Positions 1 through 64,000 are shown, numbered from the stretch's first letter. The stretch: DNA of 64,000 nucleotides from an uncultured Alphaproteobacteria bacterium (GCA_944389525.1 CALXMR010000001.1:228658-292657), one strand, 5' to 3'. The notes: generated from the sequence alone by a model not told the origin. Program-made: numbers and translations.

Positions 1-12251: not shown

Positions 12252-12423
12252 GTTGCGTGTCATTTATATACTTGCCCCGTTGTCCCGTGTCTGTTTTCCA
12301 GTTGTCAGACCTCGGGACGGCCAAAAATAAAAACATATGGTAACAAGATAGGTATGAAACATACCGTCTGTATTAAGTTTTTCTTTTCTGTTTCGTTTCG
12401 TTGTGATATAATTACTTAAAGTT

Positions 12424-15084
12424 ATGAAACATTTGCCGTTATCTTTTTTCTTGATTGCGTTTGTGGTGCCATCTGCCTTCGCGGATGGTGTGTCCATATC
12501 GCGTGCAATTCCGGCCAGTAATTCGGTCGCCACATCTGGTGCCAGCACCCGGGATACTGGTGCAAGTTCTGTGCGCCAGGGGGCGTCGCGTACAACAATT
12601 GCTGCGCCGGTCCAGAAATTGACCGCCACATCACAGAACGGTGGTACTGCACGTAGTGTAGCCAGTCGAACCGCCACAACATCAGATACAAATTCTGGGG
12701 TTGTGCGTGTTGGTTCGCGTGTTTTAGATTTGGGTGGGGATGCGTCACAGTCCGTGCGTGGTACTACAACGATACGCGCTGGGGGCAGTGTATCGCGTGC
12801 AGCGGGTGCGACGCATGCGAACACGGCGCGTGATAACTTGGATGCGACGGTAAATACTGTCGGTCGCAATGCCCGGGTTCAGGCGGCCAGTATAAACAAT
12901 AACCCGGCGGTGCGTCGTGCGGGGTTAACCTTGCGTCCATCCACGGCCGAGGTTGGCGGTCGTGCCACGATTGCGGGTACAGATATACAAACAGGTTCTA
13001 ATATTTCTAGCGAGGCTCGAACCGTTTCCGCACGTGCAACGACTAATGCAGATACGATAACCACAGAATCAATCGCCGCGGCCAAGGAACGGATGGATCT
13101 GGCGGCGGATTTGAATTCTTCGTGCCAGCAACAGTATAATGATTGTATGGACCAGTTTTGTTCAGTTATTGATTCCAATCAAAAACGGTGTTCTTGTTCT
13201 GCCAATTTGGACAACTACACTGATGTAGAACAGGCGGTTACCAACGCAAATAACCAGTTAAACGAGGTGGCCCAGCGGATTCGTTATGTCGGCCTGACCG
13301 AAGAAGAAATAGAAGCAATCATGTCCGCGACCGAGGCTGAAGATGCATTGTCTGGGACAAGCGATACAACAGAAACACGAAATTTATTGGCGGAAATCGA
13401 AGAGTTAATACGCGATCCAGCCAGCAGTACTTCGTCATATGCATCGAATTCATCGTCCTTGTTTGGGCTGGATATGGATATAGATTTTACATCAAATTCA
13501 GCGGATTTGTTTAGTTTGGACTTTTTGAACACTGGTGGATCCAGTTTGTCAAATATGCGCGGTCGCCAATTGTATAACGCCGCCAAAAATCGTTGTAAAA
13601 CCATATTGGACCAGTGTGAAGATGCGGGCGCAAATATTGACCAAATTACAGCGAATTACGATTTGGCAATTGATCGGGATTGTATCGCGTATGAACAGGG
13701 GTTGCGTAAAATGAACGAAACATTGGTGTCCAATGTGCGCAGTGCGAACCTGATGTTGCAACAGGCGCGTCTGGCGGTGATGCAGAATCAGAATTTATAT
13801 GACGCCAAGGAATGTGTCGCGGCACTGGATGAATGTATGCGCGATGATATGGTGTGTGGTGACGATTATACAAAATGTTTGGACCCAACGAAAAAGTACA
13901 TCGATGAAAATGGTGATGTTGTTCTGGGCCAGGATATAACCCAAATAATAAAATTTATGGAAAACTATAATAACGCCAGTATAAAAAAGCCACTGTTACA
14001 AGAGGCATACAGTATGCCTATTACGGACGAGAAGTGTGCGACAGAAACTGCAGGTGATAATGCCCCCCTGGTTGGAAATAATGGTGCATGCATTGCAGGA
14101 TATTTATTAAAGAAAATTGGTACCCAGCAGGAGATCACGGACGAAGGCATGTGTCGCGCCGTTTTGGACAAGTGCCAGGCATATACATATGATGATACGG
14201 GTAACTATCTGCCATATAATGACATTGTTGTGAATTATATCCAACGTGCAATGGTGAATATCCAGGCGGCCCAACGGCAAATTATATCTGATTATGCGTC
14301 GACATGTGTGTTGGATATTGCAAACTGCTATAACCAACAGGTGACCCAGGTCAACACATGGTCTTCTGGCGCCAGCGTTAACAGTGTTTATAATGTGATG
14401 CGCGGTGCATGCCGAAATGTGGCACTGACATGTGCGTATGCCGTGTTCAAGGATGATAATACCAGTTGTCCAAAAGGAGATAGGAATGATGACGATGAAT
14501 GTCTGGACAGCATTTCCGAAATGTTCTATCAGTCATTATTGTGTCCAGATAATTCGTCGTATCAATCAGAGTCTGGAACACCAGGAGAAAAAAATTATGT
14601 AAATTCCAGATGTAAGTGTAATTCTGGGTATTCTGTGTATAATGGCCAGTGTGTATTCTGTCCAGGAACAGGCATGACAATTAACGCGCTGGGGCAATGC
14701 GTATGTGATACTGCAAATGGCTTTACAGAAAGTGAAGGCAACTGTATATGCCCCAGCACACATGTTATTGATGATAACGTATGTCGAAAAAAAGTGTGCA
14801 CAGATGCAACGACATCCGCGGAGTGTGCTTCATTAGACTCATGTGTTTGGGGCGATTTTCGCTGTAAGTTCAACGGATCCCCCCCCATTGGGGGATGTAG
14901 TGCCCTGGACTCGGAGGAAAACTGTAAAAACTGGAGTAGGTGTAACTGGAATGGAACCACATGTGTTATTGTTGGCCATGTGGAGCTTGGTAATTGTTCC
15001 GATTATACTACGTCAGACCAGTGTGAAGCAAACGACCTTTGTTACTGGGATGATAATACAAAAAAGTGTTTAACAAATAATTGA
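12424..15084 (+). CDS. Large secreted cysteine-rich protein, paralog 2, with C-terminal EGF-like Cys repeats
   Basis: 886 aa. Signal peptide MKHLPLSFFLIAFVVPSAFA, an S/T/R/A-rich disordered region, CQQQYNDCMDQFCSVIDSNQKRCSCSA (homologous to the paralog-1 motif), and about 60 Cys. The C-terminus carries repeated C.C....C..C units (CKCNSGYSVYNGQCVFCPG..CVCD..CICP). Confidence 0.8.
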   Translation: MKHLPLSFFLIAFVVPSAFADGVSISRAIPASNSVATSGASTRDTGASSVRQGASRTTIAAPVQKLTATSQNGGTARSVASRTATTSDTNSGVVRVGSRVLDLGGDASQSVRGTTTIRAGGSVSRAAGATHANTARDNLDATVNTVGRNARVQAASINNNPAVRRAGLTLRPSTAEVGGRATIAGTDIQTGSNISSEARTVSARATTNADTITTESIAAAKERMDLAADLNSSCQQQYNDCMDQFCSVIDSNQKRCSCSANLDNYTDVEQAVTNANNQLNEVAQRIRYVGLTEEEIEAIMSATEAEDALSGTSDTTETRNLLAEIEELIRDPASSTSSYASNSSSLFGLDMDIDFTSNSADLFSLDFLNTGGSSLSNMRGRQLYNAAKNRCKTILDQCEDAGANIDQITANYDLAIDRDCIAYEQGLRKMNETLVSNVRSANLMLQQARLAVMQNQNLYDAKECVAALDECMRDDMVCGDDYTKCLDPTKKYIDENGDVVLGQDITQIIKFMENYNNASIKKPLLQEAYSMPITDEKCATETAGDNAPLVGNNGACIAGYLLKKIGTQQEITDEGMCRAVLDKCQAYTYDDTGNYLPYNDIVVNYIQRAMVNIQAAQRQIISDYASTCVLDIANCYNQQVTQVNTWSSGASVNSVYNVMRGACRNVALTCAYAVFKDDNTSCPKGDRNDDDECLDSISEMFYQSLLCPDNSSYQSESGTPGEKNYVNSRCKCNSGYSVYNGQCVFCPGTGMTINALGQCVCDTANGFTESEGNCICPSTHVIDDNVCRKKVCTDATTSAECASLDSCVWGDFRCKFNGSPPIGGCSALDSEENCKNWSRCNWNGTTCVIVGHVELGNCSDYTTSDQCEANDLCYWDDNTKKCLTNN

Positions 15085-15132
15085 ACAAATCTGATTTTAT
15101 GTTCAGCATAATAAACGCCAATCTGTCGAAGA

Positions 15133-15428
15133 TTTTATGCAAAACACTTGGCTTTTAATAAAAAATGTTAATTTTGTAGAAACTTTTGTACAAATCGAAC
15201 AAGAACAATAACAAGAGAAAGAGATATGAGCAATACTGCAATCTTTCAAACCGGCGGCAAGCAATATCGCGTGAAAACTGGCGATTTTGTAAAGGTTGAA
15301 CGCCTGGATGCCGATGGTACGGTCGAATTCGACCAGGTTTTAATGCTGGACGATAAAATTGGCACCCCATTTGTTGATGGTGCCCGTGTTGTGGCCCAGG
15401 TCGTGGAACAAAAACGCGGTGACAAGGT
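15133..15428 (+). repeat. 296-bp direct repeat, copy 2 (functional rplU promoter and 5' end)
   Basis: Identical to 11886-12181. Confidence 0.9.
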
Positions 15429-15525
15429 TTTGGTGTTCAAGAAAAAACGCCGTCAAAACTATCGCCGTACACGCGGCCATCGCCAGTATATTACTGTGTT
15501 GAAAATTACGGAAATCAAGGGTTAA
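15226..15525 (+). CDS. rplU: 50S ribosomal protein L21
   Basis: 99 aa, [16 protein letters not shown]...[20 protein letters not shown]. Confidence 0.95.
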
Positions 15526-15552
15526 TCCCCGGATAGGCTAAGGAGTTTAATT

Positions 15553-15819
15553 ATGGCACACAAGAAAGCAGGTTCGGCAACCAGTAACGGACGCAATTCT
15601 GCGGGACGCAGATTGGGCGTTAAAAAATCCGGGGGCAGCCGTGTTATCCCTGGCAATATCATTATTCGCCAGCGTGGAACATCGGTACATCCGGGTTTAA
15701 ATGTCGGTATGGGCAAGGACCACACATTGTTCGCGAAAATTGCGGGCATTGTGAAATTTAAAAAGGGGCTGGGCGATCGGAAGACTGTTTCCGTTATTCC
15801 CGAAGACCAAGCGAAATAA
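15553..15819 (+). CDS. rpmA: 50S ribosomal protein L27
   Basis: 88 aa, [24 protein letters not shown]... Confidence 0.95.
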
Positions 15820-15846
15820 AAAACGGGGCGTCGCCCCGTTTTTTCA
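15820..15846 (+). terminator. Rho-independent terminator after rpmA
   Basis: aaaaaacggggcgtcgccccgtttttt. Confidence 0.7.
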
Positions 15847-16270
15847 AAGTGTAAAGAGCAGAGTTCAAAGTTCAATTGTTAACTGCGGTTTTCTCTATTG
15901 TGTCACCCCGTGGCTTGACACCGGGGCCCAGGTGAATTAACTTGTCGCAACGCGACACATATCGCATTCACTGGATCGCCACGGTCGCGTTGCTCCCTCG
16001 CGATGACAAGGAACAAATAACGACCACATTCTCTTTGTCATTGCGAGCCATCGCAGATGGCGTGGCAATCCAGTCAATTAATTTGTCGCAACGCGACACA
16101 TATTTAAAAAAATATGATGTAATACATATTACCTGGATCCTGGGGTCAAAATGCACCCCACAAAAACATTCGTTTTTGCGGGGGCGCGCCCCAGGATGAC
16201 ACAGAAAAGAATAGTGCGGACAAAAACTGCACTTTGCACTCTGCACTCTGAACTTTGCACTCTGTCCCCA
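15847..16270. repeat. Composite intergenic repeat cluster, site 3 (largest; two copies of several modules)
   Basis: caaagtgtaaagagcagagttcaaagttcaa; gtcaccccgtggcttgacaccggggc; two copies of aattaaYttgtcgcaacgcgacacatat; tgtcattgcgagccatcgcagatggcgtggcaatccagtcaat; the inverted repeat cctggggtc...ccccaggatgaca; ctgcactttgcactctgcactctgaactttgcactctg. Confidence 0.65.
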
Positions 16271-16349
16271 TCCCACGGGCATAAAGAATTATGAATTTTT
16301 ATCTTTTCACTGTGTGATTTTTATGTTAGAATTATCTGCAAGAGAGAAT

Positions 16350-18350
16350 ATGAAACGAATATCCGGATTTTTATTACTGGCGTTGACTTTGATCGTGTCG
16401 GGTGCGTCTGCGTCACCAGTGGCCACCACCGTGGGCAGCAATTTGACCGCATACAATCCAACATCTGGATCAACGAATAACGCCATGTGGAATGCGTACA
16501 TGAACCCACGCAGTAATGTGGCTGCATCTGCCCCGGCGGCAGATTTTGGGAATTGTAATGCGATTATATTGCGCTGTGCCCAGCCAAAGTGTGCAAATGG
16601 TGGATGTTCATCAATGGAAATTGCGCGTCCAATTGTTACAGGGTGTGTTGAATCAAACGCATCGTGTAAACAGTATGGCACGGATTTGATAGAATATATT
16701 GCGGCGCAATTGGTATCTGATTCCACTGCCGCGGCCACCCAGGCCGCTGCCGCCACCCAGGCGGCCGCCGCACAGCAGAGCAATTTGCAAATGCAACAAA
16801 TGCAACAGCAAATGGCCGCGATGCAACAACAAATGCAGCAGCAAAGTGCAGATACCGCCGCCCAGATCCAGGCAGTACTGGAACAGCAATCGGCCGCCAC
16901 CGCGGCGGCAATTGCAGAAGCCACCGCCGCCACACAACAGAATGCGGCCACATCTGTGCAACCGGCACAAACAACCAACGCAACAACACCCGCGGCCACG
17001 GATACATCGGTGAATTTGTCGGCTGGCGCGCTGGATTTAACTGCGGCGCAACAACTGGCGGCGGCATCAGGTGTTGATGCAAACCTGTTGGCGCGTGAAC
17101 AAATTGCGGGCGAAATATTGACTAAAATCGAAAATGCAGAGGTTAATTTAAAATCGGCCAAGGCCGCAATGGATGCGGCGTTTGAATATGCCGGTTGTGA
17201 TTCCACAGGCAGTAATTGTTCTGGCCCGGCCCGTGTCAGCAAATTCAAACAACGGGCGTTGGAATTCTTTGATCCATATAACGATGTGTTGAATGAGCTG
17301 TACGATGCGTTGATTTTGGCGCAATCGGTTGGTGTTGACATTACTGATATTTACATGATGTTGAGTGGCACATGTAATGTCTGGGGTCAATATTTATGCA
17401 CCGAAGGCCAGGTAATGCACTATAATTCATACAATTGTCAAAATGGCAAATCTGTGCCGGTCTATACCGGCGGCGGCATGGTTTATGGCGGTGCAGATTG
17501 CACCCCGGGCCAGGTTGTGCCAATGTCAGACGGTGGATGCCAACTGATAAAAATGCTGACAGACCAGGACGAAGTGCAACGCAATTGGTTATATCCCGAA
17601 GAAGGACTGGACGGTGCCCAGGTGCGCGTTGGTTGCGCATCCGAAGCGTTGGATAATTCGTTCTTGTTCCGCAACCTGAAAAGACAGGCGAGTATTGATA
17701 TAGAGGTTTTACAACGGATAATCGAACAAGATGCGCCGGCGTCATACGGGCGGTTGGGATTGTCATCGACCAGCGGTATGCGTACACCAAAGAATGATGG
17801 TCTGCCATATTGCAAGTTGAACGACAAGACATATCAAGAATTACAAAAAATTGCGACACTGAAACAATTGCCAGACAATATATGTGTCAGTGAAACAAAT
17901 ATGCGCAGAATTGCCGAAAATGGTATACCAATCGCGTCAACAAATAATGAATCTACGATTGCGGCGGCCCAACTGTGTGCATATCAGACAGGCACAGAAA
18001 GAACGAAGTGTATGTGTGAAAAGGTCAATCCAAACGGTGAACAATATTGGGATTCAGCGACAAAGACATGTATATGCCAAAATGGCCAGGTGTTTGATTA
18101 TGATTGCTTTATGTGTGTAAATGAGTTGGGCCAGTGCAAATCGGCAACAGTGTCCGATGCATCTGATGCCAGTTCATGGTCACAATACACAACGACAGAG
18201 TGTTGGAATACTGGTGGCACCCTTGATGTCGGCACAAATCGATGCATGTGCGATGGTTTCCCATATGATCCATTGATAGCAAGGTGCAGTCAAACCCCAG
18301 GATTATCGTTTAAAACCATCGAAAATAAATGGTCTGGGTTCGGTTTATAA
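16350..18350 (+). CDS. Large secreted cysteine-rich protein, paralog 3 (Q/A-rich coiled region, C-terminal EGF-like Cys repeats)
   Basis: Start taken at MKRISGFLLLALTLIVSGASA (signal peptide). About 45 Cys, a poly-Q/A segment, and a C-terminus CMCEKVNPNGEQYWDSATKTCICQNGQVFDYDCFMC...CMCDGFPYDPLIARC like the paralog-2 tail. Its stop overlaps the next gene's start (TAATG). Confidence 0.75.
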   Translation: MKRISGFLLLALTLIVSGASASPVATTVGSNLTAYNPTSGSTNNAMWNAYMNPRSNVAASAPAADFGNCNAIILRCAQPKCANGGCSSMEIARPIVTGCVESNASCKQYGTDLIEYIAAQLVSDSTAAATQAAAATQAAAAQQSNLQMQQMQQQMAAMQQQMQQQSADTAAQIQAVLEQQSAATAAAIAEATAATQQNAATSVQPAQTTNATTPAATDTSVNLSAGALDLTAAQQLAAASGVDANLLAREQIAGEILTKIENAEVNLKSAKAAMDAAFEYAGCDSTGSNCSGPARVSKFKQRALEFFDPYNDVLNELYDALILAQSVGVDITDIYMMLSGTCNVWGQYLCTEGQVMHYNSYNCQNGKSVPVYTGGGMVYGGADCTPGQVVPMSDGGCQLIKMLTDQDEVQRNWLYPEEGLDGAQVRVGCASEALDNSFLFRNLKRQASIDIEVLQRIIEQDAPASYGRLGLSSTSGMRTPKNDGLPYCKLNDKTYQELQKIATLKQLPDNICVSETNMRRIAENGIPIASTNNESTIAAAQLCAYQTGTERTKCMCEKVNPNGEQYWDSATKTCICQNGQVFDYDCFMCVNELGQCKSATVSDASDASSWSQYTTTECWNTGGTLDVGTNRCMCDGFPYDPLIARCSQTPGLSFKTIENKWSGFGL

Positions 18351-19156
18351 TGAAAAGAAATGAACTTATTTTAAACATATTCAAATTTGTGCGCCGCGCG
18401 CTGATTGGGGCGATGTTTGTATTGTGCGTGCCGGCGGTGGCAGCGGTATCGAACAACGGGTGCGATGATGCTGATAATATGTATATAAATCCAGAATTGG
18501 CACTGTGCACCACGCACGCGTATAACGCGGGTTGGCTGGAAAATCCGGAAAATTCTGGGGACAGACAAATGATGAACGATATCATTGCGTTGAAAAGCAC
18601 AGTTATGATGCAGCAGATGTACAAACAGTACGAGTTTTTAGAAGCCACATTAAATCGTATGAAAACGCAACTGCGACGCGAAATATTAACCACCCGGCTA
18701 GAGGCCGCCGGCGCAACCACCAGCGGTGGCGCATCTGGTTCATCATCTGTATCATCTGGATCTGTTGGTGGCAACAACGGTGTTTCCGGGGCAGAAAATT
18801 GTATTGCGGCGGGTTTGTCGGATGATGTTATGGAATGTCTGTTGCGCAATGTTAACAGAATTCAAACGGCAATAAATAATTCCGATATTGGTGCCGCCAA
18901 ACGTCAGATTGATACAGATTTAGATGTATTGGAAATGTACGACAAGCTTGAAAAAAACGCGCCAGATCCGCGCGACAAAGACGGCAACACAAAAATATCC
19001 CCTGCGCTGGCGAATGCATATTCCAAGTGTAACAGTGCACGCAACAACCGTACAGAAATGACAGAGTGTGTTAATTATATTCGCGCATGCATAACCCAGA
19101 ATATAGAATACTTGCAAAATCAAAATCGTGGCGGGTATAATCAGTTTATGCGCTAG
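18350..19156 (+). CDS. Secreted protein, coupled to paralog 3 (hypothetical)
   Basis: 268 aa, start at MKRNELILNIFKFVRRALIGAMFVLCVPAVAAV (signal peptide), a Gly/Ser-rich linker, eight Cys. Confidence 0.65.
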   Translation: MKRNELILNIFKFVRRALIGAMFVLCVPAVAAVSNNGCDDADNMYINPELALCTTHAYNAGWLENPENSGDRQMMNDIIALKSTVMMQQMYKQYEFLEATLNRMKTQLRREILTTRLEAAGATTSGGASGSSSVSSGSVGGNNGVSGAENCIAAGLSDDVMECLLRNVNRIQTAINNSDIGAAKRQIDTDLDVLEMYDKLEKNAPDPRDKDGNTKISPALANAYSKCNSARNNRTEMTECVNYIRACITQNIEYLQNQNRGGYNQFMR

Positions 19157-19207
19157 TATCGGTGGGGCATGTGTCTCATGTTGTTGTAATTTGTTACATG
19201 TAATCCA

Positions 19208-19882
19208 TTATGCAATTTGTGCCATAAATTCGTTATGCACGGCCAGTTCCGCGTCTGACACCGGAAATTCGCGGTGTGGAAAATTCGCGCCAATTTTCGG
19301 ATGTGCCAAGAATGCGGCGTGCTGCTGTTCAATTATCTCTGATACATCGGGTGCCGGCGCAGTATTTTCCAGTTCTTTATATACCTTGGCCAAGATTTCT
19401 GCGTCAATTAATGCGCCGTGAGCGTCTGCGCGTGCGGTCAGTGATATACCGTACCATTTTGCCAATGCGTCCAGTGAATAACTTTTTGGACCAAACACAC
19501 GATTTCGCGCGATTACAATCGAATCGTATTGTTGGGCGCGTGGAATCTGGGGCAGGCCAATCATCTGTAATTCATGATTGATAAACGGAAAGTCAAAATC
19601 CAGCCCATTATGTGCAACAATTGGACTGTCGCCAATAAACGCCAAAAACTTTGGTGCGATTGTCGCCATTTTGGGTTTATCTTCCAGAAACGCATTAGAT
19701 ATTTTATGTACCATATACGAATCGGGTGGGATGATTTTTCCATCTGGATTTATATATTCGTGGAAAGTATTATCGGTTATTTGTCCGTCTATCATTTCAA
19801 CCGCGCCGATTTCAATACAGCGGTCGCCCCGCATATATTCCAGCCCCGTTGTTTCAATGTCAAAGCAAATAACACGTCCCAT
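19208..19882 (-). CDS. dnaQ: DNA polymerase III epsilon subunit (3'-5' exonuclease)
   Basis: 224 aa. Exo I FDIETTGL, Exo II VAHNGLDFDFPFI, Exo III HGALIDAEILAKVY. Confidence 0.9.
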   Translation of the reverse strand: MGRVICFDIETTGLEYMRGDRCIEIGAVEMIDGQITDNTFHEYINPDGKIIPPDSYMVHKISNAFLEDKPKMATIAPKFLAFIGDSPIVAHNGLDFDFPFINHELQMIGLPQIPRAQQYDSIVIARNRVFGPKSYSLDALAKWYGISLTARADAHGALIDAEILAKVYKELENTAPAPDVSEIIEQQHAAFLAHPKIGANFPHREFPVSDAELAVHNEFMAQIA

Positions 19883-19953
19883 ACCCGTTTCCCCATGTAA
19901 AATAACTTTTTGATAAGTATAACTTTCTGTATTATAATGTGTTGGTGAATTTA

Positions 19954-22080
19954 ATGCTAGAAAATCTTAATCCAGAACAACGAACGGCAGTTGAAACGAC
20001 TGATGGACCATTGTTGGTGTTATCGGGTGCCGGCACCGGGAAAACGCGCGTACTGACCACGCGCATCGCGTATATTTTAAATAATGCGTTGGCCCTGCCG
20101 TGGCAGGTGTTGGCATTAACATTTACTAACAAGGCGGCAAATGAAATGAAAGCACGCCTGGCAAATTTTTCATCTGACACATCTTGGTATGCCGCGGATG
20201 TTTGGTGCGGAACATTCCATTCAATATGTCTGCGTATATTACGGGCAAATGCGGCGGCGGCGGGATTGCGGCGGGACTTTTTAATCTATGGCGAAGATGA
20301 CCAGAAAACAGTCCTGAAAAATGTTTTGACCGATATGGGACTGGATATCAAAGATTTCAGCCCATCTGATTGGGTCGAACGAATATCATCGATAAAGGAC
20401 AAGGGACTGCACAGTCCCGAACATACATCACCGACTGCATTAAAAATATTGGACGCGTATAACGCAGAATTAAATCGTCTGGGGGCGGTTGATTTTGGCG
20501 ATATAATATTGCGGGTATTAAAGTTATTTGATTCAGATTCAGAAATACTTTCGCGCTATCAACGACAATTTAAATATATCTTGGTTGATGAATTCCAAGA
20601 TACAAACGCCGCCCAGATGCAGTTTTTACAGATGCTGACGCGCGGTATTGACAGTCCGAATATTTGTTGCGTTGGTGATGACGACCAATCAATTTATTCA
20701 TGGCGCGGCGCGGAAATAAAAAATATTTTGAATTTTGAAAAAACATTCCCAAATGCACAAATAATCAGACTGGAAACAAATTACCGCAGTACCCCAAACA
20801 TACTGGGCGCGGCAAATTCATTAATTCGACATAATACGGGGCGCCTGGGCAAAGATTTACGCACTGCGCCAAATGTTGGGGCGGGTGAACCGGTATATGT
20901 TTTAACCGTGCCAACTGATTTTGATGAAGCGCGCCTGGTCGCCGATACAATAATGCGTAAACCAGACGATGAACCATATTCTGATTTTGCAATATTAATA
21001 CGCGCCGGGTCATTGTCGCGCCTGTTCGAAGAAGAATTTACATCACGCGGTATTCCATACAGACTGATTGGCGCGACCAAGTTCTATGACCGGGCTGAAA
21101 TCCGCGATGCGATTGCGTATTTGCGTTTGCTGGTGTATCCGTTTGATGATATATCGTTTATGCGTATTATTGGTAAACCGCGGCGTGGATTTGGACCGTC
21201 GGCAATTGCAAAATTACGCACGGCGGGTCAAAATCTGATGGACGGTTTGAAAGCAGCACAATTGTCGGGCAAGCAACATGTTGCCGCGGATGAATTTTTA
21301 CGCGCGTTTGATTTTGATTGGGCGTCAATGCCGCCAACAAATGCCGCGCAAACATTACTGGAAAATGTTGGATATATGAAAATGTGGCGCGAATCCAAAG
21401 ATACAGACGCCACCGATCGTCTGGATAACATTCGTGAACTGCTAACCAATGTAATTGCAAAGTATGATACATTGCCCGAATTTTTGGAACATGCGGCGTT
21501 AATGATGACCGATGATAATGATTCTGATGATGCATCGCCCACCACCACAGATGCGGTCAGTATTATGACAATTCATGCAGCCAAGGGACTGGAATTTGAT
21601 ACGGTTTTCTTGCCCGCCTGGGAAGAAGGCATTTTCCCAAATGATATGGCGGTTCAATCTGGCGGACTGGAAGAAGAACGGCGTCTGGCATATGTTGCAA
21701 TCACGCGCGCCCGCCGCCGTGCAATAATAATAAATGCAATGTCGCGTATGGTGTTTGGTAATCGTCAATATAATTCGCCCAGTCGCTTTATCACGGAAAT
21801 GGATAATCACTTTCTGGATTTCCAGGGTGGGGCGCCACGGTCATATAATTATGGTGGGCGCATTCCAACATCATACGAACGCCCGCGTGGTGCATCATAT
21901 AACACATCAAAACCGCGCCGTGCGCCAGTTGAACATAAATCATTGGTTGGGCGCCTGGTCAATCATGCAGATCTGGGCGGTGGCGTCGTTATCGAAGATA
22001 ATGGGGATATACTGACGGTCGCATTCAAGACCAAGGGTATTAAAAAGGTTGCGCGTCAATTTGTTGAACTGGTCGACTAA
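19954..22080 (+). CDS. uvrD: ATP-dependent DNA helicase UvrD/PcrA family
   Basis: Walker A GAGTGKT, LALTFTNKAANEM, DEFQDTN, VGDDDQSIYSWRGA, TIHAAKGLEFD, VAITRAR. Confidence 0.9.
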   Translation: MLENLNPEQRTAVETTDGPLLVLSGAGTGKTRVLTTRIAYILNNALALPWQVLALTFTNKAANEMKARLANFSSDTSWYAADVWCGTFHSICLRILRANAAAAGLRRDFLIYGEDDQKTVLKNVLTDMGLDIKDFSPSDWVERISSIKDKGLHSPEHTSPTALKILDAYNAELNRLGAVDFGDIILRVLKLFDSDSEILSRYQRQFKYILVDEFQDTNAAQMQFLQMLTRGIDSPNICCVGDDDQSIYSWRGAEIKNILNFEKTFPNAQIIRLETNYRSTPNILGAANSLIRHNTGRLGKDLRTAPNVGAGEPVYVLTVPTDFDEARLVADTIMRKPDDEPYSDFAILIRAGSLSRLFEEEFTSRGIPYRLIGATKFYDRAEIRDAIAYLRLLVYPFDDISFMRIIGKPRRGFGPSAIAKLRTAGQNLMDGLKAAQLSGKQHVAADEFLRAFDFDWASMPPTNAAQTLLENVGYMKMWRESKDTDATDRLDNIRELLTNVIAKYDTLPEFLEHAALMMTDDNDSDDASPTTTDAVSIMTIHAAKGLEFDTVFLPAWEEGIFPNDMAVQSGGLEEERRLAYVAITRARRRAIIINAMSRMVFGNRQYNSPSRFITEMDNHFLDFQGGAPRSYNYGGRIPTSYERPRGASYNTSKPRRAPVEHKSLVGRLVNHADLGGGVVIEDNGDILTVAFKTKGIKKVARQFVELVD

Positions 22081-22102
22081 AAAAATCTGGTTATCCGGAT
22101 TT

Positions 22103-23392
22103 TTACTTTTTCTTGCGAATAATATCAACGACTTTTTTACCAAATCCGTATGTGTTTTTGCCCAGTCTTTTAACATCGTCACCAAATTTTTTACCGAAAC
22201 TGGTATCGATTTTTCCACCAATATCTTCTGTGGCGATTTTGTCGGCACGATTTGCCAGATATGCAACCAGACAACCCGTCAACAATGTTATAATAAACCC
22301 ATCATTTTCCAGCGTTGGGATTTCTGACGCCAGATTTGCATCCACTGTGCCTGATAACAATGCTGCACACACGGCGATAACAATAGATAATGATACAAAA
22401 TATATTGCCGCATCAATAAAGCGTTGGATTTGACGCGACAGTGATTCTGGTTTAAACAGTCCTAAAAATCCGTTAAAGATATCACCGGCGATACCCTTGT
22501 ATGATGTTGATTTTATTGTTTCTGCGATTGCGGTAAATGGCAACATTAATACACTTAAAAACAAATCCATAATAACGCCCAGCCCCATCAACAAAAACTT
22601 AAACCCGGTATATAAAAATATCACAATAAATGTGGCGCCAACCAGTACTGTAAATGCACTGGTGCCAATGCCTGCAATCATCCATTTCCATCCCGCCACC
22701 ACCGCTGTTGTAAAAAATCCAGACAGTCGCGTTGGAACGCACAGTATATCTGCGGCGGCATTTGCATCAATTAACATGTTCCCCGATGTATTTGCTGCGG
22801 CATAATCGCGTATCGCCGCGCATGTATCGGGCAATTCTGTGCCAATTGCACCAGCTATTGCATTTAAAATTAAATTTGACATATATGTACCAACACTGAT
22901 GATTGGCCCCATGATCCACATAAACACCTGGGTTGGTCCGAATTGTAATATAATGGACCATATTATAATTACGCCACCTTTTTTGAACAAATTTACTGCG
23001 AAATCCATTGCGCTGGAACCGTTTTTCATCATATTGTATGCTTCAAATATCGACCAGAAAATATATGCGATAATCATAAATATGATTGCGAACCGCACCA
23101 GCGAAGAATCCAATACATCGGCAACGATTGAAAATCCATTCATCATTGCCAGACCAATTTTCGCCTCGAACGGGACATAATCCGAAACAATTGGTTTTGG
23201 TTGAAATTGTTCAATATCGCTGGTCATCCTTAGTTTAAACAACTCGATATTGTCGGCGGTTGCCCAATTGCCGTGATCGCCAACATCTGCCATTGGCAGA
23301 TTAGATGCCGCATATGTTGCGCATGGCATAACGATAACCATGGTAATCACGGCAACAATTATTTTGGCAAAGATGCGTTTTAGTGTGTTCAT
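22103..23392 (-). CDS. Polytopic membrane protein, paralog E of a tandem array (possible VirB6/TrbL-like)
   Basis: 429 aa. N-terminal signal/TM, at least six TM helices, a central loop with paired Cys, and a Lys-rich C-tail (GKKFGDDVKRLGKNTYGFGKKVVDIIRKKK). It abuts the next gene (23392). Confidence 0.5.
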   Translation of the reverse strand: MNTLKRIFAKIIVAVITMVIVMPCATYAASNLPMADVGDHGNWATADNIELFKLRMTSDIEQFQPKPIVSDYVPFEAKIGLAMMNGFSIVADVLDSSLVRFAIIFMIIAYIFWSIFEAYNMMKNGSSAMDFAVNLFKKGGVIIIWSIILQFGPTQVFMWIMGPIISVGTYMSNLILNAIAGAIGTELPDTCAAIRDYAAANTSGNMLIDANAAADILCVPTRLSGFFTTAVVAGWKWMIAGIGTSAFTVLVGATFIVIFLYTGFKFLLMGLGVIMDLFLSVLMLPFTAIAETIKSTSYKGIAGDIFNGFLGLFKPESLSRQIQRFIDAAIYFVSLSIVIAVCAALLSGTVDANLASEIPTLENDGFIITLLTGCLVAYLANRADKIATEDIGGKIDTSFGKKFGDDVKRLGKNTYGFGKKVVDIIRKKK

Positions 23393-24831
23393 TAATCTTT
23401 TTTTCCTGTGGCCTTGGCCACGGCATCAAATATTTGTTGTGGCGCAGACCAGATTTTTTTACCCAGTCCTTTGGCCCAGTTACCAAAATCAAATTCTTCT
23501 TTGCCGCCCCCGGTTATTATTGCATCAACCTTTGGTTTTATTCCATAGAAATACAACAAGAACAGACCAAACATTAATACCAAGAAATCCCACCCGTCAT
23601 CCATAAAATCAAACGCATGTGGATATTCGCGTTCAACAGCGGCGCGCTGTGCGGTGAAACAGGCTTTGAACTTATCCGCATCCATTTCGCCATCTGCTGT
23701 TGCAACGCGTTCACATGTTGAAAATACATTCATAACGGTTAAAGTCTGGGCGTCTGGATTTTCGACCTGATGCCCCATTAATGGTGGCAGAACCGCACTG
23801 TATCCATCGCGTGGCCCAGGAAAGTATGCATCCGCGGCATAGGCAACTATTGCGTATGTAATCAAAACTTTCAGTGTGATACTGACAATCTGCACAGCGG
23901 ATTTTACCAACATATTTATTGCGGATTTCACAACCCCATCGGCCAGTTTCCATGTCTTTTCAAATGCCGCGGCCGCCAATAATAACGGCAAGAATATAAT
24001 CAAAAACACTAACTTGAACACAACAGACAGAATTTGAAATACTAAATCAAATCCGATGACCAAGAACATCAACACTAACGCCAGGCCGGCAAGCCATGTA
24101 AATGCGCCGCCCCCCAACCCCATCCATGCATAGTTCATCAATGAAAAACCGCCCGCTGCCCCGGCCAGCATAACGCTGTTTATATTTCCCATCACACACA
24201 TGAATGGTTGCAAAATAGGATTTAGTATATCGTCTGTTTCATCTGTGGTGACCAATGCGCCACATGTCGCCGCATCAGATATACCTGTTGCCGCCATTGA
24301 TAATTCGGCACCAACAAACAATACTGGTGTGATTGTGATATTAGCAACAGTTTTTAATGCCGCGGTTCCCCCCATGCCCAGCGCGCCCATCAATGCGCCG
24401 ACAATCATTACACGCGCACCCTGGCGCCAGACGGCGTCAAACCATTTCCCAAATTCCAATTTTTTTTCTGCTGTGTCCAGTGTGGCGGTTGTTTTTGCCG
24501 CATCAAAAATGGTTTTCGCAGTATGTATTATCAAAAACAATCCGAATCCAATCGCCATCAGAATCCAGATGTTATCCACCATCGCATTCCAGAACATTTC
24601 AGCCGCCCGGCCAATTACTGCAAATAACTCTGCAATATATCCGCACAAAAAACAACCATTGGCCGATGCGATGTCGCCATTTTCAACACCAATTGCCCCC
24701 AAAAATCCGCCCATACTGGTATATGTTAATGACGCACCACTAAGTGATGATGACAAATACCAAATACCGATACCCAACGCAATTGCGCCCATTAAAAAGC
24801 GTATGGCAATAGATATCAGCGTTGCTTTCAT
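23392..24831 (-). CDS. Polytopic membrane protein, paralog C (possible VirB6/TrbL-like)
   Basis: 479 aa. A signal-like N-terminus, the motif NGCFLCGYIAELF just before a TM helix, at least seven TM helices, a Lys-rich tail. Its start overlaps the upstream gene by 4 nt. Confidence 0.5.
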   Translation of the reverse strand: MKATLISIAIRFLMGAIALGIGIWYLSSSLSGASLTYTSMGGFLGAIGVENGDIASANGCFLCGYIAELFAVIGRAAEMFWNAMVDNIWILMAIGFGLFLIIHTAKTIFDAAKTTATLDTAEKKLEFGKWFDAVWRQGARVMIVGALMGALGMGGTAALKTVANITITPVLFVGAELSMAATGISDAATCGALVTTDETDDILNPILQPFMCVMGNINSVMLAGAAGGFSLMNYAWMGLGGGAFTWLAGLALVLMFLVIGFDLVFQILSVVFKLVFLIIFLPLLLAAAAFEKTWKLADGVVKSAINMLVKSAVQIVSITLKVLITYAIVAYAADAYFPGPRDGYSAVLPPLMGHQVENPDAQTLTVMNVFSTCERVATADGEMDADKFKACFTAQRAAVEREYPHAFDFMDDGWDFLVLMFGLFLLYFYGIKPKVDAIITGGGKEEFDFGNWAKGLGKKIWSAPQQIFDAVAKATGKKD

Positions 24832-26102
24832 TTTGTTGTGCTGCCTTTTTTATCACCAGATTTATCATCAGATTTAGCGCCAGGTTTATCACCGGATTTG
24901 TCACCTGATTTATCGTCTGTATTTCCGCCCGATATAATTATTTTTCCCGCCTTTTTAACGCTTTTAATAATATTTGATGTCAGTTTCATTGTACCATCTG
25001 CCAGTTCTTCAGATAATTGATTTTCTTGTGATACACCAAACGAATCCAACACCATTTGTGTCACTGTTGGAATTTGTGCGTACAGAAAGTTTAACACATA
25101 AACCAAGATTATGCACCCACCCAGTGTAATTGCGGCTAGATTATCTTCGGATAAATCACCGGCAAATATTTCACCACTGGTAATCAAAGTCATGATATCG
25201 GTCGCGCTTTGTCCCGGGGCAGAAAAGAATTTTGCAATAATTACCATAATAACGGTATATGTCAGCACCGCCGCCGCCAACGCGATAATGGAATTTATCA
25301 GTTTTTTAAATTGGTCTGTTCCAACATCCTTGCCCAGATTTGAAATCCATGATGGTGCGTCCGCGCCCTTGAACGCGACCAGAATCAAAGACAAAGGAAA
25401 CAAGAACGCAAAGAATGTCATCGCAACAATTATATCCGCAAAATAACAGCAAAATCGCCAGAATAATTTAAAGAACGCATACGCCAGATATAACCCGATA
25501 AAGAATAAAATAATATGCTTTATCAGCGCGCCAACGCCCAACAGCGCAGACAGCGAAAACGCCTTGTCCATTATTGCGATTCCCAATTTTATGTACGATT
25601 GAAATTGGGTAATAGTTGTTTTCATCAGCATAATAATACTGTCGCGCAGTTCTGGCCGGAAAAATCCATCATCAGATATTTCCATTGGTTGATATGTTAC
25701 GCGTTCATTCACTGTTTCTGAATCTGTTTGTAACATACTTTGCGTATATATCAGTGTAATATTGGCAACAGGTTCGAATGTAATTGATGAAACAAATCGT
25801 GGCAGGTAGACCCCCATACTAAGAAACGCCAACGACACCAATGAATTTATGATAACTGGTTTTAACGATTTTTGATACAGTGGGTCTGTGATTTTTCCAT
25901 CTTTATCACCTTTGAGATTTTTCCATACGGCATTTATCACAAAGAACGCAAACAGCACACAAAATATTATCGCACAGAATACGGCAAATTGATCATACAC
26001 TGCGGCGGCGGCATTTGAAATGATAACAAACAGTCGGTCAAACACCGGACAGCCCCAACACTGTACCGCAGAATCGACCAAAGGATTTAGAATATTGTTC
26101 AT
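24828..26102 (-). CDS. Polytopic membrane protein, paralog B (possible VirB6/TrbL-like) with a C-terminal (SGDK)n repeat tail
   Basis: 424 aa. CWGCPVFDRLF motif, multiple TM helices, and a tail NTDDKSGDKSGDKPGAKSDDKSGDKKGSTTK. It overlaps the upstream gene by 4 nt. Confidence 0.5.
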   Translation of the reverse strand: MNNILNPLVDSAVQCWGCPVFDRLFVIISNAAAAVYDQFAVFCAIIFCVLFAFFVINAVWKNLKGDKDGKITDPLYQKSLKPVIINSLVSLAFLSMGVYLPRFVSSITFEPVANITLIYTQSMLQTDSETVNERVTYQPMEISDDGFFRPELRDSIIMLMKTTITQFQSYIKLGIAIMDKAFSLSALLGVGALIKHIILFFIGLYLAYAFFKLFWRFCCYFADIIVAMTFFAFLFPLSLILVAFKGADAPSWISNLGKDVGTDQFKKLINSIIALAAAVLTYTVIMVIIAKFFSAPGQSATDIMTLITSGEIFAGDLSEDNLAAITLGGCIILVYVLNFLYAQIPTVTQMVLDSFGVSQENQLSEELADGTMKLTSNIIKSVKKAGKIIISGGNTDDKSGDKSGDKPGAKSDDKSGDKKGSTTK

Positions 26103-27388
26103 TTCTTTTTAATCCACCCGATTGCTGTGCCAATTGATTTTTTAATATTACCGGCTGTTTTAATCATAATTTTACTGTCTGATTTAACCTGGTTATACAG
26201 GTTATCCATACCCTTGCCGACATAGTTATCCAGTTGTTCGCGCGTCAGTTTAAATATACGCAGCATCAAATAGAATGTCAGTATCGCAGACAGCCATAAT
26301 ACCGAATGTTGCCCAAATCCCATTGCACTGTGTGCCACCTGGGGAACATTAGACGATGCCGCCCCACCGGCCGCCACAACAAATACAGACGATGACCATT
26401 GAAACAGCGCCCTGATAACAGCGATATTCACGCACAAAATAAACGCGCACGCAATCATCGTGATAACCAGTTTTTGCAATGCCTTGGTTATGCCACCAAA
26501 CGCCGGCCATATATCGAACCATTTATCACTGGGTTTTATTACATAGGTCAGCACCTGGAACGGATACAGAATCAACGCCATTCCGAAATTAAATATTGCC
26601 TGGATAATTAACAGTGCCATAAATAAATTACTGGCGACAAAGGTAAATACCAGCAATATTCCCGTAACCAGATTCAAGAAATCTTCGCCACCATGTGGAA
26701 CCAGTGTAATCAACCCACGCAACCCGGTCGTGATAAATTGGAATCCGCGCTTTATAATTTGATTGTTTGCGTGCGATATCTCGGATACAGGCTGTACCAA
26801 GAATTCGCAACTTTCTTTGGAAATCCAACCTTGGTCAATAACAGACTGGGGGCATTCAATTTTTGGTGCGGCCGATGTACCGGCGTTTATGGTGTCTGTG
26901 ATGCTTTCTGTATAAATTGCACCGAATTGCAAAAATGGATTAACCAGCCATTCTGTCAGATATACCGGCCGTAATTGTAACAATACGGCCGCGGCGATGA
27001 TTGCACGAATTCCGGGCTTTAATAAGTTTGTGGCGATTGTAAAGCTGCCGATACCTTCGTACATTTCGCCGCCGCCAGAAAAACCAAAGAATGACACCCA
27101 CATTTTTGGAAAATACATTTTTATCAGATATAACGCCATACTGACGGCCAAGAATCCCCAAACCAATATGTAAATAATTCCATCGCCGTTGCCGACAAAG
27201 AATTCGTATCCACCCGATGCGATTGTCATCAACGCGTCCAAGATTGTCGGAATCAGTGGTGCCAGATTTAATGCATCGACAATATTTCCATCGGCACCAA
27301 ACGCAAATCCTGGTACAAAAATCACCGCCATTACAACCATTGCGGCACGCAAAAATATATGAAAAAAATTGCGTTTCAGGAAAAACAT
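26099..27388 (-). CDS. Polytopic membrane protein, paralog A, first gene of the minus-strand array
   Basis: 429 aa. Signal peptide MVVMAVIFVPGFAFGADG, multiple TM helices, and a Lys-rich tail. Confidence 0.5.
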   Translation of the reverse strand: MFFLKRNFFHIFLRAAMVVMAVIFVPGFAFGADGNIVDALNLAPLIPTILDALMTIASGGYEFFVGNGDGIIYILVWGFLAVSMALYLIKMYFPKMWVSFFGFSGGGEMYEGIGSFTIATNLLKPGIRAIIAAAVLLQLRPVYLTEWLVNPFLQFGAIYTESITDTINAGTSAAPKIECPQSVIDQGWISKESCEFLVQPVSEISHANNQIIKRGFQFITTGLRGLITLVPHGGEDFLNLVTGILLVFTFVASNLFMALLIIQAIFNFGMALILYPFQVLTYVIKPSDKWFDIWPAFGGITKALQKLVITMIACAFILCVNIAVIRALFQWSSSVFVVAAGGAASSNVPQVAHSAMGFGQHSVLWLSAILTFYLMLRIFKLTREQLDNYVGKGMDNLYNQVKSDSKIMIKTAGNIKKSIGTAIGWIKKK

Positions 27389-27457
27389 TCTCTCGCTTGT
27401 TATTTTATCTTTTCAATTATATCACATTTCAGGCAAAATATGATATACTTAAAAACA

Positions 27458-28747
27458 ATGAGCAAGTTAAAAAAATTCTGGATAGTTTTTTTATCGTTCT
27501 TGCCTTTTTCGGCGGGCGCGGTGGCACCATTTGTTGTTGGTGCGATTGCCGGTGTCGGTGTAATTGCCGGATTTTCGATATACAGAACGACTGTGCCGGT
27601 TGATATGGCGGGTGCCATGAATTTCTTTTCCAGTTGTTGGTCGTGCCAGATGTTTTCAGATATTATGGCGACAATGTCTGGATTATTGCCGCGTGTATAT
27701 AATGCGATTGGCGCGGCGGTATTACCATTTTGTGCGGGTTTGATGGCGATTTGGTTTGCGTGGAAATTATTTTCGGGATTTATAAATTCAAAGGTCGAAG
27801 AACCATGGTCAATCGTCAGCGATTTTGGCACAAAGTTCATAAAATTGGCATTTGTTGGTGCGCTGGTTATGGTGCCACTGCCGCGAATGTTGACCGATAT
27901 TGTGATTGAACCAATATTTAATGTCGGATTATCGCTGAACAGGGTTGTGGCTGGCAATGACGAATTTGCCAAGTGTGTTGTCGCAACCGCCATTGCCGAC
28001 CCCGTTTCGGTCAGCAGTGCGGCCGCGGCAGATGGGGCGTTTTCACCGCGCCTGCGACACAACCTGGCGTGCGAGATTGCAAATGTTCATCAGATGACCG
28101 GATTGGGTATGACAGTCGGTTGGACCATGCTGAATATGGCATTTGATTCAGAATATATGCACAAAATTATGTGGGAAATTCCGATTTTTCCAAATGTGCC
28201 GATTTTCTTTGCCGGGCTGCTGATACTGGTATTATTCTTTTTTGCATTGATACCAGTGCCATTGTATTTCCTAGAAGTGTTTATAACCCTGGCCATGGAT
28301 TTGATAATGTTGCCATTTATGTTGATGTCGTGGCTGTTTCGGGGCTGGGGAATATTCCCCAACGGCGGGCGCAATATACAAAACATGATAGATGATGTTA
28401 TCAAGGCAACAGCGGGTATCGCGCTGGTTGGGGTATTTGTCACATTTTCAATAATGTTTTTAAATGCGATATTCGGTCAATGGGACGGTGCAAACAGATT
28501 GGAATTAGCGATGCAGCAAAATGACCCCACAATATTGATGGATGGTTTGATGATGCGTAACGACAGTATTATAACGATTCTGTTGATGGGAATATTTATG
28601 GCGATGTTCATGACAATGATACCGACATTGGTAAAAACATTGTTTGCGAATGTTAAAATCCCAACAGACGCATACGAAACAGCCAAAAGAGATCTGAAAA
28701 TCCTGCAAAAAAGGGTGCAAAAATGGTACGAATCACTAAAAAAATAA
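27458..28747 (+). CDS. Polytopic membrane protein, paralog D, divergently transcribed from the array
   Basis: Start taken at MSKLKKFWIVFLSFLPFSAGA (signal peptide). CWSCQMFSDIM motif like paralogs B and C, at least eight TM helices, a basic C-tail. Confidence 0.5.
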   Translation: MSKLKKFWIVFLSFLPFSAGAVAPFVVGAIAGVGVIAGFSIYRTTVPVDMAGAMNFFSSCWSCQMFSDIMATMSGLLPRVYNAIGAAVLPFCAGLMAIWFAWKLFSGFINSKVEEPWSIVSDFGTKFIKLAFVGALVMVPLPRMLTDIVIEPIFNVGLSLNRVVAGNDEFAKCVVATAIADPVSVSSAAAADGAFSPRLRHNLACEIANVHQMTGLGMTVGWTMLNMAFDSEYMHKIMWEIPIFPNVPIFFAGLLILVLFFFALIPVPLYFLEVFITLAMDLIMLPFMLMSWLFRGWGIFPNGGRNIQNMIDDVIKATAGIALVGVFVTFSIMFLNAIFGQWDGANRLELAMQQNDPTILMDGLMMRNDSIITILLMGIFMAMFMTMIPTLVKTLFANVKIPTDAYETAKRDLKILQKRVQKWYESLKK

Positions 28748-28815
28748 AAAATCAAGTGCTTTATTTAACTTCGTCCCCTTTTTTGTGTACGCCGAATCTG
28801 ATATAATTCATAGCA

Positions 28816-29328
28816 ATGAAGCAGTTTCCGATTCTTTATTGGCCGCGCAAGACAACCGCTGATAATGATTACCAGCTGGCGCGCAAGGTTATAAACAATG
28901 CCACCGGCGTTATGCCAGATGTTTTAACCGGTGAACTGGATTTAGTGGGATTTTTGTCTGAAAATCCTAATGCAACAGTATATTATCCGGTTTTTTGCGA
29001 ATCGACAGGTTGGTGGGGTGAATTATTGGGCGCACCGGCCATGGTGACAGATAAAATGATTATTTCCCCAGAATGCCAGTTGATGGTTATTGAATCTGCA
29101 AAAAATGCATCGCGCGGGCGCGGAAAAAATCAATTGTTGGCGGCAGAAATCTATCCGACCAGCGGATTTTTCAAAAAAATGAATTCTGGAATTGCGACCG
29201 TGGCGGATATGTTGGCAACAGATGCGGGCACAATATTGGCACTGTTTTCCGGAAAAAGCCAAAGCCAATTTGTAAACATTCTGGAATCGACCGGTAATTC
29301 ATATTTGGGGTGTATCGGTCGTTTTTAG
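28816..29328 (+). CDS. Hypothetical protein
   Basis: 170-aa ORF, no signal peptide, no recognisable motif. Confidence 0.4.
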   Translation: MKQFPILYWPRKTTADNDYQLARKVINNATGVMPDVLTGELDLVGFLSENPNATVYYPVFCESTGWWGELLGAPAMVTDKMIISPECQLMVIESAKNASRGRGKNQLLAAEIYPTSGFFKKMNSGIATVADMLATDAGTILALFSGKSQSQFVNILESTGNSYLGCIGRF

Positions 29329-29416
29329 TGTATAATGTGCTATTATTGCTTGATTTCTGGAAAAATGATTGTATAATTTTCGGGCTTTATGATGTTTAAA
29401 TAAAAAGGGTAATACG

Positions 29417-29629
29417 ATGAAAAAAGGAATTCATCCAGAATATCATGAAATCAATGTCACAATGACAGATGGCAACACGGTAAAAATGTATTCATCTGTG
29501 AAAAAGGACTTGGTTTTGTCTACGGATAACTTGAACCATTCTGCATGGACCGGCCAACGCAGCAATGCGGGCGAAAAGGGTCAACGCGCGGCCAAGTTCA
29601 AGAACAAATTTGCCGGGTTCAAGTTCTAA
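29417..29629 (+). CDS. rpmE: 50S ribosomal protein L31
   Basis: MKKGIHPEYHEINVTMTDGNTVKMYS... 70 aa. Confidence 0.9.
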   Translation: MKKGIHPEYHEINVTMTDGNTVKMYSSVKKDLVLSTDNLNHSAWTGQRSNAGEKGQRAAKFKNKFAGFKF

Positions 29630-29656
29630 ACAATCTGAAAATATCGGGGATGCACG

Positions 29657-30361
29657 ATGGATTTGTTAATCAAGGGCTCGATTGAACTGAATAAAATGTT
29701 CATGGCGTTACAGCGGACGGCATCCGGTCTGCGTCATGATTTCGGCGAAGTTGAAAACTTGCAACAGTCCTTGCGTGGTGCGCGCGATTTTGTGGCCAAG
29801 GCATCGGCCCGAATCGAAGAAAGTATATTATCAGACTTGTTGCTGGTGCGGCCATCGGCGGGACTGTTGACCCAGAATGTTACGCACGATGGCGATGGGC
29901 GTGATGAATTTGTTCTGTCATTTTCTGGGGCGGCAAATTTTGTCCGTGCAAATCCGCATTTTGCGATATCGTTGGCACTGCGTTCGGGGGACGAAACGAA
30001 AATCGGACTGGTATATTCCCCAATTGACGAACGTTTATATTATGCGGAATTGGGTCGTGGCGCGTATGTGTTTTCTGCGTTTCATTCGGCGCGCACCCGT
30101 GTTTCTAATTTATCAGAACCGTCTGATTTAACAGTTGCATATAACACATCAGATGTGCGTCATACGATTGGCGATGTTCGCCGCACTGGGTGCCCGGCAT
30201 TGGATTTGGCATGGGTGGCATCTGGGAAATTTGATGCGTTCGTGTCTGATCCGTTGGACTTTGCAGAAATTGCGGCGGGTGATTTATTAGTCCGCGAGGC
30301 GGGCGGAAAAATATCCATGACCGCCGATTTAATCGCCACCAACGGCAAGGTTGAATTGTAA
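29657..30361 (+). CDS. Inositol monophosphatase-family protein (divergent)
   Basis: 234 aa. The C-terminal LDLAWVASGKFDAFVSDPLDFAEIAAGDLLVREAGG resembles the IMPase WD.AAG region. The N-terminal metal-binding motifs are degenerate. Confidence 0.5.
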   Translation: MDLLIKGSIELNKMFMALQRTASGLRHDFGEVENLQQSLRGARDFVAKASARIEESILSDLLLVRPSAGLLTQNVTHDGDGRDEFVLSFSGAANFVRANPHFAISLALRSGDETKIGLVYSPIDERLYYAELGRGAYVFSAFHSARTRVSNLSEPSDLTVAYNTSDVRHTIGDVRRTGCPALDLAWVASGKFDAFVSDPLDFAEIAAGDLLVREAGGKISMTADLIATNGKVEL

Positions 30362-30385
30362 AAAAATAAATATAAAAATAAAAAA

Positions 30386-30413
30386 ATCCCGCAAATGCGG
30401 GGTTATTTTTTTG
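30386..30413 (+). terminator. Rho-independent terminator
   Basis: aaatcccgcaaatgcggggttattttttt. Confidence 0.7.
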
Positions 30414-30587
30414 GCGACCCGGTAGTGTCTATGCTTTTCAGGAGAGAGAAACATAACCCACACCATTTGTTACCGGGTCATTGAAAACCTGTTCTGCCGA
30501 ATTGTAGCAAATTTTTTATAAAAATCCAGAAAATAAAATACACAAAACTTGCAAATATGCAACAAATATTTTAAGATTCACCAGGAT

Positions 30588-32636
30588 ATGAAACTTAAAA
30601 AAACATTACGCGTTTTTCTGAATATTTTATTTTGGGGCTTTACACTGTCTGTGGCGGCCTTGGCGGTGTTGTTATTGATATATGGTAATGATTTACCTGA
30701 TTACAAGAAACTGGCAACATACGCACCACCGGTTGCAACGCGTCTGTATGCATCCGACGGCAGTTTGTTGATTGAATACGCCGAAGAACGGCGTGTGTTT
30801 ATCGATTTTGCAGATATGCCGCCGCAATTAGTAAATGCGTTTGTTGCCGCCGAAGATCAAAATTTCTGGACGCATCCCGGCATTGATATCCAGGGAATAA
30901 CCCGTGCGCTGGTGAATAATGGCATGCATATGCTGGGGTTTGATGCGCGTTTTTCTGGGGCATCGACCATCACGCAACAGGTTGCAAAAAATTTCTTTTT
31001 AACATCCGAACGCACATTATCGCGCAAGATAAAAGAGGCGATTTTAGCCATGCGTTTGGAACGCACTTTTTCAAAACAGCATATAATGACCCTGTATTTA
31101 AACCAGATATTCTTGGGTGCACGCGCATATGGGGTGGGGTCGGCGGCACTGATGTATTTTAATAAACCGGTGTCCGAATTGACGCTGGCGGAATGCGCGT
31201 TCTTGGCATCCTTGCCAAAGGCGCCAAATAATCGTGACCGCGCGGTTGAACGCCGGAATTATGTTCTGCGCCGTATGGTAGAAGAAGGATATATAACCCA
31301 GGCAGATGCCGATGCCGCGGCGGCTGAACCATTGAATATCAACAGTGGCTTTACCGCGCAAATGGCGGACGAATTCCAATATTTTGCCGAAGATGTTCGC
31401 CGCCAGCTGTTAAACACATTGGGTCGCGAAACATTGTATAACCAGGGTCTGTACATAAAAACAACGATTGTCCCAGAATTACAGCGTGCGGCATCGGCGG
31501 CACTGAACAAAGAACTGGATCGATATAATTCTGTACGCGGCGAAAACGAACCAAAATTACAGGGCGCGATTATTGTGATGAATCCGCACACGGGGCGCAT
31601 ATTGGCAATGTCTGGCGGACGCAGTTTCGCAGAAAGTTCATTTAATCGCGCGACCCAGGCCATGCGCCAAATAGGCAGCACGATAAAACCATTTGTATAC
31701 CTGGCGGCATTGGAACGCGGCATGTCGCCCCAGGCACTGATACTGGATGCACCGATTGTTGGCTGGCGCGAGGATAATACATTGTGGAAGCCTGAAAACT
31801 ATGACAAGAAATTCTTGGGTGATGTGCCACTGCGGTTGGCGTTGGAAACATCGCGCAATGTCCCAGCGGTGCGTTTGGTACAAAGTCTGGGGGTCGAAAA
31901 CGCCATAGAGGTGGCCCAGCGTTTCGGTGTGTATCCGGCGGATTTAAAAAATATCAATCTGTCGTTGGCGTTGGGGTCGGGCGAAACAACACTGGAACGG
32001 TTGGTTTTGGGGTATTCTGCATTTGTAAATGGGGGGCGCGTGATTCAACCAAAACTGGTCGATTATATCGAAGATAGATATGGTCGCACAATTGATGGCA
32101 ACAGTGTTGAATTACTGGATTGGTCGCCAGATATGCTGCCGCCCCAGCGGATTGATGACACGCAACCACTGTCTGACCCGCAAAGTTTGTACCAGATGGT
32201 ATCTATTTTACAGGGCACGGTTGAACGCGGTACAGGAAAACAGGCGCGTGTGTCGGGGCACACAATTGCGGGCAAAACAGGTACAACAAACGATGTCAAA
32301 GACATCTGGTTTGTGGGGTTTTCCAAAAATTTGATTGCGGGTGTTTACCTGGGGTTTGATACACCACGCCCATTGGGTCGCGGCGCGGGCAGTTATATGG
32401 CCGCGCGTACATTTGCAGACTTTATGTCGGTTGCATTAAAAGATGAAAAGAACCAACCGTTTTCTGTCCCTGATGGGTTAACATTTGTTCGTGTAAATCG
32501 CCGCAGTGGCGCGTCCGCCGCGGATGATCCAAACGGCACAATTATAACCGAAGCGTTCAAGCCCGGCCAACATCCAAATCCGGCCCCGAATGCGGCGGCA
32601 CATGAATCTGGTCCGGCAATTGGCGGTGTATTTTAA
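30588..32636 (+). CDS. mrcA: Penicillin-binding protein 1A (bifunctional transglycosylase/transpeptidase)
   Basis: GT51 motifs EDQNFWTHPGID and RKIKEA; a transpeptidase STIKP-like motif (GSTIKPFVY) and KTGTTND. Confidence 0.9.
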   Translation: MKLKKTLRVFLNILFWGFTLSVAALAVLLLIYGNDLPDYKKLATYAPPVATRLYASDGSLLIEYAEERRVFIDFADMPPQLVNAFVAAEDQNFWTHPGIDIQGITRALVNNGMHMLGFDARFSGASTITQQVAKNFFLTSERTLSRKIKEAILAMRLERTFSKQHIMTLYLNQIFLGARAYGVGSAALMYFNKPVSELTLAECAFLASLPKAPNNRDRAVERRNYVLRRMVEEGYITQADADAAAAEPLNINSGFTAQMADEFQYFAEDVRRQLLNTLGRETLYNQGLYIKTTIVPELQRAASAALNKELDRYNSVRGENEPKLQGAIIVMNPHTGRILAMSGGRSFAESSFNRATQAMRQIGSTIKPFVYLAALERGMSPQALILDAPIVGWREDNTLWKPENYDKKFLGDVPLRLALETSRNVPAVRLVQSLGVENAIEVAQRFGVYPADLKNINLSLALGSGETTLERLVLGYSAFVNGGRVIQPKLVDYIEDRYGRTIDGNSVELLDWSPDMLPPQRIDDTQPLSDPQSLYQMVSILQGTVERGTGKQARVSGHTIAGKTGTTNDVKDIWFVGFSKNLIAGVYLGFDTPRPLGRGAGSYMAARTFADFMSVALKDEKNQPFSVPDGLTFVRVNRRSGASAADDPNGTIITEAFKPGQHPNPAPNAAAHESGPAIGGVF

Positions 32637-32692
32637 TTAAACTTTGCACGAGTTTTATGTTATAATCCCAATAAAAAGACAGGGGGATTTAA

Positions 32693-32986
32693 ATGAAAAA
32701 GATATTTTGTGGCGCGGTATTATGCGCAGCATTGGTGGCATGTGACAGCGGTGATTCCGCAATCACATGTGGTGGGTACGAAGTGACAATGAATATGTCA
32801 TCAGACGGCGAAACATTAAACGCGGTAATCAATGGCGATGCGATGACATTGACACACGCGATTTCGGCATCTGGGGCGCGTTATGTTGGCGAATTAAATG
32901 ATACGATTGTTACATTGTGGAACCAGGGTCACAATTGGACAATGTTTTTAAATGACGATGCGCCGATTGAATGCACCGTTAAATAG
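32693..32986 (+). CDS. MliC-like lipoprotein (membrane-bound lysozyme-inhibitor family)
   Basis: 97 aa. Lipobox LVACDSG, conserved Cys pair, SASGARY motif. Confidence 0.5.
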   Translation: MKKIFCGAVLCAALVACDSGDSAITCGGYEVTMNMSSDGETLNAVINGDAMTLTHAISASGARYVGELNDTIVTLWNQGHNWTMFLNDDAPIECTVK

Positions 32987-33041
32987 TTTTGTCATTACAT
33001 AATTTATGTGATAGAATGTTCAGCATAAGAAGGAGATTTTT

Positions 33042-34130
33042 ATGCTGACATCTTTTTTTCTGGCACATGGTGCAACATTTTTTGCCAGTGGCTGGACCCA
33101 GTTTGCGGCGGCGTTTGGACTGGCGTTTTTGATAATGTTGATATTCGGCCGGCCGTTTATAAATGCGATGCATCGCTGGCAAAAACGCGGTCAACCAATC
33201 AGTGAAAATGTGCCTGATGCCCATCGGGCAAAGGCAGGCACCCCAACAATGGGCGGGTTGTTGATTATTGCGGCAATTATAATCCCCAGTATTTTGTTTA
33301 TGCCACCGTCAAATCCAACAGGGTGGATTGCGCTGTTGTCGCTGGCGATGTTTGGTGCAATTGGTTTTGCAGACGATTATAAAAAGGTCACATCTCAATC
33401 GAAAAAGGCGTCTAATGGTTTGTCACCGTCCATGCGCCTAGGTATCGAAGCACTGTGTGTTATTATCTTGGCGTATTTGATTAACAGAACAATTCCGCTG
33501 TATATCCCGGAATTATCGTTGGCGTTGCCATTTGGTATAATTTTGCCACTGGGTATATTTTATTATTTGTTTGCATATTTTGTTATCGCGGGCAGTGCCA
33601 ACGCCACAAATATTACAGACGGTTTGGATGGTATGTTGGCGAAATTATATATGCCAGTTTTGGTGGTATTGGTTGTTGCGCTGTATGGGGCAACGCGTAT
33701 TGGTTTTATGGATACGGTTATGTTCTTGCCCGATGCCAGTGGTTTGTACGCAGTACTGGGGGCGGCGTTTGGCGCGGTGCTGGGGTTCTTGTGGTTTAAT
33801 GCGCGGCCGGCATCTATATTTATGGGCGATGTTGGTTCGTTGGCATTGGGCGGATTTATGGGTACGGTTGCGATGCTGTTAAAATCAGAAATTATAATGG
33901 CGATTGCGGCCGGCATGATGGTATTGATATTGCTGTCTTCGTTTATTCAGACAATGTATTTCAAGATAACGCGCATAGCAACAGGCACCGGACGGCGTGT
34001 ATTCTTGCGTGCGCCATTGCACCATCATTTCGAAGAATTGGGGTGGGCCGAAACAAAAATTGTCGACAGGTTCTTTGTCATGTCTATATTATTTTCGGGC
34101 CTGGCATTGGTACTATTAAAATTCGCATAA
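33042..34130 (+). CDS. mraY: Phospho-N-acetylmuramoyl-pentapeptide transferase
   Basis: 362 aa, about ten TM helices. Motifs KAGTPTMGG, NATNITDGLDG, ASIFMGDVGSLALGG. Confidence 0.92.
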   Translation: MLTSFFLAHGATFFASGWTQFAAAFGLAFLIMLIFGRPFINAMHRWQKRGQPISENVPDAHRAKAGTPTMGGLLIIAAIIIPSILFMPPSNPTGWIALLSLAMFGAIGFADDYKKVTSQSKKASNGLSPSMRLGIEALCVIILAYLINRTIPLYIPELSLALPFGIILPLGIFYYLFAYFVIAGSANATNITDGLDGMLAKLYMPVLVVLVVALYGATRIGFMDTVMFLPDASGLYAVLGAAFGAVLGFLWFNARPASIFMGDVGSLALGGFMGTVAMLLKSEIIMAIAAGMMVLILLSSFIQTMYFKITRIATGTGRRVFLRAPLHHHFEELGWAETKIVDRFFVMSILFSGLALVLLKFA

Positions 34131-34217
34131 TAACCAGCCCCAGAAAACTGGGGCATTTTTATAAAATTTCATCGGGGTGTATATTTTCTTAAAAAAGATG
34201 GTATAATACACTATAAG

Positions 34218-35363
34218 ATGTTTAGACGAACCGAAGAAAGTAAACTGACCAGTTGGTATTTTGAAATCGACCGCAAATTGTTGTGGTTGGTGTTGTTGCT
34301 GGTGTTTGCCGGGGCCCAGTTTATGATATCGGCCGGGCATGCCGCGGCGGGTCGTATCGGTGAACCGTGGTATTTTTTTATATTAAAGGCATTACCGTTT
34401 TACTTTATTGGTTTGGCAACCATGTTCGCGGCCAGCATGTTGGACAAGAAATGGGTGTTGCGTATATCATGGCTGAATGTGGCGGTGTGTTTAGTATTAC
34501 TGTTGATGACAGTTGTTGCACCGTATTATATCAAGGGCTCGGCGCGGTTTGTTCATCTGGTGGGGCTGAACATGAACATTATGCCATCGGATATAATGAA
34601 GCCGGGCTTTATTATGTTGACGGCGTGGTTCTTGGCCAAGATGCGCGATGCATACGGCGATAATATTTTCTTTAATCGTGATGCGTGGCGTATGAAGTGG
34701 CTTAGTTGGTGGCCGTATTTGGCGGTGTTTGTGCCGGCGTTTTATATAATTTTCAGTCATCCCGACCTGGGGACGGCGATTTTATATTTTGCGGTTTTAT
34801 GTGCCATGATATTTATGGCTGGATTACCGTGGGTGGTGGTCCCGGTATTGGGCGGTGTGGTTGGTTTGGTGTTGGTGTTGGCATTTTTTACTATGTCGCA
34901 TGTGCACAATCGTATCATGGCGTTTTTTACCGGCAGCGGTGACACATACCAGGTCAGAAAATCCATAGAATCAATTCAACATGGTGGCCTGCTGGGCAGC
35001 GGGGATGAAGCATTTGTAAAACAATCACTGCCGGATTCACATACAGACTTTATATTCGCCGCCATTGCCGAAGATTGGGGTGCAATTGTTGCGTGTGCGT
35101 TGTTGTTTGTTATATTCAGTGTATTGCGGCGTCTGATAATTGATGCCGTATCTGCCCGGGACAGATTTGTGATGTATGCAACTGGTGGCGCGGCGGCGCT
35201 GTTCGGAACCCAGGTTTGTATTAATCTGATGTCAACATTGCATTTGTTCGCGCCAAAGGGTATGACACTGCCGTTCATTTCATACGGGGGCAGTTCGTTT
35301 GTCGGTTTCTGTCTGCTGTTTGGAATGGTTCTGGCGATTGTGCGCGAAGACAAATGGAAATAG
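34218..35363 (+). CDS. ftsW: Peptidoglycan glycosyltransferase FtsW (SEDS family)
   Basis: 381 aa, about ten TM helices. PDSHTDFIFAAIAEDWG, LPFISYGGSS. Confidence 0.88.
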   Translation: MFRRTEESKLTSWYFEIDRKLLWLVLLLVFAGAQFMISAGHAAAGRIGEPWYFFILKALPFYFIGLATMFAASMLDKKWVLRISWLNVAVCLVLLLMTVVAPYYIKGSARFVHLVGLNMNIMPSDIMKPGFIMLTAWFLAKMRDAYGDNIFFNRDAWRMKWLSWWPYLAVFVPAFYIIFSHPDLGTAILYFAVLCAMIFMAGLPWVVVPVLGGVVGLVLVLAFFTMSHVHNRIMAFFTGSGDTYQVRKSIESIQHGGLLGSGDEAFVKQSLPDSHTDFIFAAIAEDWGAIVACALLFVIFSVLRRLIIDAVSARDRFVMYATGGAAALFGTQVCINLMSTLHLFAPKGMTLPFISYGGSSFVGFCLLFGMVLAIVREDKWK

Positions 35364-35377
35364 CAATGGGGGATAAA

Positions 35378-36427
35378 ATGAAAATATGGATTGCAACAGG
35401 TGGTACCGGTGGACATGTTTTTCCAGCATTAAGTGTTGCGGCGGAATTGGTCGCGCGCGGTCATCGTGTAATAATATCGCGTGATGGGCGTGTAAAACAG
35501 ATGGTTGCAGATGGTGCGCCACATGGTGCGCGAATTGCACGCGTGTGGGCATCGGGTGTTGGCGCAAAAAGTCGTATGCACCAGGTTGCTGCACTGGCTA
35601 AAATTGCGTTTTCTGCCGCATGGCTGACATTGCGTTTTGTGTTTGGGCGGCCTGATAGAATGGTTGCGTTTGGGGGCTATGCGTCTGTGGCGCCAGTGTT
35701 CGCCGCACATGTTTGGAAAATACCAACATATTTGCACGAACAAAACGCGGCAATTGGTCGGGCGAACAAGTTCACAATGCGCTGGGTCCGTACATTGATG
35801 ACCAGTTTTCCAACTGTGGACGGCATGCCAAAAAACACATCTGCTGTGCGTGTGATATACACGGGGCTGCCGGTGCGGCCAGAATTCTTGGCAGCATCTG
35901 GTGCGCCACTGCCGAATGCGTCAAAGTTATTGGTCACGGGTGGATCGCTGGGTGCACAAATTCTGGACGATGTTGTGCCGGCGGCAATATTGCAAATGAA
36001 AAACAAAAAGATATTTGTAACACATCAAACGCGACCAGAAAATGTTGCGCGCCTGCAACGGTTTTATGCGGCGAATAAAATTCGTGCCAATGTATTATCG
36101 TTTGTGCACGATATGGCGGGCGCGATTGTTGATTCCGATTTAATCATTGGACGCAGCGGGGCCAGCACGGTAATCGAACTGGAAACAATCGGTCGGCCGG
36201 CAATATTGGTGCCGCTGAATATCAACCCAGACCAGGCGGCCAACGCGGCCAGTTTTGCGCGTCTGGGGGGTGGGCTTGCCGTGCCCCAGGAAAAATTCAC
36301 CCCGCGTTGGTTGGCGGCAACATTGGATGACTTGTTTGATAACCCAGTGCGACTGGCCAAGATGGCAAAAAAGTCACTGGTTGAAAATAATGCGGTAAAA
36401 ATAATCGCAGATGAAGTAACAAAATAA
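35378..36427 (+). CDS. murG: UDP-GlcNAc:undecaprenyl-PP-MurNAc-pentapeptide GlcNAc transferase
   Basis: MKIWIATGGTGGHVFPALSVAAEL... The start could instead be the ATG at 35354. Confidence 0.88.
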   Translation: MKIWIATGGTGGHVFPALSVAAELVARGHRVIISRDGRVKQMVADGAPHGARIARVWASGVGAKSRMHQVAALAKIAFSAAWLTLRFVFGRPDRMVAFGGYASVAPVFAAHVWKIPTYLHEQNAAIGRANKFTMRWVRTLMTSFPTVDGMPKNTSAVRVIYTGLPVRPEFLAASGAPLPNASKLLVTGGSLGAQILDDVVPAAILQMKNKKIFVTHQTRPENVARLQRFYAANKIRANVLSFVHDMAGAIVDSDLIIGRSGASTVIELETIGRPAILVPLNINPDQAANAASFARLGGGLAVPQEKFTPRWLAATLDDLFDNPVRLAKMAKKSLVENNAVKIIADEVTK

Positions 36428-36501
36428 TATTTGATGCATTTTTCCGCTTGCGTGCGATTCGTCATTTGTTCTATGATGAATAACAGGAAGGAAAGGAATT
36501 C

Positions 36502-37860
36502 ATGCGTCTGGTTACAATATCTGTATTATCAGTGTTTGTTGCGTTGCCGGCACTGGCGGATGTGCGTTTGCCGGTTGTGAATTTGGCGTCTGGGGGTGTG
36601 TCTGCCCGTGCGGCGTTTGGCGAACCAATTGTTAAATCGACCCCGGTGGCAAGGACTGGGGCAGAAAAATCCGTTGCCCTGGCCCAGGAAACAAATAAAA
36701 AAACAGAAGTTGCAAAACCGGAATCAGAACCTGTTTCGGCGCGCACCACATACATTGACCGTGGCGAACAGATTGTCGCATCCGCAGATATATTGGCTCC
36801 ACGCCGCCCCAGTTCGGATTTATGGGCGCATGCCGGTACATCTGCCGTTGATATGCCGTTGCGTTTGCCAAACCCATCTGAATTTTCTGTAATCCGGTCG
36901 GACGCGATGTTACCCGAAGAAAGTTTAAATGACACCCCGGTGCGTACGGCGGTGGCATCGGCACCGGCACATGATGTTATGCCCAGTGCGGCACCGTTAT
37001 CAGAATTGGGTGCGCAAATCGCGCGACTGAATGAATTGCAACAGCGGGCAGACGCCAGCGTGTCTGACAATGCGCGTGTGGCAACGGCCGCACCACGCAG
37101 TGTTGTCCCGCGACCAACGGTTGCGCGCCCCGCTGCATCGCATACAGAATCTGGGGCCCAGACAACAAAAATTGCATCTGTTCGCCAAAATAATGCATAT
37201 GACACAGATGTGAATTTATCGCGTATGGTTGTCCCGATGGATGATGATGTGATTGTTCGTGCGGTTGAAAAATCTGAATCGCCGCGTATCGCATCGGTTC
37301 GTAATGACATGACAGGGATGAGCCCCAGCGAACTGCGCCGTGCGTTCAGAAAAACATTCTTGTCAGAAAACAAGCATCTCTCGACATTCCAGATTGACGA
37401 CCGTTTCGATGTGGCCAGCGATATGACCGAAAATGCGGCCGGTTTTACATCTGCGCGTGATTTGTCAGAGACGGGTGATATTCGACCACTGGAAATCAAA
37501 ATTAAATTCCGCAATGATGATTCTGCGCTGTCGCGGGATAACTATACATTGCTGACTGAATATGCCTCGATTATTCTCAGCAATCCGACCCGCGCGGTCC
37601 AGGTTTCTATCCCGCAAAGCGCAACGGTCAACAGTGACGACCGCAAATTGGCGGCCCGCCGTCTGGCCATTGTTGAACAGGTATTGCGCGATAACGGCAT
37701 ATCAGAACAGCGGATATTACCAGTATTATCACAACGTGACGAAGAAGGACTGGTATTGCGTATGATTTCATTGGATCAGTATGAAACGCTGACCAAACAA
37801 CAACGCGATATCTTTGGCGATACGGTCAGTAAAAAAACATACAGAAGTATGTCTTGGTAA
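36502..37860 (+). CDS. OmpA-family (peptidoglycan-associated) protein
   Basis: 452 aa. Signal peptide MRLVTISVLSVFVALPALA, a long Ala/Ser/Pro-rich region, and a C-terminal OmpA-like fold (FRNDDSALSRDNYTLLTEYASIIL...RRLAIVEQVLRDNGI). Confidence 0.55.
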   Translation: MRLVTISVLSVFVALPALADVRLPVVNLASGGVSARAAFGEPIVKSTPVARTGAEKSVALAQETNKKTEVAKPESEPVSARTTYIDRGEQIVASADILAPRRPSSDLWAHAGTSAVDMPLRLPNPSEFSVIRSDAMLPEESLNDTPVRTAVASAPAHDVMPSAAPLSELGAQIARLNELQQRADASVSDNARVATAAPRSVVPRPTVARPAASHTESGAQTTKIASVRQNNAYDTDVNLSRMVVPMDDDVIVRAVEKSESPRIASVRNDMTGMSPSELRRAFRKTFLSENKHLSTFQIDDRFDVASDMTENAAGFTSARDLSETGDIRPLEIKIKFRNDDSALSRDNYTLLTEYASIILSNPTRAVQVSIPQSATVNSDDRKLAARRLAIVEQVLRDNGISEQRILPVLSQRDEEGLVLRMISLDQYETLTKQQRDIFGDTVSKKTYRSMSW

Positions 37861-38612
37861 TGTATGTGGTGCGTAATTTTCCGCGAATCTTCGGTTCCAT
37901 TGCACAGCATTCTGTTGAATTCTTGTTTCCATCATCGTGTCCGCTGTGCGGTGCGCGTGTATCAACGCATGGCGAGTTATGTGCAGATTGCTGGACGGCG
38001 TTTAATTGGATTGGTAATCCAAAATGTTGTCGGTGTGGTTATCCGTTCCCGGCGAATCTGGATCTGGGGCCTGCGCCGATTTGTCCACGGTGTGCCGCCG
38101 GCGAATGTGTGTTGGATTTAATTCGTGCGGCATGTACATATGATGACGCTGCGCGTGATGCGGTGTTGCCGTTTAAACATGCCGGCCGCGTGATAAATGC
38201 AAATTTTATGTCGCGTGCAATGATGTGGGCACTGCGTGATATAAACATTTCACCTGATATTGTTATGCCTGTTCCATTGGCGTGGCGCCGGTTATTTCAT
38301 CGCGGCTATAACCAGGCTACATTGTTGGCGCGGCCGATTGCACATGCATTTGGTGTACCGATGGATTTGACCAGTGTACATCGTAAATATCGTCCAAACA
38401 TGGGACACAAGAACGCCACGCAACGCGCAGAAAACATTCATGGTGTTTTTGATGTGATAAATCCAGATAAAATTCGTGGTCGGAAAATTTTATTGGTTGA
38501 TGATGTTATGACAACTGGGGCGACATTTTCAGAATTGCATCGTGTATTAACGAACGCAGGCGCATCGGCGGTATACGGTGTTGTATTTTGTCGCGTTGTT
38601 CGCGCACTGTGA
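37854..38612 (+). CDS. comF: ComF-family phosphoribosyltransferase (competence protein F)
   Basis: N-terminal 4-Cys zinc finger (CPLCG...CADCW...CCRCG..CPRC); PRTase motif LLVDDVMTTGATF. Confidence 0.8.
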   Translation: MVMYVVRNFPRIFGSIAQHSVEFLFPSSCPLCGARVSTHGELCADCWTAFNWIGNPKCCRCGYPFPANLDLGPAPICPRCAAGECVLDLIRAACTYDDAARDAVLPFKHAGRVINANFMSRAMMWALRDINISPDIVMPVPLAWRRLFHRGYNQATLLARPIAHAFGVPMDLTSVHRKYRPNMGHKNATQRAENIHGVFDVINPDKIRGRKILLVDDVMTTGATFSELHRVLTNAGASAVYGVVFCRVVRAL

Positions 38613-38617
38613 TAAAA

Positions 38618-39076
38618 TCAGTGCATAATCGCATTTTGTTCATTTATCAGGGTTTTCAGCATATGCATCCGCTGGCCCATCATTTCTTGGGCGACAACCT
38701 TTTTAGAACACATTTTCAATAACACTTCCATTTGTCGTGCGGCCTTGATATCGAATGCCATATTGTTGGATGGTTGTGTTTGTAATCCTTTGGCCTTTGT
38801 ATGCGGAAAACGATTCAGCACAGAACACACCATAATCCCGTCAACAAACAGTGTATATTTTGCATATATATCTTTGCCATCCGTGTGTGAATATTCACTG
38901 GTCAACACGAACGAGGTCACAGCGCCGTCTGGATCAACATATGAAAAAGAATACATCGTACTCAGTGGTGTATTTATCACCGATATATAACTGATGGGAA
39001 TTATAAAGTTTAAAAGTTTATACAGTTCATTTAGCATCGTTGACAACAATAGTAGTTCTTTAATTGATTTTGTCAA
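38618..39076 (-). CDS. Hypothetical protein
   Basis: 152-aa ORF convergent with comF. No motifs; the start is uncertain. Confidence 0.3.
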   Translation of the reverse strand: MTKSIKELLLLSTMLNELYKLLNFIIPISYISVINTPLSTMYSFSYVDPDGAVTSFVLTSEYSHTDGKDIYAKYTLFVDGIMVCSVLNRFPHTKAKGLQTQPSNNMAFDIKAARQMEVLLKMCSKKVVAQEMMGQRMHMLKTLINEQNAIMH

Positions 39077-39165
39077 TAGTTATTTATGCAACGGACATTA
39101 TCATTGCTTGAATTTTGTTTTTTATCTGCTAGGATTCACAGGGTGTTAATTTACAGGATAAAGCG

Positions 39166-41577
39166 ATGAAAACAGAATTGGGCAAAAACATAAATACGCG
39201 TGAAATGGAATCCAGAATCCAGGAATTTTGGGATTCTAATAACTTTTGGACGAATGATGTTAAATCTGACAAAACACCATTTTGCGTAATGATGCCACCA
39301 CCGAATGTGACGGGTAATTTGCACATGGGGCATGCGTTGGATAATGTTTTGACGGACATTATTTGTCGGTATAAACGCATGTGTGGCTATGATGTTCTGT
39401 GGCAGCCGGGAACCGACCACGCGTCCATTGCCACCCAATTGCTGGTGGAACGCGATTTGTCGAAACGCGGCATTAATCCGCGTTCTTTGTCCAAAGAAGA
39501 ATTATTAAAAACCGCCTGGGCGTGGAAGGCAGACAAGGGTGGTCAAATTATAAATCAATTGCATATATTGGGTGTGACCCCGGTGTGGCATCGCGAACGC
39601 TTTACAATGGATGACGGTCTGTCACGCGCGGTTGTTAAACTGTTTGTAAAAATGTATAACGATGGTCTGATTTACCGGGCAAAGCGTTTGGTCAATTGGT
39701 GCCCAAAGCAGCAGACATCTGTTTCAGATTTAGAGGTTGAAACCCGTGAAGAAAAGGGTAAGTTTTATTATTTTAACTATCCACTGGTTGGTGGTGGCGC
39801 CATAGAGATTGCGACCACGCGCCCAGAAACATTGTTTGGCGACCAGGCAATTGCGGTGCACCCAGAAAACGAACGGTTAAAACATCTGATTGGGCGGACG
39901 GCAATTATACCATTGACCGATATTGAAATACCAATTATTGCGGACGCCCATGCCGACCCAGACAAGGGTACTGGGGCGGTGAAAATCACCCCGGCGCATG
40001 ACTTTGATGACTGGGAAGTGGGGGTTCGTCACAATCTAAAACCTGTTTGTATTTTAACCCCAGATGCCCGGCTAAACGATAATCCGGTTGTCCCGGAAAA
40101 ATATCGTGGCATGGACAGATTTGCGGCACGCGCGGCAATTGTTGCCGATATTGATGCGGCCGGCCTGTTGGTCAAGGTCGAAGACAAGATGATTCCAACA
40201 CCATATTCTGAACGCGGTGGCGTGGTGGTTGAACCATACTTGACGGACCAGTGGTTTGTTGATGCAGAAAAACTGGCCACGGCGGCGGTGCGCGTTGTTG
40301 AAAACGGCGATATAAAATTTATGCCAGAACACAGATACAATTTATTTATGTCATGGATGAACAATATTCGTCCATGGCCAATTTCGCGCCAGTTGTGGTG
40401 GGGGCATCGGATTCCGGCATGGTATGATGCGGATGGTAACATCTATGTCGCCGAAACCGAAGCGGACGCCATCAAACAATCAGGTGGCAAAGAATTAACC
40501 CGCGATAATGATGTGCTGGACACATGGTTTTCATCTGCGCTGTGGCCATTTTCTACATTGGGTTGGCCTGATGATACACCAGAACTAAAAAAATACTATC
40601 CCACAGATTTGTTGTACACTGGCGTGGATATAATCTTTTTCTGGGTTGCGCGTATGATAATGATGGGCATGTATGTAATGGGCGATGTTCCATTCAGAAC
40701 GGTAAACTTTCATGGTTTGGTCCGCGACAGCAAAGGACAAAAAATGTCCAAGACCAAGGGCAACGGCACAGACCCCCTGACCACGGTCGAGAAGTTTGGT
40801 GCCGACGCATTGCGCTATTGGGTGGCAACTGCGCCAATTGGTACGGATATCAGATACAGTGATGACGAGGTTAAACGCGGTTCCAAATTATTGACCAAGT
40901 TATGGAATGCGGCGAAATATGTTCTGATGAATTTGAACGATTTTGAACCAGATACGGCTGCGCCTGTTGCAATTGAAAATCGTTTTATCGAAGACAGATG
41001 GGTACTGGCGGAATTGAATCGGACAATTGCGGATGTGCGCCGTTATCTGGATAAATACGATAATTACAATTCACGCAGTGCGATTGACACATTCTTTTAT
41101 GAAATCTTTTGCGACCAGTACCTGGAATTTATCAAGGACAGATTCTGGTCCCCAGAAAAATACAGTGCGGAATCAAAATTATCAGCACAATGGACTTTGT
41201 ATGAAGTATTGCGTGCGATAATCGGCATGTACGCACCGTTTATACCATTCCAAACCGAAGAACTGTGGCAAAAAATATATCAACCATACGAAGGTGGTCA
41301 AACACTGCATTTAACGGCGTATCCATCAGTTGATGCGGCGTGTGATACAGACACATCAGAAATGCAAATCGCATTGGATATATTAAAGACTGTACGCGGT
41401 TTACGCACAGAACGCAAGATTGGCAATGGTGCGAAACTGGCGACATTGACTGTTCCATCTGCGACACCGGCATCGTTGCATGGTGTGATAAAGTCTGCAT
41501 CGCGTGCGAATGAAATCGTTCTGGGCGATACGGTTGATTTTGTTGTCGCAGAAAATCCGGTAAAACAGGGTGAATAA
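39166..41577 (+). CDS. valS: Valine--tRNA ligase
   Basis: PPPNVTGNLHMGHA (HIGH), KMSKTKGN (KMSKS), 803 aa. Confidence 0.92.
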   Translation: MKTELGKNINTREMESRIQEFWDSNNFWTNDVKSDKTPFCVMMPPPNVTGNLHMGHALDNVLTDIICRYKRMCGYDVLWQPGTDHASIATQLLVERDLSKRGINPRSLSKEELLKTAWAWKADKGGQIINQLHILGVTPVWHRERFTMDDGLSRAVVKLFVKMYNDGLIYRAKRLVNWCPKQQTSVSDLEVETREEKGKFYYFNYPLVGGGAIEIATTRPETLFGDQAIAVHPENERLKHLIGRTAIIPLTDIEIPIIADAHADPDKGTGAVKITPAHDFDDWEVGVRHNLKPVCILTPDARLNDNPVVPEKYRGMDRFAARAAIVADIDAAGLLVKVEDKMIPTPYSERGGVVVEPYLTDQWFVDAEKLATAAVRVVENGDIKFMPEHRYNLFMSWMNNIRPWPISRQLWWGHRIPAWYDADGNIYVAETEADAIKQSGGKELTRDNDVLDTWFSSALWPFSTLGWPDDTPELKKYYPTDLLYTGVDIIFFWVARMIMMGMYVMGDVPFRTVNFHGLVRDSKGQKMSKTKGNGTDPLTTVEKFGADALRYWVATAPIGTDIRYSDDEVKRGSKLLTKLWNAAKYVLMNLNDFEPDTAAPVAIENRFIEDRWVLAELNRTIADVRRYLDKYDNYNSRSAIDTFFYEIFCDQYLEFIKDRFWSPEKYSAESKLSAQWTLYEVLRAIIGMYAPFIPFQTEELWQKIYQPYEGGQTLHLTAYPSVDAACDTDTSEMQIALDILKTVRGLRTERKIGNGAKLATLTVPSATPASLHGVIKSASRANEIVLGDTVDFVVAENPVKQGE

Positions 41578-42306
41578 ATGACAGAAAAATTGATTGAACA
41601 GCGCGTATTACAGGCGTATCAGTGCGACAGATATGGTTATGTGCGCCCATTGATATTGATGAATGAATTACAGGGCGTTGCCGACACACATGCCGAAGTT
41701 TTGGGGTGTGGGCGTACATACCTGTTGGCACATAATATGGCATGGGTGGTGACGCACTATCTGGTCGATATTATCGAAGACCCACGCGAAGGCGAAGAAT
41801 TATCGTTCATCACATGGCCGTCGGCGCACGATACATTGCGTGCGACCCGTGATTTCCAGGTTCGTGGTGCAGATGGGCGACTGTTGGTGCGCGCAACATC
41901 ACAGTGGGTTTTAATTGATATGGCGCGCCGCCGTCCGTTGGTGTTGGATGAAAATTTGCCATATTGGTCAATAATTCCTGAACGCGCGTGGGATGCCAAG
42001 TTTGTAAAGTTCCCAGACTTTAAACCGGCCAAGACGCATGTTATGAAATGCCGTTTTGATGATATCGATGTTAACCAGCATATAAACAATGCCGTCTATG
42101 CCGTGTGGGCAACGGAAAGTGTCGGATATTTGTATCGTAACCAGCACAAATTAAAGCGTATTGAATTGAATTTCAAAAAAGAAATCAGTCCAGATACCCC
42201 CCAGATAGAGGTTGATGTTGCAATAGATGGTCTGACCAGTCGCCACAAAATTCGTACAGGTGATACGGAACACGCATCTGTTATTTGCACCTGGGCAGAA
42301 TTGTGA
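41578..42306 (+). CDS. Acyl-ACP thioesterase-family protein
   Basis: 242 aa, a double hot-dog fold (DINQHINNAVY...). Its ATG abuts the valS stop. Confidence 0.65.
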   Translation: MTEKLIEQRVLQAYQCDRYGYVRPLILMNELQGVADTHAEVLGCGRTYLLAHNMAWVVTHYLVDIIEDPREGEELSFITWPSAHDTLRATRDFQVRGADGRLLVRATSQWVLIDMARRRPLVLDENLPYWSIIPERAWDAKFVKFPDFKPAKTHVMKCRFDDIDVNQHINNAVYAVWATESVGYLYRNQHKLKRIELNFKKEISPDTPQIEVDVAIDGLTSRHKIRTGDTEHASVICTWAEL

Positions 42307-42329
42307 TATCTTTCCCCACACCCCACCCA

Positions 42330-42625
42330 GTTTCCCTCTATGGATATGGTGCCGCGCAGCGGCGGGGTGGTCAGAGAAGCCAAGACAGTGCCACATCTTT
42401 GTCATTGCGAGCGTAACGTGGCAATCTCTTTTTTGTTGTTGTGTCGCTCGGGCGCTTATGCGCCCTGTGCGTATCCTCGTATTTGTTCAAACTGCGCTAG
42501 CGCTTGTTTTTACATACTCGGATTCATTGCGAGCCATCGCAGATGGCGTGGCAATCCAGTAAATAAAACTTGTCGCGTAGCGACACAATATTTGAACTTT
42601 TCGCTTTGAACTTTGCACTTTGAAA
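42330..42625. repeat. Composite intergenic repeat cluster, site 4
   Basis: tgtcattgcgagcgtaacgtggcaatctc; cattgcgagccatcgcagatggcgtggcaatccagtaaataaaacttgtcgcgtagcgacacaatat (a near-copy of the 16040-16110 module); cgctttgaactttgcactttg; then the terminator acgccccattgggcgtttttt. Confidence 0.65.
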
Positions 42626-42646
42626 AAACGCCCCATTGGGCGTTTT

Positions 42647-42799
42647 TTAATTCACTGCGCTGACCGCCAATCTTTTACGACCAGCAGCACGGCGGCGGTT
42701 CAACACCGCACGACCGGATTTTGTTGCCATCTTTGCACGAAAACCGTGTGTGCGCACGCGGCGCGTTTTTGATGGTTGATATGTTCTTTTTGTTGCCAT
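42647..42799 (-). CDS. rpmH: 50S ribosomal protein L34
   Basis: Hand translation [50 protein letters not shown], 50 aa. It is shorter than 60 aa and so absent from the ORF track. Confidence 0.85.
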
Positions 42800-42969
42800 A
42801 ACTAAATCCTTTTGCGCGTATATTTAACCACAGGTTTTTGCAAAACGCAACCTTTTTATTTAGATTTTACCAGCCCCAGTTTTTTCAATCCTTCCAGTGT
42901 CAGGTAATATACAAAAAGTGCCACAAATAATCGCCACAGTGGTAAAAACATTTATCAGTCCCCATTAAC

Positions 42970-43167
42970 TTAGCGTGAACGAGATTTTTGTTTGGGCTGT
43001 TGTTGCCTCATCTGTTCGTGCTTTTCTGTCAATGCGACGATGCGGCCGATGTTTTTTCGCATCGCACGCAAATATGACAGTTCTATTTTAGCTTTATCTG
43101 GATACGATGTTATTATGTCTGCGATTTCGTTATCCAGTTCAATTAATGCGTCTTTGAATGTACTCAT
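42970..43167 (-). CDS. Small hypothetical protein
   Basis: 65 aa, charged, basic C-terminus. Lies divergent from gyrA. Confidence 0.35.
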   Translation of the reverse strand: MSTFKDALIELDNEIADIITSYPDKAKIELSYLRAMRKNIGRIVALTEKHEQMRQQQPKQKSRSR

Positions 43168-43287
43168 AATGGCGCTATTGTATCACAAATGTTTAATTTG
43201 TCAATATTTTTTTTAGGGTTTATATCTTGACCAAAAGTGCAATTTTTTGCTATTCTGCAAATGTTAGAAAGCAAGGGAAATCTGAGT

Positions 43288-46038
43288 ATGTCTGAAACGA
43301 ATAATATAAATGAAATTAACGATGTTCGCGTGCCGCAATCATCGTTAGAACATGAAATGCGAACCAGTTTTTTGGACTATGCAATGTCGGTGATTGTTGA
43401 CCGCGCGTTGCCAGATGTTCGCGATGGTTGCAAACCGGTGCATCGCCGCATTTTGTATGTGATGAACGATGTTGCCCCGGCGACCAAGCCAACGGTAAAA
43501 TCGGCCCGTATTGTGGGTGATGTTATGGGTAAATATCATCCCCATGGCGACAGTTCTATTTATGAAGCTATGGTCCGCATGGGCCAAGATTTTTCCATGG
43601 GTGAAATGTTGGTCCAGGGCCAGGGTAACTTTGGTTCGCGCGATGGGGACAAGGCCGCCGCCATGCGTTATACAGAGGCACGGTTGAGCAAACTGGGCGC
43701 GTCCATGATGGACGATATGGACAAGGATACTGTTGACTGGCAACCGAACTTTGACGGCACATTACAAGAACCAGTTGTTTTGCCAACTAAATTCCCGAAT
43801 TTCCTGGTAAATGGTGGTTCTGGTATCGCAGTTGGTATGGCAACAAATGTGCCAACATATAATCTGGGTGAAATTTGCAATGGAATTTTGGCAATCTTGG
43901 ATAATCCAAACCTGACAGACGATGAATTGTTTGGTATTATTCCTGGACCAGACTTTCCAACAGGCGCGGTTATAATGGGGCGCGCCGGCGCGTACAAGGC
44001 ACACACCACAGGTCGCGGTTCGATTATTGTTCGTGCAAAAACACACATGGAAACTTTCCATGATCATCCGGCAATTGTTGTTGATGAAATCCCATACCAG
44101 GTGAATAAATCACAACTGATTATGAAAATCGCTGAACTTAGCAAGGAAAAAAGAATCGAAGGTATATCCGAAATTCGCGATGAATCATCCAAAGAAGGAT
44201 TGCGTATTGTTATTGAATTGAAACGCGATGCGATACCGGATGTGGTGCTGAATCATTTGTTCCAGTACACAGAAATGCAGACGAATTTCCCGGTCAATAT
44301 GATGGCGTTAAATCGTGGTCGCCCGATGTTGTTTAACATTCGCGGTGTTCTGGATGCATTTATTGATTTTAGATGCGAGGTTATTCGTCGTCGCACAATT
44401 TTTGACTTGAATCGTGCGCGTAATCGTGCGCATACATTATTGGGATTATCGGTTGCGGTTGGCAATCTGGACGAGGTTATTGAATTAATAAAATCCAGCG
44501 AATCCCCAGATGCGGCGCGCACGGCATTGATATCGCGTGGTTGGCGGGCGTCTGATATTGAAAACTATATTCAATTAATTGATGACCCGAATACAGAATA
44601 CAAAGACGGCATGTTCTATATGTCCGAAGACCAGGCGCGCGCAATTTTGGAATTACAGTTGCACCGTCTGACCGGACTGGAACGCGAAAAATTACATGCG
44701 GATTTGGTTGAACTGGGCGCACAAATAAAAGACTTGCTGGATATATTGGGCAGTCATGCGCGTATCATACAAATAATTCGTGATGAAACAACAATGGTTC
44801 GTGACAATTGGTCCAGTCCGCGTCGTACAGAAATATCAGATGCAGAAATTGATATCGATGTCGAAGATTTAATCGCCCGCGAAGATATGGTTATCACTGT
44901 GTCTAATACAGGATATATTAAACGCGTATCACTGGACACATATCGTGCGCAAAAACGCGGGGGCAAGGGTCGCAATGCCATGACAACCAAAGACGATGAC
45001 TATGTGATACAGGTGTTTGTTGCAAACACGCATACGTCGTTGCTGTTTTTCAGTTCACGCGGAATATGTTATAAATTAAAGACATATAAATTACCCGAAG
45101 CTGCCGCCGCGGCAAAGGGGCGACCACTGGTAAATCTGTTGCCATTGGAAAACGGCGAAACAATCACGGCAATATTGCCGATGCCCGAAGAAGATGTACA
45201 GCGTGCGCGTGCATCCGGTGTGGAACATTTCTTGATGTTTGCGACCGCGTCTGGTACGGTGCGCCGCAATCGTACATCTGATTTTGATTCTATTCGTGCA
45301 AATGGAAAAATCGCAATGAAATTGGACGATGGCGACAGTTTGGTTTCGGTCCTGCCATGCACAGAAGATCAAGATGTATTCTTGGCAACATATCGCGGTC
45401 GTTGCATACGATTCCCTGTGTCTGAAATACGCGTATTTGCGGGTCGTAACTCGACCGGGGTGCGTGGTATGACATTGGGCGCAGATGATAAAATTATTGG
45501 TATGGCAATGCTGAACCATGGTGAATCTGATGCCGCCGTGCGTGGTGCGTATATAAAGCAATCCCGTGCCGCACGCCGTGCCGCCACTGGAATCGAAGAA
45601 GAATCTGATGGCGAAGAAGAATCCACAACTTTGACCTTGACCGATGAACAAATGGCACAGATGGCGGCATCAGAACAGTTTATATTAACTGTATCTGAAA
45701 ATGGATTTGGCAAACGCACCAGTTCGTACGAATACCGCACAACGCACCGCGGTGGTGGTGGATTTACGAATATAAAACTGGGCGGTAAAAATACGGCTGT
45801 GGCGGGTTCGTTCCCGGTTGCGGATGATAACGATATTATCATGGTGACGGACGGCGGAAAAATTATTCGTACCCCGGTCCGCGATGTTCGCATCGCAGGT
45901 CGCAGTACCGCGGGTGTTACATTGTTCCGTACGGCTGAAAATGAAAAGGTTGTATCCGCAATTTCAATATTAAGTGATGAAGGCGAAGCCGCCGAAGTCG
46001 ATGCCGAAATTGCAGAACAAGAATCAAATCAACAATAA
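43288..46038 (+). CDS. gyrA: DNA gyrase subunit A
   Basis: Start at [18 protein letters not shown], a [22 protein letters not shown] region, the active-site [11 protein letters not shown]-terminal beta-pinwheel repeats and an acidic tail. Confidence 0.95.
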
Positions 46039-46052
46039 AACAGGGGGCCGGT

Positions 46053-46457
46053 ATGGACAGTGAATATTTTGCATCGATAAATGAAGTGTCAAAGCGACTG
46101 TCTGTGCCGGCGCATACCCTGCGTTATTGGGAAAAGCAGTTTCCGGTGATTATTCGCCCGACAACGGGCGCCGGCGGGCGGCGATACTATCGCCCAGAAA
46201 CAGTCGACAGATTGACTGTGATTCGCGATTTGCTATACAAGCATGGTTTAACAATTGCGGGTGTGAAAAAGTTATTGCGCGATGGAAATTTTCCATCGTC
46301 TGGGGATGAATTTGTCGCCGCGGTGCCAACCAATGCTGCGCCGGCCGTTGCGGCGGCACCAGTCGCAACACACGGCACCACCGCAATAGATGCCCAGCAA
46401 TTAGACCGGGCAATAGAAATCTTGACCGCGGCATGTGATATATTAAAAAATGCATAA
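46053..46457 (+). CDS. MerR-family transcriptional regulator
   Basis: HTH INEVSKRLSVPAHTLRYWEKQF. Confidence 0.75.
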   Translation: MDSEYFASINEVSKRLSVPAHTLRYWEKQFPVIIRPTTGAGGRRYYRPETVDRLTVIRDLLYKHGLTIAGVKKLLRDGNFPSSGDEFVAAVPTNAAPAVAAAPVATHGTTAIDAQQLDRAIEILTAACDILKNA

Positions 46458-46536
46458 CGCCACGGAATGAAAAAAAACGCGCCGATTTTGGCGCATTTTT
46501 TATTTTTTTATAAATCTTTAAATAATCACACGACGA

Positions 46537-47118
46537 TTACTTTCGATTTTGTGTCGCGCTTTTTTGCAGTGTATTCAATCTGTGTTGATGATATTTTACC
46601 AGTGCACGATTGACATCCTGTTGAAAGTTGCGGCAGTTATTTTTTACCCGCACACGTAATGGCAACGCACGCACTGCGGCGACATCAATGCTGTCTTGGG
46701 TCAGTTTGTCTATTTTATCATAAACATTGCGTAATTGGTTATCCGCGGCGATGAATGCGCTGTCTGTACGAAATGCATCGTTAATAAATTTTTCTTCTAT
46801 GGAATCGCGATGTGCGCGCAGTTCCCGGACCGCCGGCGTATAGTATCCACGCGACATTTCCATTCCTTGGATTTGCTGGTCCAGTTGCTGGTATTGCGCG
46901 GTGCGCGCAGCGTTATTGCGCCCGCGTTCAACGGCATGTGTGTATGCAATGTCATATTCGTGTTCCGCATTTGGCTGTGCAAATTGACGCAAATAGTCCA
47001 TTTGTCCCTGGTCATATTGGGGTTCGCCATATGTTGCGATATATATCGCAATAACGAACGCAACAGTGGCCGCGATTCCGCCTATTGCCAATAATTTGTT
47101 TAATCCAGATCGTTTCAT
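46537..47118 (-). CDS. Membrane-anchored hypothetical protein
   Basis: Start at MKRSGLNKLLAIGGIAATVAFVIAIYIA (N-terminal TM anchor), then a helical periplasmic domain. Confidence 0.5.
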   Translation of the reverse strand: MKRSGLNKLLAIGGIAATVAFVIAIYIATYGEPQYDQGQMDYLRQFAQPNAEHEYDIAYTHAVERGRNNAARTAQYQQLDQQIQGMEMSRGYYTPAVRELRAHRDSIEEKFINDAFRTDSAFIAADNQLRNVYDKIDKLTQDSIDVAAVRALPLRVRVKNNCRNFQQDVNRALVKYHQHRLNTLQKSATQNRK

Positions 47119-47202
47119 AACAAAATCCTTTGATAATTCATACAGGTATGATAGTACAAAAATATAAATTGTCAAGATTTAAGTTCAAAAATATATTGGC
47201 AG

Positions 47203-47222
47203 TCCCAACGGGAATACTTCGT
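47203..47222 (-). other. Duplicated 3' end (18-20 nt) of tRNA-Glu; possible att-site remnant
   Basis: tggcagtcccaacgggaata, identical to the 3'-terminal nucleotides of the tRNA at 47365 and in direct orientation 143 bp away. The intervening DNA contains T-arm-like fragments in both orientations. Confidence 0.6.
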
Positions 47223-47364
47223 CACCTTGGCTCATTATGTGCGTGGCACATAACCGGCGTACTGCCGTCCGCCTTTCGCCGGCGGTTCGAACCCTTTGTC
47301 ACGTGTTCGATTCCCGGGGCATTCACATAATTCGTATTTGCTGGTTCCCAACAAATACAAATTA

Positions 47365-47439
47365 TGGCAGTCCCAACGGGAATCGAACCCGTGTCGCCGG
47401 AATGAGAATCCGGTGTCCTGACCGCTAGACGATGGGACC
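47365..47439 (-). tRNA. tRNA-Glu (anticodon read as CUC by hand folding; UUC not excluded)
   Basis: RNA sense GGTCCCATCGTCTAGCGGTCAGGACACCGGATTCTCATTCCGGCGACACGGGTTCGATTCCCGTTGGGACTGCCA. Cloverleaf with 7-bp acceptor, D-arm, T-loop TTCGATT, and an encoded CCA. Confidence 0.8.
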
Positions 47440-47635
47440 AGCGCCGTATATATTACAAATTATTTCCCATTTTGCAAATGGTAAATAAAAAATACCCCAA
47501 CGGGGTGTTTTTTATTTTGATTGTGCCTGACTAGCAATTCCCGAGCCAATTATTATAATGATTTAATCAAAATGGCACCTGAAATTGCGAATGTTAAACA
47601 GCTTTTAACAATTTAACGCATTAGATGACCGTGAT

Positions 47636-48838
47636 TTAATAATCGTCATTTTGATTTGCCTGATGTTTAATTATTGTCATTTCCATTTGTTTAACAATTT
47701 CTGATACTTTTGCGCGCATGCCGTTTGGGTTGATAATATAGTTTCCTTGCTCGGTCTGTAATGCGGTGGATTTTAATATATCGTTCAATTCTTGGTGCCA
47801 ATTTGAACGATTCATAAACAATTGGTTGCCTTCTAATACACACGCATACACACCAGCAATGTATGGTGCAGCAGAACTTTCGCCACCGGTCACCCTGTAT
47901 TGCCATCCGTTTGATTCCAGTGGTGTTGTACGCATATTGGTTGGGATGCCAATCACTTTGTCAGAATCAAATGGCAGATTCATCATCCGAATTGTTTCAT
48001 CGCCCGCGGCCTGTACATTTGGTTGAACATCTGTCATGTTCGGATTGTTACATGGCATAAAATCACGCCCAGATAGTGTCGCATCCTTCATATAATCAGA
48101 TGTGCATAAAATTATTTTTACCCCATCGGCTTCCAATTGGTCCAGTAAAGCACAGACCTCTGGTTGATACTTTTTGCGTGCCCCCCAACTGCATGACAAT
48201 ATATGAATTTTGTTTTCAGGTTTTTGTGCCTGATTAAATTTGATTACATTGCGCAAAACTTCCGCAATGTCTTTATCAAACTCTTTGCGTTCTTTGTATG
48301 ATGCCTTGGTAAAATAATAAACATTTGCATCCGGGGCGATGCCGGTGCTTTTGCCGACCAGTTGACCCATAACCATACTGGCATGTTTGTTTGTCGGCAA
48401 TTCTTGGTTATGTAATGGTCCTTGAATAAATTTTATATTATCGGCATATTCGGGATTGGTTGTGTCCAACATATTATCTATGACAGCAATATTTATACCA
48501 CGACCGGTCGCATTATTTATTTTGTTCGCAGGTGTTTTGGCGCGTTCCATTATTGCCATTGGATTAAATCCATCTGGCATTTTGTCTGGGGACGGCCAGA
48601 TTACATTTGTTGTCCACCCACGAATACCAGATTGTGGCAGAGATACATCCGACGCATAATCAAACAAATGTTTATATTCGCGCAAGTCGAGTTCAGATAA
48701 GTCGTGATAGTCCAATATAGGCGTGTTTTTAATCTGGTCAATACTGTGAACTTTGACGTACTGTGTGCCTTTCTGTTGCGCAGTTTCATGTTTAAGTCCG
48801 ACTATGGCATTGTAAAATTTCGTTATATAGTTATTCAT
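47636..48838 (-). CDS. Subtilisin-like (S8) serine peptidase without a signal peptide
   Basis: 400 aa. Asp motif GINIAVIDNM, His motif NKHASMVMGQLVG, Ser motif GGESSAAPYIAG. No N-terminal signal peptide. Confidence 0.55.
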   Translation of the reverse strand: MNNYITKFYNAIVGLKHETAQQKGTQYVKVHSIDQIKNTPILDYHDLSELDLREYKHLFDYASDVSLPQSGIRGWTTNVIWPSPDKMPDGFNPMAIMERAKTPANKINNATGRGINIAVIDNMLDTTNPEYADNIKFIQGPLHNQELPTNKHASMVMGQLVGKSTGIAPDANVYYFTKASYKERKEFDKDIAEVLRNVIKFNQAQKPENKIHILSCSWGARKKYQPEVCALLDQLEADGVKIILCTSDYMKDATLSGRDFMPCNNPNMTDVQPNVQAAGDETIRMMNLPFDSDKVIGIPTNMRTTPLESNGWQYRVTGGESSAAPYIAGVYACVLEGNQLFMNRSNWHQELNDILKSTALQTEQGNYIINPNGMRAKVSEIVKQMEMTIIKHQANQNDDY

Positions 48839-49062
48839 TTATTAACCTTTTATCCAATAATACCACATAATTCAATATATAGCAAAATGGCCACGACGGA
48901 TTCCAACTGAGTAAAAAGACTGGCAAACCAGTCTTTTTTTTGTTTGATTGGTTCGAATGTTCTCAAAAATTGGCGATTTTGAAAACCAACTTTCGAGCTC
49001 TGCGTGATGCTTGTAAATCCAACTAAAAACCGCCCTTGTGGGCGGTATTTTTTATTTTGGTT

Positions 49063-49135
49063 GGGGCGCACTCAATTCCCGCGGCGCGGGGCGGCTGCGG
49101 GGAAACCGTAACGATGTTACTGCGCCGGGGGTATA
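49063..49135. repeat. About 70-bp intergenic repeat R2, copy a
   Basis: gcgcactcaattcccgcggcgcggggcggctgcggggaaaccgtaacgatgttactgcgcc. Related to 51526-51596 through the shared gcgcactcaattccc and ggctgYggggaaaccgtRacgatKt.actgcgc blocks. Confidence 0.6.
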
Positions 49136-49188
49136 AAAGTCATTTCCCATGTTGCAACTGGTAAATATATTGTGATAGAATATAAAAA

Positions 49189-49719
49189 ATGATGGAAAAA
49201 AATATATTTATTATCGGTGTTCCACGTTCGGGTAAAAGCACATTGGCCAATATTGTATGCGACCGGTTTGGGTTCGGATTGGTGTCTATTGACGCCATTG
49301 TTGCGACTTTTTATAATGTGTTCCCAGAATTGGGAATGCACGCGGAACCAGAAAAAAGCGAACCAATTGTATCTAAATTTATTTTTGAATATATGCGTCA
49401 ATTGTCCGCGGAATCGCCAAACCGTAAATTTGTTATAGAAGGTTGTCATATCCAGCCCACCACGGTCGTTGGTAATATAGATTGTGAAAAATACGATGTT
49501 GTTTGTATGGGGTATCCAGGTCTGACGCCAGAACAATTTTTACTTCGTGTACATGGAACAAATTGGGCGGTTACCAAAAATGACGCAGAAATAATCCAAA
49601 TGGGCGAATGTTTTATTGCGCGTTCCCGTCAATACCAGGAAACATGCAAACAACATAATATAAAGTTTATAGATACATCAGATGGGATTCTGACCGCTTT
49701 GGGTGATTATATGAAATAA
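49189..49719 (+). CDS. P-loop NTPase/kinase-like protein
   Basis: Walker A GVPRSGKST at the N-terminus, 176 aa. The promoter is ttgcaa-17-tagaat within the repeat at 49142. Confidence 0.55.
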   Translation: MMEKNIFIIGVPRSGKSTLANIVCDRFGFGLVSIDAIVATFYNVFPELGMHAEPEKSEPIVSKFIFEYMRQLSAESPNRKFVIEGCHIQPTTVVGNIDCEKYDVVCMGYPGLTPEQFLLRVHGTNWAVTKNDAEIIQMGECFIARSRQYQETCKQHNIKFIDTSDGILTALGDYMK

Positions 49720-49746
49720 AAACATCATATAATATCGTGCATTTTT

Positions 49747-50352
49747 TTGTATGAATTTTCCAAAAAAATTGGTACAATAAGCCACATGAATTTCCCAACA
49801 ACCCTGAACGGTTTTTTTAAGTTAATTTTCAAGACTTTCCCCGTTTGGTTAATTTCTTTATTAGTTATTTCGGTATTATATCGTTCTGCAACGAATATAT
49901 CTTGGCCTTTTGTTAACAAGTGGATTGTAGAGATGTTTGAATCTGCGACCACTGGTGTTTTTTCTTGGGTGTTTTGGGCAGTTGTGGGGATGTTTGCCGC
50001 AACGCTTGTATTTGGGATATTAGAAAAACTTTTAACAGGGTGGTTCTTGCCGTATTTGTCGAAATATATAAACCAAACGTTATACGAGTATATTTATCAA
50101 AACGACACAGATTTTTAAGTTGGATTTATTGCGTTTTATATCGGCAAATTTTATCTGGTGGCCAGCGTCAAAGGGTTGCGATTGCGCGTGCGATATTAAG
50201 AGATGCGCCAATCTTGGTATTTGACGAGGCTACATCTGCATTGGATTCAGAACGGAAAAATTGTCGAGACTGGCACCCACAAACAATTATTGCGTGCAAA
50301 TGGTGCATACAGAAAATTGTGGAATATGCAAACAGATGGATTCGTGGCATAA
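49747..50352 (+). pseudogene. Degraded ABC exporter (MsbA-like). The N-terminal TM fragment is fused to the C-terminal signature/Walker B region with an internal deletion and a frameshift.
   Basis: Frame 1 carries TM helices. A second frame carries [16 protein letters not shown]...[15 protein letters not shown] third frame carries the typical C-terminus [27 protein letters not shown]. The Walker A/Q-loop and most of the transmembrane domain are missing. Confidence 0.75.
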
Positions 50353-50431
50353 CACGATGACATCAATCAGGTATGGATGCGAACAGACTCCACGCAGTAC
50401 AATATTTAATAAAAAATACAGGATGTAAAAA

Positions 50432-51205
50432 TCACTTTTCTGCCGCTGCGATTTTTTTACGCAATTCGGGTTCGTTTTTCTGAATCCAATCAAACGATTT
50501 ATTCATAAAATCGTAAATATTTGTCCGGCTTTGATACATTTTTTTCATGGTATCAAAAATCAGTTCATTATTTATCGTCATGTTATAAAAATATGAATAT
50601 GCAATATATTTTGGCTGTTCAATCAAGTCATTTATTTTTGAATTACGAATAATTGTTTCAACGACTATTTCAGATAAAAGCCATTTTAAGTTTGGGAAGT
50701 CATATTCGTCCGAATTATCGGAAAAATGCTGTTGCCAAAAATAAAACCATACGAAATGCGTTATTTCATGCAATGCTATCATCATTGCGTATCGGGGAAT
50801 ATCGCGATAATAAACACTGAAACTGTTATGTTCCAGATCGCGTGGGCAAATTGGATTCAACCCAACCTCCGCCAACATATTGTTCAATATACCCGAACAA
50901 TCATTACCAAATGCCGTCCTATACGCAGATTCCAGTTTTTCCACAATTAACGTATTCCAAGTGTCTTGAAATACTTTTACAGAATCATTTATAACATTTT
51001 CATATTTTTGTGATTCTTGTCGCATTTGCTCTGTTATATATTCAAAACGTTTGGATTCGGGCAAAGATTTTGCATGTTCATAGTTCAAATATGGGTATGC
51101 ATTAAACAGTTGTTTACGCCACCATTCTGGGGTGTTGTCTTGTTGATGATATAAAATAAATTCTATATCAGATTCAAAATCTTTCCGTGTCCAGTTTAGC
51201 TTCAT
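50432..51205 (-). CDS. Hypothetical protein with an HExxH zinc-metallopeptidase motif
   Basis: 257 aa, MIALHEITHFVWFYF, no signal peptide. Confidence 0.45.
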   Translation of the reverse strand: MKLNWTRKDFESDIEFILYHQQDNTPEWWRKQLFNAYPYLNYEHAKSLPESKRFEYITEQMRQESQKYENVINDSVKVFQDTWNTLIVEKLESAYRTAFGNDCSGILNNMLAEVGLNPICPRDLEHNSFSVYYRDIPRYAMMIALHEITHFVWFYFWQQHFSDNSDEYDFPNLKWLLSEIVVETIIRNSKINDLIEQPKYIAYSYFYNMTINNELIFDTMKKMYQSRTNIYDFMNKSFDWIQKNEPELRKKIAAAEK

Positions 51206-51227
51206 AATTCTCTACCTTTTAAATTTG

Positions 51228-51425
51228 TTATTTCTTGTATTCCCGTGCCAGTTTTGAAAATAACAAATGGTCTGTCCATGTACCATCGGTCAGGCGTGTA
51301 TATTCGCGCAAACAGCCCTCTTGCTGATATTCACTGGCCAGAATGGAGTTTTGGGACCGTGTATTGGTCACCATGCATTGCCGAGTTTTTAAATTTCGTT
51401 TGAATAATTGAAAGAATTTTTCCAT
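51228..51425 (-). pseudogene. C-terminal fragment of a GNAT (RimJ/RimL-like) acetyltransferase
   Basis: 65 aa ending ...GCLREYTRLTDGTWTDHLLFSKLAREYKK, typical of a GNAT C-terminus. The acetyl-CoA-binding core is missing. Confidence 0.45.
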
Positions 51426-51525
51426 ACAAGCACCATGTTTTTAATGGATTATACAATAAAAATCGCAAAAATACACCAAAATAGAAAATTTTCATAAAAC
51501 CGGCTTTTTAATATACGGTGCCAGG

Positions 51526-51596
51526 AGCGCACTCAATTCCCTCGCACGGCGCGTTGCGCCGGCTGTGGGGAAACCGTGACGATTTGACTGCGCGTG
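51526..51596. repeat. About 70-bp intergenic repeat R2, copy b
   Basis: gcgcactcaattccctcgcacggcgcgttgcgccggctgtggggaaaccgtgacgatttgactgcgcg. Confidence 0.6.
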
Positions 51597-51809
51597 TGCT
51601 TGTCAAATCTACTTGTTTTCGAACCGGCAACCGTTGGTTGCGGGCTGCGAACCGTGACCGCGAACCAAAAATAAAAACGCCACACGGGCGTTTTAATAAT
51701 GTTTAATATCAAGTGCGTCTGCCACACTTCGTTAAAACTTCGTGTGGCACTCCTTCGCGTGAACTATTCCGCTCCGGCTTGCCACCCGAAGCGTCACAGA
51801 CGCGAAGGG

Positions 51810-51883
51810 TGGTTGGGGCGCACGGATTCGAACCATGATAAAGAGAACCAAAATCTCTTGTCCTACCATTAGACGACACCCCA
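51810..51883 (-). tRNA. tRNA-Gln (anticodon UUG)
   Basis: RNA sense TGGGGTGTCGTCTAATGGTAGGACAAGAGATTTTGGTTCTCTTTATCATGGTTCGAATCCGTGCGCCCCAACCA. Anticodon loop TTTTGGT, T-loop TTCGAAT, encoded CCA. Confidence 0.8.
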
Positions 51884-52068
51884 AAAGCATGCATGATTAT
51901 AAATATATTTTGCATTTTTGCAATAACAATTTTATACCCGCACGGGTTGCAATTAAAAAAAATTTAAAAATTTATCATTTTTCCACTTGCATTTAATTCA
52001 TTAAAACATATAATCATTCAGGTTTTTAATTATTAAAGCGCTTGGTGCCGTAACCAAAGGGGGCAATC

Positions 52069-52518
52069 ATGGCACACAAAGAATTCGTCAAACTGTTTGA
52101 ATCAAATATTTTGCTGTTCGATAAATTAGCGGACAGGTTGAAACGCGCCCCGTCCGTTCTGGCCGGGTATCCGCGACAACAATTAAGCATTCTGGTGCGT
52201 CTGCATATCGGTGGACCGGCGCTGTTAAAAGAAATTGCGCGGCGGGAAATGGTGACTGCGCCAAATTTGTGCGCGACATTTCGCAAGTTGGAACGCGATG
52301 GGCTGGTATCGCGCCGCATTGACGAGAAAGATCGCCGCAACACATGGTATGCGGTGACCGCGGCAGGTGAAAAAATCGCGGCCCAGGCAATGGACATTAT
52401 GCGCGGTGCGATTGATAAAATGTTCGCCGGGATTTCGCGTGATGACGAAAACGCACTGACAGGTGCAATGAAAACAATTAACAAGATTTTAACCAAGATG
52501 GAGTTAACAGATGCATAA
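52069..52518 (+). CDS. MarR-family transcriptional regulator
   Basis: 149 aa, winged HTH (LSILVRLHIGGPALLKEIARREMVTAPNLCATFRKLERDGLVSRR). It is the first gene of the efflux operon. Confidence 0.75.
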   Translation: MAHKEFVKLFESNILLFDKLADRLKRAPSVLAGYPRQQLSILVRLHIGGPALLKEIARREMVTAPNLCATFRKLERDGLVSRRIDEKDRRNTWYAVTAAGEKIAAQAMDIMRGAIDKMFAGISRDDENALTGAMKTINKILTKMELTDA

Positions 52519-53836
52519 CACACGGTTTGCCGCAATTGTACTTTGTGCGGCGATGGTTGGTATGGACGCGTATGCGATGGATTTGTCGCTGGATATGGCC
52601 GTAGATATGATTCTGGACGAATCCCAGGATTTGAAAAAGGCGGCGGCAAATGTAAAAAAAGCCGAAGCGTCACTGGATGTGGCGAATTCAAATCGCTGGT
52701 TCAATATCAGTGGTAATGTTTCGTATATGAATTTGATAAATGTTGAAAATCCGACAAAATCGTATGGGGTTGGTTTGCCGCCTGAATTAGGTGGGATAAT
52801 CGCATCGGCCATTGGCGAACAGGTTAATCATGTTGAAATACCTGACAATATGTTCATGGCGGGTGTATCGATTACTCAGCCGATTTATACATTTGGCAAG
52901 ATTGGAAACGCGGTTCGTGGTGTTAAATCGGCGGTAAAGATGGCACAGTCTGGTCAAGAGGTAACGCGGCGCGAAGTAAAATACAGTGCGGTTGATTTGT
53001 ACTGGACGGCGAAAATGACCGATGAAATCGTCAAAATATCACAACAAGATTTAGATGCGGCGCGTGCCGCCCGGCGCAGTTTGACATCTGCAGGTCGTGC
53101 CAACCGCAGCAATTTGGTTAAAATTGAATCTGATATCGCAACCAAAGAAATCAATTTGTCTAATGCAGAATTTAATCGCGATACCGCGTACAGAATGTTG
53201 AAAATCATGGCGGGTATTGATATGGATACCGAACTGAATCTGACAGACGATTTCCCAGACAGTTTTGCGGACCTGGGTGCGGGCGAATTAACATCTACGC
53301 CGCAATGGGATATGTTGAATGAACAGATTCAGATGTATGAACGCAATGCCCGGTCGCAACGGGCGGGCGCGTTGCCAACATTGGCGGCAACTGCATCATA
53401 CAGCTATATCGCAATGGATAATGAATTTAAGCATATGTTTGATAATAATAACTATCAGTCTGCATATTGGGGATTGGCGTTACAGGTGCCGATTTTCAGT
53501 GGTGGTGTGAATATGGCGAATGCGACCGTAGATGCCATGAACGCCGAAGCGGCGCGCCAAGATCTGGACAAGGCGAAAAAGATGACAACCGAAGAATACA
53601 CACGCGCCATTGACCAATATAATCATTTGCGCGGGAATCTGGCGACATTGAAAAATGCGCGTGATTTGGCGGCCAAGGCATATGATTTTTCGCGTGACAG
53701 ATTTGCATCAGGGCAAACATCGGCAATCGAATTGTCAGAGGTTTCGGCCGGTTTATATCAATTGGACATGGCGCTGTTACAGGCGAAATACAATATTCTA
53801 ATGTCCGCAGAATCAGTAAAAAAACTAGGTGAATAA
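52511..53836 (+). CDS. TolC-family outer-membrane efflux protein
   Basis: 441 aa. Signal peptide, two repeated halves with coiled-coil heptads. It overlaps marR by 8 nt. Confidence 0.75.
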   Translation: MHNTRFAAIVLCAAMVGMDAYAMDLSLDMAVDMILDESQDLKKAAANVKKAEASLDVANSNRWFNISGNVSYMNLINVENPTKSYGVGLPPELGGIIASAIGEQVNHVEIPDNMFMAGVSITQPIYTFGKIGNAVRGVKSAVKMAQSGQEVTRREVKYSAVDLYWTAKMTDEIVKISQQDLDAARAARRSLTSAGRANRSNLVKIESDIATKEINLSNAEFNRDTAYRMLKIMAGIDMDTELNLTDDFPDSFADLGAGELTSTPQWDMLNEQIQMYERNARSQRAGALPTLAATASYSYIAMDNEFKHMFDNNNYQSAYWGLALQVPIFSGGVNMANATVDAMNAEAARQDLDKAKKMTTEEYTRAIDQYNHLRGNLATLKNARDLAAKAYDFSRDRFASGQTSAIELSEVSAGLYQLDMALLQAKYNILMSAESVKKLGE

Positions 53837-54434
53837 AATGGAACGGTTTATCAAGTCTTGGAACACACCGCGCACGCGGCACATTGTCTATATCGTATTT
53901 ATGGCGATAATGTTAGGGTGGGTCATTTTCAGATTTGCGATGATTATATCTGAAAATAAAATGGATGTGTTTAATCCATCGCGGGGTGCGGCCCAAAATG
54001 GTATACCGGTAAATACTATTGTGATGCAATCACAGTCTGGGGTATTGCGTGAACCAATTACGGTGCAGAATAATCGTGCATATGTGTCTGCATCGCGTTT
54101 GGATAAATTGCACCGCGGCAGTCGCGTGGGCAATGGCGAAATTGTGTCTATATCGCGTGATATCGATTTAAATTCTGGCATGCATATTGTGCGCACACGC
54201 GGGGTGTCAGATGGATTGCAGTATGCAGAATATAAAACAGATGGATATTTTGTTCCACTGTATGCGATTCATAATGGAACGGTGATGGTCGCAGAAAATA
54301 ATATTGCCACCCCACGCACGGTAACGGTAATTCACACAGACGCAGAAAACGCAATGGTTGATGGTCTGGCTGATGGTGACATTGTCATATTGTCCAAGGT
54401 GGATGCCGGACAATCTGTAAAATTGGTTAAATAA
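53829..54434 (+). CDS. Periplasmic adaptor (membrane-fusion) subunit, unusually short
   Basis: 201 aa. N-terminal TM anchor, beta-strand lipoyl/beta-barrel-like segments, no long coiled-coil hairpin. Confidence 0.55.
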   Translation: MNKMERFIKSWNTPRTRHIVYIVFMAIMLGWVIFRFAMIISENKMDVFNPSRGAAQNGIPVNTIVMQSQSGVLREPITVQNNRAYVSASRLDKLHRGSRVGNGEIVSISRDIDLNSGMHIVRTRGVSDGLQYAEYKTDGYFVPLYAIHNGTVMVAENNIATPRTVTVIHTDAENAMVDGLADGDIVILSKVDAGQSVKLVK

Positions 54435-54473
54435 AATCTTTCGTACATTACATTCATTCAGGAGGATTAAGAT

Positions 54474-57400
54474 ATGTTAAAGTTTTTTGTACGCAGACCT
54501 GTTACAACAGTTATGTTTGTTTTGTTCTGGGTTGTGTTGGGTTTTGTTTCATTCCCAAAGATGAATATAGAACGCACCCCATCGGTTGATTTTCCAATGG
54601 TGACTGCGACATTCGTATATCCAGGTGCATCACCATCGGAAATTGAATCACAGGTTGTAAAAAAGGCCGAAGATGCAATATCCGAAGTTTCTGAATTAAA
54701 GAAAATCACATCCCAGGCGTTTGAAAACGGCGGATTTGTTATGGCGGAATTTAACCTGGGGGTTGATCCGAATGATAAAGCGACCGAGGTTAAAACAAAA
54801 CTGGATTCATTAATATCTGAATTTCCATCTGATATGGAACAGCCCATCGTTGAAAAACTAAACCCACTGGAAGAATCCGTGATTGATATCGCAATCAGTG
54901 GTTCGAACCTGCGTGATTTACAAGAATATACCGATGATATATTGTCTAATAAACTTACATCAATTGCTGGTGTGGCCAGTGTGTCCATATTTGGTGGTGA
55001 AACGCGCGCGATTCGCATTGAACTGGACCCAGACATGTTGGCATCACGTGGTGCAACAATTGTTGATGTTGTATCGGCACTGGGGGCGCGGAATTTAAAT
55101 GTTCCGGGCGGAAAAATCGAATTCGGTACAGATTCATCAAATGTTCGTTTCGTTGGTGAATTTGCCAGTGTTGATGAAATTGCAAATCTGGAATTGACCA
55201 CGGTCGAAGGTCAAACATTCAAACTGCGCGATATTGCCACGGTGCGTGATGCGGCGCGCGATATAGAAACAGGTGGCCGCTATAATGGCCAAGAAGTAAT
55301 TATTGCGTCTGTTGTCAAGGCATCGGATGGTAATGCCATTAATATATCGCGTGATTTGCGTGCGCGTATGCCAGAATTCCAGGCAGACCTGGAATCGCGT
55401 TTCCCAGATGCGCGCATGGAAATTGTTGCCGATTCATCTGTGTCGGTCGCTGACGAGACATACGGCACAATCGAAGGTATTATCCTGGGGGTTATATTTA
55501 CCGTATTAGTTTTATTGGCGTTCACCCGCAATTGGCGTTCAACAATTATTGCCGGTGTTGTGATACCTGCGTCATTGATTGCCGGATTCTTTTTCATGGA
55601 TTTCAGCAATTTTACAATTAATGCATTGACGCTGTTGGCGTATTCATCTGCGCTGGGGACATTGGTGTCGAACGCCATTATTTTGATCGAGGCATCATTG
55701 CAAGAAATGCAAAATGGCAAAGACCCTGAAACGGCGGCAATTGACGGAACTAAAAAGGTTGCGGTTTCCGTATTGGCGGGCGTTGGAACGAATGTTGTGG
55801 TGTTCTTGCCGTTGGCGTTTATGGGTGGAATTGCCGGCCAGTTCATGAACCAATTTGGTTTGACGGTTGTGTATTTGACATTGTTGTCACTGTTGTTCTC
55901 GTTCACATTAACGCCGATGATGATTGCCAAGATTTTGCGTTTGCAAAACAAAAAATCTGGAAAGAAATCAAATGGCAAAGATGCGAAAACTGTTCGTGCA
56001 ACGGTGGTACCAGACGATAAAAAAACACCGGCCAGCAAATCTATGATGCGCCGCTGGTATAATTTCCAGCATGCACATCCGTGGCGTGTGGTTGTGATGT
56101 CAGTTGTTGCGTTGGTTGCGTCTGCGATGCTGATGAAATTTGTCGGTAATGAATTTGCGCCATCGACTGATGCAAATGAAATTAATATAACCGCGCGTGC
56201 ACCAATGGGCGCAACATTTGAAAAATCATCCGAAATCGCCAAACAGATTGAAGAAAAACTGGCGCAATTTGATGAAGTCAGCGCAGTCCAGGTGAAAATC
56301 GGTGATCGTGGGTTGCAAAATATTGCGGTGAAATTAACACTGGTTGATTTGGCTGAACGCGATGTGTCAGACAAAGAGCTGGCGCGTGAAATATTGCCAG
56401 TCTTGTCGGAAATACCCGATGTGGAAATACAAATTCGCGCCGGCCAGGCAATATCCAGTGGCGCAACATCTGCGGATATTGTGTTAAATGTCATGGGCGA
56501 AGATGATACTAAACGCGAAGCGTACGCCCATCAAATCATCGACATGATAAACCAAATACCCGAAGTGCAATCGGCGGTATTGGCCCAGCAAACACCAGGG
56601 TATGAAACACGCTTTGTCCCAGACCAAGAAAAAATGAACTTTTGGGGTATCAGTAATTCATACGCGGGTATGACATTGCGTACGGCACTGTATGGAAACG
56701 ATGATTATAACTATAAAGAAAACGGCGAAGAATATCCGATTATCTTGGAATTTGCCAAACCGTTTAAAAACATGGAGATGTTTGATAATGTGTTTGTAAA
56801 TTCGCAAAAGGGCATGGTTGCATTAACACAACTGGGTGATGTGCAACGCGTTCGCGCCACCCCAGATATCAGTCGTATTGATAAAAATCGTATTACCGAG
56901 ATAGATATAAATCTTGGAAAATCAACCATGGGCCCGGTCCAAGAAAAAATCGAAGCCGCCCTGGCAACAATTGATTGGGAACCTGGTTACAGCACAGAAT
57001 TTGGTGGTATGTCTGAAATCCAAGATGAAACAACCACAGAAATCGGCAGTGCGTTTATGTTGGCTGTTATATTGACATACATGTTGCTGGCGGCGATTTT
57101 AAATTCGTTGGCACATCCATTTACAATTGCGACATCGATTATAACCAGTTTTGCCGGGGTGTTTGTACTGATGTTCTTGTCTGGGGCGTCAATGAATGTT
57201 GGGGCGATGTTGGCGTGCGTTATGTTGGTTGGTCTGGTTGTTAACAATAATATTTTGGTATTGGAACCAACGGTTGGTCGCATCGCGGATGGCCAGCGTC
57301 CATACGATGCATTGTGGACAGAATTAACCGATAAACGGCGCATGATTTTGATGACATCAATCGCGGTTATCACTGGTATGATTCCACAGTTATGGAGTGC

Positions 57401-57536
57401 CGATGGCATGAAAGTTGCCATGGCAGCCGTCATGATTGGTGGTATGTTTGCCAGTATGGTATTTACATTTGTTTTGACACCGGCATTGTTCTTTTTGGTG
57501 GAACGCGGTCGTGCGCGTTTGCGCCGCCGGAAATAA
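54474..57536 (+). CDS. RND-family efflux transporter (AcrB/HAE1-like)
   Basis: 1020 aa, 12 TM helices in a 1+5/1+5 arrangement with two large periplasmic loops. Confidence 0.9.
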   Translation: MLKFFVRRPVTTVMFVLFWVVLGFVSFPKMNIERTPSVDFPMVTATFVYPGASPSEIESQVVKKAEDAISEVSELKKITSQAFENGGFVMAEFNLGVDPNDKATEVKTKLDSLISEFPSDMEQPIVEKLNPLEESVIDIAISGSNLRDLQEYTDDILSNKLTSIAGVASVSIFGGETRAIRIELDPDMLASRGATIVDVVSALGARNLNVPGGKIEFGTDSSNVRFVGEFASVDEIANLELTTVEGQTFKLRDIATVRDAARDIETGGRYNGQEVIIASVVKASDGNAINISRDLRARMPEFQADLESRFPDARMEIVADSSVSVADETYGTIEGIILGVIFTVLVLLAFTRNWRSTIIAGVVIPASLIAGFFFMDFSNFTINALTLLAYSSALGTLVSNAIILIEASLQEMQNGKDPETAAIDGTKKVAVSVLAGVGTNVVVFLPLAFMGGIAGQFMNQFGLTVVYLTLLSLLFSFTLTPMMIAKILRLQNKKSGKKSNGKDAKTVRATVVPDDKKTPASKSMMRRWYNFQHAHPWRVVVMSVVALVASAMLMKFVGNEFAPSTDANEINITARAPMGATFEKSSEIAKQIEEKLAQFDEVSAVQVKIGDRGLQNIAVKLTLVDLAERDVSDKELAREILPVLSEIPDVEIQIRAGQAISSGATSADIVLNVMGEDDTKREAYAHQIIDMINQIPEVQSAVLAQQTPGYETRFVPDQEKMNFWGISNSYAGMTLRTALYGNDDYNYKENGEEYPIILEFAKPFKNMEMFDNVFVNSQKGMVALTQLGDVQRVRATPDISRIDKNRITEIDINLGKSTMGPVQEKIEAALATIDWEPGYSTEFGGMSEIQDETTTEIGSAFMLAVILTYMLLAAILNSLAHPFTIATSIITSFAGVFVLMFLSGASMNVGAMLACVMLVGLVVNNNILVLEPTVGRIADGQRPYDALWTELTDKRRMILMTSIAVITGMIPQLWSADGMKVAMAAVMIGGMFASMVFTFVLTPALFFLVERGRARLRRRK

Positions 57537-57567
57537 AAATGGGGCATTGCCCCATTTTTATTGCAAA

Positions 57568-57602
57568 TTTGTAAAAAAGATTGTTATAATTCCACCAAAA
57601 TA
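57568..57602 (+). promoter_or_regulatory. Sigma-70-type promoter for the HAD hydrolase gene
   Basis: ttgcaa - 18 nt - tataat, directly after the terminator ggggcattgccccattttt (57540-57562). Confidence 0.5.
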
Positions 57603-57616
57603 TCAAAGGAATATCT

Positions 57617-58219
57617 ATGTTAAAAAAAGAAGATGTTGTTATATTTGATTTTGATGGGACATTATCGGCGCATGATTCAAATGTCGAATTTGCCAAGTAC
57701 TGTTTTCGGCGTTCATTACGGCCATGGTTGTATTTACCGCTGATGGCGGTGGCGGGTGTGGCGTGCATGTTTAACCCGGGTGGCGTATGGTGGCGCCAGA
57801 ATATGCGCCGCTTTATGACACCGCGTATGGTGCGCGAATTTGCCCCTGGGTTTATAAAACAGCATATGCGTGAACGGTTTGGGTGGTCCGCCGACCAGGT
57901 GGCCAAAGAACGCGGCGATGGACGCAGTGTGATTTTAATATCGGCCAGTCCGGATTATTTACTGCCCCGACTGGTGCGTGATATGAAATTTGATGCGGTA
58001 TTATGTTCCCGCATGGACGAAGAAAAACCATGGCGGTATGAATTTTTATGCTGGGGCCAGAACAAGGTCTATGCCATGGACGAATGGGCCAAAAAGAATA
58101 AAATAATTCCAAATGTTGTTCGTTCATATTCAGACAGCAAATCAGACATGCCACTGATGGAAATTGCCGATGACCAGGTATGGATAGATCGGAAAACCGG
58201 CCTAAGAAAACATGCCTGA
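57617..58219 (+). CDS. HAD-superfamily hydrolase (subfamily IB-like)
   Basis: Motif I VIFDFDGTL, 200 aa. Confidence 0.7.
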   Translation: MLKKEDVVIFDFDGTLSAHDSNVEFAKYCFRRSLRPWLYLPLMAVAGVACMFNPGGVWWRQNMRRFMTPRMVREFAPGFIKQHMRERFGWSADQVAKERGDGRSVILISASPDYLLPRLVRDMKFDAVLCSRMDEEKPWRYEFLCWGQNKVYAMDEWAKKNKIIPNVVRSYSDSKSDMPLMEIADDQVWIDRKTGLRKHA

Positions 58220-58490
58220 TGAAATATGCCGCGTGATGCGGCATAATTTGTTTATGGTTATCACAGATGTTTTATACGATTTAACAGTTGGTGTTGCCGG
58301 CGCGGTAATTGGCGCACTGATAATGTTGGTATTCACGCGTAAAAAGAACCGCCGCCTGTCGGACGAGATTATTTTAAATCGGCGCGATCTAGAAAAACTG
58401 CGTCTGGAAAACAATCGTTTAATAGAAACAATCAAAGACCGCGAAAATCAAATCCTGGAATTACAGGAAAAAATATTACGCAAAAAATAG
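58212..58490 (+). CDS. Small membrane-anchored coiled-coil protein
   Basis: One TM helix (GVAGAVIGALIMLVF) then a charged coiled coil. The true start may be the internal Met at 58254. Confidence 0.4.
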   Translation: MPDEICRVMRHNLFMVITDVLYDLTVGVAGAVIGALIMLVFTRKKNRRLSDEIILNRRDLEKLRLENNRLIETIKDRENQILELQEKILRKK

Positions 58491-58495
58491 CGATA

Positions 58496-59368
58496 CTATG
58501 ATTCAAAATCCATATCGCGCAATTTTTCTGCGCGCGGGGTGACTTTCCCAATTGATGTTTGCAGTTGTTCAATGTCGGTGGTTGCCATGTTAAAATGCTG
58601 TTGCACCTTGGCTGCGCGGTCTGACAACCGCCCCAGGTCGGCCAACAATAAATCCAGTTCGCGCTTTATTTTGGTCGCAACGCGTTTTATTTTTATGTCT
58701 GACAAAACCGCGCGCACTGTGTTCAATGTTGCCCACAATGTCGATGGTGACACAATAAAAACCTTGCGCCGGGCGGCATAGTCAACCACGCCCGGGAAAT
58801 CGCGATGCAGTGTTTCAAATATTGATTCAGATGCAATAAACATCATTGCCGATTCCGCCGTTTTGCCTGGGATAATATATTTTTCGGCAATCGCGTCAAT
58901 ATGCTTGCGCACATCCAGTTCAAATTGTTTTCGCGCACCATCATCGTTATTTTCAGTCATGCGATTATAACTTTCCAGTGGAAATTTACTGTCGATAATC
59001 ATGTCGCCCGGCGGATAGGGCAGGCGGATTATACAGTCTGGTCGCACACCTGTATCCAGCACCGTTTGAAACGAATATGTATCTGGTGGCATAATATCTG
59101 CAACCAAATCCGCCAGTTGTCGTTCACCAAATGTACCGCGTGCCTGTTTATTTCCCATCAAAATATTCTTAAAATTCGCGATGTCGCCACTGATGTTTTT
59201 CAGTTCAATTGCATTCTGGGCCAGCATTCCCAACCGTTCCGCCAACCGTTCACGCAGACGCGCATTATCTTCGCGCAGTGCCGATATATCCACCGTTGGC
59301 CGCCGCATCAACAGCGCAATTAACAGAATTATTATTATCCCCAACAGCACAAAAATATAAGTTGTCAT
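58496..59368 (-). CDS. rmuC: DNA recombination protein RmuC
   Basis: N-terminal TM helix, coiled coil, and the RmuC core PDCIIRLPYPPGDMIIDSKFPLESY. Confidence 0.8.
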   Translation of the reverse strand: MTTYIFVLLGIIIILLIALLMRRPTVDISALREDNARLRERLAERLGMLAQNAIELKNISGDIANFKNILMGNKQARGTFGERQLADLVADIMPPDTYSFQTVLDTGVRPDCIIRLPYPPGDMIIDSKFPLESYNRMTENNDDGARKQFELDVRKHIDAIAEKYIIPGKTAESAMMFIASESIFETLHRDFPGVVDYAARRKVFIVSPSTLWATLNTVRAVLSDIKIKRVATKIKRELDLLLADLGRLSDRAAKVQQHFNMATTDIEQLQTSIGKVTPRAEKLRDMDFES

Positions 59369-59410
59369 TTTCCAATCCTTTGCTAAAATCCATTATAAAA
59401 GGATTTATGA

Positions 59411-59911
59411 ATGTTGCAAATGAAACTTTGTGGGGATTTGGTTTTGCGTGAAAAGTGCGCGCCCATTACAGAAATAACCCCCGATGTTTTGGATATTTTG
59501 GATGAAATGGTCGGCATGATGCGTGACCAGAATGGGGTTGGCCTGGCCGCACCCCAGGTGGGGTATTTAAAACGGTTTTTGGTCATGATGAATCCAGATG
59601 ATGAAACAGTATTTAAAATGATAAACCCAAAAATCATCACACGCAGTACAGAACAGTGCACCATGGAAGAAGGATGTTTGTCCGTGCTGGGGCATGATAA
59701 CTTGCCGGTGTATGCGAATGTAACGCGGCCTGCATCGGTCGAAGTAGAATGGATGAACGAACATGGCGAACAACTGCGCGCCCAGATGGCGGGGTTGCCG
59801 GCCCGCATTGTCCAGCATGAAACAGATCATCTGGATGGGATTTTGTTTATTGATTATCTGTCGCCAGTGCGGCGCGAAATGGTCATGCGCAAGGTAAGGA
59901 AACGCAAATGA
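59411..59911 (+). CDS. def: Peptide deformylase
   Basis: GVGLAAPQVG, EGCLSV, HETDHLDG. Confidence 0.92.
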   Translation: MLQMKLCGDLVLREKCAPITEITPDVLDILDEMVGMMRDQNGVGLAAPQVGYLKRFLVMMNPDDETVFKMINPKIITRSTEQCTMEEGCLSVLGHDNLPVYANVTRPASVEVEWMNEHGEQLRAQMAGLPARIVQHETDHLDGILFIDYLSPVRREMVMRKVRKRK

Positions 59912-60714
59912 AATTGGTACTGATGGGGACAAATGATTTTGTCGTGCCAATGTTTGATGCCATATTAAACGCCGGTCATGAAATCATGGCTGTGTTCACC
60001 CGTGCACCGCGACCCGCGGGACGCAAACAGATTCTGACCCCGTCACAGGTAAACATCTGGGCGGATGCAAAGAATTTGCCAGTGTACACAAACATTCGTG
60101 ATTATAATTTTTCGCCTGATATGATTGTGGTGGTGTCGTATGGTGTGATATTGCGCGATAATGTTTTAAATTCTGCGCCGTGCGTAAATATTCACCCCAG
60201 TTGCCTGCCAAAATATCGTGGACCGTCACCAATACGCACGGCAATTTTTAATGGTGATACAAAATCTGCGGTCTGCCTGATGCAGGTTACCCCCGACATG
60301 GATGCCGGTGATATTTATATACATCGCGAATTTGATATCGGTGAAAATGAAACCAACACTGATATAGAAAACAAGGTTTCCAAAATTGGTGCAGAAATCT
60401 TGGTGGAATATTTATCAAATCCGTCTGGGTATGTACCAATGCCACAAATCGGCACGCCAACATACACGCGTAAATTCACCGGCGCGGATGAAATAATAGA
60501 TTGGTCGCGTGGCGCGCGCGCGATACATAACCAGATTCGTGCCTTGGGCGCGGGGCGCACAAAAATCAACGGGACAGATGTAAAAATTCTGGAAACGCGT
60601 GTGGAAAATAATGAATTAAAAATCATCCGTATCCAGCCGGCTGGTAAAAAACCAATGGATTGGAAAAGTTTCCTAAATGGCTTGCGTGGGGCAGAAATAA
60701 AAATAGGTGAATAA
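59908..60714 (+). CDS. fmt: Methionyl-tRNA formyltransferase (short form)
   Basis: 268 aa. N-terminal formyltransferase fold (NIHPSCLPKYRGPSPI). It overlaps def by 4 nt. Confidence 0.85.
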   Translation: MKLVLMGTNDFVVPMFDAILNAGHEIMAVFTRAPRPAGRKQILTPSQVNIWADAKNLPVYTNIRDYNFSPDMIVVVSYGVILRDNVLNSAPCVNIHPSCLPKYRGPSPIRTAIFNGDTKSAVCLMQVTPDMDAGDIYIHREFDIGENETNTDIENKVSKIGAEILVEYLSNPSGYVPMPQIGTPTYTRKFTGADEIIDWSRGARAIHNQIRALGAGRTKINGTDVKILETRVENNELKIIRIQPAGKKPMDWKSFLNGLRGAEIKIGE

Positions 60715-60969
60715 ATGTATATCGAAGGTTATTGTCCATTTAAAAAAGAAAATATAGTATTAAATGAATGTAATATGTCATGCATATGTGCGATGTGTGA
60801 TAACGAAAAATGTATGGAACGTATTGATACTGGTGCGGCATATAAATATTCCATATGCCAGGAATATATAACATACAAAATCGATGCAGAATACAAGCAT
60901 GAAAAACGGCGTCAATGTCGTATGTGTCTGGAAATCGGTCGCAAACATTTTGCACAAAAACAAAAATAA
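60715..60969 (+). CDS. Small cysteine-rich protein (hypothetical)
   Basis: 84 aa, 10 Cys (CPFKKEN...CNMSCICAMCDNEKC...CRMC). Its ATG abuts the fmt stop. Confidence 0.45.
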   Translation: MYIEGYCPFKKENIVLNECNMSCICAMCDNEKCMERIDTGAAYKYSICQEYITYKIDAEYKHEKRRQCRMCLEIGRKHFAQKQK

Positions 60970-60985
60970 AACAGGGAAAGTATTT

Positions 60986-61201
60986 ATGACCAAGAAAATA
61001 AAATCCAAAGATTGTATGCAGCAAGATTTGCCACCACAATGGTGCAAATATTGTTGCTATTTCGGATATGACAAAAATTGGAACGCATGTTATCGTGGCT
61101 TTTTCACAACACTGGTAAACGGCCCCTGCGTGGTCAGTTTTGATGGATACTGTGAACATTTTCAGTACGCCAAAAAATATAAAAACACAAAATCCAGATA
61201 A
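60986..61201 (+). CDS. Small cysteine-rich protein (hypothetical)
   Basis: 71 aa from MTKKIKSKDCMQQ, eight Cys (WCKYCCYFGYD...CYRG...C...C). Confidence 0.45.
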   Translation: MTKKIKSKDCMQQDLPPQWCKYCCYFGYDKNWNACYRGFFTTLVNGPCVVSFDGYCEHFQYAKKYKNTKSR

Positions 61202-61204
61202 CAA

Positions 61205-61948
61205 ATGACGCGGTATAAAATTACTCTTGAATACGATGGAACGGATTTAATTGGCTGGCAACAAAATCGCCAGGGGCCATCTGTGCAGTCGTTGTTAATG
61301 GATGCGATTGAACGCTTTTGTGGTGCGCGCCCTGATATCGTTGCCGCGGGTCGCACTGATGCGGGCGTGCATGCGGTTGCGATGACGGCGCACTTTGATT
61401 TGCCAGATTGCCCAGATGCAAATACTGTTATGCGCGCGATGAATTTTTATCTGACCAATTCACCAGTTGTGGTCATTGGTTGTGAAATTGTGTCGGATGA
61501 TTTTAATGCGCGATTTTCATGCGTTGCGCGCCATTATAAATACATTGTATTAAATCGCAGTGCCGGGCCCGCGCTGGATAAAAATCGTGTGTGGTGGGTG
61601 CCGCGCAAATTAAATGTTTCGTCCATGCGCCGTGCGGCATCAAGACTGGTTGGACATCATGATTTTACCAGTTTTCGCGCAACCCAGTGCCAGGCAAAAA
61701 GTCCGATGAAAACATTGGATACATGTAAAATAATCCGCCGCGGCGATTATGTCATATTTGAATTTTCGGCGCGGTCGTTCTTGCATCACCAGGTGCGAAA
61801 TATGGTCGGTACACTGGTTGAAATCGGACTGGGCAAACCGTACGATATTGATGAAATTTTTGCGGCCCGTAACCGCAGTGCTGCGGGACCAACGGCACCG
61901 GCATCTGGGCTGTATTTTATTCAGGCCGACTATGCCACGGCCGCGTAA
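61205..61948 (+). CDS. truA: tRNA pseudouridine(38-40) synthase
   Basis: ITLEYDGTDLIGWQ, the catalytic-Asp region AAGRTDAGVHA. Confidence 0.9.
   Translation: MTRYKITLEYDGTDLIGWQQNRQGPSVQSLLMDAIERFCGARPDIVAAGRTDAGVHAVAMTAHFDLPDCPDANTVMRAMNFYLTNSPVVVIGCEIVSDDFNARFSCVARHYKYIVLNRSAGPALDKNRVWWVPRKLNVSSMRRAASRLVGHHDFTSFRATQCQAKSPMKTLDTCKIIRRGDYVIFEFSARSFLHHQVRNMVGTLVEIGLGKPYDIDEIFAARNRSAAGPTAPASGLYFIQADYATAA

Positions 61949-64000: not shown

Follow-up and report, generated by a model that had tools for sequence, protein, structure and literature searches.

A conserved array of five VirB6-like membrane-protein genes in Candidatus Enterousia

The gene array and its products

The window, a stretch of 64 kb from an uncultured alphaproteobacterium, carries between positions 22103 and 28747 five neighbouring ORFs, named here A to E, which encode proteins of 424-479 aa. 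All five are polytopic, as defined by at least four hydrophobic helices, with approximately 4-7 separate hydrophobic stretches above threshold in a Kyte-Doolittle scan. ORF calling and hydropathy thus bear out the original prediction, made from the same DNA, of five adjacent genes for multi-pass membrane proteins. The features of the locus are the following:

22081-22104, no strand: hairpin with a 10-bp stem, flanked by A- and T-runs (terminator scan)
22103-23392, minus strand: gene A, 429 aa, VirB6-like paralog that closes the operon
23392-24831, minus strand: gene B, 479 aa, CFLC-bearing VirB6-like paralog
24828-26102, minus strand: gene C, 424 aa, CWGC-bearing VirB6-like paralog, (SGDK)n tail
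24849-24914, minus strand: tandem repeat of 12 nt x 5.5 (TRF), from which C derives its (SGDK)n tail
26099-27388, minus strand: gene D, 429 aa, VirB6-like paralog that opens the minus-strand operon
27389-27439, no strand: 51-bp gap between the divergent genes D and E
27440-28747, plus strand: gene E, 435 aa as called, VirB6-like paralog with CWSC
28816-29328, plus strand: p170, a conserved 170-aa gene 69 bp downstream of E, syntenic genus-wide

The junctions D/C and C/B overlap by 4 nt and B/A by 1 nt, in line with the 1-4 nt first reported, which supports translational coupling of the four minus-strand genes. The hairpin lies between gene A and the convergent uvrD, and is likely to be a bidirectional terminator closing the operon. 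Gene E is divergent, as had been noticed. With a gap of 51 bp, any promoters of D and E must overlap the coding starts, and a promoter scan gave weak promoter-like matches only. The longest ORF of gene E spans 27359-28747 on the plus strand (462 aa), and gene callers on public contigs place its start at 27440. In the uncultured lineage L103, the ortholog of E (g1) has the same direction as the rest of the array, and E is inverted relative to the ancestral operon. The p170 protein has a median identity of 80% over 55 genomes; it has no Pfam or PDB match and no homolog beside the arrays of L103 or L104, and its membership of the VirB6-like system is uncertain.

Lysine-rich C-terminal tails were found in all five proteins, and the one described as an (SGDK)n repeat is that of C. 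Its copy number varies between strains, since the members of the 90%-identity cluster have 416, 424, 428 or 432 aa. Two other features that had been attributed to the whole set belong to part of it. The CxxC motif is present, and 100% conserved, in B (CFLC, C60/C63), C (CWGC, residues 15-18) and E (CWSC, C93/C96 in ORF numbering), but A and D are devoid of it. Further cysteine pairs occur in B (C190/C212 and C373/C391) and E (C206/C238), and the conserved cysteines of A are C191, C218 and C342. As for the common N-terminal signal or anchor, the N-terminus of D is signal-peptide-like, but C has neither signal nor anchor, and no TM segment, before its motif.

Conservation and paralogy of the five genes

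The order E-D-C-B-A is found in 79 of 84 loci of Candidatus Enterousia (order Rs-D84), the rest being truncated loci, and orthologs of A, present in 83 loci, are 43-100% identical. One-to-one orthologs of A-E are encoded in the uncultured lineages L103, L106, L107 and L109, with GC contents of 36-55%; in L103 these are g1 for E (3e-93), g2 for D (2e-64), g3 for C (6e-80) and g5 for A (2e-66). Arrays of five paralogs also occur in L086, L097 and L104 (GC 27-57%). When compared with these distant arrays using hhalign, E reaches 95-98.5% to all five positions and C 88-97.6%, A reaches 95.5% to position 5 and D 80% to position 1; between Enterousia and the positions of L086 and L097, one-to-one orthology is clear only for B, which corresponds to position 4. 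The median identity of A-E is 59-73%, against 75% for uvrD, which suggests similar constraint.

The five proteins have diverged extensively from one another. Their pairwise identity is approximately 20-25%, and BLAST gives a clear match for C-E only (E-value 4e-12). Profile-profile comparisons nevertheless connect all five families (hhalign, C-E 97%, A-D 94%, A-E 88%, A-B 82%), with inter-family scores of 41-90 versus 16-25 for reversed-sequence controls. The paralogy is deep, and we regard A-E as five ancient and non-interchangeable subunits. The idea that the family grew by tandem duplication holds as far as paralogy is concerned; it fails for recent copies, given the low identity and the fixed orthologs. 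One could still imagine that the genes were duplicated in tandem recently and that some copies are redundant or decaying, as the neighbouring genes are similar in length and the tail of C bears repeats. We give this explanation practically no credence, because it is refuted by the conservation of gene order in 79 loci, where all copies are intact, by a degree of conservation close to that of uvrD, and by the one-to-one ortholog that each copy, only about 20% identical to the others, has across lineages with GC contents of 36-55%.

None of the five proteins has a match in NCBIfam, and we found no name for them in the public sources searched, so that surveys of secretion systems based on annotation overlook the family. 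A metagenome scan with a divergent alignment retrieved only four loci, and the one match in a phage collection is probably a misfiled bacterial contig.

Kinship with VirB6 and TrbL

The original prediction proposed either an orphan VirB6/TrbL-like family or an undescribed one, to be checked by profile searches on each paralog. The Pfam family TrbL/VirB6 (PF04610) has a gathering score of 25.9 bits for the whole protein, and all five window proteins fail it: B scores 20.1 bits (E-value 6e-4), and A, C, D and E have no match. Nor did Pfam find TrbL in any of 111 orthologs of these four. The threshold is cleared by distant relatives of B (P0171 with 35.7 bits, P0162 with 27.6 bits), and TrbL is the sole recurrent Pfam family among the relatives of B (6 out of 32). 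Since these relatives pass and the window proteins do not, the membership of the array in PF04610 is only transitive. Profile-profile comparisons were also made with PF04610-positive proteins, a reference set that is itself the CWGC subgroup. In these, E reaches 95.7% in hhalign (score 71, E-value 1e-8, 249 columns) with the CWxC motifs aligned, followed by C with a score of 43 (61%), B with 37, A with 34.5 and D with 33 (13%), the reversed-profile controls scoring 14-24. The similarity is clear in the case of E and moderate in that of C; for A, B and D it is marginal, and of the five families D has the weakest link to VirB6.

The closest annotated relatives are the proteins of the CWGC subgroup encoded in megaplasmids of sphingomonads (e.g., WP_115418074.1 of Erythrobacter aureus), which pass PF04610 and are named 'type IV secretion system protein' by PGAP. 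They have the invariant CWGC and a second cysteine pair in common with E, C and B. Their genes are in single copy, after two small genes, amid those for RNR, SSB, helicase and SLT, in replicons of 350-660 kb, with no other gene of a type IV secretion system (T4SS) within 10 kb, and one plasmid carrying such a relative is typed as non-mobilizable. Like gene A here, they are arranged tail-to-tail with a gene of the uvrD family. We considered this adjacency as a functional link and rejected it: the UvrD proteins are just 34-37% identical, and we leave it as an unexplained coincidence. The canonical TrbL, from the IncP plasmid R751, shares with the array the Pfam family name and the polytopic nature; it is cysteine-free, is encoded within a complete trb operon, and has no detectable similarity to the five families or their relatives (hhalign, and phmmer over all loci).

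B, the one protein of the five that was modelled, folds in its AF2 model into a TrwI-like bundle of long alpha-helices, approximately seven in number and hydrophobic for the most part, which is how we defined the VirB6 fold. The shallow alignment of orthologs alone gave a pLDDT of 43.7, and the model was rescued by adding distant representatives. PDB sequence searches with the profiles of the B family, P0171, the profile of the CWGC clade, p170 and the 785-aa protein of L086 returned nothing meaningful.

These results place A-E, judging from profiles and one structural model, in the VirB6/TrbL superfamily, as a distinct clade with the CWxC motif, which is absent from R751 TrbL; the superfamily kinship that had been proposed is found through profile-profile comparison, and the direct search with PF04610 does not reveal it. 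If the signal reflected only a hydrophobic, all-helical composition, A-E could be polytopic transporters unrelated to VirB6, but this is already largely refuted for B and E, and we consider it very improbable.

A candidate secretion platform and its alternatives

The absence of T4SS genes from the 64-kb window, noted from the start, was confirmed by Pfam on the principal ORFs, down to a length of 150 aa, and by phmmer, using the T4SS proteins of R751 as seeds, on all ORFs between stops that reach 60 aa. VirB2-B5, VirB8-B11 and VirD4 are missing from the window and from the 10 kb beyond its right end, as well as from the 10 kb around any array in other lineages. Core T4SS genes, including VirB4, are also missing from the 10-kb flanks of at least 100 related loci, the sole exception being a VirD4 in L063, and no VirB4 was found in the window or the array loci searched; the part of this genome that was covered is approximately 8%. 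The exception is a coupling protein of 749 aa encoded 1.7 kb from E in one Enterousia genome. At least 120 clusters contain it, with identities of 70-92% (Pfam PF10412, PF02534 and PF12696), and in this clade it adjoins housekeeping genes. In one of these clusters the longest contig equals the array contig of L041 in length. By these matches, the genus Enterousia encodes a VirD4 coupling protein, seen in genomes other than that of the window. Such proteins are not known except as parts of T4SS.

Other arrays have additional neighbours. Small genes upstream of those in other lineages (72-108 aa) show no Pfam signal of VirB2 or VirB3 and have no counterpart in the window; with two hydrophobic stretches and a charged tail by eye, they resemble VirB3 in size only, and we rejected them as candidates. 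The conserved accessory genes beside the arrays of L086, L097 and L104, which lack homologs in the window, encode an RHH protein, proteins of about 140 (weak SUKH match), 190 and 330 aa, and a large protein.

The nearest precedent is the rvh T4SS of Rickettsiales (RvhB6a-e or VirB6-1 to VirB6-4), since in both cases a reduced genome of an alphaproteobacterium holds several VirB6 paralogs in tandem that have diverged deeply. In Rickettsia the paralogs number five and are approximately 80% divergent, the T4SS genes are scattered in islets, and the virB6 arrays directly follow virB3-virB4 (PMC2653234). Multicopy VirB6 is a hallmark of the rvh T4SS (PMC11077975), and the five conserved paralogs of the array display it. 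There are also differences: the host lineage belongs to the order Rs-D84 and not to Rickettsiales, virB3 and virB4 are not adjacent, and the proteins are domain-only and not above 600 aa. Their 424-479 aa match the VirB6/TrbL domains of Rickettsia, which average 413 aa, and are, as had been remarked, shorter than the rickettsial VirB6 proteins, whose long extensions bring them to 674-1154 aa (PMC2653234). The resemblance of layout that had been suggested thus stands for the multiple copies and not for the linkage to virB3-virB4 or the extended proteins.

The systems of known structure offer a different comparison. TrwI, the VirB6 of plasmid R388 (PDB 7O3V, 8RT9, 8RTD), is encoded by a single gene and forms a homo-pentamer with a VirB5 cap. 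The Enterousia proteins have no detectable sequence similarity to it, are larger, and have conserved cysteines and Lys-rich tails, and no VirB5 was found near the array. DotA (857 residues in the solved chain) is part of a type IVB system, a machine of approximately 27 components, and has no sequence similarity to A-E. Both VirB6 and DotA are pentamers (PMC9259494, PMC12857230).

We regard it as fairly probable that A-E are subunits of an inner-membrane platform, possibly a hetero-pentamer, in a T4SS that is dispersed and resembles that of Rickettsiales. VirB6, a polytopic inner-membrane protein, makes the five-fold platform, or 'protochannel', under the T4SS stalk. The five products may then build one such platform, most simply with one copy of each, stabilised by conserved periplasmic cysteines of the CWxC motif and the further pairs, which could form disulfides. 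What suggests the pentamer is that the conserved paralogs number five and that TrwI and DotA have C5 symmetry; the reading ties the number of paralogs to that symmetry. The platform would serve a T4SS whose remaining genes scatter over the small chromosome, as in Rickettsiales, and through which this gut bacterium, dependent in its metabolism, might trade macromolecules with a partner cell. The secreted CPYC thioredoxin-like gene found after the array of L103 may be counted in favour of this reading. Against it weigh the failure with PF04610, the lack of similarity to R751 TrbL, the lack of linked core T4SS genes and the fact that the closest PF04610-positive relatives are single genes amid DNA-metabolism genes. 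As a whole, the original interpretation is partly supported.

Some of these observations could also fit a stand-alone membrane channel that works without a T4SS and that, in a bacterium devoid of standard transporters and biosynthetic pathways, might take up or exchange nutrients, DNA or nucleotides. Over about ten lineages or contexts, the 10 kb around the array are free of canonical T4SS genes, except for VirD4 in the one Enterousia genome, and the single-copy CWGC relatives sit amid genes for helicase, RNR, SSB and SLT, one of them on the plasmid typed non-mobilizable. The published reconstruction of Rs-D84 genomes points to membrane proteins without an explanation and makes no mention of a secretion system (PMC12306168). 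DNA import has been proposed for the VirB6-like CedA of archaea (PMC11868833) and speculated upon for rickettsial VirB6 (PMC2653234). Yet the clade conserves a VirD4 beside housekeeping genes, the solved VirB6 and DotA function only within T4SS machines (PMC9259494, PMC12857230), dispersed T4SS genes are normal in Rickettsiales (PMC2653234), and the part of the genome visible here is small. We thus find a stand-alone channel unlikely.

Candidatus Enterousia and the order Rs-D84 are common in guts, have genomes smaller than 1 Mb, and lack respiration, most biosynthesis and standard transporters; the organism is also described as partner-dependent (PMC12306168). The strictly conserved five-gene VirB6-type module, together with the conserved VirD4, offers a definite candidate, open to testing, for the interface of these bacteria with other cells. 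It also shows that the odd presence of five diverged VirB6 paralogs, seen in Rickettsia, extends beyond Rickettsiales. A broader and more speculative scenario, possible if on the unlikely side, is that the C5 VirB6 platform became an obligate hetero-pentamer in which each ancient paralog, fixed in gene order, holds one position. It would belong to an unrecognised but widespread CWxC-type apparatus for secretion or exchange in uncultured bacteria with reduced genomes, in animal guts and other habitats, acting through a dispersed T4SS or as a VirB6-only channel, and giving access to metabolites or DNA from partner cells. If the hetero-pentamer is real, it would suggest an explanation for the long-puzzling multiplication of VirB6 in Rickettsia.

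Layout and family of the five membrane proteins

Array genes and associated elements in the window

22103-23392 (-), gene A
23392-24831 (-), gene B
24828-26102 (-), gene C
26099-27388 (-), gene D
27440-28747 (+), gene E, 435 aa from the called start at 27440
24849-24914, tandem repeat (12 nt x 5.5) encoding the (SGDK)n tail of C
22081-22104, hairpin between A and the convergent uvrD

The five ORFs are as originally predicted, with A, B, C and D on the minus strand, where their junctions overlap by 4, 4 and 1 nt, and E divergent beyond a gap of 51 bp. All are multi-pass by hydropathy and end in Lys-rich tails, as had been proposed, but the CxxC motif also attributed to all of them is missing in A and D; its conservation in the other three (B, C, E) is 100%. 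The supposedly common N-terminal signal or anchor does not hold either, since C has no TM segment N-terminal to its motif. The copy number of (SGDK)n differs between close strains: in a single cluster at 90% identity, C has 416, 424, 428 or 432 aa.

The original prediction hesitated between a VirB6/TrbL-like and an undescribed family, and profile comparisons favour the former. B matches Pfam TrbL/VirB6 (PF04610) below threshold (20.1 bits vs 25.9), Pfam has no match for A, C, D, E or 111 of their orthologs, and NCBIfam has none for any of the five. Searched exhaustively with the B-family profile, 1.84 billion proteins yielded only 82 representatives. Two of these, distant relatives of B, exceed the Pfam TrbL threshold (P0171, 35.7 bits; P0162, 27.6 bits), and TrbL is the sole recurrent Pfam family among B relatives. 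The AlphaFold model of B reached a pLDDT of 76.3 and a pTM of 0.71 when distant relatives were in the alignment (pLDDT 43.7 with a shallow one). We compared the families with a reference set of 31 proteins related to one that PGAP names a T4SS protein, the majority being PF04610-positive: the E family matched at 95.7% (E-value 1e-8, 249 columns) and C at 61%, while A, B and D scored 33-37 vs 14-24 for controls. Members of more distant arrays were linked to E at 95-98.5%, C at 88-97.6%, B at 99.7%, A at 95.5% and D at 80%, and for four of the five distant-array positions there is a link of 94-98.6% with the PF04610-positive set. We assign all five proteins to the VirB6/TrbL superfamily, firmly for B and E, with good confidence for C and A, and most weakly for D.

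All members of the PF04610-positive reference set have an invariant CWGC and a second Cys pair, aligned with those of E, and the motif recurs in distant arrays. TrbL of R751 is cysteine-free, and no profile similarity was detected between it and any of the five families or their relatives, which form a clade distinct from canonical TrbL. A relative of the reference protein occurs in 2 of 72,556 plasmids. The sphingomonad CWGC relatives are single-copy genes, in contrast with the five-gene array of the window. Their replicons (350-660 kb; L088, NZ_CP031358.1; L100; L101, CP035502.1) carry the gene in a conserved module ordered SLT, recD-like helicase, two small genes, VirB6-like gene, tail-to-tail uvrD, RNR, dUTPase and SSB, with no other T4SS gene within 10 kb. 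The tail-to-tail uvrD is shared with the window, but identity between the UvrD proteins is only 34-37%.

Paralogs in a fixed order

The original prediction proposed expansion by tandem duplication, for which a recent origin is not borne out: the paralogs are ~20-25% identical, only C-E being a BLAST-significant pair, and their orthologs are ancient and found across lineages. The copies are not recent duplicates. Family profiles, each of 76-81 sequences (window protein and orthologs), gave colinear links for C-E (97%), A-D (94%), A-E (88%), A-B (82%) and B-E (72%), with inter-family scores of 41-90 vs 16-25 for reversed-sequence controls; direct B-D and C-D links were absent. In 79 of 84 related loci the genes keep the same order, and the remaining five are cut off at contig ends; median identity across 55 genomes is 59-73% for the array genes, close to the 75% of uvrD.

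In L103, a locus of another uncultured lineage (55% GC), five co-directional genes map one-to-one to E (hmmsearch E-value 3e-93), D (2e-64), C (6e-80), B (7e-77) and A (2e-66), with the CxxC pattern of the window. L106 is arranged likewise, and E is inverted as in the window in L107 (52% GC) and L109 (36% GC). The ancestral operon was thus E-D-C-B-A, and the inversion of E is secondary. Directly after the L103 operon lies another gene:

L103:12650-13210, secreted 186-aa protein with a thioredoxin-like CPYC motif

It would fit periplasmic disulfide chemistry of the conserved cysteines and suggests a dedicated periplasmic disulfide catalyst.

Distant five-tandem arrays with a B-like gene in fourth position occur in three unrelated lineages (L086, 57% GC; L097, 27% GC; L104, 35% GC). 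Immediately before each array is a small gene (78-95 aa), and a conserved divergent cluster faces them:

L086:1-4476, gene cluster beside the array
L097:658-4484, gene cluster beside the array
L104:105-5399, gene cluster beside the array

The divergent genes encode proteins of ~140 aa (matching SUKH/SMI1 weakly in L097), ~190 aa (33-36% identical between lineages), ~330 aa and 447-921 aa; L097 and L104 also have an RHH-domain gene by the array. Neither these genes nor the small one before the array have a confident Pfam match or a homolog in the window. L095 and L102 have at least four paralogs each. The latter (MT835708.1, 'UNVERIFIED: Bacteriophage sp.', human faeces; four tandem VirB6-like paralogs of 448-972 aa) shows synteny with L095, a bacterial contig, and is probably itself a misfiled bacterial contig.

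A proposed platform for a dispersed secretion system

At the foot of the R388 stalk, VirB6 is an inner-membrane pentamer with C5 symmetry (PMC9259494), and DotA forms a pentameric protochannel. The five products could assemble into one platform with one copy of each, as suggested by their being exactly five non-interchangeable, translationally coupled paralogs whose order is kept across very different lineages. The closest precedent for five VirB6 paralogs with a dispersed T4SS is Rickettsia, where they are ~80% divergent, with domains averaging 413 aa, and the T4SS genes lie in scattered islets (PMC2653234). The rickettsial array follows virB3-virB4 and its proteins are extended (674-1154 aa), whereas that of the window is domain-only and has no such neighbour. 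VirB6 paralog arrays are known as a kind; undescribed in the literature searched are the CWxC clade, the domain-only form, the E-D-C-B-A order, the separation from virB3/virB4 and the presence outside Rickettsiales, and no public source searched names the five proteins.

The absence of virB3, virB4 and other T4SS genes from the window, part of the original prediction, is confirmed by Pfam (principal ORFs of at least 150 aa) and phmmer, and the 10 kb past its right end have none either. Eleven R751 T4SS proteins searched against 13,484 ORFs (~2 Mb; the window and 108 of 109 fetched loci, excluding the R751 seed locus itself) gave a single hit, in a Candidatus Enterousia MAG (JAZRLB010000008.1):

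L063:2253-4502 (+), VirD4/TraG-type coupling protein, 749 aa

Its gene is flanked by rsmE and suhB (our label for an inositol monophosphatase-family gene) and is 1.7 kb from E. Full-length homologs of the protein form at least 120 clusters (70-92% identity) and carry PF10412, PF02534 and PF12696; several, from 'Alphaproteobacteria bacterium' MAGs, are named T4SS coupling proteins by NCBI. The longest contig of one cluster has 201,727 bp, the size of the contig with the array in L041, and is presumably the same. VirB4 was found in neither the window nor the loci searched, and VirD4 in the genus (L063) but not in the window. Because VirD4 is conserved in the genus, we rather favour the platform of a dispersed T4SS; a stand-alone VirB6-like channel would be the less likely reading.

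Host and genomic setting

The window is chromosomal DNA of an uncultured alphaproteobacterium from the gut. Exact copies of the array proteins are encoded on contigs from gut metagenomes (ENA, Logan), the longest of 392 kb. The nearest named genomes are MAGs labelled Candidatus Enterousia or 'uncultured Alphaproteobacteria/Rickettsiales', of which two are circular (958,618 and 716,531 bp). A 2025 paper assigns Enterousia to order Rs-D84, describes genomes of 0.75-1.0 Mb without TCA cycle, respiration, flagella or standard sugar, amino-acid or peptide transporters, infers a partner-dependent lifestyle and makes no mention of a secretion system (PMC12306168).

Other features of the window

194-2477, 23S rRNA, 2284 nt vs the 2925-nt Rfam model
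4362-4859, 9556-11793, 12424-15084, 16350-18350 and 18350-19156, Sec-signal, Cys-rich orphan genes upstream
28816-29328, 170-aa orphan gene downstream of E

The array neighbours dnaQ, uvrD, the conserved 170-aa orphan, rpmE, suhB, PBP1A, mraY, ftsW and murG. The orphan has no match in Pfam or PDB, and its genus-wide median identity (80%) is above that of the array genes. To the left, the region ends at an rRNA operon, in whose 23S rRNA just 29 nt (about 208-236) stand in place of model positions ~15-565 (most of domain I), with helix 1 retaining its 5' strand. The window has no second LSU fragment; the missing domain may be encoded elsewhere or lost, or its absence may be an assembly artefact. 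The Cys-rich orphan proteins have 7-44 cysteines each (3-5% Cys; several with 27-44) and no Pfam match, and two of them, orf666 and orf268, have no ortholog at ≥70% length coverage among 55 related genomes. Probably these are surface proteins that evolve fast.

Follow-up and report, generated by a model that had tools for sequence, protein, structure and literature searches.

A small, swap-prone accessory-gene islet between tRNA-Glu and tRNA-Gln in Candidatus Enterousia and the structured element at its module junctions

Three described systems can be compared with the stretch between tRNA-Glu and tRNA-Gln analysed here: tRNA-linked genomic islands, CIMEs and integrons. Like tRNA-linked islands, the locus shows: (i) a position beside a tRNA gene; (ii) presence/absence polymorphism; (iii) low GC content; (iv) unrelated accessory cargo; (v) short tRNA 3'-end direct repeats at the module boundaries, with degenerate neighbouring copies. 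It differs from them in being only 4.4 kb long, in lying between two tRNA genes, in having no mobility gene in the cargo of 28 species, and in having a promoter box and a structured element, R2, at its boundaries as well. CIMEs are recombinase-less att-flanked satellites of integrative elements; a likeness to them would consist in att-like repeats without own recombination genes and in two modules apparently in tandem, whereas for the islet neither a partner integrative element nor an integrase or excision product was identified. R2 resembles integron attC and other structured recombination sites in its conserved structure and its position at cassette junctions. It differs from attC in its length of about 175 nt, its four-way junction and its tie to tRNA 3' ends, and it comes without an IntI-type integrase. 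An integron gene cassette array was ruled out: no integrase is present, and, unlike the promoterless cassettes of such arrays, S8 and the P-loop gene each come with a promoter-like site.

The host is a gut bacterium with a reduced genome and belongs to Candidatus Enterousia (order Rs-D84; genomes of less than 1 Mb). In the following, the window denotes the whole 64,000-nucleotide stretch of DNA analysed. The stretch between the two tRNA genes is a small, swap-prone accessory-gene islet in a hotspot of this genus; it is of an ordinary, tRNA-linked kind, with R2 as its one unexplained element. A sequence-only reading had described a tRNA-bounded region with repeats, remnants of an ABC exporter and of a GNAT, and genes for a subtilase, a P-loop protein and an HExxH protein, and all of these were located where it had placed them. 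The features are as follows:

47197-47364, no strand assigned: 168-bp insertion at the tRNA-Glu 3' end (repeat search, self-blast palindrome)
47365-47439, minus strand: tRNA-Glu (anticodon CTC), left hotspot anchor (ARAGORN; Rfam, 63.8 bits)
47454-47487, no strand assigned: D3-L, left copy of a 34-nt direct repeat (repeat search)
47494-47506, minus strand: T1, terminator-like hairpin downstream of S8, with A and T runs on each side (terminator scan)
47636-48838, minus strand: S8 subtilase-family serine peptidase, intact, 400 aa (Pfam PF00082)
49029-49046, no strand assigned: T2, bidirectional terminator-like hairpin at the upstream end of the S8 cassette (terminator scan, L007 comparison)
49058-49133, no strand assigned: R2-A, partial R2 (5' 76 nt) at the junction of the two modules (repeat search, covariance model)
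49134-49167, no strand assigned: D3-R, right copy of the 34-nt direct repeat (repeat search, alignment with the single copy of L021)
49189-49719, plus strand: P-loop protein, 176 aa, first gene of the former P-loop/ABC operon (weak AAA_18 match)
49747-50352, plus strand: pseudogene of a half-size ABC exporter (TMD+NBD), about 606 bp (profile, alignment to intact relatives)
50432-51205, minus strand: HExxH protein, intact, 257 aa (translation, alignment, predicted structure)
51228-51425, minus strand: C-terminal fragment of a GNAT (Acetyltransf_3, RimJ/RimL-like) (NCBIfam, BLASTP)
51516-51700, no strand assigned: R2-B, full-length R2 (covariance model, 186 bits)
51701-51809, no strand assigned: window-specific insertion separating R2-B from tRNA-Gln, about 110 nt (mapping to L017)
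51810-51883, minus strand: tRNA-Gln (anticodon TTG), right hotspot anchor (ARAGORN, Rfam)

The two tRNA genes occur in the same order and orientation in 28 of 76 related species loci. The backbone gyrA-merR-tRNA-Glu...tRNA-Gln-marR-OEP is kept in 28 species. These differ in the distance that separates the two tRNAs (16 bp to 6.3 kb), and the cargo is unrelated from species to species. The site is empty in L019, L022, L024 and L025, the first two being the closest backbone relatives, and in the empty sites of L022, L024 and L025 the D3 repeat, a hairpin and R2 are contiguous. The GC content is 38.6% in 47440-51809 and 45.0% in the whole window, and that of the HExxH gene (33.3%) lies more than 4 sd under the mean of 32 other long ORFs (45.8 +/- 3.0%). 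The assignment to accessory DNA in a variable, tRNA-bounded site stands. Six contigs, independent of one another and drawn from five samples (four ENA assemblies, one Logan run), have the same layout, which in several metagenomes is fixed within the species; all genomes compared are MAGs or metagenome contigs, in which a residual chance of repeat misassembly persists.

The sibling species L021 carries the P-loop/ABC/HExxH module at this site and no S8. Nucleotide identity between the window and L021 is 95.4% and 90.1% in the cargo and 83.8% and 74.5% in the flanks, a contrast that could partly reflect stronger constraint on the cargo, which includes intergenic DNA and a pseudogene. Because the cargo is 90-95% and the flanks only 75-84% identical, and because the site is empty in L019 and L022, the cargo is taken to postdate the split between the species and to have been exchanged after it, which contradicts the earlier description of an old island. 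Nor is it one island: at least two modules are present, since the S8 cassette is missing from L021 and stands beside a different tRNA-Gln in L007. The synteny comparison with relatives gave a mixed answer; the block is not syntenic, which favours an island, and intact ABC orthologs exist, which confirm the pseudogene. The stretch is best read, with reasonable though not full confidence, as a composite accessory islet whose two independent modules occupy a recombination hotspot bounded by tRNA-Glu and tRNA-Gln.

In silico analysis of the S8 protein places it among the subtilases (44.4 bits against PF00082, cut-off 21.8). As in subtilisin BPN' and the intracellular subtilisins, the order of the catalytic residues is Asp-His-Ser and the score exceeds the Pfam gathering threshold; the triad D121/H152/S321 aligns with D32/H64/S221 of subtilisin and is invariant in 20 aligned sequences, subtilisin BPN' included. 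The protein differs from these enzymes in: (i) the absence of a signal peptide and of an I9-type propeptide; (ii) an N-terminal domain peculiar to the family, about 100 aa long (LDYHDLSxLDLR...WTxNVIWP); (iii) a conserved C-terminal helix; (iv) non-conservation of the residue matching the oxyanion Asn155. The lack of a signal peptide noticed earlier was borne out, the translated N-terminus having no hydrophobic signal-like stretch. The best PDB sequence match has an E value of only 5e-5, and 99 homologs were found.

The gene has its own promoter-like site at 48885-48857 (promoter scan). DNA homology of the cassette to L007 covers 47514-49067; in L007 the cassette lies directly downstream of tRNA-Gln(ctg), beside the same hairpin as T2, and the homology stops within shared tRNA 3'-end sequence. 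At the other end, a degenerate repeat of the 5' end of R2 (47507-47545, about 80% identical) comes after T1, and 47484-47543 resembles 49025-49081. Because L021 has the second module without an S8 gene, S8 is regarded as a cassette in its own right, with the 34-nt repeat at its borders. L021 has one D3 copy and the window two, 85% identical to each other; the single copies of L021, L017 and L026 match 47442-47487, a segment that includes D3-L, at 100% identity over 45-46 nt. The repeat had been described as 26 bp long and flanking the subtilase gene: it does mark the boundary of the S8-containing indel, with a true length of 34 nt. TTGCAA, proposed earlier as a -35 element, occurs in both copies. 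In D3-L this box is palindromic, and D3-L is likely the promoter of tRNA-Glu (minus strand); D3-R gives TTGCAA-N18-TAGAAT upstream of the P-loop gene, with a promoter scan match at 49152-49181. A further promoter-like site, TTGCAA-N16-TATAAT, was found for tRNA-Gln at 51923-51896 (promoter scan).

The P-loop protein, with the Walker A motif GVPRSGKS, has only 11 homologs. Its AlphaFold model (pLDDT 89.7) matches UMP/CMP, adenylate and shikimate kinases in a Foldseek search of the PDB (E about 1e-7, 1.5e-7 for UMP/CMP kinase; TM about 0.6), and the predicted fold is that of a nucleoside-monophosphate kinase. In L021 an ortholog 95% identical lies 27 bp upstream of an intact ABC gene.

The ABC remnant consists of the segments 49747-50118, 50151-50258 and 50245-50352; aligned to an intact exporter of 597 aa, they cover its residues 7-128, 493-528 and 563-597. 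The gene has undergone one frameshift and the deletion of about 1.1 kb and about 0.1 kb. It had been reported as about 600 bp in three frames; the size is right, and the three segments fall into two reading frames. Since L021 holds an intact ortholog of 593 aa (12463-14244; 92-100% identical to the remnants), the gene here is a true pseudogene, as had been proposed; another intact ortholog occupies the same site in L017, likewise a sibling species. Compared with half-size type IV exporters of the MsbA/ABCB kind, the remnants align to the N-terminus of the TMD, the signature/Walker B region and the C-terminus. The L021 ortholog has the ABC_membrane and ABC_tran domains and scores under every NCBIfam equivalog cut-off, HlyB included. 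An MsbA ortholog was ruled out, the intact L021 protein reaching 360 bits against a cut-off of 602 and the window copy consisting of fragments only.

These identifications bear on two functional readings of the cargo. The second module may represent a past or present islet for resistance to, or detoxification of, small molecules, in which kinase, GNAT and ABC efflux act on a xenobiotic and which decayed after selection ended. Such a role would suit the NMP/shikimate-kinase-like fold, the RimJ/RimL/Acetyltransf_3 type of the GNAT, the multidrug/MsbA class of the exporter, the 27-bp spacing of the kinase and ABC genes in L021, and the APH phosphotransferases found at the same hotspot in three other species. 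It is nevertheless considered rather unlikely, as no curated resistance family was matched, all scores staying under the cut-offs, and the HExxH protein falls outside the scheme. A remnant peptide-maturation or bacteriocin-type cluster, with a LanP-like S8, a LanT-like ABC protein and an accessory kinase and acetyltransferase, is very improbable. In L009 an intact ABC exporter does lie side by side with S8 and a paralog of S8, and cargo of the hotspot elsewhere includes APH-type kinases and one RamC_N-domain protein. Against this, neither a precursor peptide nor a modification enzyme was found, S8 and the ABC gene lie on opposite strands with separate promoters, the intact ABC gene of L021 occurs without any S8, and L007 and L011 have S8 without an ABC exporter of the same type.

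The HExxH protein belongs to an uncharacterised, putatively zincin-like family. It had no match in Pfam, NCBIfam, PHROG, PADLOC or the PDB; all of 43 aligned sequences share H146, E147, H150 and E179, and the family comprises 698 clusters in a library of 1.84 billion proteins. For the AlphaFold model (pLDDT 95.4), Foldseek matches to selecase, IrrE and SprT-like proteins are weak (E above 0.1, over a core of about 90 residues). With the minimal zincins and gluzincins (selecase, IrrE/PprI, SprT-like, Peptidase_MA) it shares an HExxH motif in a long helix and an invariant Glu 29 residues downstream; it differs from them in its 257-aa all-in-one globular architecture with extra invariant NPICPR motifs, outside any Pfam family. 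The GNAT is a C-terminal remnant only, in agreement with the sequence-only reading. BLASTP aligns its residues 21-65 with positions 137-180 of an Acetyltransf_3 protein from L013, 184 aa long (E 1e-6), and NCBIfam RimJ is matched over 145-190/194 (E 0.0012). The approximately 45 aligned C-terminal residues fall short of a complete 160-190-aa fold with its acetyl-CoA-binding core, and no N-terminal remnant occurs in any frame of the approximately 95 nt between the fragment and R2-B.

S8, the P-loop protein and the HExxH protein are intact and probably function as cytoplasmic enzymes. The earlier proposal was of one old island in terminal decay, its signal-less S8 and HExxH proteins being effectors exported by a T4SS or T1SS. 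The tRNA-bounded location, the low GC content, the two gene remnants, the missing N-terminal signals of both proteases and the ABC exporter beside S8, here and in L009, would all agree with it. It is held to be highly unlikely for the following reasons: (i) both families, each with about 100 homologs at 33-98% identity in the genus, are conserved there at 55-98% identity in about 100 clusters, occupy varied loci and keep their catalytic residues invariant; (ii) the HExxH family is widespread in the library; (iii) the block contains no membrane-fusion protein, outer-membrane partner, T4SS gene or other secretion-system gene; (iv) the intact ABC ortholog has no C39 or CLD domain and stays under the T1SS cut-offs; (v) the cargo postdates the species split and forms two modules. 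A missing signal peptide is no evidence of translocation, and no feature points to effectors.

R2 is a conserved structured element marking the module junctions. It adjoins the tRNA-Gln 3' end in 29 related contigs, its ends repeating the tRNA 3' end, and covariation statistics indicate that its secondary structure is kept through compensatory changes while the sequence drifts. No Rfam family was matched at the gathering threshold, nor, for the R2-B region, at any E value up to 10. R2-B consists of about 175 nt plus a terminator-like hairpin (51674-51694) and is 99% identical in L019 and L022. The first 14 nt of R2-A (TGGTTGGGGCGCAC, 49058-49071) repeat the 3' end of tRNA-Gln; its covariance-model match is weak (38.7 bits), and it is 93-96% identical to the 5' parts of R2 in L021, L024 and L025. 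The two copies in the window are 79% identical (49063-49125 against 51524-51593).

In the composite islet favoured here, the ancestral "empty" spacer would have measured about 250 bp and comprised the TTGCAA promoter box of D3, the hairpin terminator and R2, followed by tRNA-Gln. The first module (about 47.5-49.1 kb) would be a self-contained S8 cassette with its own promoter and terminator, and the second (about 49.1-51.5 kb) a small-kinase/ABC-exporter operon with the HExxH zincin-like gene and the GNAT gene. At the proposed junctions lie duplicated parts of the spacer already in place, namely D3, the hairpin and the R2 5' end, the last of these a copy of the tRNA-Gln 3' end. We infer that cargo enters and leaves through recombination at tRNA-proximal repeats, either by homologous exchange via the conserved tRNA/R2 arms or by a recombinase in trans, considered because none is encoded at the site. 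After acquisition the second module would have decayed by deletion, the ABC exporter losing about 1.2 kb; the GNAT would already have been truncated before this module reached, or was shared with, L021. Since the D3 copies (85%) and the left R2-like copy (about 80%) have diverged, they are not fresh target duplications. ORF calls, Pfam and NCBIfam gave no integrase or recombinase ORF in 47440-51900, and none of the 52 cargo ORFs from 28 species belongs to a Pfam integrase, transposase or phage family; no integrase, excisionase or transposase that could drive the proposed mobility was found.

The trans route leads to a further possibility, judged unlikely: that the modules are integrase-less, att-flanked, CIME-like elements, accreted in tandem at R2-borne, tRNA-Gln-like att sites and mobilised by an element elsewhere. 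Copies of the R2 5' end/tRNA-Gln 3' end (47507-47545, 49058-49083 and 51519-51541), together with the tRNA itself, do bracket the modules, and R2-like elements near tRNA-Ser, tRNA-Tyr and tRNA-Met bear copies of the 3' ends of those tRNAs. The repeats are degenerate, however, no tyrosine or serine recombinase occurs at such sites in about 1.5 Mb of related loci, and homologous recombination via the conserved flanks gives the same pattern with no enzyme needed. The 168-bp insertion also suits the CIME-like account, as an exact 19-nt repeat of the tRNA-Glu 3' end stands on both sides of it (47197-47215, where the insertion opens, and 47365-47383). It contains a hairpin and an inverted degenerate tRNA 3'-half (47300-47328), and is present in L022 and missing from L021 and L017.

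At the right end of the islet, 51448-51697 corresponds to 16212-16457 of L017 and the window from 51810 onward to L017 from 16461 onward; the insertion of about 110 nt between these segments carries two short inverted repeats, as read from the sequence.

The region between tRNA-Glu and tRNA-Gln is a tRNA-linked islet of a known kind; within it are two enzyme families that lack annotation and a structured element not previously described. A total of five coding features lie between the two tRNA genes, together with the direct repeat D3 and copies of the structured repeat R2. All features listed by the sequence-only reading were found to be real by ARAGORN, Rfam, Pfam, NCBIfam and a repeat search. 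The islet has a GC content of 38.6%, against 45.0% for the window.

Features of the tRNA-Glu/tRNA-Gln islet (window positions)
47365-47439, minus strand: tRNA-Glu(ctc), by ARAGORN and Rfam
47454-47487 and 49134-49167: direct repeat D3, 34 nt, copies 85% identical
47636-48838, minus strand: S8 peptidase, 400 aa, Pfam PF00082
49063-49125 and 51524-51593: R2 repeat copies
49189-49719, plus strand: P-loop protein, 176 aa
49747-50352: half-size ABC exporter, three fragments
50432-51205, minus strand: HExxH protein, 257 aa
51228-51425, minus strand: GNAT C-terminal fragment, 65 aa
51810-51883, minus strand: tRNA-Gln(ttg), by ARAGORN and Rfam

Related loci were obtained by scanning species-representative genomes with the adjacent MerR protein, which yielded 76 loci, mostly from Candidatus Enterousia or uncultured Alphaproteobacteria. 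Genomes of this Rs-D84 lineage are smaller than 1 Mb, and pseudogene accumulation has been reported as absent from Candidatus Enterousia (PMC12306168). The order gyrA–merR–(membrane protein)–tRNA-Glu ... tRNA-Gln–marR–OEP is kept in 28 species, with an inter-tRNA distance of 16 bp to 6.3 kb. Cargo ORFs of 110 aa or longer number 52 across these gaps and belong to few shared families. Among their products are APH kinases, ABC exporters, metallophosphoesterases, an autotransporter, a Slam protein, an M23 peptidase and a GIY-YIG nuclease; a Pfam integrase, transposase or phage family is matched by none of the 52. The constant backbone, the variable gap and the differing cargo identify the site as a hypervariable hotspot for accessory genes. 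The same islet layout was recovered on several gut-metagenome contigs through exact-protein look-ups, and since every contig carrying the exact P-loop or S8 protein has this one layout, polymorphism of the S8 cassette within the species was rejected.

The backbone itself is a mosaic. The gyrA gene has 82-94% nucleotide identity to its relatives (L015-L090 compared), and its product 98-99% amino acid identity in L019 and L022, the closest backbone relatives. In the stretch 46313-47150, nucleotide homology to the relatives ends at 46313, inside merR (68-74% at the amino acid level), and the following gene encodes a 212-aa membrane protein with only 22-47% identity, indicating that recombination or divergence has set a boundary immediately to the left of the hotspot.

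The history of the cargo emerges from comparison with two sibling loci, L021 and L017. At the same site, L021 possesses the P-loop gene (95% amino acid identity) and the HExxH gene (95%), together with the same GNAT stub and an ABC exporter gene that is intact at 593 aa, and is devoid of the S8 gene; L017 retains an intact ABC gene and a P-loop stub. The ABC fragments of the window correspond to the two ends and the signature region of the L021 protein at 92-100% identity; about 1.1 kb has been lost between 50116 and 50151, and a further 0.1 kb or so near 50258. The intact ortholog in situ confirms that the window copy is a pseudogene; its three segments occupy two frames, not three as first described. 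At the nucleotide level, the window and L021 are 95.4% and 90.1% identical in the cargo, versus 83.8% (gyrA side) and 74.5% (marR/OEP side) in the flanks, and in the closest species on the gyrA side, L019 and L022 (90-94%), the sites are empty (794 and 259 bp). On these sequence comparisons, cargo more identical than its flanks and empty sites in the nearest relatives indicate that the cargo is no old resident and would have been exchanged between lineages after their divergence. The description of a degraded accessory region was thus right in kind, the islet being tRNA-bounded, low in GC, variable and home to two true gene remnants; the history of an old single island was wrong, as there are two modules, both recent arrivals relative to speciation.

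In the S8 peptidase, residues D121, H152 and S321 are invariant and align with D32, H64 and S221 of subtilisin, and a family-specific N-terminal domain of about 100 aa occupies the place of the usual signal and propeptide. Its 99 homologs are 25-98% identical, 97 of them at 33% or more. The P-loop protein has only 11 homologs; its confident structural model (pLDDT 89.7) resembles, at E about 1e-7, UMP/CMP, adenylate and shikimate kinases. The intact ABC ortholog of L021, a half transporter of generic MsbA/ABCB class, scores below every equivalog cut-off and has no peptidase domain. The HExxH protein has no match in Pfam, NCBIfam, PHROGs, PADLOC or PDB; H146, E147, H150, E179 and an NPICPR motif are invariant in its family, and its very confident model (pLDDT 95.4) gives minimal zincins as weak fold hints only. 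This family comprises 698 clusters in a profile search, the distant members of which are also free of Pfam domains. The GNAT fragment represents the last ~45 residues of an Acetyltransf_3 protein and aligns to the GNAT of locus L013; its alignment to that of L014 is not significant.

A defence system was rejected, PADLOC returning no more than a generic match to subtilase (E 4e-9) and, for the P-loop protein, a weak match to mad8. So was a prophage remnant: the PHROGs matches are to generic protease and kinase, and the phage tail genes seen in the related species L009 are not at this locus. The reading of the two enzymes as possible effectors found no support.

The S8 gene constitutes a module of its own. 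Two D3 copies, 1.68 kb apart, are present in the window and a single one in L021, between tRNA-Glu and the start of the P-loop gene. The TTGCAA within D3 is self-complementary: the right copy on the plus strand provides, by promoter scan, TTGCAA-N18-TAGAAT just upstream of the P-loop gene, and the left copy on the minus strand is positioned as a putative tRNA-Glu promoter; tRNA-Gln has a similar TTGCAA-N16-TATAAT. Empty sites (L022, L024, L025) read tRNA-Glu / D3 / hairpin / R2 / terminator / tRNA-Gln. The S8 segment of the window is bracketed by D3 and by copies of the hairpin plus R2 5' end (47484-47545, 49025-49133), and the sequence scan gives it its own promoter-like site (48885-48857) and terminator (47506-47494). 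In L007, an 83% identical S8 ortholog lies at another place in the genome, where tRNA-Gln(ctg) and the same hairpin immediately precede it. DNA homology between the two (window 47514-49067, 80%) ends within 10 nt common to the tRNA-Gln 3' end and the R2 5' end, and this end point and context define the S8 gene as a separate, tRNA-Gln-linked cassette. Further S8 homologs, and likewise HExxH homologs, occur in yet other contexts.

On a metagenome contig (L104:1-1742), a full R2 element is located between two pieces of S8 gene, which share 94% and 91% identity with the window protein. In L009 (1-12537), the S8 gene adjoins a paralog (35% identical), with P2-like phage tail genes (tail X, gpD) and a PLD-nuclease/EcoRI-methylase pair upstream and an intact ABC exporter on the other side.

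R2 coincides with the cassette junctions. The full copy R2-B (51516-51700) shows 70-99% nucleotide conservation among relatives, and R2-A (49058-49133) consists of the 5' 76 nt only. Strong full-length covariance-model matches number 35, from 33 related sources including the window; R2 lies directly against tRNA-Gln(ttg) in 29 of the 35 and elsewhere in the same tRNA-Glu/tRNA-Gln spacer in five, and was also found once beside tRNA-Ser and once between two S8 genes. None was found in about 140 kb of other related DNA, and with the matches clustered at the tRNA-Gln spacer, a multi-copy MITE or dispersed repeat is unsupported. The predicted structure is a four-way junction (a closing stem and three hairpins) followed by a terminator-like hairpin. 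In an alignment of the 35 instances fitted to the model, 90% of R2 cells are paired versus 31-51% in slid controls, and compensatory changes occur in 22 of 46 pairs versus 12.6 +/- 1.7 in shuffles (0/500 reach this value). Rfam yields no match to R2 even at an E of up to 10, and ARAGORN makes no call, so 6S, SRP, tmRNA, a tRNA pseudogene and a riboswitch were rejected, 6S also for its dissimilarity to the four-way junction. Because G-U/U-G cells (36) and A-C/C-A cells (42) are balanced, the strand was left unassigned; RNAalifold energies are alike on both.

A tandem R2 pair is located in the inter-tRNA spacer of L067 and L070 (11278-11651), where the first copy is of a subfamily whose 5' end (TTATGTTATTGCTCATTC) is no copy of the tRNA-Gln 3' end. 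In the window, an insertion of about 110 nt (51701-51809) with two short inverted repeats separates the R2-B terminator from tRNA-Gln; it is window-specific, R2 directly adjoining the tRNA in L017 and L022.

At its 5' end, R2 repeats 14 nt of the tRNA-Gln 3' end, and the inverted counterpart of these forms the 3' strand of its closing stem. In the homolog beside tRNA-Ser(gga) (L095:1439-1625), it is the tRNA-Ser 3' end that is copied instead (21/22 nt), with an inverted 7-mer to match. Analogous repeats of tRNA 3' ends occur at tRNA-Tyr (L012:3907-4309), tRNA-Met (L013:11808-11977) and tRNA-Glu (window 47197-47364), those at tRNA-Glu and tRNA-Tyr having the direct-plus-inverted-repeat layout with no clear homology to the R2 body.

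The L095, L012 and L013 elements each start by repeating 12-22 nt from the 3' end of their own neighbouring tRNA; that of L012 comes after an intact ABC exporter and that of L013 lies about 1 kb from an HExxH homolog. The element at 47197-47364 is a 168-bp insertion at the tRNA-Glu 3' end, flanked by an exact 19-nt repeat of that end and containing an inverted degenerate tRNA 3'-half and a hairpin, a design as in R2 at tRNA-Gln. It is present in L022 and absent from L021 and L017.

The best-supported mechanism would be cassette exchange by recombination at tRNA-proximal repeats, either homologous or site-specific in trans, which deletional decay would follow. A more specific proposal, which we consider rather improbable, is that R2 represents an undescribed Rs-D84 class of structured elements of ~175-250 nt, set against a tRNA 3' end and with termini copying the 3' end of the abutted tRNA, one direct and one inverted to form the closing stem (tRNA-Gln, tRNA-Ser). 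Such elements would serve as docking or recombination sites, shuffling integrase-less cassettes (S8, ABC/kinase operon, HExxH) between tRNA loci and species, as a folded nucleic-acid att site or a tRNA-mimicking small RNA. R2 may in this way explain cassette movement without an encoded recombinase; if so, gene flux in reduced genomes would have a new mechanism, and otherwise the locus is just a tRNA-linked islet of the ordinary sort. The locus shows where turnover of accessory genes continues in a streamlined Candidatus Enterousia genome and at what pace these genes decay, the exporter being intact in a sibling species and down to 600 bp here. It also draws attention to two widespread enzyme families that lack annotation, one of S8 peptidases whose N-terminal domain is novel and one of HExxH proteins (257 aa) lacking Pfam or PDB relatives.

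At the start of the window, the 23S rRNA gene (194-2477, followed by 5S at 2572-2686) seemingly lacks domain I. Positions 550-1399 and 1598-2789 of E. coli 23S align to 261-1114 and 1211-2378, positions 1-549 have no match anywhere in the 64-kb window, and window 1-260 is AT-rich and non-rRNA; the Rfam 23S match covers the whole model in just 2284 nt. A split or fragmented gene whose 5' piece lies elsewhere is one possible account, an assembly artefact another.
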